Of a stretch of DNA of 64,000 bases, positions 1 through 64,000 are shown in pieces. Within the stretch, counting starts at the first letter, position 1, and the number at the start of each line of letters is the position of its first letter. Source of the DNA: Octopus vulgaris (lineage: Eukaryota); assembly GCA_951406725.2 (NCBI GenBank), contig OX597828.1:30504001-30568000 (forward strand). The letters run 5' to 3'. The notes beneath the pieces were generated by a model. It had not been told where the DNA came from. It ran no database searches and saw only the letters and a program-made list of their open reading frames with translations. The translations under genes were made by a program, and so were the position numbers.

Positions 1-707
1 CGATTTGACATCTACACTTCTCTCCACTCTCGCGAATTCATTTCACCTTGTGACTGGTCACGAAAAATGGATATTCTATCGAAATGTTAAACGTCGTAAA
101 CAGTAACTTAGTAAAAGTGAAAAGGCTCAACCACAACCGATATAGGAAGTTCATGGGAAAAAGTTTCTTCTTTCTATCTGTTGGGATTGCAAACGAGTAA
201 TTCACTTTGAAATGTTACCACCTAATGCAACAATAAATGCTCAAGTCTACTGTCAGCAATTAGAGCGTTTGTTCCAAGCTTTGAAGAAAAAAAGACCTGC
301 TTTGTGAATCGGAAAGGAATTATGTGTCATCAGGACAATGCGCGACCCCACACTGCAAATCTCACATCACAGAAGATCGAAGATTTTGGCTGGGAAAAAA
401 ATCCTCATCCACCTTATTCTCCTGACCTTGCTCCTTCAGACTATCATTTGTTTCGTAGTTTACAGGATCATTTGGGTGACATAACTTTCGCAAATCATGA
501 GGAGTTCAAAATTGACATTTAAGAATTCTTCAATTTCAAACCAAAAGAGTTTTACATTGATGGGATTAAAAAGCTTGTAAATAGATGGAAGGAAGTCATA
601 GATAATCAGGGAAAGTACATTGATGATTAAATTTCAATTAGATATAACATTTGATCATTTGTTTTCTTTATTCAAAATTCGGACATAACTTATGGCATGA
701 CCTGATA
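1..707 (+). mobile_element. Mariner (DD34D) transposon, 3' part, pseudogenised; cut by the window edge
   Basis: Motifs VTG(H)EKW, HQDNARPH and HPPYSPDLAPSDYHLF (ORF 304-522); premature stops at about 104 and 520; original stop near 630; mariner-type 3' TIR cggacataacttatggcatgacctga-TA ending at 707. Confidence 0.92.
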
Positions 708-936
708 TATAAAAGACGAAAATAATTCGTTCTCTAAATTCATTATTTCTTATAGCATTCAGCTGTTTCAGATATCCGTTTGAGCTCGTTGTTGTTTCAG
801 CCTTATCAATCGATCCATTGATTGACTGAAAATGTTCGATCCTCATCACTAAGTTATATCATTCAGAGGCGAAACAAAGCAACTGCCAAAAAGAGAGTAA
901 TAAAGGAAAGCATGTGCCATTATTATAAAACTAGGT

Positions 937-1064
937 AGAGGTCAATTTTGCCTTTCATCCTTTCGAGGCCCATAAATTAAGTACCAGTTGTGCAATGGGG
1001 TCGATCTAATCGACTAGCCTCCTGCCCACAAATTCGAGGCTTTGTGCCTATAACAGAAGGGATC
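937..1064 (+). mobile_element. 5'-truncated tRNA-SINE (Nin/Deu-like domain family) with 15-bp TSD
   Basis: gcctttcatcctttcgaggcccataaattaagtaccag body matches the copies at 18279, 33975 and 57389; perfect direct repeat attataaaactaggt at 922-936 and 1065-1079. Confidence 0.85.
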
Positions 1065-1189
1065 ATTATAAAACTAGGTCATGTATTATAATCCTAAGCG
1101 GGTGAATGGTACTGATATGAATATGAAATAAATTGTAAACAGTGCTCTGGTGCATTACAACGAAGAAAAAGCAAAACAAAAGCCATCAG

Positions 1190-1665
1190 GTGTACTGTTG
1201 GCGGATTCAACGAAGCATGGACGTGTTGAATGATTTAGTGTCTCGACAGCTGACAACTGATGCAGGTAGTTTATTCCATGCTTCGACAATTCTGAGCGCG
1301 AAAAATGTTTCCGAGAGGGCTGTGTTGTTTTTTGATTTTGTAAGCATGTCCACGTGTGTTTGTCATATGGAATTCAAGAAGGTGCCCAAGGTTGTTGTTG
1401 GAAAGATGCTTGATTATTTTTTAGGTGTATACCAAGTTAGATGTCAGACGTCTGAGCTTCAATGTGTCCATGCCCATGGAAGCTAGTCGTTTATACTATG
1501 GGTGAGAACTGACAGCGGCTTTTCGTTTTGTTGCACGTTTCTGAACACTTTCCAGGAATTTTATATGTTGAGCAAGATAGGGTTCCAGACTACTGATGCA
1601 AATTCTAAGTGCCGACGTATTATAGTTATATACAGTTTTAAATAGATAACTGGCTGACAAAGGCT
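1190..1665 (-). mobile_element. CR1/L2-like LINE 3' fragment
   Basis: Minus-strand translation gives LEFASVVWNPYLAQHIKFLESVQKRATKR and FFALRIVEAWNKLPASVV, typical of the CR1-group ORF2 C-terminus. Confidence 0.8.
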
Positions 1666-2154
1666 TGCCTGTGTAAAAAAAATTGATATCTACTAACTCA
1701 TCATCATCAAAGGCAGATTGTTCGCGGTTACGTGTGTATGTTGAAAAAGATTGAAAAGCAAAGCGTTAACGACTATACAAAAGCAAAGATACCCTGAGGA
1801 CTACTAATTAGTATAGCCTAAATTATTAGAAAATTAGTTATTTGCCACGAATTAAGATTAAGTATAAACAGCTTACAGCAATAGTTAAAATTAGTAATCA
1901 GGGATCATAAATAAACTATAGCAGGTAAAGTAACAACAAGTCTGTAATATAATCCTAAAATATAGCCCTAAGATATCATTGGTAAAGCTGTAATTGTAAG
2001 GCTAAAATATAATTCCTAAAAAGAGTGGTAGAGCAATGAGACAAGAAGAAAATGAATGAGATAAAAAGAAGCAAAACTTAAAAAAAACACAGAATAAAAC
2101 ACGAAAATAAAACTGGGAGAAGTACAGTAGCGATCACCAGATTAATTCCTCTTA

Positions 2155-2276
2155 TACACACATACACACACAAACTCACACATAACATACATAAATACAT
2201 ATACATACATACATACACACACGGATAAAGACAAATAGATAGATAGAGAGATAGACAGACAAACAGACAGACAGAC

Positions 2277-2311
<35 letters not shown>

Positions 2312-2313
2312 AT

Positions 2314-2407
<94 letters not shown>

Positions 2408-2409
2408 AT

Positions 2410-2462
<53 letters not shown>
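2155..2462. repeat. Compound microsatellite (CA)n/(TACA)n/(GACA)n/(GATA)n
   Basis: Directly visible tandem repeats. Confidence 0.97.
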
Positions 2463-3199
2463 TTTAAGAGAATAAACATGACACAAACTCAACAATTAGC
2501 AATAATCAGCTGAAATTTTCGCGAAATTCAAAATCTCAAAATGGAAATGTTGCTTAAAAGAACTTCGATTGCCATTATATTTACTAACGTGCACATATTG
2601 TGAATGCAACTTATTCTGTTACAGCTGGACTGGAGATATGTTTAAAAGTTTTGCTAACCCTGTTTACAAAAACACGTAAATATCATGCCTTGCTCTGTAA
2701 GACCATAAAAGGAAATAAGAAGCTTTAGATTTTCTTAAATGCATTAACGATGAATTGGGCAATTTGAAAAGCAGGAAATGATCTTATATTTCCATGGCAT
2801 GTCTTATTATTTCTGCAGTTCACAATTCCAGAAGAGATCAGAAGGGTACCTGTTTACAACATCTTACAGCCTGTTGGTTAAAGTTGATATATTAACTATA
2901 GATTAACTATAGATTAACTATAGATCTATAGAAAAGTAACAGTTTGGATATGCAAAAACAGTATAATTAATCGTATTGCATGGTATTAATATCAATACTT
3001 TATAGAATTTAGGAGACTGTATTAACACTTAACACTCTTTCAAGTAAAGTTTTAATACGTTTCCTGTTATACGATATGATAGCGGTTAGTATGGCTATTA
3101 TAGCTGCAAAGAACATTCCTATAGTTTCTGTTTTATATACGGCTATACTTCATGTACCAGCAAACAGACATACTATTGTCCTGTTGTTATTCGTATGTT

Positions 3200-3507
3200 G
3201 TAGCCAATGATGACCAAGAACATCACAGCAGAGAAGAAGACCGGACGCGGTGTGTCCGGTTATGATCGACCAGTCCGATTCGTGCGCGGAAGGCAATACT
3301 GCAGGTCAAACACTGGCGACCTTCTGGGACTGGAGGCGACAAACCGGTTCTAGAGTGGTGTGGCTGACATTTTCTTTGCGCCCCTGCAGCCATTTTCTGT
3401 TCGTAGGAGGAGAAACCTTCACTTGGTGCAGCTTCGCCATACAGGGCCGTCTGCACTTGCGTTTCCCAGGCCAATGAGTTGATCTCAAAGATATTTAGTG
3501 AAGCTTT
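3200..3507 (-). mobile_element. RTE-clade LINE 3' end with C-terminal C2H2 finger
   Basis: KASLNIFEINSLAWET...CLTCSIAFRARIGLVDHNRTH (ORF 3223-3474). Confidence 0.8.
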
Positions 3508-3726
3508 GGAAGAAACACAACCTCAGCGAGGACTTGTACAGCAACTTCAGCCACTCTTCTCAATGACAAAAATGCAATCCTGGAAAGGTGAGTAGAGTAC
3601 TTCACATAATAACATTATTTTAACACGTATGCGCGCGCATGCATACACACGCACACACACGCACCCACACCCCTGCACACGCACGCACGTAAGCACACAG
3701 GAACGCGTGCAGAAAACTCTATCTAT

Positions 3727-4077
3727 TTATCCGCTCAGTCGAAGTCGACTCTCGCTTACTCGTTGTATCAGTGTCCTCCAGTCAGTTCTATCCTGGGCCG
3801 CTTCTTTCAGATTGGCTATGTCCATTCCGGTATCATTCTTGATGGTGTCAAGCCAGCGGGTTCTTGGTCGGCCTCTTCCTCTCTTGCCATTGACCATTCC
3901 GAGCATGATGTCCTTCTCCAGGGATTTTCTCCGCATAATATGACCGAAATATGCCAATCTATGCTTGGTGATCCTAGCTTCTAGCGATATTTTCGGCCTG
4001 ATCTGCTTAAGAACTTCTCCATTGGTGAGCCTCGCTGTCCATAGAATCCGTAAAAGTCTTCTCCAACATTAATTCTC
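3727..4077 (-). mobile_element. RTE/BovB-like LINE 3' end
   Basis: CWRRLLRILWTAR...LAYFGHIMRRKSLEKDIMLGMVNGKRGRGRPRTRWLD...AAQDRTDWR (ORF 3727-3957). Confidence 0.9.
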
Positions 4078-4247
4078 TTCTGAGACAAACTCATACATAT
4101 ATATTTCTAGGCAAGTATATAATTTGTCGCAGTGTGACCGAATTGCCAAAAGCTTTACGTTACAACGACAAGGTCCATTTTCGATCCCGTTGTGTGGCAT
4201 CTAAAGGAATTATTTTTCTACCGCCTCGAGATTTATATATGCATGAC

Positions 4248-5102
4248 TACGTTGTGGTGGGAAAAAGTTTACATACTAGTTATATTTAATAAAAATAATT
4301 TGACAAAGTTTTAACATCATCTTCTATGAAAGAAATCAAATTGCCCAACAATAAGCCGGTTCCAGGATTCCTGATGCATTTGGAATCCGGTCTGGAAATC
4401 GTTCTCCGTAAGCGAATCGAGGACCTTCAGCTGTCTTTTCTTCATAGGGAAGAGATGGAAGTTAACAAGTGCTACCTCTGGTGAATATGGCATATACGGA
4501 AATGAGAGCATGTTGTTTTTGGTGAGAATCTCTCAAGTCGAGAGAGCTTGGTGACTGGGTACATTATCGTCGTGAGGAATCCAATTCTTTGCGCTCCAGC
4601 GATCAGGTCATTTTCATTGAATGTCCACCATCAAACGCTTCAAAACGGCGCAATAGGACCACGATTGACGGTATGTCTCTGGGAGACGAATTCTTGATGT
4701 ATAATTCCACGTTTCTGGGTGTGACGCTCGTGGCAAGTATTCCTGGTCGCTCATCGTCAGACAGAGACGTTTTTTCTGCTTTTGAAGCACCCGTACCACA
4801 CGAAACATCCATTACCCCGTCGCTGTAAGCTTATTCATGTTGTCTGTGGCAGACTTCCGAAGTTTAAAGCAATATTTCACGTTGGCTCTTTTCTTCTGTC
4901 CATGATAATATCGCAGACTACAGCATACACGTGATCACAAAAACGCAAATTTCACAACTTACGAAGTAAACACAGCAATGTCACTCCGCACACTACCTCC
5001 TGAAGGTCACTGCAAGCCCTCACGGCGCATAAAACCTCGAGCTGCTCTTTTTGGTGCACTACAGAACTAGTTCGGGAAAGTTTTTTGGTAGCGCAAGGGT
5101 GT
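4248..5102 (-). mobile_element. Degenerate, internally deleted mariner element
   Basis: PYSPEVALVNFHLFPMKKRQLK and RLMVDIQ*KRPDRW...WIPHDDN motifs; N-terminal DDERPG; eroded TIRs near 4248-4281 and 5066-5102. Confidence 0.75.
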
Positions 5103-5339
5103 CTATTTAAGTGTAAACAACGTGATTTGATAACGATTCATCCATTCTTGAGGAATATTATGATTGTCAGTGCATTCATGCAAATACCAGGACTTATAAC
5201 ATATTTTCAAAAGCCAACGATAGAAAGTTTTCTTTCGGTTCTCCAAATAATGCCAAGAATCATTGACAAAATATATGAAAAAATATGAACATCCATGTAA
5301 TATTCGATGAATATGGTACTTGAGAATTCTACCACCGCT

Positions 5340-5340
5340 G

Positions 5341-5421
<81 letters not shown>

Positions 5422-5546
5422 TTATTTATCTATATGTCTGTCTATCTATCTATCTATCTGTCTATCTATCTACCTATCTACCTACCTACCTACATATATA
5501 TCTATCTATCCATCTATCTATCTCTCCATCTATCTATCTACCTACA

Positions 5547-5627
<81 letters not shown>

Positions 5628-5927
5628 GTCTATCTTTTTTTCATTTCTCTTTTCTTTTGTTCCTTTTCCTTTTCTTTTTTCTTCTTTTTATTCTTTTTAT
5701 TTTTTATTCTATTTTTTTTTTTGTTCTTTTCTTCCCTTTTACGATCCCTCTTGATCGAAAACCTACGCCATCCCTTTTTTTTGTTTCTCTTTTGTTTTTT
5801 GTTTTTTTCATCCCCCAAAAGAAAAGCTCTACCTTGTAACTTGTCCCATCTGTGTGCAGCCCTGTGTGGCCAATAAAGAAACTTATCTATCTGTCTATCT
5901 ATCTACCTATCTACCTATCTATCTATA

Positions 5928-5993
<66 letters not shown>

Positions 5994-6025
5994 CCTATCT
6001 ATCTATCGATCTATTTATCTATTTA

Positions 6026-6069
<44 letters not shown>

Positions 6070-6075
6070 TCTATC
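5340..6075. repeat. (TATC)n microsatellite arrays flanking a T-rich low-complexity block
   Basis: Directly visible. Confidence 0.97.
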
Positions 6076-6645
6076 ATCGAGTAAGTAGAATCTTATATTT
6101 TGTACAATAATGAACAAAAAGCAGGAGAGTCTCTTACAATTCAGTTAGGATGGCTGCGGGAACCTTTATATATGATTTGAGGTGCAAACGCATTTCCTCA
6201 AAAGAATGTGGTTAATTTGTGTAGGCAAACGGGCAGTGACTTCCTTCAGTCAGGCGTGTGTGTGATAGTGGCAGCAGAAGATAGAGTTGTTGAGGGACGT
6301 AGATGTTACAACGGGGAACAGGATGGATGACTGGTTACAAGTTGGTAGTTGTGCTAATGATGTTTGCACGCATCGGCGTTGTTGGCGGTTTCGGTACGGC
6401 TGTCCGAATGGCAGTATCTACGTACACTTAGATTATTTAACCGTATTCTTCTGAGGATAAGACTTTTTGCCAGAAATATATAAAGATTTTTCAACTTCCT
6501 CCATTGCATTCTGTGACACTCTGTATATATTGCGTGCAGCTCGCTTCTGCACGCAATATATATATTTCAAACGAGCACACAGTCGCTGATTTTGCAACAA
6601 GCAAAGATGCTGTTTATAAAATCCCACTAAAGGGTCAACGCAGTA

Positions 6646-6646
<1 letters not shown>

Positions 6647-6709
<63 letters not shown>

Positions 6710-6737
6710 TGAAAATAATAACAACAACAACAACACC

Positions 6738-6776
<39 letters not shown>
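6647..6776. repeat. (TA)n followed by (AAC)n/(AAT)n
   Basis: Directly visible. Confidence 0.97.
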
Positions 6777-7163
6777 TATTAACTATTAACTAATAATACC
6801 TATGAGAACTATTACTACCCATTTATTTTAATTTAACTTTAAAAAAAATGAACGAACTAGTGAGTTTAGTTTAATGGCCTACCAATGTATACTATGAGTT
6901 TCTTTGCCCTAAGAGTCGGGAAGACACTCGGCAAGAAATGGAAGCAAATTTGAAAGACGAGGAAAAAAAAGATAATAATAATAATAATAATAATAAGTAA
7001 CAACGAAATAATCAGACCTTGATATTAGATAGAGGATATTTATATATCTTATAATATAGAATAAACAATAGACAGTAGTCATTATAGTATTCGAAGTTTC
7101 AAATGTCGGAGCGAAGGACTACGATACATTCTCATGGGATATTAATGGCAGCATTTCAATAAA

Positions 7164-8282
7164 ATGGAATGTCATGTTAAGCAAAACGAGCATTTTCTTC
7201 CCCTCCTTCTATTTGCTTTTAATCAAAGTTCTAAGGCCGCAAAAGCTGCTCGCGACATTTGTGCTGTGTATGGAGAGGGTGACATAGCAGGAAGAACCCC
7301 TCGTGATTGGTATGCCAAGTAAAAAATGGAAATTTTGACCTCAAAGACGCATCTCGGTCTGGCCGTGCAGTTGAGCTGGATGAAGAAAGATTAAATCAAC
7401 TTTTGCAAGAAAATTCTCATCAAATGACAAGGGAACTCTCAGAGAAAACGGAATGCTCCCACACTGCTATAAAGAAGTATCTTCACTCGATGGTAAATTT
7501 TCATAAGTATGGAGCATGGGTTCCGCATGCTTTAAGTGACAACAACAAAAATCAACGAACCACAATCTCCGCTGGTTTGTTTGCTCGTCACCGCTCAACT
7601 CATGGACACAAGCAACGATTTCTTTACCGAATCGTTACTGGCGACGAAAAAATGGCGCCTGTACATCAATATGAAGCAGCGTAAGGAATGGCTTAGCCCC
7701 GATAAACAAACGACACCGCACGTGAAACAAGATCTTCATCCGCGTAAAACGATATTGTGCGTATGATGGGACTGAGAAGGAATTATCCAATACGAATTGC
7801 TTGAATGGAACCAAACTGTCAACGCGGAACTCTATGTTCAACAGATGGAACGACTCAACAAGGCTATTCAAGAGAAAAGATCGAATCGCCATCATGGAGT
7901 TTTTCTGCTGCACGAAAACGGCCGCCCTCATATCGTCAATATGATCAAGGAAGCCATTCAAATGCATGAATGGGAAGTGCTGCCACATCCGCCGTACTCT
8001 CCTGATTTGGCACCAACGGATTTCCACTTCTTTCGATCTCTTTCAAATGCTATGCGCAGAATTTCGTTCAATACTGATGCAGCATTGAGAGATTGGTTGG
8101 ATCAATTTTTAGAGTCGAAATCGGGCGATTTCAACCAACGAGGTATTGAAAATCTTGTTGAACTTTGGGAAGAAGTTGTAAACAACGAGGGTGAATACAT
8201 TATCGATTAATTAGTTGTCACGTTTTATTAAACCTTTTAAAAGATTAAATAAAAAAAAAAAACTGCCGGAACTTAGTTGCCA

Positions 8283-8289
<7 letters not shown>
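7164..8289 (+). mobile_element. Mariner transposon with near full-length but disrupted transposase (7164-8210) and 3' TIR
   Basis: ATG at 7164; motifs RSGR, WVPHAL, IVTGDEKW, HENGRPH, HPPYSPDLAPTDFHFF and NEGEYIID*; stops and a frameshift present; 3' TIR aactgccggaacttagttgccaaccc-TA runs into (TA)n; no 5' TIR found. Confidence 0.95.
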
Positions 8290-8339
<50 letters not shown>

Positions 8340-8870
8340 GTAACTCACACACACGTGTGCATGAAATTCGTCCTTATGCACTGGACATAATCTCACACAT
8401 ATATACATACGTATACATATAAAATATATACATACCTATACATATTGTCACACACGTACACATTCATACAATTAAAAATGAAAAAGGGAATAAAATTTAA
8501 AAAAAATATATAAAGAATAAAAAGTTAAAATATTAAAAAAATTAAAAGAAGATAAGATATATGGGAAGATTATACAGGAACAGTAAAATTGTGGATTCTT
8601 GCCGCGATCATGTGGGGACCAACACCGTAACAGGGGTTTTGTCACATAAGGACATGAACCAAAATGTTCAGTTCTTGAATTTCAACATATATCGATGCCT
8701 GAGGAACTTTTCCAGAAGAACCATCTTTCTATATTACAATGACACACTTGCGACTACCGTTGGTGTAAGATTTACACTTGGCTAAGATATTTTAATTTTT
8801 TAAATAAAGTGTGTCGTTCAATTCATTTTTTATATTCATCACTCTCTCTCTCACTCTCTCTAGATATATG

Positions 8871-8949
<79 letters not shown>

Positions 8950-8967
8950 CATATATATACATACATA

Positions 8968-9019
<52 letters not shown>

Positions 9020-9199
9020 CATTTATTTATACACATTCACACACGTATATACGAAGAAGTCGATACGTATAAATATAGACAGATCTATGAATTAATTCCC
9101 TGTGTGGGTTTAATCATGTATACAATTTGTACTATATTCTAAATATGTTCTTCCAAGTGTAGCCAATAAGAATATCAAACTTCGGGACATTTACACTTG

Positions 9200-9660
9200 T
9201 TTTCACTAACGTCTAGTAATACGATTTACCGAAATTCCAAATTTTAGAGATATTTGCCTCCGTTTTTGTGTTCTCTAATTTGGCTATATCTTCTAACTTT
9301 GGCCTATTATTTTCTGGTCTCTGGCACACATGAAACATGCTACGATCCTTCCTTTGTTCAAAGAATTTGAAGTCCCAGCAATTTTATGAAAGTACCGTAT
9401 AAACTGGTTAAGTATTAAAAGAAAATTATTCGCAAGTTTGTTGCTTCTGTTCTTCTAGAAATAATATGCTTTTGACAATAGTTGCATTCGGTAACCGAAG
9501 GATATTTAAAATAAGATTTGTATTTGGCGTGTTTTAAATATCATTCATGCCGTAGGTAGAAAATGTATTTCAAACCATTTGAAAATTTGACACGACATTT
9601 GCAGTGATTTGTATAATCTTTTCAGGAATTAAGAATATCTGCTGGCGATCCTTCGGGAAC
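9200..9660 (-). mobile_element. Possible very degenerate hAT (Charlie/Buster-like) transposase fragment
   Basis: Weak patches only: SVNRITRR and HIISRRTEATNL resemble the LSxNTVxRR and HxIAKxxKPHT motifs. Confidence 0.25.
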
Positions 9661-10160
9661 ATTTGAGAAGCTTCTCTCGCTTTCTTAATATAAATATATA
9701 ATTGTCCTTCAAATTTGATATTATCATTTGCTTTCTTGTTTCCTGGGCTTTATCAGAGTGTATATGAATATATATAAGTGTAAGTATGTGTGTGGTGCGT
9801 ATTTTTCTTATTCTGTGTGCATGTACGTGTGTGGATGTGTGTGTTTGTATGGATGCGTGTATGTATGTATGTGGTTGCTTGCATGTGTAACATTAAAGTA
9901 GATGGATGTGTATACAACTACTCACATACAGACACTGTTGCATGTGCAGTGGCATAAATTTGTGTGCGCGCGTGTGTGTGTGTTTGCGTGTGAGTGTGCC
10001 TCTGTGTACGTATGTGCATATGTGGATGTTTATATATCTGTATGTGCGTGTGTGCGCGAGTATACGTGACTGAAGCTGTAGGCATCTCTCAAATGATTCT
10101 GCATAAGATTTAAATTTTATTTACCTATCAAGCATTGAATCTCTCCACGGACGCGTACAT

Positions 10161-11463
<1,303 letters not shown>

Positions 11464-11862
11464 AACCAAATTGAATTCTTCGCTGTTTCTTCTCTATGCG
11501 CTTCTTCATTATTTACTCTTCATATTGATGAAACTCCTTGTTTCAGATCGGTTTTATTACCAGATATCATAAATATTTTTGCATAGTTTTGTATATCAAT
11601 AGCTATATCATACAACATTGGAAGCAAAAACCGCAGTTAGATAGGATGCAGTCAATTTGCATTGAATTAATAACTAACAAATTTTGTAAGTCAATCGTTG
11701 TTGGTCAGTATTTCTCTATTTTCCGTTACATATATATTCATTCTCATTCTGAGATTTAATTATGCTTACTGTTCGTTTTTCGACATCAGTGACAGACGCC
11801 ATTAGAAAAACTTATATCTATTTGCAAAGGAGCCTTCACTTTCATCGCTACCTGGTGGTTAC

Positions 11863-11905
11863 TGCCCGTTGACGAGGGACAACAATCCCGAAACTAGTTC
11901 GAGCG
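11863..11905 (+). ncRNA. Minimal type I hammerhead ribozyme-like motif (C3U core variant)
   Basis: tgcccg-TTGACGA-ggga(caacaa)tccc-GAAA-ctag-TT-cgagcg: stems I and II pair, and stem III is palindromic. Confidence 0.7.
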
Positions 11906-12552
11906 TATCACTCAGGCTTGCGAGGAAGGGATGGCCTCCTTTGCAAATACTCCAAGGACACAGATATTGTGTCTAGAGCCAGCTAGAGACGAAGATCTCT
12001 TGGGGCTATAAAGCTACAGTAACACCCCCTCCCCAATGTGGTTAGCCATGATAAGATGGCTTCTATACTTTACAATATATATATATATATATATCATTTA
12101 TTTGAAGTGTATAAAAGTGCTACTAACTCAAATATATTCTTGAGAAATCTCAAACCACATATCATAACGAACTAAAGAAATTGAATAATAGACGAAACGC
12201 CAAAAGATTGTGAAGGCAGCATATAGAAAACGCAGACTGCAAACAACGGAAAACGAAAAACGGAAAACGGGGAACATAAACTTAAATTATAAAAATTAAA
12301 AAGTAAAATTGTAAGAGAGATGTCCTCCTTACACCTTAAATGATAAGTCTGGAAAGATATAAAGTCAGTCAAAATTAGCCGGAAATATCCAATACTTCAA
12401 AATATATTTATACATATGCGCGCAATCACCGAAAACGTCTAACCTGAAGTTCAATAAAGAGTTTAGGATTTAAGATCTACACTAAGTCTGCATTTATCCG
12501 ATTCATTCACCTCAGCTATGGATTTCTTAATTACATTCCTTTTACTTACCTG

Positions 12553-12857
12553 GAGTCACATGACCTTGTGGTTAGAGCAGCGGACTCGCAGTCGAGGGAT
12601 CGCCGGTTCGAATCTCAGACCGGACGATTTGTGTGTTTATGAGTGAAACACCTAAGCTCCACGCGGCTCCGGCAGAAGGTAATGGCGAAACTTCTGCTGA
12701 CTCTTTCGCCACAACTTTCTCTCACTCTTTCCTCCTGCATCTTGCACCTCACCTGCGATGGACCGGCGACCCGTCCAGGTGGGGAACCTATACGCCAAGA
12801 AACCGGGAAACCGGCCCTTATGAGCCAGGCATGGCTCGAGAAGGAACAAACAACAAG
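12553..12857 (+). mobile_element. Full-length tRNA-derived SINE with Meta/V-like central domain
   Basis: A box tgaccttgtggtt; B box ggttcgaatc; cctgcgatggaccggcgacccgtccagg domain; (CAA) tail; degenerate TSD ttttacttacctg (12540-12552) and ttttacctacatg (12860-12872). Confidence 0.8.
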
Positions 12858-13202
12858 TATTTTACCTACATGCGATGTTTCATTTTCTTTCAAAGACCAT
12901 ACATAACTCGCCAACTTAGCAGCTTTACTTTTGTCCCTATGTCGGAAGGAAGCTATGTGATTTGCCTAGCGATTTTTAAATTCACCTTATATAGGTTTTC
13001 TTATCAGTTGTATTATTATTTAAGGTTGCAGCAATATATGATAGATTTAGTCATACATCGTTGGTCAGTTAGAGAAGATCCTGTGTCACGACAGTTGCAA
13101 CTGGATTAAGGTTCTTGGTATTGACCACGTGTAATGATACTAGCAGCGATGTGATAGCTTCAGAGAACGCCTGTTAAATATTTTGCTGTATCCTTGATTG
13201 AC

Positions 13203-13265
<63 letters not shown>

Positions 13266-13350
13266 AATAAGATCGTTAATATAAAAATATAATAACAATT
13301 TTATCAAGTGGCCAGCATGGAAAATATAAACTTCAATGGTAATATTTATT

Positions 13351-13446
<96 letters not shown>

Positions 13447-13448
<2 letters not shown>

Positions 13449-13852
13449 GAGTGGCTGTGTGGTAAGTAGCTTGTTTACCAACCACACGGTTCCGGGTTCA
13501 GTCCCACTGCGTGGCACCTTGGGCAAGTGTCTTCTACTGTAGCCTCGGGCCGACCAAAGCTTTGTGAGTGGATTTGGTAGACGGAAACTGAAAGAAGCCC
13601 GTCGTATATATGTATATATATATATATGCGTCTGTGTGTTTGTGTGTCTGTGTTTGTCCCCCTAGCATTGCTTGACAACCGATGCTGGTGTGTTTATGTC
13701 CCCGTTACTTAGCGGTTCTGCAAAAGAGACCGATAGAATAAGTACTGGGCTTACAAAAAGAATAAGTCCCTGGTTTGAGTTGCTCGATTAAAGGCGGTGC
13801 TCCATCATGGCCGCAGTCAAATGACTGAAACAAGTAAAAGAGTAAAAGAGTA
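13447..13852 (+). mobile_element. tRNA/CORE-like SINE, full length, with internal microsatellite and (GTAAAAGA)n tail
   Basis: tggctgtgtggt A box; gggttcagtccc B box; ccttgggcaagtg CORE-like segment; near-identical to 58292-58682. Confidence 0.9.
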
Positions 13853-14393
13853 ATATATCTCGCTTTTGAATTTGGTTTGCATCAGACAAGCACTCGTACG
13901 CACACGTACACAAATGAAGACTGAAACACATGACCATATATACGCGCACACTTTATTTCACACTGGGATACATTTGGTGACGCACGTCCACACATATGGA
14001 GATGCACATCTATACATTCTAACACGATACATAGTTGCAACACACACAAACACACACACACACGCACGCACCCGCATATATAAAAACACACAAACACGGA
14101 TACGCTAACATGAATATGCAGAATACATGCAAACATAAATACATACAAACATATATACATATGCACACACATACATGCATACACACATGCATACATACAT
14201 GTGTAGGTACACACGAGCACAAACAAACAAAAAGGACCGCAGTGTGAGTAATAGATAGAATGAAAACTATTGATAAGTTTGCAAGACGCAACGAAAATTT
14301 TGGAAAAATAAAAAATAAATGAATGGAAATTTTACCGGTGAGTGTATTAAATTATAAGGCAGTAAAATAGAATGACTCTCTCCAGACACAGCA

Positions 14394-14458
<65 letters not shown>

Positions 14459-14462
14459 TACT

Positions 14463-14510
<48 letters not shown>

Positions 14511-14639
14511 GGTGGGGTTGTAAAGTAGAAAATGTATAAGTGCGGAAATGACCTGGTGGATATAAATAGAGAAAGAGATAAAATGAAAAAAGAGATAAGA
14601 TGAAAAACAAATCTGTGTTTTTTTCATCTTATCTCTGTG

Positions 14640-14685
<46 letters not shown>

Positions 14686-16614
14686 CATCCATACGTACAT
14701 ATATAAATATATATATACACATACACATACATATATACATACATACATACACACATATATAATGAGATTAATGAGATATAAAAAGATACAATTAATAAGA
14801 ATTGGAGATAGATTAATCCGTTGCCGCCCGCACGAATATATGTATTGTTAGCATACACTATCTTTTCCTTCTCTTTCCTCTGTAGCCGCAAGGAAGCTCA
14901 CTTACATCTCCATTCAATTTTGCTCTCCTCTCTCTCCCCCTTATCTCCCTCTCCTCCCTCTCTACGTTCGCGCAGCTCACACACACGCACACACACATAC
15001 ACACACACATATTTTGTTTCTCTGCTTATACATTCGCGTGTATATGTGTACCTCATGTGTAAGTCATCCTTGGGAATCTCTCAGTAGTTCTTGTGAGGAA
15101 TCTAGGAATCTATATGTATTTCTATATTTGTGCCGGAATTAAAAATATAAACATATCGTCATCTTTTTCTCCATTTATTCGTAACGCTTATTTACTAATA
15201 TAACATATGGAAGAGAAATGCCAATTCACGTAAAACATGTATAGCAGGACATCAGGAATTGTCCGAAATGAGTAAATGATGAAGTCAAAAGGAAGTCTAG
15301 AGTAAAGATGTCATATACTTTGGTTTGTAAAGCAATATCGCCACAAGGAAACACCTTGAACTGAACAGATGAGTTCAGATAGTCCTTTACTGTTGGTTTT
15401 AGAATGGTTGTATGATTCATGCAAATCAGTGCATAGTGTCTGTACCACTAAGGTGTTTTGGCCTTTCCCACCCATTTAGGTTCTCCATCACACTATTTTC
15501 TGACATTAAGGCCAAAACAAACATTTAAAAACCATGAACTTACCATCCAAATGTTAACACTATTACAATTTTTCTCCTTTAAAAACCATCATCCTTACCA
15601 ATGTGATCTCCTTATATATTTCCTCTCTATAGCTTCATCTTTAGGTTCAGAAATTTAATATAACTCTCTCACCACCATTAATTCCTCCAATGCGTCTATA
15701 ACTATTATTTTTCGACGATGGTCATGTGTCGTATAATACAGCAACAAAGAAATAATTAAAAATGTGGCCCCACACTTTACTAAACATTTATGGGTGATTT
15801 TATCGACTAGTTAAAGTTACACAGGCCAACTTTCAAATAATAATAATAATAAAAATATTTGATATTGCATCCATTAACAGTCTCCGTGTTTATTCAAATT
15901 TTACTACTGTTCCTTACATTGATTAATGATCACTATTTGGGACAACGTGCAGGAAATCAAAAACAAACACTGTTTTTGATTTTTATAAAGAAAAAATATT
16001 TAACTCAACATTAATTCACTTACAGTAACAACACTAGGGCTCATTTGGGTAGAAAGGTTTATGAACCTGAGTATACGCCGTGCAATTGCTAAACTGTTCA
16101 TACACAACCAGACCACGCAAATGTATAGATTCACAAAAACTGTAATACATCTGTCTTTAAAAAAAAAATGATTATCAATACGGCAAATACACAAACAAAA
16201 CCTACGATAAAATGATAAAGTTTTGTATTGTAAATGACACACCCGCAGTAGCCACTATTGACTGTGAACAGCGAAGACACTCAACAAACGGAATAAGATG
16301 GTGTCTCTTAAGAAAGATAAATCATTCTTGGCTTGCCGTCAGTGTTAAGAAATACGACTGCGAAGTTTTCAGTGATATTTCTGCTATATTGGGTTTTTTT
16401 GATGTGCTTATATTTTACAACTACATGCGTCGTTTAGGGAAACAAGAGAATCCACATTTAAATGTGAACAAATTTTGATTCCAACATATCACAGGAGAAG
16501 TAAATAAGCAATATGCAAAATATGAACCAACACAATATCTTGATATTTCAAGTTGTCTCCCAGTTTACAAATAATGAAAAAAGATGCTTGTTTTAGTAGG
16601 AAATTACCACATAA

Positions 16615-16759
16615 TAACATTATTTACATTATTTACATTTGACGGATATTTGTCCTTATCTTGTTTGTTGAAAGTTTCGGCTGACATACCCTCCAGCCTT
16701 CATCAAGTGTCTTGGGGAAAATTTCGAACCTGGGTTTTCATTCCTAAGGTATTTTTCGA

Positions 16760-16804
<45 letters not shown>

Positions 16805-16893
16805 TGTTGTTGTTGTTGTTATTCGGTTCACTGCCTGGAATCGAACTCGGAATCATACGGTTAGTTGCTCGCGCTCTTAACCAATACGCCATA
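16615..16893 (-). mobile_element. tRNA-headed SINE-like element with (AAT)n spacer and hammerhead-like 3' module
   Basis: A box tggcgtattggt (16891-16880); B box gagttcgattcc (16848-16837); TTGATGA-a-ggctg..cagcc-GAAA (16706-16675); tandem aatgtaaat tail. Confidence 0.75.
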
Positions 16894-16920
16894 GGCTCCG
16901 AGTTCGATACCAGATAGTGA

Positions 16921-17820
<900 letters not shown>

Positions 17821-18171
17821 ATCGCTCGAGGCTACCGTTTGGCTGCCATCGTGAGGAATTTGGGAAAATGAAGCAAGGGGCAAATTAGCTAGGGTTATAT
17901 ATTTATAAACGTGAGAGGATTTTGTCTATTTATTCATTTCGACAGTGATTAAATTGACGAGGAACACTGTACCAATAAAGCAACTTAAACCGTCCATAGG
18001 ACGGGTGTCTTTGTTAGTCTTCTTCAAAAGCAATAAACAAACGGTCTTGTTCTCAATTTGAAAAAAACGGTGAAATAAATAAATTTTCGACAAGGAAGAC
18101 TTGTTTGTTTATATATCATTAGATTTCTGGTTTACGTTGAAACATAAATATGTGTGTGTATGTGTTTATAC

Positions 18172-18506
<335 letters not shown>

Positions 18507-18519
18507 ATATATATATAAC

Positions 18520-18685
18520 TACACTCACGGAGTTGTTGGCGTTAGGAAGAGCATCCAGCCGGAGAAACACTGCCAGATCTGACTGGGCCTGATGAAGCCT
18601 TCTGGCTTCACAGACCCCAGTTGAACCCTCCAACCCATGCTAGCATGGAAAACGGACGCTAAATGATGATGATGATGATGATGAT
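18520..18685 (+). mobile_element. 3' part of a further SINE/RTE-type tail ending in (ATG)n
   Basis: ttggcgttaggaagagcatccagcc...catgctagcatggaaaacggacgctaaatgatgatg. Confidence 0.6.
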
Positions 18686-19328
18686 ATATATATATATATA
18701 TATGTATACATCTACATATGTACATATGCACGTATATATATATGTATATATATATATATGTGTGTGTGTGTGTAATCGCATACCCATAACCATACTTACC
18801 ATACACACAAACATATACACATGTATTATAAATTTTAGTGTCGTTTGTCAACCAGCTTGTAGCTTTCAGCTTTGATAAAAGATATAAACTTTACCTATCA
18901 TTTTATCTACACTAAATTTATTCGAATTTTCAATATTTTAATGTGAAAAAAATGTATTACCAAATACAAAATTTAAGATATACGATAGAGTGTCTAAAAT
19001 ATAAGCAAATGTGCTAAATGATTATAATTTGACAATGTATTTAACGGCTTATATATAGCTGTTTAAATCTTTGCAGGTGTATTGTAATGAATGTTTTCTC
19101 TTGTGAATCGTCTGTATGATTATTAATTCAAGAATAAGTATAATTTCACTCCGAATTCGTATATTTACACTTGTATGTATATTTATCAATTCATATACAC
19201 ATACATTAACATACGCCAATGAACTCATACACACACAGACGTACACAGACGCAGATTCACACACATATACACACACAAACTCGCACACATGCACACACAT
19301 ATTCAGAGATGTGTAATTACGTGTATAA

Positions 19329-19369
<41 letters not shown>

Positions 19370-19406
19370 TACATGCATACATATATATATATAATTACTT
19401 ACATAC

Positions 19407-19456
<50 letters not shown>

Positions 19457-19507
19457 GCATAAACACACACACACAAACACACAAACACACACAGACACAC
19501 ACACATA

Positions 19508-19544
<37 letters not shown>

Positions 19545-20319
19545 TTAATTAGGTGAATATTTACCACGTATTCAAAATGTCTGGCACAGTTATGTTTACT
19601 GTTTATACAATTCATGCGATATTCGATGATATCACGTTTCTTGTCACGCAGTTATATAACATACAAGACACTGAAAATATTCCAAGCATTCAATTCATGA
19701 GATAAAACGAAATTGATTCCGAATCAGCAAGATGGATCGCTAAATGAGGTGGGAATTTTTGATAGGTTATTTCCCATCCAATAATTGCAAAGAAGAGAGG
19801 AATTAAAGCAAGAATTTGAAATTGTTATACAAACACTGAAGTATTGGGAAAATATAATGTAATGTGAAAAAGTATGCAAGAGGTTTGTAATGACTGATTA
19901 GTGTTCAAAAGATCTGTGTCAAATAATTTTTATGCATACATGTTTATACACACACACACACACACACGCATACCCGCACACTTATCCACTTATACACACT
20001 TATACAGACATTTACACGCACATTTATGCAAACATTCGCACATACGCACAGCTATTGAACTGAATTTATGTAATTTATAATTGTCTTATATATTAAATTT
20101 TATAATTTGGTGAGTTAATGCTTTGCTATTCATCTGTGTCATCTGTGGGTACACAATGTCTTCAGGTAAGTTATGAGTGAAACATCATACATTTGGCACA
20201 TATGAGTAGTATACCTACCATGGGGTGCGATGGCGCAAGGGTGATGAGTAAAGGAGGAAAGTAACGTAACTAGAAACAGAAACAGCAAGTGAGAAAAGAG
20301 AAGGAAAATAGAAGAGGGA

Positions 20320-20872
20320 AACATGGGGTGGAAGAAGGAGGGAGGAGGAGAAGGAAGGTGGAGAGAAGTAGAAGGAGGAAGAGGAAGAGGAGAAGAAGGA
20401 GGTGAAGAAGAAGAAGAAAAGCAGAAAAAGAAGAAGGAGAAGGAGAAAACAGGAGGAGGAGGAGGAGGAGGAGGAAGAGAAGGAGGAGAAGGAAGGGGGA
20501 GAAGTAGAAGGAGGAAGAGGAGGAGAAGAAGGAGGTGAAGAAGAAGGAGAAGAAGAAGAAGAAGGAGAAGAATAACAAAAGAAGAATAAGAAGAAGGAGA
20601 AGAAGAAAAAAAGAAGAAGAAAGCAGAAGGAGGAGGAGTCGGAGAAGAAGAAGGAGGCGAAGAAGAAGAAGAAGAAAAGAAGAAAACATGAGGGGACAGA
20701 AGGGAAGAAGAAAACATAAGGAGGAAGAAGGGAAGAAGAAAACAGGAGGAGGAAGAGAAGAAGAAGAAGAAGAAGAAGAAGAAGAAGAAGAAGAAGAAGA
20801 AGAAGAAGAAGAAGAAGAAGAAGAAGAAGAAGAAGAAGAAGAAGAAGAAGAAGAAGAAGAAGAAGAAAAAGA
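20320..20872. repeat. Polypurine tract ending in pure (GAA)n (~37 units, 20757-20867)
   Basis: Directly visible. Confidence 0.97.
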
Positions 20873-21927
20873 ACAGCAAATGCAACCCAAAAAATGGAAT
20901 GATGTGTTTTGGTAGAGTTGAATGAGGTAGACTTGGCTGTTGTTAGAATGGTAAAAGACTTCAATGAGAAAATTAATGGAAAAAATGGCAAATACGGAAA
21001 TGAATTAACTTAGACGAGTGGAGAAAGAACTAAAGTTGTAAGGCATTTAAAAGTAGAAATATATAAATGAATATAAAGAAAAGGACATGACAATTAAAAT
21101 GAATAGAAATGAATAGAAAGAGAAATCTTAGCAGTAGCTGTGCTGATCTAGAGAAATCGGAATGGTAAATAATTCAAAAGGAACTTAGAAATGTCATTCA
21201 ATTGTAGTTATATTGGCTGACAAAATCAAACAAAATCTAAAGTAAATCGAGGAATCACAAATTAGAGAATTGAGATGAATAAAAAAAATATTTTGAGTGA
21301 AATATTAAAATAATTTAGAAGACAGAAGAAAAGAACTGAAAAAAAAATATTCAAAGAGAACTACTGAAAAAAATTAATGAAAAATGTTGAAAAATATTTT
21401 TAAAAAAGTTTTAAATACAATACAAATTTGCAAAATTATAAATATTAGATATCTTCTAAGAAATGTAAATATGAATAAAATGAAAAAAAAAAATTAAATG
21501 AAAGGAAAAAACATAAAGAGAAGAAATTAAAAACTTAAAGATGAGATTACAGTCCGAGTAACTCTTCAGGGAAATGAGTAAATAAATGATGATGGGAATG
21601 ACGTTGTTGAAGAAGATAGACTAACGTGACGATAAATATAATATTAATCGCTACGAAGACACACAGTACTCTTTTAATCTATACTCAAAACTAAACGCAT
21701 AACACACACACACACAGATATCTATATATATACATACATATGTACATATATACATACATATGTATATATATATATATATTATATTATATTAAATTAGAAA
21801 TAAAACCACTATTAGGCAAATCAAACAATGAAAAACTTAAGCCAATACATAAAATTAATTCATTTATATTATTTTAGATATATCAAAAGTATTAAAAGTT
21901 TAATAAAAGATAATGAGTAAAACACTA

Positions 21928-21985
<58 letters not shown>

Positions 21986-22211
21986 GAATTCGACAAATAG
22001 GACAAGAGCGCAAAACATCCAAACAACTAGAGGATACAAAAAGGGACATTTACATACATACATATATATATATACGCACACACATATACATAGATATATA
22101 CATACATAAACATACACACACACACATGCACATATGCATAGACACAGACAGACAGACACACATATAAGTATCTATCTATATATCTCTCTGTCTATCTCTC
22201 TCTCCCTCTCA

Positions 22212-22310
<99 letters not shown>

Positions 22311-22639
22311 TAATAAGATGTTTAGGGATTTACGTAAACTTTGCTTCGGAACAAATGTATAAACTATCACATACTTATTAGTAAATTATTTAACTAAACC
22401 GTTTTCCTCTTTAACTGAGTCTACATATGTGGTGACCTCGTACAGAGTTATGCAGAGTTCTTGATTCTATATTATCATTTACCATATATATTGCCTATTT
22501 AAACATTTATTCACATGCATACCTGCCCAAATGATTCATATACAGTGATAACATGTACGTGCCGCCCATTAGCTCACTCTCAACACTCAACGCTATGTGA
22601 AACGGTGCACTGTGTGCCACACTTTAGTCGTTTCAGTGA

Positions 22640-22757
22640 TCGCTGAGCAATGCGAGATGAAGTGTTTTGTTGAACACGCAACGCTCTATCCCGTTCTAAC
22701 AATTGAAATAATGCTCTCGCAATCGCATGCGCGATACATCCTAACCACTAGGCCATA
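22640..22757 (-). mobile_element. Degenerate tRNA/CORE-SINE head
   Basis: Reverse complement tggcctagtggttagg...gttcaacaaaacacttcatctc resembles the 27920-28256 family. Confidence 0.5.
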
Positions 22758-22779
22758 TCCATCTATGTATGTATGTATG

Positions 22780-22845
<66 letters not shown>

Positions 22846-22973
22846 CCTATCAATATATATATATATATGTACATATATACATACATACATACCTGCATAC
22901 ATACATAATACATATGTACATATATATGTATGTATACATATATACACACACACATATATATATATATACATAA

Positions 22974-23069
<96 letters not shown>

Positions 23070-23269
23070 ATCTTAACTGCTTTCTCGTGTACGGGCGAAG
23101 TCATTGCTAAAAAGAATCATTCAAATTAGTCAATGTTGATGTAATGTGTGACCCTTGTATAACCCTTGACACCGGCGAAAGTTTTGGACGTTGTATTACA
23201 ACATGCACAACTATTTTGGCTGACAGAGGAACGAGGTGCTGCAGTATAAACTCCTTTGGCATGCCTTCC

Positions 23270-23994
23270 ACATACTTTCCACATGTTGCACATTCTCTGC
23301 TGTGAACAATAACCATATCACTGTTTACCGTCAGAATAAGTACGCTGATGGCTGATCAGGTCAGCGCGACTAAAGCACAAACCACACAAACACAAAAGCA
23401 ACACTCCCTGTTTTTCCACAGGTTCAGTCCTTCTAAGCCTTCTCCTAATCTTCTCGTGCTTCGTTCCCCACCCCTCAAACCTGAAACAGCCACTGTGCAC
23501 TACTCTCTTTCTCCATCCATCTCGGTTTTGTCCCCCCCTTCCAATCAACAACTGAAACACATGTCTGTGTCAGAGCAATTCTGAGGCAGTCCTTGAACCT
23601 CAATTTGGGTTTACATGTTGATCTACCATCTTCCGGCTTACCATACAGAAGTTGCTCGGCAAGTCTTTCATCATTCATTAGTAGTAGATATCCAATCCAC
23701 CTCAAGCAACTTTGCTGAATCATTGATTCTACACTTCTACCATCAATCATTTCAAATACTTCACTTCTTCATTTTCCCAAGAATTTTCCTAAGACAATAT
23801 CGATGATATCGTTCCAAATGCTAAGCAGCCCAGGTCTCACTTCCATATAGCAAAGATGGAAGGAAGCATGTGTTATAAACCCTAACTGCAATTTGGAAAG
23901 ATATACTATGACCTGACAAGAGGCACATGTCAAACCTACAAAACCTATTATTAGCTTTGCTGATCCTGTATGAAATTTCATCATCAAAACCAGC

Positions 23995-23995
<1 letters not shown>
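23270..23995 (-). mobile_element. RTE-clade LINE 3' fragment with C-terminal zinc-finger remnants
   Basis: LRWIGYLLLMNDERLAEQLLYG...KPKLRFKDCL, CLCGLCFSRADLISHQRT and ECATCGK. Confidence 0.8.
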
Positions 23996-24051
<56 letters not shown>

Positions 24052-24340
24052 CAGTTATCCCCAAGCTAGTATGGCAGTCCATAAATATAGGAAGAAACTG
24101 CCGTTGATTAGCTCCAAGAGGCCATCGCTTCTAGCTTGCTACTCTGCATTGATAAAAGGCAAACATGTCTGCAGATGTCTGACCAGCACGGGGAAGCGGC
24201 TAACATCCCCTGTTCGACAGTTATAATGGACACAGGTTCGTGTGTCATATAGCTAGCTAGAGGCGATGGCATCTTGGAGCTAATCAACGGCAGTTTTCTT
24301 CCTATATTTATGGACTGCCATATTAGCTTGGCGATAACTG
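24052..24340. mobile_element. MITE/foldback DNA element with ~85-bp TIRs flanked by TTAA
   Basis: TTAA|cagttatccccaagctagtatggcagtccataaatatagg... pairs with ...cctatatttatggactgccatattagcttggcgataactg|TTAA. Confidence 0.9.
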
Positions 24341-24429
24341 TTAATATCCAGTACCACTGATGTAGTCTCATTTAGAGCGACTTAGAAATAATAATATTTC
24401 TCTCTCTCTCTCTCTCTATATATATATAA

Positions 24430-26066
24430 ATGGAGTCAAACGCAGGTGTTGTTTAATTTCTTTTACTTCCGACACTTGTTTCGACGATATCACTGTTATT
24501 ATTCCAAATGAATAAAATGGTGTAAAACAATGTAATATTCTCTTCACGGAAATGAAGAAATGAAACTCGTCAATCAGACATTTTAACAGAAAATGATAGA
24601 TATGTATAACGCTATTACGTTTCTTTCAAAAAACGTTAGAGGTTATAAAGTCAAAGGTAGCTTATAGAAAGAGAATGGGTAAAGGAAAGAAAAAAGCAAA
24701 TAAACGAGAAGTATATAACTGTATGTACATTAAATAAAACCAATTAGACTTGGAAAAAGATATATCTATTCAATGTGAAATGTAAGGAGAAAATTAATGT
24801 TTCAATTATATATAATGATAGATATCACTTATATGAACTAAAGGTGTGTTTCCGCCAATATTTACATCGGTATGCACGCTCTATAACCGTGTTTACAGGG
24901 GGATTGTTAAAAAAAAGAATAAAAAATAGTTCAGAATTACGGAGAAGACAGAATTCCTTGCCTTTGTCATAAGCTACCGACATTGAGAGAATCAACCAAT
25001 CTAAATTAAATTGTTTGTTGTGGTTTTAGATACCAAATTAATCTATTGAGCCCTGTACTGTTACGTTTATTCCTGTCCTTAAAAGTAGAGTAATGATTAG
25101 AAATTATTTTAGATAACTAAGAAGATGCGCTGCTTATATAAAAAATACTACATTACCGGAAGCAATTTTATACTGGTATATAGAATTTTGAATTTTAGAG
25201 TTACTTGACAAAAAGTTGATTCTGTTGTAATTGACTTCAAATACAATAATCTTGTTATTAATATTTCTAGTGGGGTAGATGGAATTAGCTAAATTAATGT
25301 TAGTAATAGTAAATGTATCAATATTTAACAGGTTAATATTATGCGAAGAAATAATTTGTAAGACATTTTCGTGTTGGACAAACAACCCTGACCGTGTGTG
25401 AGTTGATAATAGAATAATACCAAGAATTCTTTGGAAAATTTCTAATAATAGCTTCACGAAACTGCAAAGGAAGATTAGATTTAATTTGCCTCCCGTAAGG
25501 AACAATTAACAAAATGAGTTTACTATTAGTTACCTTATTTTTAGTGTAACTCTCTTTGAAAGACATAGATTTACCTTTATAACAAAAATAGGGGATTAAA
25601 TAAGGGTTATCTCCCTTCCTATGTTTGGTGTTGGCGTATAAATTAAAATTGATATCGTTTATATCCTTACAACTAGATTTCATATCTCCATTAGTAAAGG
25701 TAGAATAAGATTGAATGGAATTAATGTAGGTAAATTTCTCTGTATAACCTGTATAAGGCAGAGTTATAAAACTCGGCCTTATCGTTGAAAATGTCAACAT
25801 TAGCAGATAACTTAGACAATTGAAATGAAATATTCTTAACTAAATTCCTAGTAATTGCCCTAGAATGATTACCGAATTTGCTAATATACTTAAGATTGGT
25901 TGACGGTTTGTGCAGTGACACGTTAATAAGTACTGCTTAAACACTGTTCAATTTCGCAATAGGGAAGTGATATGAAATTTAGAGGCTTAATATTGGAATA
26001 TCTTTCGTTAAATAACTTGAATTAATGTAGTTTTTGTTTTCTACATAACTCGTTAATATATATAGA
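24430..26066 (-). mobile_element. Degenerate Penelope-like element with 3' hammerhead-like motif
   Basis: HKPSTNLKYISKFGNHSRAITRNLVKNISFQLSKLSANVDIFN (RT thumb) and VPYGRQIKSNLPLQF...NFPKNSWYYSIINSHTVRV (linker); HHR-like motif at 24466-24552. Confidence 0.7.
24466..24552 (-). ncRNA. Hammerhead-like motif with long stem II (C3G, probably inactive copy)
   Basis: tttcc-GTGAAGA-[58-nt stem II]-GAAA-caagtg-TC-ggaag. Confidence 0.6.
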
Positions 26067-26330
26067 ATTAGCGTCATGTCATATTTTCTGAGCAATTCTT
26101 ATATAATGCATATCAACATAAATCCAAGAAGAAATAAAATTTTAATTTACAAAGCTATATCGATTAACGAGTTATGTAGAAGAAATAAACTTGGCTTTGA
26201 ATACTACATTAATTAAAGTTATTTAACGAAAGATATTCCGATATTAAAGCCTCTCCATTTCATATCACAACGATAATGCGAAATTGAACAGTGTTTAAGC
26301 AGTACTTATTAATTAATGTGACACTGCACA
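25909..26330. repeat. Imperfect inverted repeat (arms ~25909-26066 and ~26155-26330) of PLE RT-coding sequence
   Basis: ttaataagtactgcttaaacactgttcaatttcgc versus gcgaaattgaacagtgtttaagcagtacttattaa; further matches along both arms. Confidence 0.9.
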
Positions 26331-26660
26331 TTGAGATGTCCAGTGAGCTGACAAGAAAAAATCGATGCTTTCAAGCCTATAATTATCAATACGCTACTAT
26401 GTGGATTAAGTACATTCACTTGATATATTTTATTATTTTTAAATTTCCGATCATACACCAGTATAAAGTTGTCTCAGTCATTTCTCTGAATGATGTAAAG
26501 TTTTCAAAAACTTACAAAATGGTATTAAGAACAGCTTTTCCAGATACCTCGATCTTGAAATTGATGGAAATATGATAGTTCCATAGCTCTCCGATATACA
26601 ATAATGTACACACAGATCTGGAGAATAGAATGTTATAAATAAACATAACATCAAGTACAT

Positions 26661-26739
<79 letters not shown>

Positions 26740-26768
26740 CTGTGTGTGGGTGTGTGTATTGGTATGTG

Positions 26769-26819
<51 letters not shown>

Positions 26820-27919
26820 TATAGTTATCTGTGTGTATATGTAGAGTAGCATACATACATACATACATACATACATACATACATACATACGCTGGGTTAA
26901 GAGGGATTACAACTTTTGAGTCACAGCCATCTGGTCACCTACAAGGAGTTTGAAAAGATTTTGCTGTTTTCCTTGTGTACATTACAAAATGTCTACGATG
27001 CGCCAAAAGCCAGGCCTGATTCTATCAACCAGTAGAAATGACCAAGAAACGATACTACCTCTGCAGAGAAAATTTAACGTAAGCCACCAACTATGACCAC
27101 CGTGCTTACTTTCAGTAATGTAAGCTATGTCATTCCTGGAGTTGGTTACTTCTGTTTGTTCCTAAAACTATTACCCTCACCATCTTAAATGAGGGCCACG
27201 TACTGGAGACTGTTTGAGGAATCTCTGCTACGTATTATTCAAGGAAATTCAGAGTAATGCCATAAAACATGGGATAACATTCCCTCGTGCACTACGAAAT
27301 ATGGCCAATTGAATTCAAACATTGCCAGTCGTATAGTTAGTATAATCGCGACACTCGGAGTGGAATTAGTAAAAGCAAAGAAAATGAACGTACACACACA
27401 CGTGCACACACATACATGCACACACACAAACACAAACACACATGCAAATCTTAAAAAAACTAGAGACTTTAAAGGAAAATTACGTAAAATCGTAAAGTCC
27501 CAATGAACACAATCACGCAATGCATGGTGCAAAGAATATAACAAAACACCTTACATTAGGATCCACTAAACAATATTGTACTAACCAGAACAAGAATTCC
27601 CATGAAGAACAACTTATATAAAATATATAATGACACCATATACAACAATATATGAAATATATGCAGTCAAGAAGCACATAAAACGTCGCAAATATCCTCA
27701 AAGACATGTATATCTGAGAGAAAGGGGGAGAGAGAGAGAAAGAAAGAAAGAAAGAGAATGAAGAAACTACGCGTGCGCATATACCTCCCTGAGTAGGAAA
27801 CGGTCTGTTATGTCCATTATATAGGTATAACCGGGTATATATGTGCACATATGTTTGTATAATAAATTGATATTAATCATAGAAAAAAAATTATGATCTT
27901 CAATTTCAAATCGCTGGGA

Positions 27920-28256
27920 GTAAAGACCCCCTTCAGTCATGAATGACCATGGGATTGCCCCTCGAAACTTAACTTCTCAGGCACAAGTTTGGGCAGGGTT
28001 GTTTATGGAAGATCGGCAGCTGTCCATGCATATCACCCTTTCCTCTTCACGCCACCGATGTTAATCAAGGGAAAGCCAAAGGTCGATAGTGCTTGGCACC
28101 AATGACGCCGTAACTCATTTCAACAGCTCAGTGAACTGGAGCAACGCGAAATAAAGTGTCTCGCTCAAACACACAACATACAACCCACTCTAGGAAACGA
28201 ACTCACTACCTCATGATTGTGAGCTCAGCGCTCTAAACACTGACGTCATGCGCTTC
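27920..28256 (-). mobile_element. tRNA/CORE-like SINE (same family as the head at 63913)
   Basis: Reverse complement gaagcgcatgacgtcagtgtttagagcg...gtgagttcg...ttgagcgagacacttt...gtgcaatcccatggtc-like tail. Confidence 0.8.
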
Positions 28257-28710
28257 ATCAAATTTCTGAGAACAACATCGTTAAATACAGCAATCTTCAA
28301 GTATACACTGCTAGTTGAAGTCGGCCTTTTTATACACATTTTCCATTATTTTAATGAAAGCTAAAAAAAAAAAATATGTGGTTAATACAAGTAATATGAA
28401 TAGATAAATTCTAACGTTAATGCTGAAGCTTTTGTCGATGAAAGCTGGAAGTAAAAACAAACAAAACAATTTCAATTTCAAATTCAGTAGCAGATACACC
28501 GAACTGTAGTTGTACGTATTTATGTATGCATTTACTTTATAATTATACTGGCAAATAAACGAACATAATGATGTTTATATGCTTAGGTTTCCCCACTCTG
28601 ACGGTTTCCCTTTTTTTGCATCCCCCACACGTACACACAAATATACTCGCATATCTATGTGGTTGTGCATTTATATATAGATATGTATATATGTATATAT
28701 GCTATAAAAA

Positions 28711-28750
<40 letters not shown>

Positions 28751-28827
28751 ATACATACATAGATACATACAGATTTACAGAGGGGGACAGAGTGATGTTG
28801 CGTGTTTGTATATATGTACACACGCAA

Positions 28828-28867
<40 letters not shown>

Positions 28868-30450
28868 CATCGACAATATCTTCATCTCTACTTGATAAGG
28901 ATATATGTCAAATTCAAAAGCCGTTCATACTATTTTTCTAAATGTAACATTTAACTCGAGCCAGAGTGTCTGACGCCAGTTCATGTTCCTTATATAAATT
29001 TCTTGCTGATTCGGTTATATCACTCCATAATTCAATTGTTAAAATTTTATTTGGCTTCATAGCATCAATGGCTGGACGGAAAACGAACAGTGACACTTAC
29101 TCTTACGAAACGAGGACACTTAGAGAAAGGAATTTAGAAATAAAAATTGATGTTTAGTAGGATATTAAAGTACCCCTGGGAAGAATTATTGCTTTATATG
29201 TTCATGAAACGATGTTCTTATTTTTTATGTAGTATAGAGCTGTTTATTTTATTGTCTCTTATTTTCGAAAATGTACCCAATGTGAGTAAAATCAGCAATA
29301 TATGTCATAATGTTTACATATAATCGATCTACAAGGTATACAGTATTAATTGAATTATTTTAAGTGGGTTTTGAGGCGAGTGTTGTCGATACTGTACGTA
29401 CATTTTTGTTGGTTGAAGATCGATTTTATCTACTATATTTATAGACGTCGAAAATCTATTTATTTATTTATTTTTTTTTGTTTTCAACAATTAGCAACAA
29501 ACATTTGCAATGTTCCTGTTATTGGAATATTCCCATTATAATTTTTGTTCCTAAATAAGTACAGCTTTCAATTTAATAATATAAGGCTTTCAATTTAATA
29601 ATGTCAAAGTTATTGTTCTAAACAGTTTCACTATGGGGCACTGTCCGCTCTAAAACGAGTTGCCGACATTTTGATCAGACAATCATTTAAAATTCGTAAT
29701 GCTATATATCAATTAATATATTTTCCAGTAATGTTAACCACCCCCTCACACACACACGTGTAAATATTTCGTGCAAAGAGGAAATTAAATGCCCTTTCCT
29801 ATCATGTCAATACCCACTTGATATTTGAGACAATAGTTGAAGTCAATGAATTAGTTTTCAAATTTAAAGGAACCTCGACATCGATACAGTTAGCATCAAA
29901 TTTCGTATTCGAAATGAGGTGAAATTAGGTGACACTAATGAGTTTGTTGGCGAGGCATCATTAAATCCACTACTTGTGTTAATCCTATATTATCTAACTT
30001 GACTTTAAATGTCACGCAATGTACGGTATACGACAAATAACTTCATTTTCTGCTGGGTTATGCACGGTATAGACCTCATGAAGCAGAACTATGATCAAAA
30101 CAAACCAGCGTTGAATTTACGATCTATTTCAAATGCTTTCTAGGTGTTAATTATGCAATGTTTGAATCCTCTTTAGAGATAAGAAATAGTTGTAGGATTA
30201 TTTTGTTTGTTTTTGAAACAAATCCGATAACCTCACAACTATTTCCATTATTGGCTCCAGACAATAACCACAAGAACAGTATTGGTATACCGTAAAAGAA
30301 CTAATCACTGAAGAGATCACTGACGTGTGAAGAAAGATTTCCAGACAATGAGCATCAGATAAAATAAGCTAAGAGCAATAATAAATGAGTGAGCAATGAA
30401 TATATGGAATGAGGTTTTATTCTGAAAAAGAAATGACTATCTCAATATCT

Positions 30451-30487
<37 letters not shown>

Positions 30488-30878
30488 GATTTCGACAAAT
30501 AAGTATAATTCAATTAGTGTGTTTAAAGGTTGCATAGAGCACCTGTACTATTTTTGCTACCTGTTGACATCCGCAGTTGTAGTACACATGCTTAGACATA
30601 CATCAGGAACTCCGAAGTGTCAGTTAGGGAAATAGTATTAATTAATAGTTGATGGAACTCCTATTAGACTTTTATTAGATACAACATATGTTGTTATATG
30701 CTTATCAAGTTCGGGGCTATACGCCCGAACTTTGATAGGCATATAACAACAAGCCAGCCGACACAAAAAAATCTCTAGCGAGACATCTTTAACAATGTAG
30801 CTGAAGAGACACATACTGATGGGTCGAAGCATATGTTGTACCTAATAAATGTCAAATACGAAATCCATCTACTACTAC

Positions 30879-30926
<48 letters not shown>

Positions 30927-30928
<2 letters not shown>

Positions 30929-31135
30929 TCTTACTCTTTTACTCTTTTACTTGTTTCAGTCATTTGACAGTGGTCATGCTGGAGCACCGCCTTTAGTCGA
31001 TCACATCGATCCTAGGACTTACTCTTTGTAAGCTTAGTACTTAATCTATCGGTCTCTTTTGCCGAACCGCTAAGTAACGGGGACATAAACACACCAGCAT
31101 CGGTTGTCAAGCGATGTTGGGGGGGACAAACACAT
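30927..31135 (-). mobile_element. 3' half of the 13447-family SINE
   Basis: ctcttttactcttttacttgtttcagtcattt...ggagcaccgccttta is the reverse complement of the family tail. Confidence 0.88.
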
Positions 31136-31140
31136 ACACA

Positions 31141-31241
<101 letters not shown>

Positions 31242-31244
31242 TTT

Positions 31245-31494
31245 TAGGACATTAATCGTTATGGACGTTCAGTGAGTGCGCATTCGTGTCACAACTGTAA
31301 GGCGCTTAACCGTACAGACAATTAGAGAGACCCTTATCATCGAAGGCGCATAATCGCTCTACCTCGAGGGAGATGGTGAAGAGGTTGTGCTTCTTCGGCC
31401 TTTTGAGTTTGTCCAGTCGCTCTTTTCAGCAAAGCGCTTAATAGGTGTGCCGCCAATGGTCAATCTCTGATTAGCTACAACGATTAACTTCCTA
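31245..31494. mobile_element. Small MITE-like element with degenerate ~30-bp TIRs
   Basis: taggacattaatcgttatgg versus the reverse complement of the right end, taggaagttaatcgttgtag. Confidence 0.55.
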
Positions 31495-31765
31495 AAATAT
31501 ATATGCTTGTGTGTGTATTTCTGTCTGAGTTTGTGTGTGTATGTGTGTGCGCAGGTATGTCCGTGTATATACGTGTATGGTTTTCTTTCGTTCCAACTTA
31601 CAAAAACCACTTTGAAAACTGTGGTCTGATCGGGTCTATAGGTATTTGCAGTCACACCAAATGTCAGACAGTGGGTGCCAACCCGGAACCTTGAAGTCGG
31701 TAAGCAAATATCTTACAATACGACTACACACACACACACACACAGACACACACACAGACACACAT

Positions 31766-31799
<34 letters not shown>

Positions 31800-31800
<1 letters not shown>

Positions 31801-31972
31801 CATACATAGATAATTGAAATAAACGGACAATTAAAATAACAAAGAAAAAACAAAGCGACGAACGCTCGGTGAAAGGAGAGATTTGTCGTTAACGTTTCGA
31901 GCATCGCCCTTAGTCGGAAACAGGAAAGTCCAAAGAGAAAGAAGGGAAAATCGCCAATAGTCCACTGCGGTA
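31800..31972 (-). mobile_element. Short PLE-type mini-element with degenerate hammerhead, between microsatellites
   Basis: ttt-CCGACTA-a-gggc(gat)gctc-GAAA-cg-TT-aac at 31920-31888. Confidence 0.5.
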
Positions 31973-32900
31973 TATATATGCATACATATATAAATATATA
32001 TGATGATGTTCATGATGGACTCTCCCGTTGGTTTCGACCAAAGGGGATCTGAAATCCTATTGTTTCTTTGTCGGTCGCAATGCTTATGCTGAATATGACA
32101 TTAGCATGACTCTGATTGGACACATTTAAAAAATATTTGACACATCGTTTAATCCCTTCGTTTCTTTTCCATGTATTTTTCAGGTGATGCTACTTTCTAG
32201 GCTCCGAAGGCATATTTTACAACAATTTCTTTTCATGGGGTTGACGCCCCGCAAACAAATTGGACTGTTATTTGAGTTAAAAGACCCACAAAATAATAGT
32301 TCCCTCTTCGCGCAAAGGGGTATAACAGTTCAAACTGCCAACAACACAGTAATACAAATATTACACGAACACAATACATCAAACCAACAATAACACATTT
32401 TTTTTTACACCGCATTTGAATAAATTTAGCCAAACGACTAAAAACGGTAAACCTTCTTGTGGCTGCCATCATACTGGTAGCTACCGTCGTATTAATAAAG
32501 CAGAATCATGTGTTCCTAATAAACAGCTCGTATGCAAATGATCTCATGTTTGCTATGAGCAGAAGAATCTAAAGCGTGAGGAATTGTAATTATAACTACA
32601 AACTTTATTCAATTCCCTTGTGGATCTAATTCGATAGATTTTTAGAAATGTACAGTGAAATTTATGGCTACAGGAGGGGATCGCGTCTGAAAACCTATTT
32701 AACATATAGGCGTTATATAATTTAAGGATCATATACGATTCTCTTACACACATTCTACACCTTTCAGAACCATTACCATATGGGGGAGCCCTCGCAATTA
32801 TGGAGCATGTCAGGTCATAAGGCCCACCACATCGTCGACCAGATGGAGTATATTACACACACCGATGCATACACAAACACTCACACACACGCATACACAC

Positions 32901-32933
<33 letters not shown>

Positions 32934-33479
32934 TAAAAAAATCTTCAATAAAGCTAGTATATCCCTTTGATTATCCCATTCCCATACTTTTAGAAGGGAC
33001 AGGCGTTTGTGGAAAATATTCATTATTTGTATTTGTACCATTAACAATTACATTATGCATAGCAACTATGAACACGTTCCTTCTTCAATTTTCTTTTTAA
33101 AACTTATTTTGTTATGTTTATTATCAGTAGTAATCGAATAATATATTTAGTAATATTGTTGCCGTTGTAATTTATACTTACAGTTCACTCGAATGTAACT
33201 AATGATTTTTCCAACTATCACTGACTGTTATGTTTGTGCCATTACAAGATCTCTAATCTCTGCTGTCGAAAATTAAGCTCAATTATATAACTCGGTTTAT
33301 TAATATATTTTTAAACGTTCATATTATAAAGTGTAAATAAATCACAGACATCTTCACGCTTCAAATTAGGAAAATATAACATGGCAATTTAATTTGAAAT
33401 ATTTGTAATTCATTGAGATAACTCAGTCTAGTCAATTAGAATATAAGATAAGATATATTTAGAAAACTATAAATTAACA

Positions 33480-33900
33480 GCAGTGTATAAGAAAAATAGA
33501 CTATAAATATAGTGATTCTGTTTTTAATAAGAGAGTTCAATATTTTTGCCCTACAGAAGTTTACAAATTTCAGGAATTGCATACACTTTCGAGTTGCTAT
33601 GGTATGAATAATATGGTGTATTTCAACAACTGTCATGATTAGCTGAATATGTGTAAACAGAGGCAAAAGTAATTTGCACAAAAACGGGCAATAAGATTTT
33701 AAAAAAAGATTAGTAGTTTATTTCAATATAATATCCCCTGTAATTTCCGTCCGTACACTGAGAGATTTATGCAATATAAATGCAACAGTATCATTGTCAG
33801 TAGATCTTGTAGAAAATGATATACGTTTGTTTATTAATATAGTTACAACCCATTTCACTAAATCATTGGTATTACAATATATATATATAAAGAGAGAAAC
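33480..33900 (-). mobile_element. Possible highly eroded PLE GIY-YIG fragment
   Basis: YIYCNTNDL...NKRISFSTRST and KVYAIPEICKL patches resemble the endonuclease of the 52800 element. Confidence 0.25.
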
Positions 33901-33974
33901 TGAATTTCTTTTTTCCGTAATGCACTTCAGCATATGGATTGCAGTATATCCATTACCATATAAACAATTTTAAA

Positions 33975-34205
33975 GGCGGCGAGCTGGCAGAATCGTTAGC
34001 ACGCCGGGCGAAATGCGTAGCCGTATTTCGTCTGCCGTTACGTTCTGAGTTCAAATTCCACCAAGGTCGACTTTGCCTTTCATCCTTTCGGGGTCGATAA
34101 ATTAAGTATCAGTTACACACAGGGGTCGATGTAATCGACTTAATCCGTTTGTCTGTCCTTGTTTTTCCTCTCTGTGTTTAGCCCCTTGTGAGTAGTAAAG
34201 AAATA
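33975..34205 (+). mobile_element. tRNA-SINE (Nin/Deu-like family) with 13-bp TSD
   Basis: Same body as 18279; catataaacaatt at 33957-33969 and 34206-34218. Confidence 0.92.
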
Positions 34206-35124
34206 CATATAAACAATTGAAATGTCATCCTTGTCTATTGCTTCTATAACATTTGTCTGTCTGTCTGTCTGGGTACATATCGTTTATTCATGTCCTGGCA
34301 GTTAAAGCATTCAGTATATTTAATTACAACTGTTTAGTACTTCTGCTTTAGTAAGTGTAGCCGGTTATTGCGAGTAGATGTAGTTCACGTATATGTAATT
34401 TTTCAATCTTACTGGAGATTTGTGAATCCGTATATACAGCTCGATCGAATTTATGTCCATTTTTTTAAACTTTTAAATAACTAATGAAGTTAATTTTCTA
34501 AACCGAAAATCCATCGCTGATATCTAAGTAGAATTGAATAAATTGGTTCCAGGAAAAGTAGGCGCGAAGTAATTTCCAGACAAAAAATACATAATTAGAC
34601 CTACAGACGTTTAGGCACAGTTTAAACTGTTTGAATAATCATAATGTATATATTTATACATCTATCTATTAAAGCAATATTATTTTAGACGTATATTTTC
34701 TGTGATGAATTTTTGACGTAATTTTCCTAAAAATCTAAGAGTTTGTCAAACAAATTACAATTTCCGCACCTCTTGCACCATGTAAACTCGCAAGTATACG
34801 AATCAGCCATAGAACTGCGTCGTTTATTTCTTCGCCTTACAGAGGTCCATGTGCTTTCCACTTGTTTTGTTCGAGTTAACAGACCGAACGTTGTGGTCCA
34901 CGATAGTCACACAGGAGTAAACAGGTTACGGAACAGCTTGGCTTTTTCTATGGAAGCAATTAAGCAATTAATAGCTTTTAAAATTATAGCCAATCGAAAG
35001 CTATTAATTGCTTAATTATTTCATTTCCATAATTACCATACAAAACTACATCAATAAACCAAATTTGAAATCAAATGGAACAACATTGAAGCAACTGAAA
35101 AGTGAAAGGTAATATATATACGTA

Positions 35125-35320
35125 TGTGTGCATGTGTTTGTACCCCCACCATCGTCTGACATCCGATTTTGTGTTTACATCCTCGTAACTTAGCCGTTTC
35201 GCAAACCACACCGATAGAAGTACTAGGCTTACAAAGTATAAATCCTGGGGTCGATTTGTTCAACGGTAAGCGGTGCTCCAGCATCGCCTCATCTATATGA
35301 CCGATATAAGTAGAACAGTA
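35125..35320 (+). mobile_element. 3' half of the 13447-family SINE (older copy)
   Basis: cgtaacttagccgtttcg...ccgatagaagtactaggcttacaaag...gcggtgctccagcat. Confidence 0.75.
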
Positions 35321-35541
35321 AAAAACTATGGCGTTTTAATCCCGAGACATGCTGGGTATCTTTGCTAGTATATATTATTTTTGAAAACATGAATAGAAAC
35401 GTCTTTTCCGCTCCACTAATTATATGTTTATATGTACAAATGGTGATTGATAGTCTCCTGGTTAAAAGCGGTTTTGAAACTATTGTGGGTTATTATTCAC
35501 AGTTTGAATAAGGAGTGTTTAATGAGAAACGTACATATATA

Positions 35542-35606
35542 GGCACAAATGTGGCTGTGTAGCTTGGCACCTTGGGCAGGTGTCGGAAACTGAAAGAAGC
35601 CTGACC

Positions 35607-35641
<35 letters not shown>

Positions 35642-35808
35642 TTGTTTATATACATACTTATATGTTTGTGAGTCTGTGTTTGTACCCGCACCCTTACTTG
35701 ATAACAGCTGTTGTTGTGTTTACGTCCACGTAACCTAGCGGTTCGGCAAAAGGAACCGATGGTATAAGTACTAGGCTTACAAAGGATAAGTCCTGAGGTC
35801 GATTTCGT
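35542..35808 (+). mobile_element. Internally deleted 13447-family SINE
   Basis: gtggctgtgtag...ggcaccttgggcag...ggaaactgaaagaagcc...agtactaggcttacaaag. Confidence 0.75.
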
Positions 35809-36003
35809 ACACACCTAAACAGTCACACGCACCCAAACAAACACACATTCATATAGCCATACATAAACATATACATAACGAGGTACACACATACACACGT
35901 ACAAACACATAAATCATATGATCTTACATATACATACAGGCTGAGTAACACAAACACACACGTATACATACATTTATTCACGTATATTCATACAAATACA
36001 TAC

Positions 36004-36423
36004 GCGCAGGAGTGGCTGTATAGTAAATAGCTTGCTTACCAACCACATGGTTCCGGGTTAAGTTCCACTACGTGACACCTTGGGCAAATGTCTTTTACTG
36101 TAGCCCTGGGCTGACCAAAGCTTTCTGAGTGGAGTTGGTCGATGGAAATTGAAAGAAGCCCGTCGTATACATACATACATTCATACATACATACATACAT
36201 GCATACATACATATATATCTTTTTTCTCTTTTGCTTGTTTCGGTAATCTGACTGCGGCCTGCTGGAGCATCGTCTCTAGTCGAGCAAATCAATCCCGGGA
36301 CTTACTCTTTCGAAGCCTAGTACTTATTCTAACGGTCCCTTTTGCCGAACCGCTAAGTGAGGGAACATAATCACAGCAGCATCGGTTGTCAAGCAATACT
36401 AGGGGGACAATACAGACACACAA

Positions 36424-36492
<69 letters not shown>

Positions 36493-36780
36493 CGACGGGC
36501 TTCTTTCAGTTTCCGTTTAACACATCCACTCAGGCGGCTTTGGTCAGCCCGAAGCTATTGTAGAAAAAAGCTGCCACGCAGTGGGACTGAACCCGGAACA
36601 ATGTTGTTGGTAAGCATTGTAACGGATGCTGGTGTGTTTATATCACCGTAACTTAGTGGCTCGGCTAAAGAGAACGATAGAATAAATACTAGGCTTACAA
36701 AGAATACGTCCTGAGGTCGACTAAAGGCGGTAGTGCTCCAGCATGGCCGCAGTGAAATGACTGAAACAGATAAGAGAGTA
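36004..36780 (+). mobile_element. 13447-family SINE interrupted by an antisense copy of the same family
   Basis: Plus-strand head 36004-36167, minus-strand copy ~36217-36615, plus-strand tail ~36622-36780. Confidence 0.8.
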
Positions 36781-36949
36781 TATACGTACGTAAAAGGTGT
36801 GGTGGGAAGGAGATTTTTAATTAGATCAGAAATAAAGAAAGGCGTTTTTTGGAATTAGTTGATTAATAACAAAAGTAGCTGCCAACAAGTCTACTCACCT
36901 ATGCAGTCACAAACTGAGATGCTTAGTTCACACGCATTGTGCACATACA

Positions 36950-37307
36950 TATACATTAATAACTAGACACACAGACATACTCACACACACACACACACAT
37001 ACACATATATATACGCACAAACACACACATATATATACATATATACACTCACAAACACGCACAGGCACATAGACACACACGTATATATACAAATATGTGT
37101 ATGTGGGGATATACCTCTCTACCTACCTATCTCTCTGTCTGTATGTACGTCTGTCTCTCAATGTATGTATGCCTGTGTATGCGTATATGTATATATAAAT
37201 GTGGATGTATATATTTATATATCCACATTTATAACTATATATACGCATATATAACCACATTCATTTATACATAAGCGAATATCTATATCTACATTTATAT
37301 ATATAAT

Positions 37308-37346
<39 letters not shown>

Positions 37347-37466
37347 TTAGATATAGATATACATATACATATACTTATACGCATATATACATGTATCTAC
37401 ATTTATATATGCATATACGAATATATATCCACATTCATATATACATAGGCGAATATATATATCTAC

Positions 37467-37548
<82 letters not shown>

Positions 37549-37723
37549 GTAGATATACATATACATATACACATATATACATGTATCTACATTTATATAT
37601 GCATATACGTATATAAATATATATGTATATATATATATATATATATATTTATTGCTAAAACGGTAAGATAACAAAAGAAAGAGATTTATCTTGACTATCG
37701 AGTAATGTAACATATTATTTTAT

Positions 37724-37769
<46 letters not shown>

Positions 37770-37788
37770 ACATTTATATATACATATA

Positions 37789-37836
<48 letters not shown>

Positions 37837-37850
37837 CATACACACATTTA
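36950..37850. repeat. Compound TA/CA/GATA microsatellite field with duplicated 50-70 bp units
   Basis: atatatacatgtatctacatttatatatgcatatacg occurs near 37383 and near 37573. Confidence 0.85.
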
Positions 37851-38607
37851 TCGTTTCATGCGTAAGTACATACTTGTATATAATCAGTGCAGATTCTTGA
37901 ACATATTTTTACAATCCCACGAATATTTTTATGATTCTGTTTAAGAATAAATATTCTTTGATGAAACGAAATGTGATCTACCGAAGTTCAAAATGTTTTA
38001 CCTAGACACGTCTCCGCATATGTCCAGGAATGGCCGTAAGACCTTTTCTATTTATAGGATTCATTTGTGGACTTCCACTCGGACTTCGGCTTGGATTTCT
38101 TAAATTATCAGTACTTATTTTACTTAACTAATTCTTTTTTTGCTCTCATCTACACTTCCTCCTGTGAAGCTGGTTCATCTGGGACACTTGACAGTAAGAA
38201 GTCCAGTTTCGTTTAGAAATCACCTACATTCTTCCCATGTATATCTCTCAGACCTCCGTGAGGATATTGAAGAGACGAGAGAAATAACCAACAATTGAAG
38301 AAGGGTCATTGTTTACGCTGTTTGTTTCGTTTTCCATTTGTGCTTTCGTTTTCGAAAGAATAGTTCATGTTACATGTCCCCAGGCTTTGTATTTTTTGTA
38401 CACGTTTCATGACGTCCTGTACACACATATGCATATATATATACATATATATATATATATACACGTATAGACGTATGCACATATACGCATGTAGATGTCC
38501 ATAAATATATATTATTTATATTATCTTATGATTGAACGCGACGAATCCTCTTCGAAGTAAGTTTTATATATGTATGTATATATGCAGGTATATATATATA
38601 TATACAG

Positions 38608-38775
<168 letters not shown>

Positions 38776-38844
38776 TATTTATATATATATTTATCAAAAC
38801 ACTGGCATAATCAGGTGCTTACAGTTATCAAGTATTCACCCTGA

Positions 38845-38883
<39 letters not shown>

Positions 38884-40300
38884 GTCCGGATGTTTTGTTG
38901 CCCTCCGTTGCGTTTTTTCTCCATTTACATATATATATATATATATATAACACACACACACTCCCACACACATATAACAAATTTTAAAAAAAGGTGGATT
39001 ATTAACATTTAGAACCTGAAGAGAAAATTAACAGAGGTCACAAAATTGTCGGAGTGCACTGACTAGCACCACATTTGCTAAAAATAACAGTTACAACAAC
39101 TCAAAAAGCCACAAATGCACTGTGTCACTATATATATATATATATGTATATATGTATATATATATTTTTTTCCATTATTAAGCGGTTGGTATAGGAGGAT
39201 TTCTGAATTACATGATTTCTAAGATAATTTACAAATTAGCCATGATGCCTCAAACTTTCTCTCCAAATTAATACAATATACTAACCGATGGAAATGAATA
39301 ATTTAGATATTTCCAATTTTAACTACTAATAATTTACACGCATATAATGATTCGTCTTCCTGGAGGTTTTCATATGTATCGGTGACCTTATTGATTTGTT
39401 TCTGCTGTATTATGTTAAACATGGTCTTATTTTGCAAATAAATTTGCTCAATGATAAGCAAATTTATTTAAATCGAGCATAACTTTCTATGCTGCCTATG
39501 AATAACTTGCTTTAGTCAAATTAGGTTTTAAGATTTACGTAGTATTTTATTGGTCGGTCGATGATATTATGGCCTGCCTGGAAAGGTAAAAATATATAGG
39601 AATTTTTGTACAAGTATATACCGTGTGTTTCACAATTAATTAATTTGCATCGAACAAACAGTTTTTTGTAAGATCCATTATTTTTCTGAAGATTTCGCAG
39701 TCATTAATCATTTTTGATAGCATTTCAACATGTTCTCTTCATGTTACTCTTGACATTAATTATAATTTACAAACATAGTTTGAAATTGGTGCATGTATAT
39801 ACACACACATGCGCGCGTAATGGCTCGCAAACACACACACGTAAACACACACACTCATACATATATACATACATGCATATATATACATATAAAGAAATAT
39901 ATATTTTTTCATATATATATATATATGTGTGTGTGTGCGTGTGTGTTTGTGTGTGTATGTATGTATGGATACAATTTAGAGAATGTAACTGTATTCTTGA
40001 TAGGAAGTCATCCAGATTTACTTCTGTTCTCAGAAGATGAATAGCCGAGGCAAAATTAACTGTGAAGCAGAAATGAGTGTCCAATTCGCCTTATAAGAGA
40101 TCAATCACAAACTACGTATTACATATATAATCTAAAGATGCCCACACATATAAATACATAAGATATGTATGTGCACACATACACAAGTATATATACGTGT
40201 ATACGTGTATATATATATATGTGTGTGTGTGTATGTATATGTATATATTTATATGTATACGTATATATATGTATATACATATTTACATATATACATACGT

Positions 40301-40343
<43 letters not shown>

Positions 40344-41249
40344 TTCACATACATGGGAATAAGCAAACAGACATATGCACAGATGTCTTTATGCAACCGT
40401 AGTCATGTCTGTTATTTCATATATTTAACATGCAATTGGTTCATCTATATATTACTAAGATTCTGTGATTACTTGATTGCGTGCTTTGTTGCTTGCGTGC
40501 TTGTCTGTAATTTAATACAACCAAATCAGTACATAATGGGAAAATACTCTGAATGTAAGAAACCCCTGAAATGTGAATACAGACTGAATAAAAGAAATCG
40601 AATCGTGGGCTCTCGAAATCGAATCGTGGGCATTTTTGGTGTGTTTCTTTCCACAATTTTAAGCAGGGAAACCTGGAATTATTACTCTTAACCGTGAGCA
40701 CCTGTATAGTTTTGTTTGTCTGCTTCCTTGCGTGCAAGCGTGTCTGTAAATTAATAGTCAAACCGGGGCATAATGGGAAATACTCTGAAAGTAAGGTATC
40801 GATGAAAACACAATAAGAAGTATTTCGCGTATATCGGACCATGGGTTTCCGAAATACATAGTTTTTTCGGGTGCTTTGAATTATTGGTGACCTAATGGGT
40901 CATGGGTAGCCTTTGATGAAAGCAGCATTAATTTTCCAGGTCATTCAATTTGTCTCAACTGATTGAGTAAACTTATAAATAACAAACCCATAATAACTAC
41001 TTGAAACAGCTGTAAATCAAATTTACTACAATAAAGAAAATTATGTAATGACAATTATTTATAACACCAGTACAACTTGAAGATAGTCATGGTTTTACTA
41101 TATACACTGTTGATGAACGATAACCTAGGACATCGCCACAAGAATATGCGGAATTCTTTTCTTTTGTAAACAATATTTTTATATACTATCAGATATTCTA
41201 TCAGAAAGCTTACAAAGCCTTTTTCTCGGCTTGATAATGCCTCACATAT

Positions 41250-41294
<45 letters not shown>

Positions 41295-41328
41295 TCTCTT
41301 CCTTTCTCTCTGATTCTTATATATATAT

Positions 41329-41376
<48 letters not shown>

Positions 41377-41377
41377 G

Positions 41378-41522
41378 TTTACTCTTTACTCTTTTACTCT
41401 TTTACTCTTTTACTCTTTTACTTCTTTCAGTCATTTGAGTGTGGCCATGTTGGACCACCGCCTTTAGTCGAAGAAATCGAACCCATGACTTATTCTTTGT
41501 AAGCCTAGTACTTATTCTCTCG
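41378..41522 (-). mobile_element. 3' end of the 13447-family SINE with expanded (TTTTACTC)n tail
   Basis: Five or more 8-bp tail units followed by tcagtcattt...ccgccttta. Confidence 0.85.
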
Positions 41523-41639
41523 CAATATTGAGGCAATTTTCAGTTGCATACCTCCTTTGTTCTATAATAGAGCATGTCTGCTCCAGTCTATATCGTTTCT
41601 AAGTAATCTAGCCCCATTCATTGACTTATAATAAGACAA

Positions 41640-42010
41640 TTATGGAATATTTCGGTGTTTTACAATTCAAAACAAAAGGTGGAGTTGAATAAACCTCAGG
41701 AATTTGACAAAATTGCAGTGATGCGACACCCAGCATATGGTCTGGGCCTAGCTTCCTCGGATAATTACTTTTTCAAATTCATGTCTCACTTGCTGCCCTC
41801 CCGATGCTTTATCCTCCAAGAGAAGATAGAAGCTTCAGTGAGGAAGAATTTGTATGAACTTGTAATCAACGAACTGGCAGAAAGGTGTCGTTATGCGGTG
41901 AAAGAGGATGGCCTCCACTTTGAATGCGAGGTTATTTTTGAGGTAAATCGATGAGTAAAGCAAATACATCTCCAAACCGTTGCAAAGTTCTTAATGTAAG
42001 ACGGCGATTG
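41640..42010 (+). mobile_element. Degenerate mariner C-terminal fragment
   Basis: HPAYGLGLASSDNYFF (PYSPDLAPSDYxLF-like) and INELAERC...EDGLHFE. Confidence 0.7.
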
Positions 42011-42474
42011 TATAAACGTTAATTCGTCCTTTCAGTATGATTAGAGTTGAAGGCCAAACTATATTTAAAAAGAAATCACATGTGTGACAATGTACCTTTT
42101 GGGTCACGTGATTCAGCATAATTATTCATATCCTGCTACATGCTTGTTTCAATTTCGATGAAGTATACTCATTTGTCTGCGTTCGGCGTATTTTCCGCGT
42201 GCATGCTGTCGAGCAATATCTTATGCGTGGCTTTCAGTTCCAACGTGCAATTGCTTCATCCATGAGTGTTACATATATACTGAGGCGTTGAATTTGATTT
42301 TCTTTACAGTAACTGATTCTCTTAACATTAATTGTGATCTCTAAATGTGTTTGTTTTATCCATTCGGGTCTTGAAATATACTTCAGCATAATAACAATCG
42401 GTAATCAGAGGTTAGTGTACATTTGTTAGGAAAATATAGATCTTCTGGATTGCAGATATCAGATATCAGAGAGC

Positions 42475-42509
<35 letters not shown>

Positions 42510-42628
42510 AGATGCAATGCATTAAATTCAGTTCACTTTACATATACCTTTCATATGGAATAATCACAGTTTCACTTTGCTGCGACAAGGGAGTGTCTTT
42601 GTGCAAATATTGCAAACCAGGTACAAAA

Positions 42629-42669
<41 letters not shown>

Positions 42670-42711
42670 CATGTTACATTTAAACTGGTGAAACTGACAG
42701 CTGAATATTAC

Positions 42712-43431
42712 TATGTAGGTGAGTCAAAACGTAATGCCATTTTCTTTATATCATGTGGAGTTTTTGATAAACATAAATGAAAATTTTACCAGTTATAAAT
42801 GATTATATCATATACGTTCTGAAATATGTTGTTTCTTACTTTTCAGGTTTTTAGACTGCTAAGGAAAATCCACAATGGCCGCCCACTTATTGTTACATCA
42901 AAAACAAAGAGCAGTGATTGAATTTCTTGTTGCTGAGGGGAAAACCCCTGTGAACATCATTGACGATTATAAAATGTATTTTAGGACAATACTTTACATT
43001 ATAGCAATGTATGCAGGTGGCTCCGTCGTCTGAAAGATGAAAAGGTGGGAACTGTAAGTGTAGCTGATAAACCCCGTTCTGGCCGTCCGTCTGCTTCTGT
43101 AAATCCTGCCAATACTCACCCGATTTAGTGCCTTCATACATTCATGTCTTGGGTTCCATGAAAGAGGGTTTGAGAGGCAAACATTATTCCAAAGACGAGG
43201 AAGTGAAAACTGTAGTGAAGAAGTGGCTCAAAGAACAGTCAACAGAATTTTACGGGATACCTACTCTCATTTGAAGGTGGAACATTGCTACTGGGAGAAA
43301 CGGTGATTATGTTTCTCTAAGGATGTGATCCACAGAGGACCAGCTTCCTTTTGATGCGTGATATATGATCCTGTGTTGGTAAGTATAACTGCCCTAAACC
43401 AAATGGCATTACATTTCGACTCATCCTCGTA
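42712..43431 (+). mobile_element. Non-autonomous mariner deletion derivative with both TIRs and TA termini
   Basis: Left tatgtaggtgagtcaaaacgtaatgccattt versus reverse complement of right end tacgaggatgagtcgaaatgtaatgccattt; KQRAVIEFL N-terminus fused to YSPDLVPS...KEGLRGKHY C-terminus. Confidence 0.88.
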
Positions 43432-43732
43432 ATTCAACTAATTTACGGTGTATGTTGAAGAGACAAAGATCCAATTTCCTAAGAATAGATTAATAGTTCT
43501 CATTTTCTGTCGAGTTCACAGACAAACACTATGCAAAAGAATATTTCCTTTCATACATTTACTCTTATACTTTTATACTTATTTCAATTTTTCATTTTTT
43601 TCTCCGCCCTCAAATGAAGAAGTTAATTTTCAATAGCAAGAATAACTTCATCGAAATTTCGGTCGGCAGCACAGAGAGCAATGTTTAAACTACAATTAAG
43701 TTCAGTTGTCACCTCATACAGTTTTTTGTCCC

Positions 43733-43865
43733 ACGCCGAGGTCGACTTTGTCTTTCATGCTTTCAGGGTCAAAGAATTAATTACCAGTTATGTACTGGTG
43801 TCAATCTAATCGACTGGCCCCTTCCCCCACCAAATTTCGGGCTTTGTGTCTAGAGTAGAAAAGAA
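43733..43865 (+). mobile_element. 5'-truncated Nin/Deu-like SINE (same subtype as 937-1064)
   Basis: cgccgaggtcgactttgtctttcatgctttc...aatttcgggctttgtgtctagagtagaaaag. Confidence 0.8.
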
Positions 43866-44608
43866 TATTCTTTAATGAAATAATTTTAAATAGTGGAAGT
43901 ATTAGGTAAAAAGCATGAAATTTGTTATATTCTATTCAAGAGAAGTCAAAATAGGTAAAATATTCTTCAGCCACATATATGAAAAACATGTTTTAAAAAA
44001 TCTCTCCTATTCTATACTCCTGAAATCTATCCGACTTCATCCATGAAAACAACTAGTTTTAGGCTTTCATTTCTTATATGAAATAATTTAGCATAGTATT
44101 GGTTTGAAAAATGTTGGATATCTAGTTATTTTCTAAAACTAATCTTGCCTTTAGACTAATATGAATCTCATTAAAAAAGATTTATATATTTGGAACGATT
44201 TCAAGTAATTTGTGAAATTTTCCAAACTACTGAATGTGTCTAATTTCAGTTAAAGTATATCCCTACGCCCCAAACATTACATATGAAATTATATATTCGT
44301 CGAAAGAAAATGGTTGATTTCACTCTCCTTTTCAGTTTCAACATTTATGCGTGTATAATTTCAAGTAATTTTTATAATTTTTTTTTGTATATATTTAAAT
44401 ATTAGATGATGCATTTGTTGTCAGACTAGCAAATTCTGCTTCTGTTATTTCTGAGAAGATTCGATTCCGAAATACCATATTTAACACTTCAAGTATACAT
44501 TATAGTATTTTGTGTGACAAAGATCTCGTGATTGTTGCCATATGTATATCTATATATCTATGTGTTTATCTTCCTCACTTCTTTTCTCGCTTTCATTTCC
44601 ACTTTGTG

Positions 44609-44667
<59 letters not shown>

Positions 44668-44939
44668 GTGTGTGTATAGCTGAAGGATTAAAAGTAATCA
44701 AAGGACATATACCAAGTATGGCTACCTGCTGGAAATTACAGTCAAAACTCTTAGTTAAATCAATGAAATACACTGATAATAACTACAGAAATCAACCGTC
44801 CGAAGGCAAACGTGCTAAAGCAATCTCTCAGCATACATTCAAGTATTTGGACTCGCGTGGCTCGGTTTCTAGACTGGTATTACAGCCTCACCATCCTTAT
44901 ATTCATACTCTAAAAGCAAGATTCGTTTTCAATAATTAG

Positions 44940-45069
44940 TAGAAGTCCAGGTTTAGTCCGAATGCGTGGTATCTTGGGTAAATCTACTTTTCTAGATCCT
45001 TGGGCCGATCAAATACTTGTGAGTCGATTTAGTAAACGAAACTGAAAGAAACCCGCCGGAATATGTGTC
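44940..45069 (+). mobile_element. Degenerate head of a 13447-family SINE
   Basis: gcgtggtatcttgggtaa...gggccgatcaaatacttgtgagtcgattt...aaactgaaagaaacccg. Confidence 0.65.
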
Positions 45070-45099
45070 AATCTCAAATTGAACTTAGCATAAAATTGG

Positions 45100-45845
45100 A
45101 GAAAACCTTTCTACAGCTAGTTGTGTAATTCACCAGAGAGAAGTAGGAGTCTACATTACCATCGCCCATGTCAACCAGGGTCTTCTGATAAATCTCTTTG
45201 TTTTGTTAAATGAAGGGTAGGGGATAATCCTCCTTGCAAAGCCTCTAACAAGTTGATGTTAGTCCCAGAGCAGCTGTCAGATATTTCCACAAACTTAGAT
45301 ATCATGGCAGAGCAGCAGGAAAGAAACCATTTTTGAACCAGTCAAGATCAAGCCGAGCGAAGATCGGGTCAGTGAGATGGTGGAGAGGTCACTAGCATTT
45401 TTGGACGCCGTTATATACTCTAATGAGTCGAGATATTTTGTTTTCTGACAGTGGTTGAGTGTAGGTCGAGAGACTTTATGCTCAAGAATTTGACGTGAAA
45501 AGGTTTCAGCCAACAATAAAACACGGTAACTATTCTGTGATGAACTGTGGAGAAATTTGGAGCGATAGGGGAGTGGGATGGAAACAAAAACTCAGGCAAA
45601 TATGTCCATATTGTAGAAAGGAGTGCTTCCAATCTTCTCCATTGAGGAGATAGTTAAAGAAGCTTCTATATTTATGGAAGAGAGAGTTTCTTGTCACACG
45701 GCTAAAAAGACCCAAGATTTGTTGGAAGAGAATGGCATTAAAAAGCTTCCATTGCAAAATCAGCCACCAGATATGAACCCTATAGAACACCTCAGGGGCA
45801 TAATGGACAGGACAGTTCGTAAAAAGAACAATAAAGCATCCTTAA
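45100..45845 (+). mobile_element. Tc1-family (DD34E) transposase internal fragment
   Basis: RYHGRAAGKKPFL, VIYSNES, QPTIKHG, CHTAKKTQDLL and NQPPDMNPIEHL. Confidence 0.85.
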
Positions 45846-45846
45846 A

Positions 45847-46090
45847 TATGTATGTATCTATGTGACTGTGTATGTCTTTGTGTGTGTGTGTGTTTGTCCT
45901 CCACCACCACTATGCAACCGGTGTTGGTGTGTTTACACCCCCGTAACTTAGCCATTCGGTCAAAACATGATAGAATAAGTACTATGCTTTAAAAAATAAA
46001 TCTTGGGGGCGTCGATTTGTTCGACTGAAACACTTCAAGGAGGCGCCTCAACATGGCCACAGTCAAATGACTGAAGCAAGTAAAAGATAG
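45847..46090 (+). mobile_element. 3' half of a 13447-family SINE
   Basis: ccggtgttggtgtgtttacacccccgtaacttag...catggccacagtcaaatgactgaagcaagtaaaaga. Confidence 0.85.
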
Positions 46091-46103
46091 CTATATATAT
46101 ATA

Positions 46104-46502
46104 GCTATCAAAAAGCACAAACAAAATAGATATTGTTTTGTACAGACCATTAGCAGTAGAAATAACAGGAGATCATTTTCAAGACCTCAACAGAGATTAC
46201 CCACAAGAAACTGGACAAAAAACCGATCTAGATCTAGAAGTAAACCCAGATCATTTCTCCAGGTGGTTAAAAACAATGCTAACAAGAAATTGAAAAGTAG
46301 CATACATAATACCAAAAACAAGACAGAAAACATAACGAAACCAAGTAAAGTACCACAACCAAAACGCAAAATTCATCAAGAAAACATCAACAGGAATATA
46401 AATCATAACCAGAAAAAAATCCATTTTTTTACGTCAGGACAACAAACACCGGAGAAAGAAAAAATCCAAGAGGAAACATACCCCAAACAACTGAACGTAT
46501 AG
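46104..46502 (+). CDS. C-terminal part of a basic, R/S/K/N-rich PLE upstream ORF (5'-truncated)
   Basis: The frame of ORF 46263-46502 stays open back to the insertion junction: AIKKHKQNR...RSFSRPQQRLPTRNWTKNRSRSRSKPRSFLQVVKNN...KKIHFFTSG...*. Confidence 0.6.
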   Translation, partial: AIKKHKQNRYCFVQTISSRNNRRSFSRPQQRLPTRNWTKNRSRSRSKPRSFLQVVKNNANKKLKSSIHNTKNKTENITKPSKVPQPKRKIHQENINRNINHNQKKIHFFTSGQQTPEKEKIQEETYPKQLNV

Positions 46503-48736
46503 ATCCTAAAATAATTAATTTATCAAAAAGAGATCTTGACAATGATGAAATCCAACTTCTGTCAAAAGGACTGAAATTCACACCTACACCAACAGCCAAC
46601 CACCAAGAATTAAAGGAGGATATCCAAAAATTCTGTCGAAAATTACGACTTGTAGAATTCTTCGCTAACAAAAGTAATGAGATTGATGAATCCCTAGTAA
46701 GGAATAAATCAAATTTCACCCCACCAAAAGGAAGAAATAACTACCTTGACCAATACATTGATATCCTGTCTAAATTTCCCCTTAGACGCAATACCAATGT
46801 TAGGCCAAACATTAGCAAATCAGAGATGTCTGCATGTAAACGTATACAAAACGATCAAACAATAATAATTAAACAAGCAGATAAAGGTGGTGCAATTGTT
46901 ATTATGGATACCGAATACTATAAGGATTTGGTTGAAGACCAACTGAAGGATACAACCTTCTATTGTGAAATACCCGCAAATATAGACCACCACATCATGA
47001 AAAAGATCAACAACCTGATTTCAACACACCACAACTCACTTACGGATAATGAAAAAGACTACATCACCAATTTTGAACCAAAACCCAGCAACTTCTACGG
47101 CTTACCAAAAATACACAAATCAAAAAACATTCAACAGGCAGTAAAAGAACAAGAAAGTGAGTACATAAAATTATTACATCCAAAAGACCTAAAACTTAGA
47201 CCTATTATAGCTGGTCCAGCATGCCCTACACACCGTCTAAGCAATTTTATTGACATTGTTTTGAAACCACTATGTACTTACATACCAAGTTTCATCAGGG
47301 ATGACATCGACTTCCTGTCCCATCTTCCCAAAACAACAGAAACAAATTCAGTTTTGCTAAGTTTTGATGTGGTAAGCCTCTACACCAATATTCCACACGA
47401 TTTAGGAATAAAGGCGATTAAATACTGGTTAGAAAAACATAGAGAAGTGATTCCCAGCAGATTCACAGTGCCATTTATATTAGACACAGTCAAACTTATT
47501 CTAGAAAATAACACATTCTTCTTCAATGGAAAGAATTACATCCAAATTAGAGGCACGGCGATGGGAACGAGGTTTGCTCCCGTTTACGCCAACTCTGTAA
47601 TGGGATACTTAGAAGAACAACTCTACCAAGAGGTGGAGGTAAACTATGGCACTGGATTTAGAAAGTATATTGAAAAGGCATGGAAGAGATACCTAGACGA
47701 CTGTTTCATAATCTGGACAGAATCTCTAAATACTCTGGAAGAGTTCAATATCCTCCTGAACAACCTACACCCATCTCTCAAATTTACAAAGGAGATGAGT
47801 AGTACCAAATTACCATTCCTGGATATAATGGTAATTAAAAAAGACACCACCATCACCACAGATATATACTATAAACACACAGACACACATCAATACCTAA
47901 ATTTTAAGTCGTGCCATCCACCACATACAAAACGTAACATCCCATACTGCCTAGCCAGAAGAATTTGTACTATTGTAGAAGATGCAAATATCAGGAACAA
48001 ACGCCTAATAGAACTAAGAGAATTTTTGCTCAAACAAAAATACCCATCTCTACTTATAGAAAATGGCATACAGCGGGCTATAAAAATACCTATACAACAA
48101 CTTAGGACGACCCAAGGAAGAGGAAAACAAGAACAAGTCATACCATTCATAGTGACACACAACCCATGTCACCAGAATATCTTCAACATTGCCAAAGCAA
48201 ACCTTCCAATCATTGCCCAAAGTAATGAATTAAAAGACATAATCAAGGATCGAGCTATGGTGCTTAGTAAAAGACAGCCTAAAAACTTGAAAACATTACT
48301 AACAAAGGCAAAATTTGACCTCAGCAACAAAGACCAAACATTCACGGTATCTAAATGCAATGATAGCCGATGTGGCACATGCCAATTCATACATACCGGT
48401 CAATATATAAACACAAAAACCGGGAAAATATTCACAAACGCGAATATGAACTGCAAAAGCAGAAATTTAATTTACTGCATCAAATGCCCAAATTGTGAAG
48501 AAATATATGTAGGTCAGACGGGAAACGCACTATTAGAACGCTCACGTGTACACCGGCAACAGATTAGAGACCCAGAGGTCCGTCAGATACCTTTGAGTAA
48601 CCACCTAGCAACATGTGGTCGGAAAATATATATAATATTTCCATTCTACAAATTACACAGCCCAAGTGAAATCGAGAGGAAAATCAGAGAAAAGAATTTT
48701 ATTGATAAATTCGAACCCAAGCTAAATAAGCAATAA
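46409..48736 (+). CDS. PLE polyprotein: N-terminal domain, reverse transcriptase, Zn linker and GIY-YIG endonuclease (stop-to-stop frame; first ATG at 46826)
   Basis: The frame is open after TAA 46406-46408. Motifs: IINLS, LLSKGLKFTPTP, ADKG, FYGLPKIHK, RPII, DVVSLYTNIPH, GTAMGTRFAP, RYLDD, FLD, SCHP, CNDSRCGTC and LIYCIKCPNCEEIYVGQT. Confidence 0.95.
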   Translation, partial: PEKNPFFYVRTTNTGERKNPRGNIPQTTERIDPKIINLSKRDLDNDEIQLLSKGLKFTPTPTANHQELKEDIQKFCRKLRLVEFFANKSNEIDESLVRNKSNFTPPKGRNNYLDQYIDILSKFPLRRNTNVRPNISKSEMSACKRIQNDQTIIIKQADKGGAIVIMDTEYYKDLVEDQLKDTTFYCEIPANIDHHIMKKINNLISTHHNSLTDNEKDYITNFEPKPSNFYGLPKIHKSKNIQQAVKEQESEYIKLLHPKDLKLRPIIAGPACPTHRLSNFIDIVLKPLCTYIPSFIRDDIDFLSHLPKTTETNSVLLSFDVVSLYTNIPHDLGIKAIKYWLEKHREVIPSRFTVPFILDTVKLILENNTFFFNGKNYIQIRGTAMGTRFAPVYANSVMGYLEEQLYQEVEVNYGTGFRKYIEKAWKRYLDDCFIIWTESLNTLEEFNILLNNLHPSLKFTKEMSSTKLPFLDIMVIKKDTTITTDIYYKHTDTHQYLNFKSCHPPHTKRNIPYCLARRICTIVEDANIRNKRLIELREFLLKQKYPSLLIENGIQRAIKIPIQQLRTTQGRGKQEQVIPFIVTHNPCHQNIFNIAKANLPIIAQSNELKDIIKDRAMVLSKRQPKNLKTLLTKAKFDLSNKDQTFTVSKCNDSRCGTCQFIHTGQYINTKTGKIFTNANMNCKSRNLIYCIKCPNCEEIYVGQTGNALLERSRVHRQQIRDPEVRQIPLSNHLATCGRKIYIIFPFYKLHSPSEIERKIREKNFIDKFEPKLNKQ

Positions 48737-49051
48737 TAATAATACTTAGAGGTATTACTTCCACTGCTACGACCATGACCACTAACAACAACAACAATAC
48801 TAAAGGTGATCAAGACGAAGATAGCAGGAAAATTATCTTATTTAGGGTTAAAAGTTCTATTGCCACCACCATCACCACTAGCAACAATAATTAAGGTGCT
48901 GACAATGATGATGATGACAATTGAAATATAAAAATATAAAAATCTCTGACAAAGGATATTTACAACATTTCTAAAAATAACCCAACAATTGCTGCTTCGG
49001 CCAGGGTCAAGATACAGGACTCTTGACCTGTCCAACAAAGCGTGATGCCTA

Positions 49052-49150
49052 AACCAATCAGCTCAACCAACCAATCAGCTTAAGTAATTGAGTGATACTA
49101 CACACTGATTGGTCAGAATACAGTTTGCAAAACCCAGCTGTATTTATAGC
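49052..49150 (+). promoter_or_regulatory. Candidate Pol II promoter in the PLE pLTR: CCAAT boxes plus TATA-like box
   Basis: aaccaatcagct at 49052-49063 and 49069-49080; inverted ctgattggt at 49105-49113; tatttatag at 49141. Confidence 0.5.
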
Positions 49151-49211
49151 ACAGAATCACTCATCTTGCTACAGTCAAAAATTGTGAAGCATGACTGTCA
49201 ACACTACTACA

Positions 49212-49256
49212 TGAACCCGAAGATTGCAGAATTCAATGCATGAAAGTACTAGTTCA
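49212..49256 (+). ncRNA. Minimal type I hammerhead ribozyme (U4C core variant) of the PLE
   Basis: tgaac-CCGAAGA-t-tgca(gaattcaa)tgca-t-GAAA-gtac-TA-gttca: perfect 5-bp stem I and palindromic stem III. Confidence 0.8.
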
Positions 49257-49433
49257 ATCAGAATGAATATTTAACATTCTACTATTTCATTTTATTTTAT
49301 TCAATTATAATATATTATCTTATAATATATCATTATAAGACTGTAAATAAAACGTGAAAATCAGACAAGGTTGGAATTCTTTTTATTAATATATTCTTCT
49401 ATACACAATCACACACACCCATATATATATATA

Positions 49434-49486
<53 letters not shown>

Positions 49487-51435
49487 TATATGTATATATA
49501 TATATATATGTGAGAGGGTGGGGTGTCCCTGTGTGTGTGTGATTTCAAATCTTGAATCCCGAAGAGTTTCAGATATATTGGTTTGTACATCATTCCGTTG
49601 CGAATTCATTATTTAAACGCTTTGGATTTGGATATATTTTTTTAATCCAAATTATTTTCGAAACTGAAATTGTATCAAAAATGTATGTTTGTGGTTGTGA
49701 GTTAACGTTCAACTAAGCGCTACTAGGAATTTTAATCAATAATATGATGATAAAATAGACTCAATTCAATTAATCTCTTGTTATTTAAACATATTTCACT
49801 GAGTAATTGATGAACTTAATTGCAGTATTACACCTCAAATTTATTAATCTGGTATACAGTAGTCTCTTCAAACAGGTATTTCTTTAGAAACGTGGTACAC
49901 TTTTATATGCGAAGATGAGTTAAAGTTTTTCGTTCATGACGCTTCCAATGATTTGAAACATACCACCTAATTAAACAGAAAATAAAACAATTACAGTGAT
50001 GTAATTACAACTTTTACATTTTGGGAAAATGAGTTTGAACCTAATATATTTTTGTTATGGTGGCAGAGAATACTAACTGTGGAAACTTGTATTTTGCCAC
50101 AAATTAGTTTATATTTCCTTAATTGGTAGATTTAGTTGATCCTTTTAACGTCTGTGAGTGTAAAGATTCGTATTTGAGAAATGATAAACATATATTCTGG
50201 AATTGATCAAAAAAGAATACATCCGGCCTATAATGTATTTCATGAAATTAACAATTTCTATATCCATAAGTACTCTAATTTTTAGGACGATCTCTCCTAC
50301 TGAATCTTCTCTGACATAATTCCAGGTGTTATTACGACTATTCCGACGGAGCGGTTTTAGTGTGCATGTTAAAGATCCTCGTTTCTATTCCGATTTGCGA
50401 ATTAGGATGCCTATAAATATTTTCCACTAGTGTATAACTGTATCGTATCTGCAGGTATTTCATTTAATAAATATTGGACAATACTATATTTGTATTTGAC
50501 GTTTCAATTCAAACGTTGTGTGTTTTTAAATGCTTTTGCTGTAGTATTTGATCAGGGACAACGTATTCTGTTCTGTAAGATTTAAATACAATCATTTTAT
50601 TCGTTTCTTCTTAAATTAGTGAGAATACGCAAAGTTTTTTTTATTTTAACTAAATGGGAAATTTAATTATGTTATCAAAGAAATTGAAAATGTAATTTTC
50701 TGTTTCGTATTGTAGAAAAGATCTATATAATTTTAATGAAACATTTCAATTACTTGAATACTTCTCTAAACTTAATCGAAAATTGCACAGAATAACGTTT
50801 ATTAAACGATTCATTATACTCATGGATTTCATTTTATTCATATACGTGGTCAACGATATAATTATGGATAATATTTCAATAATCAATTATTTATTAATCA
50901 AAGCCAAAATATAAAAACTTTCAAAAACTTCATCCTAAATTGCCTTATACATACGATTGATCGGTAACGACTTTCTTATGTACACATCACTTCGTTTTGG
51001 GGGTCCACACATTTCCCAAATTTTCTCATAGTTCTAGATCGACTCAGAGAACTACAGATGGTGCCTATGTATTTATTTTCGCTGAAAACAGAAACATAGA
51101 GCGTAGAACTGGCAAACGAGTACTACACGTGTATCAAAATAGTTAAATCAGCGAGGTCATCAACAGATAAAGCAATAATAGATTATTCGTCTATCGACAA
51201 TATTCTATATGTAGGAAAATTGAGGAAAAATTTTGTGAAAGGCTTTGAGAATAAGAATATTTGTAATCGGTGGAAAATACTTTTCCTGCTAAAACGCCTT
51301 AACACATGATGCTACTTTGAATCGAAAAGTTACGTAACATACAAATATAGTGGTTTATTAGTATGCAGTTGGTATATATATAGCACTATAATACGATAAC
51401 AATAAGCAAACTGTACACCCACTGCACACACACAC

Positions 51436-51481
<46 letters not shown>

Positions 51482-52450
51482 AGAGAGGGACAAAGAACAT
51501 GAAAGAAAGGACGAGATATTAATATATGTTTATAATATACACAGGGGGAGATATACGGTTATAATAATACTGAAATGCCAAAATGTAAGCTTGATGGTTA
51601 TTGAAACTGCATATATTTTTATGTGTAGATCACTTGCCTCCAAATGAAAAGCAGATTAATGTAGTTCTGAACCAACGGAAGATAAAAACTTTGATATAGA
51701 TTATAAATTTCTGGTTTATAAACTAATACATAAATTACGTCGGTAATAATTAAATATTTGGATAAATTAGCGGTTTCAAAATATTGATGTTTAAAATGTT
51801 GCATATTAGCCTGGAGAAAATTTCTCAATGATGAATAACGAAAGTAAGATTAGAGAAAAATACGATCACAGATCTAAGGAATAAAGTCTAGCAGTTTTTT
51901 TTTACCTCTCAAAATATGGATTGTATATTAACTTTCACTTGATGCCATAAATTCAATATTTGAATTTCAGATGTCATATTAACTTCTTAAAATGTTATCT
52001 GTCTTCCATTGTTATGTGAAAAGTACAGATATGACGTTGAATTCTTCAAATAAATAAATAAATTAGTTTGTTCTTACAATAAGTGAAATACAAAAATCAT
52101 TGAAATATGAAAAATATTTCCATATAGTTTAGGTATTTATAACACGCTGGTTCTTTGCAATATACAAACTTCATCCAGATATATGTTCCAAACTGTATCG
52201 TTTATCAAATATAACCAAGATTCCATAAAACTCATACACACAAATATATGTATATATGCATATACAGAAATGTATGTATATATATATATATATATATATT
52301 TGGTGAAATAGAAAGATGAATAATCTTGTGCAGATTAATCAAAAGTTTAACCGATACCTTGGTAGCAAAAATCACAGCAGAAGAAAGCACGGTTGGAGGT
52401 ACCACCATATGGTGTTGCAACCGTGCGTTGGTGCGGATAATTGAATTTTA

Positions 52451-52645
52451 ATATTATTAGTGAATTGAAGAAATGGATTTGAACGAAGATTGAACAGAAA
52501 TCCTTTTATTGCATTCTAAACGTGTTTCGAAAGCCACAATTTACCAAATTCCGAATTTGGCAAATTGTGGCTTTCGAAACACGTGTAGAATGCAATAAAA
52601 GGATTTCTGTTCAATCTTCGTTCAACTCCATTTCTTCAATTCACT

Positions 52646-52653
<8 letters not shown>
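52451..52653. repeat. 203-bp near-perfect palindrome centred at 52552
   Basis: atattattagtgaattgaagaaatgga...ccaaattc-c-gaatttgg...tccatttcttcaattcactaataatat; about 3 mismatches. Confidence 0.97.
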
Positions 52654-52735
<82 letters not shown>

Positions 52736-52763
52736 TGTGTGTGTGTGCGCGTGTGTGTGTGTA

Positions 52764-52801
<38 letters not shown>

Positions 52802-52804
52802 CAT

Positions 52805-53093
52805 ATGTAAGAATTTTTTGAGTAATAAGATAAAAACCCAATGTTGTGTAGATAATCGAACATTTATAGATAGAAGTTCTTACAGCTGTTTCCAGGATAT
52901 TTATTAATTATATCCATTCATCGGAGACGGTGTGAGAAGATGGTTAAGTAATACTTAATTTAGATAGGATACAAAATAGAGAGTGAGGTGGAGGAAAGAA
53001 AATAGATGTGATATATGTAGGCGTATTGAAGTTGTAGATCCATTTTTTAGGCAGAATGGAATATATGTAAGATTCCAATACCTTATGAGTAAA

Positions 53094-53156
<63 letters not shown>

Positions 53157-54960
53157 TTAGAGAGAGGTGTTGTCTATATAGAATACACTTCGAAGTACTC
53201 AAGAGATTTGAACTTCAGCTGGTAGATAAGTAAATGTAATGAGAAGCAAGTTCGGTAAGTCGATTTACACCGAATATTAAATAGATTCAATAGAAAAACT
53301 ATACATGTGTATTGAAATAGAATAATCCGACGTACAGAATATAAATGATATGAGGAGTTAAATGTGTAGATTTTACGAGCCCAGTAGCTGTTTGTGGGGG
53401 GCTCGGTGGTCCGGAATAATGATAATTACTTGGATCCATCACCAGATAACACTGCCTCTCTTTCAGGGGAGAAAGTTATATTTGAGAATTTTATATTTGA
53501 GGATTTGACAGGATGGAGTTTAGAGAAAGAATGATTTTGTGGGGAATTGTGTTAAGAGGGGGAGTTGAGGGTGTTTAGATAGAGAGTATTGGGAGGAGAA
53601 AATAGATTTCAGGGTTAGGGTTAATAACGAGGCTAGTGATAGTAGTAGATGCGGAAGTTGGGAGGAAGAGAGAAGGGTTGTTCTAGTAGTATGTGAGAGA
53701 TAACTTTGTAATAGATTGTATGGCTGTTGTAGAGTTAAAGATTGAGATAGTGAAAAGGGTTTATTATTGATTGGGCAAAATGATTTGTCTTGTTCAGTAG
53801 CTAAAGGGGGGCGGGGTGGGTGTGCTAAGTGGGGAAGTGGCTGATTTGAAGATTTGAAAGAAATTTGAGATGTGGGTATGATAAGAAATTAGATGATGGG
53901 GGTCGGGTGGTTAGTTGGCTGCAAGGCTGACTTTCGTTTAGATTAAGGTTTTCTCGGTATGGAAACCTATAAAATCATACAGATTTAGCAAAGTGCATGA
54001 AAGTTAAGTAGTATCTATTGAGTAATGAGGAATTGGGAATGCGAAGAATAATGATTCTTTTAGACTTAACTTACACTTACCGATATTTACATTGTATGGG
54101 GGAACTTCACTTACTATGGACCAGAATAGGGTGTATAGGATAGTTTGCCATTTGAGATTATGTATGTATTTTGCTAAAGTGGTAGATATTTTAGACTTAT
54201 GGATTAGTGAAAGAGTAGCAGCGCTTGAAATTTTGCGGGATCTTATAACACGTCACCTGTACATCACAGAAGCATGCCAGGGGGCATCATTTACATGCCC
54301 GACAGCTGCAATTTTTTTTTACCGGCTTCATGTTGGGGTTTACTACTAGCGAGCTTTATTGGTTTCTTGCTACTGAGGAGAACCTAAATTATTATTTGTA
54401 TTTGTATTGGAGTTGGATGTGGTATCGGAGGAAGTATTTGCTACCGCATAGGCAGTATTGCAGGATCTTGGTTTCAGTTTGGTCTCATTTAATTCAGGCG
54501 GGTTATTAAGGATTGTGTTATTGCTAGTACGTGGACTAACTTGGGGTGCAGTGTGGGAGTTTAGGTGTTCAGAGGACTGATGCTGGAGTTTGTGTGTTTT
54601 CGAGGAGGCGATTATGGATCCTAAATTAGGTGTGGTAGAGTAGAAGATTTTCACGGACGATTTGTTAAAGATGAGATAGTATTTATGTTGTATTGGAAAA
54701 TTAGATTTTAGAAATTTAAACAAGAATTTAGGTACAGATTTCACTTGGAGATAGAAGGGCGATGCAAACCATGCTATTCTAGGCTTCTTGGCTTTAGATT
54801 GTTTAGTGTGTAGTTGTAGTGGTATGATGTGAAGGGGGGTGCTTGTAGTTGTTATAGGCTCGGGGTGGCCACTCGTGTAGTCGAGTACGTTGTGTAAGGT
54901 TTTTTTTTGTGGAGTCGTTGGATTGGTGTAGAGTGAAAGCAGTGTCCGTAGTATTGCAGA
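52805..54960 (-). mobile_element. Degenerate Penelope-like element (linker, GIY-YIG C-terminus, long 3' region and hammerhead)
   Basis: IAWFASPFYLQVKSVPKFL...NFPIQHKYYLIFNKSSVKIFYSTTPNLGSIIAS; STTLAKYIHNLK...WSIVSEVPPYNVNIGKCKLSLKE. Confidence 0.8.
52878..52927 (-). ncRNA. Type I hammerhead ribozyme motif (U4C core variant)
   Basis: tct-CCGATGA-at-ggatat(aattaataa)atatcc-tg-GAAA-cagctg-TA-aga; palindromic stem III. Confidence 0.78.
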
Positions 54961-57388
54961 AGAGATATGCTATTTCAGTTTTAAGCTGGAAGTTGGGGTT
55001 ACAATAGATTTTTTTCGCGGAAGCTGCTTATTTGGAGAGCCTGATTGCAATAAGGTGCGTGACTGTTAAAAATGTCTTCGTTAGCGATAAATATATGGAG
55101 GGAGTAATCTACTGTACTCTACAAATACGTGACCTTTATAAACAAATCGTCTGAGCTTGTTGTTCCGCAAAAAAGGGATAGAAACCTCGTCTGCTGTAAA
55201 CGACAGGAGCGTCTACCATAATTGATAGATATAACTATTTGCACACATGGGCACACACACAAACACACACACGCACACACGCATGCATTCGCGCACACAT
55301 ACATACAGGTACACACTCATGATATTCCCAGTGATGTATACCGATATGTGTTATCTGGATTGGAACTGTCATTTCCGCGTTCTTTTTACAAAATGTCACA
55401 ACTTGTTAGGAGAGTTCTCGTTCTGATGGTTAATAATGCATTTCAACTTCTTGAACGCTTGATATTTACCACTCACCTCAGAAAGCTACAAATCATTCGC
55501 TTTCTATACTATTACTAAATTTAATGTTCTTTCATGCACAATACCTATTGTCACACAAATGCGCAGTAGTACTCGGTTTTTAGTTTCACATTATAGGGAG
55601 TATGATGCAATATATAATTCAAACACCACTGTAGGCAGTTTGACCCAAAATATAATTGCTGTTAGGGTAAACAGATTAATGGTGCTTTGAAGCATGTAAA
55701 GTGTTATGGATGTGAATATTAATATATTGACGGCACTGAGGACATCTTGAAGGCAGCATATTAGTAATATTCAATAACAAATGGAACGACAAAAATGAAA
55801 TACATAGCCTCAGCAACAGAAATCTGTCACCGCATTTAACTCTGTTTTAAACATTTGATATTCTCTACAAGCTTTACTGAACATAGTGGGGATTCGGCTA
55901 TTAGTATAATTGAAGTGAATGTTGTATTTAAAACAACATATACAATATTTTGAGTATTATTTAAAAAGGGTGTAGAAGTCATCCTCTAAGCCGTATCTTT
56001 AAAATAATGATGTATTTACAAAATCCTTAAATATGAAATAAATCTTTACAAAATATTACTTTTGCAGATTGCAATAATAAATATTAATATTTTGAGTAAG
56101 GGTCCTGTAATATATAAATATAATCGAGTCTCATAAAGTTAAAACGATGCTGAACGGGAGTGGTTGATGGTTAAATATTCTTCAGGAATTTGTCCTTGTT
56201 AATCGATTAAAAGCAAGGGAATAGTAATATATGATTGTTGAGTGTTCAATAAATTATGTTGCTTTGACAATAAATGATGGATGACGACAGTAAAGAAAAT
56301 ATTTTTGCAAAGAATATATTGCTGAAATAACTCATTAAACAAATCCTTACGGGCAATTATCGGAAAGCAGGAACTTTTAAGTGGAATTTAACGACCATAA
56401 ACGATACATTCCGAAGTAAAATGAAAATTCAGAATAATTGCATTGTAATAACAGATAGAAATTGTCTTTGTTCCTGAAGTGTAATGACCATTAAGTTGGT
56501 GTTTCTAATTAAATTTATATTATTAATGTTTTACATGTATTTTTTTTCATATTATATCCTACTCTGTTTCAACGAACAATAATTAATCAAAGCGAAAATT
56601 TAGCTATAAACGCAGTAACGATAACAATATTTAATATAGAATAAATAGTAGCAAGCATTATAATATAATTAACTGAATATAATTATTCGAAATTCCCTAA
56701 AGATATTATAAAAATTTAGTTTGCAAAATGCTTCCAAGCACGTATACATATACATAATAAACAGCATATATGGATAATATCAATGTTAAGCACCTCATGT
56801 GTATTGATATTTTGATATTGGTTAGCTGCAGGTCAACCCTGATCACAAGGAACAAAGATCAAATAAATTCCACCTTTTTCAATAAAGTGTAAGTCGGTTT
56901 ACATTATCCAATGTATGTTTTCTATTTTACGACAGGAGTGCATAAGGTGAAAAAAATAGAATTTTAATTAATTGCAACACACGCTCATACACACATATGT
57001 AAGTATGTATTTATCATAGCTTCCTTCTTTAAGTATGTTAAAACCCACTTATCAATTTATCGCTCATTCAAAATATACCCTTGTTTAAGTCAAGATCCAA
57101 GAGTTATTCCTTTCTCGTGTGCTATTTAGTTTTACATTGATCAGGTTTATTCCACAAGATCGTTTAATATTTAATCCCCTTATGGTCGTCCGAGGTCCGG
57201 TCCACTCTCTGATGGATGTCGCACATTATTTACCTTCTTGAATCGAAGTAGACAAATACACTCACGTACACAAACGCGTATCTACACGCACGCGCACACA
57301 CAGGCACACTTACACACTGATGAACACACAAAAAAAAATCACTCACACACACATCGTTATAACTTGAGAGTATGGAAAAGCACATACA

Positions 57389-57793
57389 GGCGGCGAGCTG
57401 GCAGAATCGTTAGCACGCCGGGCGAAATTCTTAGCGGTATTTCGTCTGCCGCTACGTTCTGAGTTCAAATTCCGCCGAGGTCGACTGTACCTTTCATCCT
57501 TTCGGGGTCAATTAAATAAGTATCAGTTACGCACTGGGGTTGATATAATCAACTTAATCCGTTTGTCTGCCCCCGTTTGTCCTCTCTGTGTTTAACCCCT
57601 TGCTGGTAGTAAAGAAATAGGTATTTCGTCTGCCGTTACGTTCTGAGTTCAAGTTCCACTGAGGTCGACTTTGCCTTTCATCCTTTCGTGGTCGATTAAA
57701 TAAGAACCAATTACGCACTGGGGTCGATGTAATCGACTTAATCCCTTTGTTTGTCCCCTCATTGTTTAGCCCCCTGTGGGCAATAAAGAAATA
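57389..57793 (+). mobile_element. Nin/Deu-like tRNA-SINE with tandemly duplicated 3' portion
   Basis: Full copy 57389-57619, then a repeat starting at ggtatttcgtctgcc (57620-57793); acataca flanks both ends. Confidence 0.9.
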
Positions 57794-58291
57794 TACATAC
57801 AGGCCTTCATTTATTTTTACTGTTAGTTAAGTAGTTTCCAGATACTAGTTGACTACTCAAATTGTAGATCAGTCGTTCAGTCAGCCTTCTCATCACTATT
57901 CTCAAATTCATTGGTGGCCTACCCTCGTTACAACAGATGTACCGCATTTTCTCCTAGCATTTGTTAATGTATTTAAACATTATGGGATGTAGTTAATGTT
58001 TGAGTATATCAGGGTGTTTAAGCATTTGTTTTGCCATATTCAGTGATTATTGAGTTGTGAGCTGCCTGTGCGCGTTTGTGTTTATATGAGTACACGTGTA
58101 CGCACTCATGTGTCAATGTCACCTTTTTGCAATTCTCCTTTTCGCATTCTGTTGGCAGGCATTATTTTCCCTTCATTTGTACAACCATCTGGGCCACACA
58201 TTCGTCTCGTTTATATCTCAAGAATTTAATAAATATATTGTCAACCTTATTTACTCTTGCATGAGTACAGTTCTTCTGCATGTATACACAT

Positions 58292-58682
58292 GCAGGAGTG
58301 GCTGTGTGGTAAGTAGCTTGTTTACCAACCACATGGTTCCGGGTTCAGTCCCACTGCGTGGCACCTTGGGCAAGTGTCTTCTACTATAGCCTCGGGCCGA
58401 CCAAAGCCTTGTGAGTGGATTTGGTAGACGGAAACTGAAAGAAGCCCGTCGTATATATGTATATATATGTAGATATGTGTGTGCGTGTATGTTTGTGTTT
58501 GTTCCCCTAGCATTGCTTGACGACCGATGCTGGTGTGTTTATGTCCCCGTCAATTGGCGGTTCGGCAAAAGAGACCGATAGAATAAGTACTGGGCTTACA
58601 AAGAATAAGTCCCGGGGTCGAGTTGCTCGATTAAAGGCGGTGCTCCAGCATGACCGCAGTCAAATGACTGAAACAAGTAAAA
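58292..58682 (+). mobile_element. tRNA/CORE-like SINE, full length (13447 family)
   Basis: Near-identical to 13447-13852. Confidence 0.92.
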
Positions 58683-59924
58683 GCGTATCCATACACACCA
58701 CTGCGTTGGTGGTGCCATATTTACGCATTTTTTCTGTAAAATATCGGTTGTTTTATATGTATGGAATCATGTCTCTCTATGACTGTTGCGTCATGTGGGT
58801 GTCCGATACAATTGTATTTCTATGTTAATCAGTATGGCCTCATGTTTGTTATTAACACGCCAACAGAGTACTGATGTAGGTATTCGATCTCTGTATTCTT
58901 TTCAGGGCCTCCTCAGTCATCTGAACTCGGCTGTGTGCGGTTTACCATATGTAAGATGTTATGGGGTTCCTACATCTTCCTTCAAAACATTTTATCTGAT
59001 ATTTCATATTTATAGTTTTGCAGTTAACCCTCTGACTTACACTCTATGTTATACAATTACTATAAGCCGCGAATGCGTTTATCGAAAGTACATGGCAACA
59101 TTTATTGATTTTTTCTTCAGAATATTTATTAAATCTTATTTACGAAACCCTGAAGAGGGTGACCATATCTTCAGAATTTTGATAAAGATAGCTGACCTCT
59201 TACCTCTCCAGTTTACAATATTGTCTGAACATACGGACATTTAGTGTAGTGTTTATGCTGGCACTCACCACCTCTACAACTACTACTGCTGCTGCTGCTG
59301 CTGCTGATGTTGCTACTACTACTACTACTACTACTACTACTATCATCGTTGGTGCTATTGTTACCATCATCAAATCAGCATTATCGTCGAATCATCACCA
59401 TCATCAACATTCTTGTGGATTAGGAAAATGTTTATTAAGTCAGAAAAAATATTCACATTTGACCAGTCCGTTCTGTTCTGAGTTCCAGTATATCGAGGCT
59501 TTCATCCCTCCAGTACAAAAAAAAACTATTAAGTTTTCGAAGTAATGAAATAGACTAAATCTCTTACCACAAAATTGTTGGCTTTGTGTTTGCGTAAGAT
59601 ACCATTAAGTGAATTGAAATTGCAGAATTATCAGATCATCGGAAAAATTATTTTGTGACATTCGTTCTTACACCTTAATATAATTCTCCGAGTTCAATTC
59701 CCGCTGATGTCAACTTTGCCCTTTATCTAAATAGAAAAAGTGTAGACAACATTTATGGAGTTTGTTAATTTGTATCACAAAAGTATTTTTAGTAGAACTA
59801 TCACCGAGTTGCCAGTAAGATGTATTTTGAGAACAGAGATAAAGAAAGAAGTGCTATATGTCGTATCAGTTTTATTTTGAACACATTGGTTTCACATGTT
59901 GGCTCAAGGCAGATGATTCGGAAA

Positions 59925-60090
59925 ACGGGGTGTGCGGATGATATCGACTCCAGTGCTTGTTACTTATTTTATCGAGCCCGAAAGAATGAAAATCGACCTC
60001 ATCGAAATTTGAAATCAAAGCATAAAGACGGTTGGAATACCGCTAAGTATTTTGCTTTGAGTGCTAACCAACTTTACCGGTTCATCGCCT
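59925..60090 (-). mobile_element. Degenerate Nin/Deu-like SINE
   Basis: atcgactccagtgcttgttacttattttatcgagcccgaaagaatgaaa...aataccgctaagtattt is the reverse complement of the family body. Confidence 0.65.
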
Positions 60091-62871
60091 GTATTCTGTA
60101 TATATCAAAACCATTTCCTTTACGAGCAAGAGGATCGAGCGTTATTGGCAAACGACTCTAAAAGCATAAAAAATATGGAGAATTGTTATGTCATGAAGGA
60201 AAGAATATTTTTGCTTTTCCCTCTGATATAATGTAACTTAAACTTGCTTGTAATTGTTCTTCCCCACTTAGGGACTCAATAGTCTCATTTTGTTCCTATT
60301 ATCAATCCTAAACTACCGCTCCTTACTCATTTATTTCAGTTCTACCTTTCCAGCTGAAACTGAATTTTGCCTCATTAAATATTCCTTCTGAATTTTATTA
60401 TTTCTTCAGTCTCTAATCTTTCAAAATCTATATTTTGTACCCACTTCAATATCCCTTGAAATTTTATTACCCCAGGTAGACTTTTTGAGCAGTAAATTTA
60501 ATAAGTATTGTCTTTCCTTTCTACAATTACTTTTTCAGTTCTTTAATCCTGATTTTGGTGTGTTTTTGGAAGTATGTATGTATATATGTATCTGTCTATA
60601 TATCTATATCTATCTGTCAGCGTGCGTCATCAGATGAATTTCTCAACGAATAGTATCTTATCAGTTTCCACACACTTATTTTGTTCAACTTACGATATCT
60701 AGTTTTAAAGCTCATACCTTTGCTGTATGGAATAGTATATGATTTTCCGAATAAGAAAATAAAACCTTCTCACCCAAGGCAGGAAGACAGTAATTGCTAA
60801 ATAATACTTAGTATAATGCATTGAATGGTAGAATGTAAACTATTGTCCACCGCTGTCTCCCGGCTCCTAACAATAATATACGATACTATTTTTTCACGAA
60901 ACCGCGATTATAATTCAGAGGTTGTACCAACATTTTTGATGGCTTTCATTTGCGGTATTTTTTCTTGTCAGTAATCGTCCATGTTTTAATAGGGTTGTGT
61001 ACCATTATGCAGGCTATTTTAATTTGATTTTTATTCCAAGAAACTAAAATACAAACCATTATGGACGTGACTAATTTGCGGACATAAGCCATCATTATTA
61101 ACGGCTAATATTTTTCAAATGATGAATTGATTTATTCTGTTTGTGTAATTTTCGTTTTTATAAAATTCTTTCTGCAATCAGTTGTCCATTGGCTTTTTTC
61201 GTTATCTTGTTTGTTAATTGGTGTATTTATTGTGTAAACTGAACCCCCATAGCACTTTCTAGCTTTTAAAATGAATCTTGCATGTTTGTTGTGTGTTAGT
61301 GATCAATCTCCTAACAATTCCAGTAGACTGGTTAATTTCGATAAATTGCCTCTATAATCACAATACGGGAAAATTGTCTAGCTATAATTTAACGATTGCG
61401 TTGTGTTTCGTTAGATATTAAAAGCACCAGTGACGGCTGAAATGGAATGAATCAACAAAAAAAAAAAATGGAAAAAATTAAAATGCTATTGCATGAATGA
61501 ATTAATGTTTATTACACTTTGATACGAATATCACAAAAGATGCTTTGAATATCCGAATGCTATTTATAAATCAAATAATCGTAAATGAAATGGAATCAAA
61601 ACAAAGAAGTCAACAGATTAAAATTATTTACTCTCGTCAAAATGTTATCTTAATTTTTGTGTTTTGGAATCGATTATGATTAGAAATCTGTCTCCCCATT
61701 TCGTTTCTCTGATGTGCAGCAAAATTTGCATTTGCCATCATAGTACATATATTGTATGTTACGGCGAATTATTTTTTTCAAAACAAGGTTATCAGACTGT
61801 TTACATAAACTTAGTGCCATAACTCCGAGGTAGTTGAGTGAAAATTCCATCTCAAATATCTAATCAATTCCGATTACAATTCCATTTTATTCACAGACAT
61901 TTAGGAAGAATGCAGAATATTAAATTGCTTTACCTTTATCAACGTCAAAATAGTAAAAAAAAAATATGTCTATGGACGGGCACCAGTTTCGAATGTTAAG
62001 GTTTTTATGAAACGACCGTTTACTGTCATCAATTATATAATTGTCTTTTTCTGATTTTTTCATGAATTTGCAACGTAACTAAAGTGAATTAGCTTCATAA
62101 ACCGATGCAGACATTTTCAATTTAGCAACTTGCTGGAATCAGACTCTATATTCAGAAATCGTTCAGTAACAATGCATATATATTATGCTTTACTAAAACA
62201 ATGACATTTTTTTATCATGGACATGGTTTCTGTTGACAAATAGAAGATATGAACGATTAAATCAAGCATTGCAAGAATAAATCATATTTCTTAACGACCC
62301 AGACTGAAAGCAACATATACGAGTCTGGTTTTGTGAGGCCCTCAGAATATGCGGTCTTTATTCTGAAAAATGAATACAGCCAATATCCATGCCACGAATG
62401 TGAACATTAGTGCAAACATGGAAATCAGTTGTATATGATTTTATGTTCCTCTTTTTAAGTTCGAAGCAGGGCACGTTGTTGAAGCAGCGATCTTCTATTT
62501 TAGCTTGCTCCAAACCTACATAGCGTTACAGTACTATGTAAAGGTTCCAATTTGCTGTATGAGCATGAGGACAGGTGTAGTTCGCCTAAATTAAATTGTC
62601 TCAAATACTAGGAAGGATTTCATCAATATTAAACACTGATTAACTCGAACAAGTTTTTTAATTATAATTCATACAATGATTTGGTCATTGAGATCTCCCA
62701 GACCATACAAGTTCCTGTCGTAGAAGATAGCATTCATGTGTCCTCACTCGGAGCTTATTCCAGTAACACTCATGTGCTTATTATTCTTTTACTTGTGATA
62801 AGGCTTATTTTCAACACTTAAACTGGAATATATATATATTTAGAAAAAACATTACGAAATACGAAAAGTAT

Positions 62872-63795
62872 TTTTTACCTCAAAGACGTACCTCGTTCTG
62901 GCCGTCCAGTTGAGTTCAATGAAGAACGATTTTTGCACGAAAATTCTCAAACGACAAAGGACCTAGCAGAGACAATGGAATACTCCCACAATGCTATAGA
63001 GAAGCATCTTCACTCCATGGGAAAGTTTCAGAAGTATGGAGCATGGGTTTCACAAGCTTTAAGTGACAACAATAAAAATCAACGAGCCACAATCTCCACT
63101 GGTTTGCTTGCTCGTCATCGCTCAAATCATGGAAACAAGCAATGATTTCTTTACCGAATCGTTACTGGCGACGAAAATGGTGCCTGTACATCAATATGAA
63201 TCAGCATAAGGAATGGCTTAGTCCCGGTAAACAAGCGACACTGCGCGTGAAACAAGATCTTCATCCGCTTAAAACGATGTCGTGTCTATGGTGGACATGG
63301 GAAGGGATTATGGATTACGAATTGCTTGAACGGAACCAAACGGTCAACGCGGAACACTATGTTCACCAATTGGAATGACTCAACATGGCTATTCAAGAGA
63401 AAAAGACCAAATCGGTTCTTCTGATGAACGACAACGCCCGTCCTCATATCGCCAATATGTCCAAGGAAGCCCTTCAAACCCATGGCTGGGAAGTGCTTCT
63501 ACACCGACAGTACTCTCCTGATTTAGCACCAACGGATTTTCACCTCTTTCGATTTCTTTCAATTTCGGAGTTTCGTTCAATACTGATGCAGTATTGAGAG
63601 CTTGGTTCAAACTACTTTTCGAGTCGAAATCGGGTGATTTCTACCAATGAGGTATTGGAAATATTGTTGAACGTTGGGAAGAAGTTGTAAACAACAAGGG
63701 TGAATACATTATTGATTAATTAGTTGTTATTTTCTATTAAACCTCTTAAAAACTTTTAATTTAAAAAACGGCGGGAACTTAGTTGCTAACCCAAT
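62872..63795 (+). mobile_element. 5'-truncated, pseudogenised mariner; same family as 7164-8289
   Basis: Collinear with the 7330-8289 region; DNARPH and YSPDLAPTDFHLF motifs; 3' TIR cggcgggaacttagttgctaacccaa-TA. Confidence 0.93.
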
Positions 63796-63912
63796 ACATA
63801 AATAGATGAGTAATGGAGGAAAATATTTAAACATTTGAACATACCCCACCAAAAACAAAAAAAAAAAGCACAGTCCCAAATAAATCAGATTATTATAAAT
63901 GAACTAATATGA

Positions 63913-64000
63913 AGGCGCATGGCTCAGTGGTTAGAGCGTCGAGCTTGCGATCGTGAGGTTGTGAGCTCGAATCCCGGACCGGGCTGCGTGTTGTGTTCTT
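63913..64000 (+). mobile_element. tRNA-derived SINE head, cut by the window edge
   Basis: tggctcagtggttagagcg A box; gagctcgaatccc B box; gttgtgttctt start of a CORE-like segment. Confidence 0.8.

What the first reader, a model, noticed from the sequence alone, without database searches (positions are those of the whole stretch)
11819..12062. Hammerhead capping a ~130-nt rod-like hairpin, followed by three small hairpins: retrozyme-like non-coding element
Seen: stem I of the HHR (11863-11905) extends into a ~50-bp imperfect helix closed by a perfect 14-bp pair, tatttgcaaaggag (11819-11832) with ctcctttgcaaata (11936-11949). It is followed by gacaca/tgtgtc, agaga/tctct and agccat/atggct hairpins. 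This ~250-nt GC-richer island has no ORF and no PLE coding sequence nearby. Established: animal retrozymes are non-autonomous units of a few hundred nucleotides with type I HHRs that give circular RNAs. Inference: this is a monomer of such an element. This copy has C3U and may be dead.
Basis: partly seen in the sequence, partly recalled or inferred. Interest (0 to 1): 0.72.

Follow-up and report, generated by a model that had tools for sequence, protein, structure and literature searches.

The report
Wobble-core retrozyme with Penelope insertion footprint
This is one shortened copy of a young 357-base jumping repeat with hundreds of copies, whose predicted self-cutting RNA carries the same odd core letters in nearly every copy, and whose insertion ends show a pattern that points to a Penelope-type enzyme as the likely copier.

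Summary
The structure is real (fold z = -4.6; weak Rfam HH9 match). It is larger than reported: window 11737-12074 is a 5'-truncated copy (positions 19-357) of a dispersed 357-bp non-coding family with about 300 hammerhead-bearing copies, one of several related subfamilies. It is not a MITE.

U3 is not decay of this copy: 102 of 104 segments have U3 and 110 of 111 have U17. A sister subfamily has the Watson-Crick pair U3-A8; others have C3-G8. Hammerhead stems covary across subfamilies.

Insertions look Penelope-made: partial tandems, two fixed 3' ends about 50 nt apart, and AT/TA targets. In 31 of 31 two-armed loci, one arm uses each end; 8 of 10 scorable ones have a 12-15-bp target duplication. 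Penelope coding DNA does lie nearby, but no donor sharing DNA with the unit was found. Cleavage and circular RNA are untested.

Verdict: a variant of the known animal non-LTR retrozymes. This scan already noted Penelope-mobilised retrozymes elsewhere in this genome and a wobble-core family in another genome.

The parts
11737..12074 (+). 5'-truncated single-arm copy of the 357-bp unit (unit positions 19-357); 4 substitutions and 1 deletion against the family majority
11766..11768 (+). position of the family's second fixed 3' end (E2, unit 48-50, end of the 'tail'); internal in this copy
11819..11949 (+). rod-like extension of stem I; outer helix 11819-11832 with 11936-11949
11855..11911 (+). 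type I hammerhead with extended stem I and internal loop (HH9-like layout)
11869..11875 (+). core box 1, UUGACGA: U3 (11869) opposite G8 (11874), a wobble instead of C3-G8; family-wide
11876..11889 (+). stem II, 4 bp, loop CAACAA
11890..11899 (+). GAAA, palindromic stem III ACUAGU, U17; predicted cleavage after 11899
11957..11973 (+). hairpin 1, conserved across subfamilies
11985..12000 (+). hairpin 2, 3 of 5 pairs with a change on both sides
12044..12061 (+). hairpin 3, just before the first fixed 3' end (E1, 12074)
12075..12095 (.). TA microsatellite at the 3' junction (target site); no clear target duplication for this copy

Best explanation
This is a 5'-truncated copy of a young, protein-less 357-bp repeat that carries a predicted type I hammerhead and is likely copied into AT-rich DNA by the protein of a Penelope-like element (PLE), i.e. 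an animal non-LTR retrozyme. Shown: unit size, copy structure, two fixed 3' ends, the one-end-per-arm rule, target duplications in two-armed copies, the family-wide U3/G8/U17 core and stem covariation. Inferred mechanism: read-through RNA over tandem units is cut, probably slowly and as a dimer through the palindromic stem III, and is ligated to a 357-nt circle. A PLE protein nicks both strands about 12-13 bp apart and starts reverse transcription inside the RNA, at E1 from one strand and at E2 from the other. If both arms extend, the result is an inverted two-armed insertion with a target duplication; if one arm survives, the result is a single truncated arm like this one. The U3-G8 wobble is read as a weakened but tolerated core, not a dead one (about 55% within this explanation).
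For: Family: 77 matches among the 40 best of 1775 candidate places; 126 exact core matches; 362 relaxed matches against 8 in the control, 83 of the 100 listed being this family by my count. Architecture over 72 de-duplicated loci: 37 single-arm (25 E1, 10 E2, 2 other) and 35 multi-arm; 31 of the 35 have defined ends on both arms, and all 31 pair one E1 with one E2 (p 4.7e-10 against a 50% expectation). 50 of 101 3' ends are followed by TA repeats. A shared 12-15-bp flank occurs in 8 of 10 non-microsatellite two-arm loci (control 0 of 90), but in only 2 of 32 other loci. This matches the PLE tail, inverted copies and two internal RT start sites (PMC11167929; PMC8557442). Copies within one locus share rare variants at 0.40 per 100 sites against 0.03 between loci; sister family B 0.35 against 0.006. 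Arms reach 896 nt, and only 1 of 109 5' truncations lies at the cut site. Hammerhead covariation over 23 lineages: 90.5% of cells paired, 8 of 19 pairs changed on both sides, slid controls 18-51%. Position 3/8 left free in a sister context: U-A 55, U-G 18, U-U 1, G-A 1 of 75 (my count). Long open PLE frames exist in the genome.
Against: No autonomous PLE sharing DNA with the unit was found among about 100 PLE-type loci examined; searches scored only 150 of 6136 and 150 of 7285 candidates. No cleavage, transcript or circle was shown. Shared variants within arrays could also come from homogeneous source arrays, template jumps or gene conversion. PLE insertion in vitro did not need hammerhead cleavage (PMC11167929), so amplification does not prove an active ribozyme. 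The compensatory changes on this family's long branch cannot be ordered relative to the change at position 8. Core columns in many sister lineages were fixed by my search patterns. The Rfam score is below the gathering cut-off. Twenty of the 72 loci were hand-picked for being multi-copy.
Confidence: 0.78

Rival explanations
1. Same PLE-dependent element, but the hammerhead of this subfamily is catalytically dead (U3-G8 plus U17). It spreads from uncleaved read-through RNA of partial tandems; the fold is kept for protein binding or is simply inherited.
For: Two core departures are fixed. HHR mutants do not affect PLE insertion in vitro (PMC11167929). No pile-up of truncations at the cut site. 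Many sister lineages also have damaged-looking cores (U4C, C10.1-A11.1). The tree favours U3-A8 as the ancestral pool, so G8 may be a late loss.
Against: The remaining core positions and the stem III palindrome are unchanged over 24% divergence from the U3-A8 subfamily. U3-G8 recurs in subfamilies D and E, which went on amplifying, with compensatory stem I changes in D. Rare variants are shared across units of one array.
Confidence: 0.35
2. The unit is only the terminal repeat (pLTR) of an autonomous PLE, left as truncated copies.
For: Same footprint as PLE insertions; published link between pLTRs and retrozymes (10.64898/2026.07.22.740005).
Against: Unit ends join unit starts head to tail with no ORF between, up to 2.5 units here and more than 4 in family B. 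No element-linked upstream sequence and no DNA match to sampled PLEs.
Confidence: 0.08
3. A MITE or other DNA transposon whose terminal inverted repeats are the rod arms.
For: A 14-bp inverted pair in this copy.
Against: The arms are internal to the unit; copies have variable 5' ends and fixed 3' ends; the perfect pair is a private deletion; core and stems are conserved and covary.
Confidence: 0.01
4. A satellite spread by local unequal exchange after a single PLE-derived seeding.
For: Tandem units exist; local amplification is the scenario discussed in 10.64898/2026.07.22.740005 (passage).
Against: Copies are dispersed over most large contigs in short arrays with truncated 5' ends, fixed 3' ends, inverted arms and target duplications.
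Confidence: 0.03

Closest known systems
Animal non-LTR retrozymes (Cervera and de la Pena 2020, PMC7229834; mussel 350-390-bp repeats, axolotl Rtz_331/353)
   Same: Non-coding unit of about 350 bp, one type I hammerhead per unit, short palindromic helix III, tandem copies, highly paired predicted circle (z -4.4), target duplications longer than 4 bp, PLEs in the same genome.
   Different: Mostly 1-2.5 units per insertion; family-wide U3-G8 and U17; two fixed 3' ends and inverted arms, not described in the two parts of that paper I read; circular RNA not shown here.
EN+ Penelope-like elements (Poseidon PAc, PMC11167929; structure in PMC8557442)
   Same: Partial tandems, 5' truncation, inverted copy, tail at one end, AT-rich or TA targets, hammerhead upstream of the RT start region.
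   Different: No ORF; tail about 48-50 nt against 30-40 nt; hammerhead is of the canonical layout with 4-bp stem II and extended stem I, not the minimal PLE type; no matching autonomous partner found.
Natural hammerhead core variants (U3-A8 in Schistosoma PLEs, PMC4209133; U3-A8 and U10.1-U11.1 in PMC3088659; a U3/G8 variant from halophiles quoted in PMC7151607)
   Same: Changes at the 3-8 pair.
   Different: Here C-G, U-A and U-G occur in separate amplifying subfamilies of one element superfamily in one genome, each with many copies.

Membership tests
Type I hammerhead ribozyme | Three helices round the core, with covariation | tested here: met
Type I hammerhead ribozyme | Consensus core with a Watson-Crick 3-8 pair | tested here: not met
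   U3 with G8 in the family; other core positions match; H17 = U is allowed by the H17 rule quoted in PMC7151607
Type I hammerhead ribozyme | Rfam gathering score | tested here: not met
   HH9 27.3 of 52 bits; the canonical sister B also falls short, Hammerhead_1 32.2 of 34
Type I hammerhead ribozyme | Self-cleavage after N17 | not testable with these tools
   needs an assay
Non-LTR retrozyme | Non-coding unit of 150-450 bp with one type I hammerhead motif | tested here: met
   357 bp; no ORF of 110 aa or more over the element
Non-LTR retrozyme | Dispersed copies and tandem units with consecutive hammerheads | tested here: met
   e.g. L009, L034, L054, L223; this copy itself is a monomer
Non-LTR retrozyme | No LTR/PBS/PPT layout; target duplications longer than 4 bp | tested here: met
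   variable 5' ends; 12-15-bp duplications in 8 of 10 two-arm loci; PBS and PPT not searched separately
Non-LTR retrozyme | Expressed as circular RNA | not testable with these tools
   only contigs of runs guessed to be RNA were available
PLE-mobilised element | Partial tandem, inverted 5'-truncated copy, tail at one end, AT-rich target | tested here: met
PLE-mobilised element | Sequence shared with an autonomous PLE partner | tested here: inconclusive
   none in sampled loci; sampling was partial
Autonomous PLE | RT + GIY-YIG ORF inside the unit | tested here: not met
MITE | Terminal inverted repeats at fixed ends | tested here: not met

The most novel reading that the evidence does not exclude
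A retrozyme superfamily in which the catalytic 3-8 pair has moved C-G to U-A to U-G while each state kept amplifying, because a slow, dimer- or protein-assisted ribozyme suits the cycle; and in which one PLE complex copies a single RNA circle from both cut strands at two dedicated start sites. That would explain the PLE tail, the inverted copy and the target duplication in one rule, and make these 357-nt RNAs minimal substrates for testing it.
Probability: 0.35. Interest if true: 0.72.

Novelty: new variant of a known kind. Interest (0 to 1): 0.52.

Why it matters
How animal retrozymes are inserted, and why PLE insertions have a tail at one end and an inverted copy, are mostly inferred. A small, young family with hundreds of copies gives countable rules: one start site per arm (31 of 31) and a target duplication almost only when both arms are present. 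These can be tested in vitro with a 357-nt RNA. The set of natural cores (C3-G8, U3-A8, U3-G8, U4C, weak 10.1-11.1 pairs) is a ready series for asking how much cleavage such an element needs. The single copy in the window is ordinary within its family.

Tried and rejected
Rfam at gathering score: nothing in the window. tRNA scan: none. Search for an autonomous partner: GIY-YIG and Hydra-like protein searches, then BLASTN of units A, B and C against the fetched PLE loci; the only hits were separate insertions of sister units (L158, L175, L201). A 1382-bp repeat holding a U3 hammerhead (L293) looked like a longer element but is a local tandem duplication with host flanks. Empty-site test on four DNA-like runs: no joint skipping the element was listed; contigs were short and the flanks repetitive, so no conclusion. 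RNA: no RNA holder listed on record; contigs of four runs guessed to be RNA cover parts of the unit, several with host flanks, and cannot show ends or circles; not used as evidence either way. Target duplication for the window copy: only a trivial TA overlap. Kinetic data for U3-G8: the two papers wanted (PMC1986816, PMC2271363) are not held, and searches gave no measurement; that the wobble lowers activity is recalled. Direction of change at position 8 is not settled: AU rejects one U3-A8 clade (p 0.006) and does not reject one U3-G8 clade (p 0.15) or one U3 clade (p 0.65); 13 of 55 loci were left out as too truncated, the groups were named after an earlier tree, and this family sits on a long branch.

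Full report
Observation. The hammerhead-like motif, the rod and the three hairpins are in the sequence as described. The 281-nt region folds at -92.9 kcal/mol, z -4.61, with 0 of 200 shuffles as low; about 42 pairs join 11819-11868 to 11900-11949. Rfam gives nothing at gathering score but aligns 11851-11921 to HH9 over the whole model (27.3 bits, cut-off 52, E 3.5e-4). The alignment places U at 3, G at 8, a 4-bp stem II, a palindromic stem III and U at 17.

The element. The genome (G000, 2.8 Gb) holds many copies at 94-99% identity (only the 40 best of 1775 candidates were scored). Head-to-tail copies define a 357-bp unit, and the window holds positions 19-357 at 11737-12074. It differs from the family majority by 4 substitutions and one deleted C; that deletion creates the 'perfect' 14-bp helix, and only one change (11863) touches the hammerhead stems. 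An exact 35-base core pattern with position 3 free has 126 matches; of the 100 listed, 99 have T, 1 has A and none has C. A relaxed pattern has 362 matches against 8 in the control, and 83 of the 100 listed are this family by my count, so roughly 300 copies. Over 72 de-duplicated loci (8 duplicates dropped; 20 hand-picked as multi-copy), U3 is in 102 of 104 segments, G8 in 103 of 104 and U17 in 110 of 111. The odd core therefore predates the amplification. Contigs of runs from three further organism codes also cover the unit. That the host is an octopus-like animal is my inference from genome make-up, not a tool result.

How copies are built. 5' ends are scattered; 3' ends fall at two sites, E1 (unit end) and E2 (about 48-50 nt further on). 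Of 72 loci, 37 are single-armed (25 E1, 10 E2, 2 other) and 35 have an inverted arm. Four of the 35 have an inner piece without a defined end and were set aside; in all the other 31, one arm ends at E1 and the other at E2 (p 4.7e-10 against 50%). Family B shows the same by reading (16 clear loci, 2 complex). Fifty of 101 ends are followed by TA repeats, and the first 10 flanking bases are 90% A+T. Among loci without microsatellite flanks, 8 of 10 two-arm loci have a 12-15-bp shared flank (0 of 90 mismatched controls), against 2 of 32 other loci. PLEs are described with partial tandems, an inverted truncated copy and a 30-40-bp tail often at one end only (PMC8557442, passages and section 11). 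The purified anole PLE protein cuts and extends both strands of AT-rich DNA, starts inside the RNA at two sites that bound the tail, and does not need hammerhead cleavage to insert (PMC11167929, parts 1-2 of 4). The window copy is a single E1 arm ending in (TA)n.

Circle or linear template. Copies within a locus differ by 2.2% against 3.3% between loci and share rare variants 14 times more often (0.40 against 0.03 per 100 sites; 22 of 74 pairs); in B 0.35 against 0.006. Arms reach 896 nt here, and only 1 of 109 5' truncations lies within unit positions 178-186 round the cut site. This fits repeated copying of one monomer, as from a circle, but homogeneous source arrays, template jumps or conversion are not excluded. 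The natural unit folds well as a circle (z -4.4; B z -6.9; 60 shuffles). No usable RNA evidence was available.

The superfamily and its cores. Related units of about 353-357 bp are more numerous: 2577 matches to a sister hammerhead pattern against 1 control. Over 23 lineages (alignment A1) the hammerhead helices are 90.5% paired, with 8 of 19 pairs changed on both sides; slid controls give 18-51%. The rod end and hairpins are 85.9% paired, 9 of 30 pairs changed on both sides, and the inner rod is the weakest part at 68.8%. The tool warns that relatedness inflates the shuffle test, and my patterns fixed several core columns. With positions 3, 4, 7 and 8 free in one sister context, all 75 matches gave U-A 55, U-G 18, U-U 1, G-A 1 (counted by hand). 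With positions 3 and 8 masked, the 17 non-C3 rows formed one side of a branch (89/90) in the first tree. In a longer alignment one C3 row fell inside, one U3 clade was not rejected, one U3-A8 clade was rejected (p 0.006) and one U3-G8 clade was not (p 0.15). The favoured order is C-G, then U-A, then U-G, but it is not secure. This family is 24% from the U3-A8 subfamily and differs on both sides of two stem II pairs and one pair each of hairpins 1 and 2, keeps a palindromic stem III and keeps the other core bases. Subfamily D keeps U3-G8 through further compensatory stem I changes. Weak-looking cores are common: the 10.1-11.1 pair is non-standard in 15 of 23 lineages and 4 have C4.

Surroundings and partner. 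An old repeat at 12125-12552 and 12868-13200 (minus strand, 75-80% to its relatives), split by a SINE-like insert, belongs to a family whose relatives match the endonuclease end of a Hydra-like PLE (tblastn E down to 4e-16) and carry their own hammerhead. A 775-codon open frame with RT and GIY-YIG matches lies at 46409-48736. Long PLE frames of two types occur genome-wide (781 and 806 codons; clade names from motifs in PMC8557442 or recalled). None of the sampled PLEs shares DNA with the unit, so the partner is unnamed.

Comparison with what is known. It works like, and meets the testable features of, the animal non-LTR retrozymes (PMC7229834, parts 2-3 of 6); the circular RNA is untested. A PLE origin has been argued from distribution and phylogeny (10.64898/2026.07.22.740005, part 1 of 5 and passages; 'tail' and 'target site' do not occur in its main text; its supplements are closed). 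U3-A8 is known (PMC4209133, parts 1-2 of 4; PMC3088659 section 8), and a natural U3/G8 core is quoted in PMC7151607 (passages). Searches listed no paper on cephalopod retrozymes, a recent octopus repeat annotation has no 'ribozyme' or 'retrozyme' in its main text (PMC13282606, passages), and searches listed none on a U3-G8 retrozyme or the one-end-per-arm rule; the library lacks most subscription papers. Earlier notes of this scan describe Penelope-type two-armed retrozymes in this genome and a wobble-core family in another genome; none matched this sequence. I had the footprint and the U3 result before those look-ups, the one-end count was run, and the notes are not counted as support.

Verdict. 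A real, ordinary copy of a family that is a new variant of a known kind. PLE-dependent non-autonomous element: about 0.9. Ribozyme still weakly active in the cycle: about 0.55. Interest 0.52.

Noticed in passing
window 46409-48736 (+), 3' region to about 49420: PLE with a 775-codon open RT + GIY-YIG frame; a hammerhead-like motif with C at position 4 and a palindromic stem III near 49210-49260 (read by eye).
   Followed up: partly
window about 52830-55085 (-): Decayed Hydra-like PLE with a minimal hammerhead at about 52924, also C at position 4.
   Followed up: partly
window 12125-13200 (-), with insert 12551-12860 (+): Old PLE 3' end directly beside the element, split by a SINE-like repeat (tRNA-like head recalled; ARAGORN finds no tRNA).
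   Followed up: partly
L091, L093-L099, L101-L104, L106, L108-L110: About 60 bp of the unit's 3' end sits inside a different, very abundant element with a Helitron-like end (label recalled); the shared 21-mer has 6255 matches. Looks like capture of a retrozyme piece.
   Followed up: no
L112-L118: 119-bp tandem array made of a sister unit's 3' end, tail and a TA run.
   Followed up: no
G000:C29:13363457 and 13363813: Two tandem units 356 bp apart from different subfamilies (U3-A8 and U3-G8): a chimeric array, perhaps a template switch.
   Followed up: no
L283, L303: Subfamily E: U3-G8 plus U10.1-U11.1 and a non-palindromic stem III, in 357-bp trimers.
   Followed up: partly
L062-L090, L243-L255: Subfamily B (353 bp) has a fully canonical core, is the youngest seen (1.6% between loci) and had the longest arrays among those fetched (more than 4 units); a like-for-like test of array length against core state was not done.
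   Followed up: partly
L293: Near-identical 1382-bp local tandem duplication (4 hammerhead copies) holding a truncated subfamily D copy and a LINE fragment.
   Followed up: partly
window 7307-8210, 3727-4068, 16926-17552: Mariner-like transposase pieces and LINE RT fragments, by eye from the ORF list.
   Followed up: no
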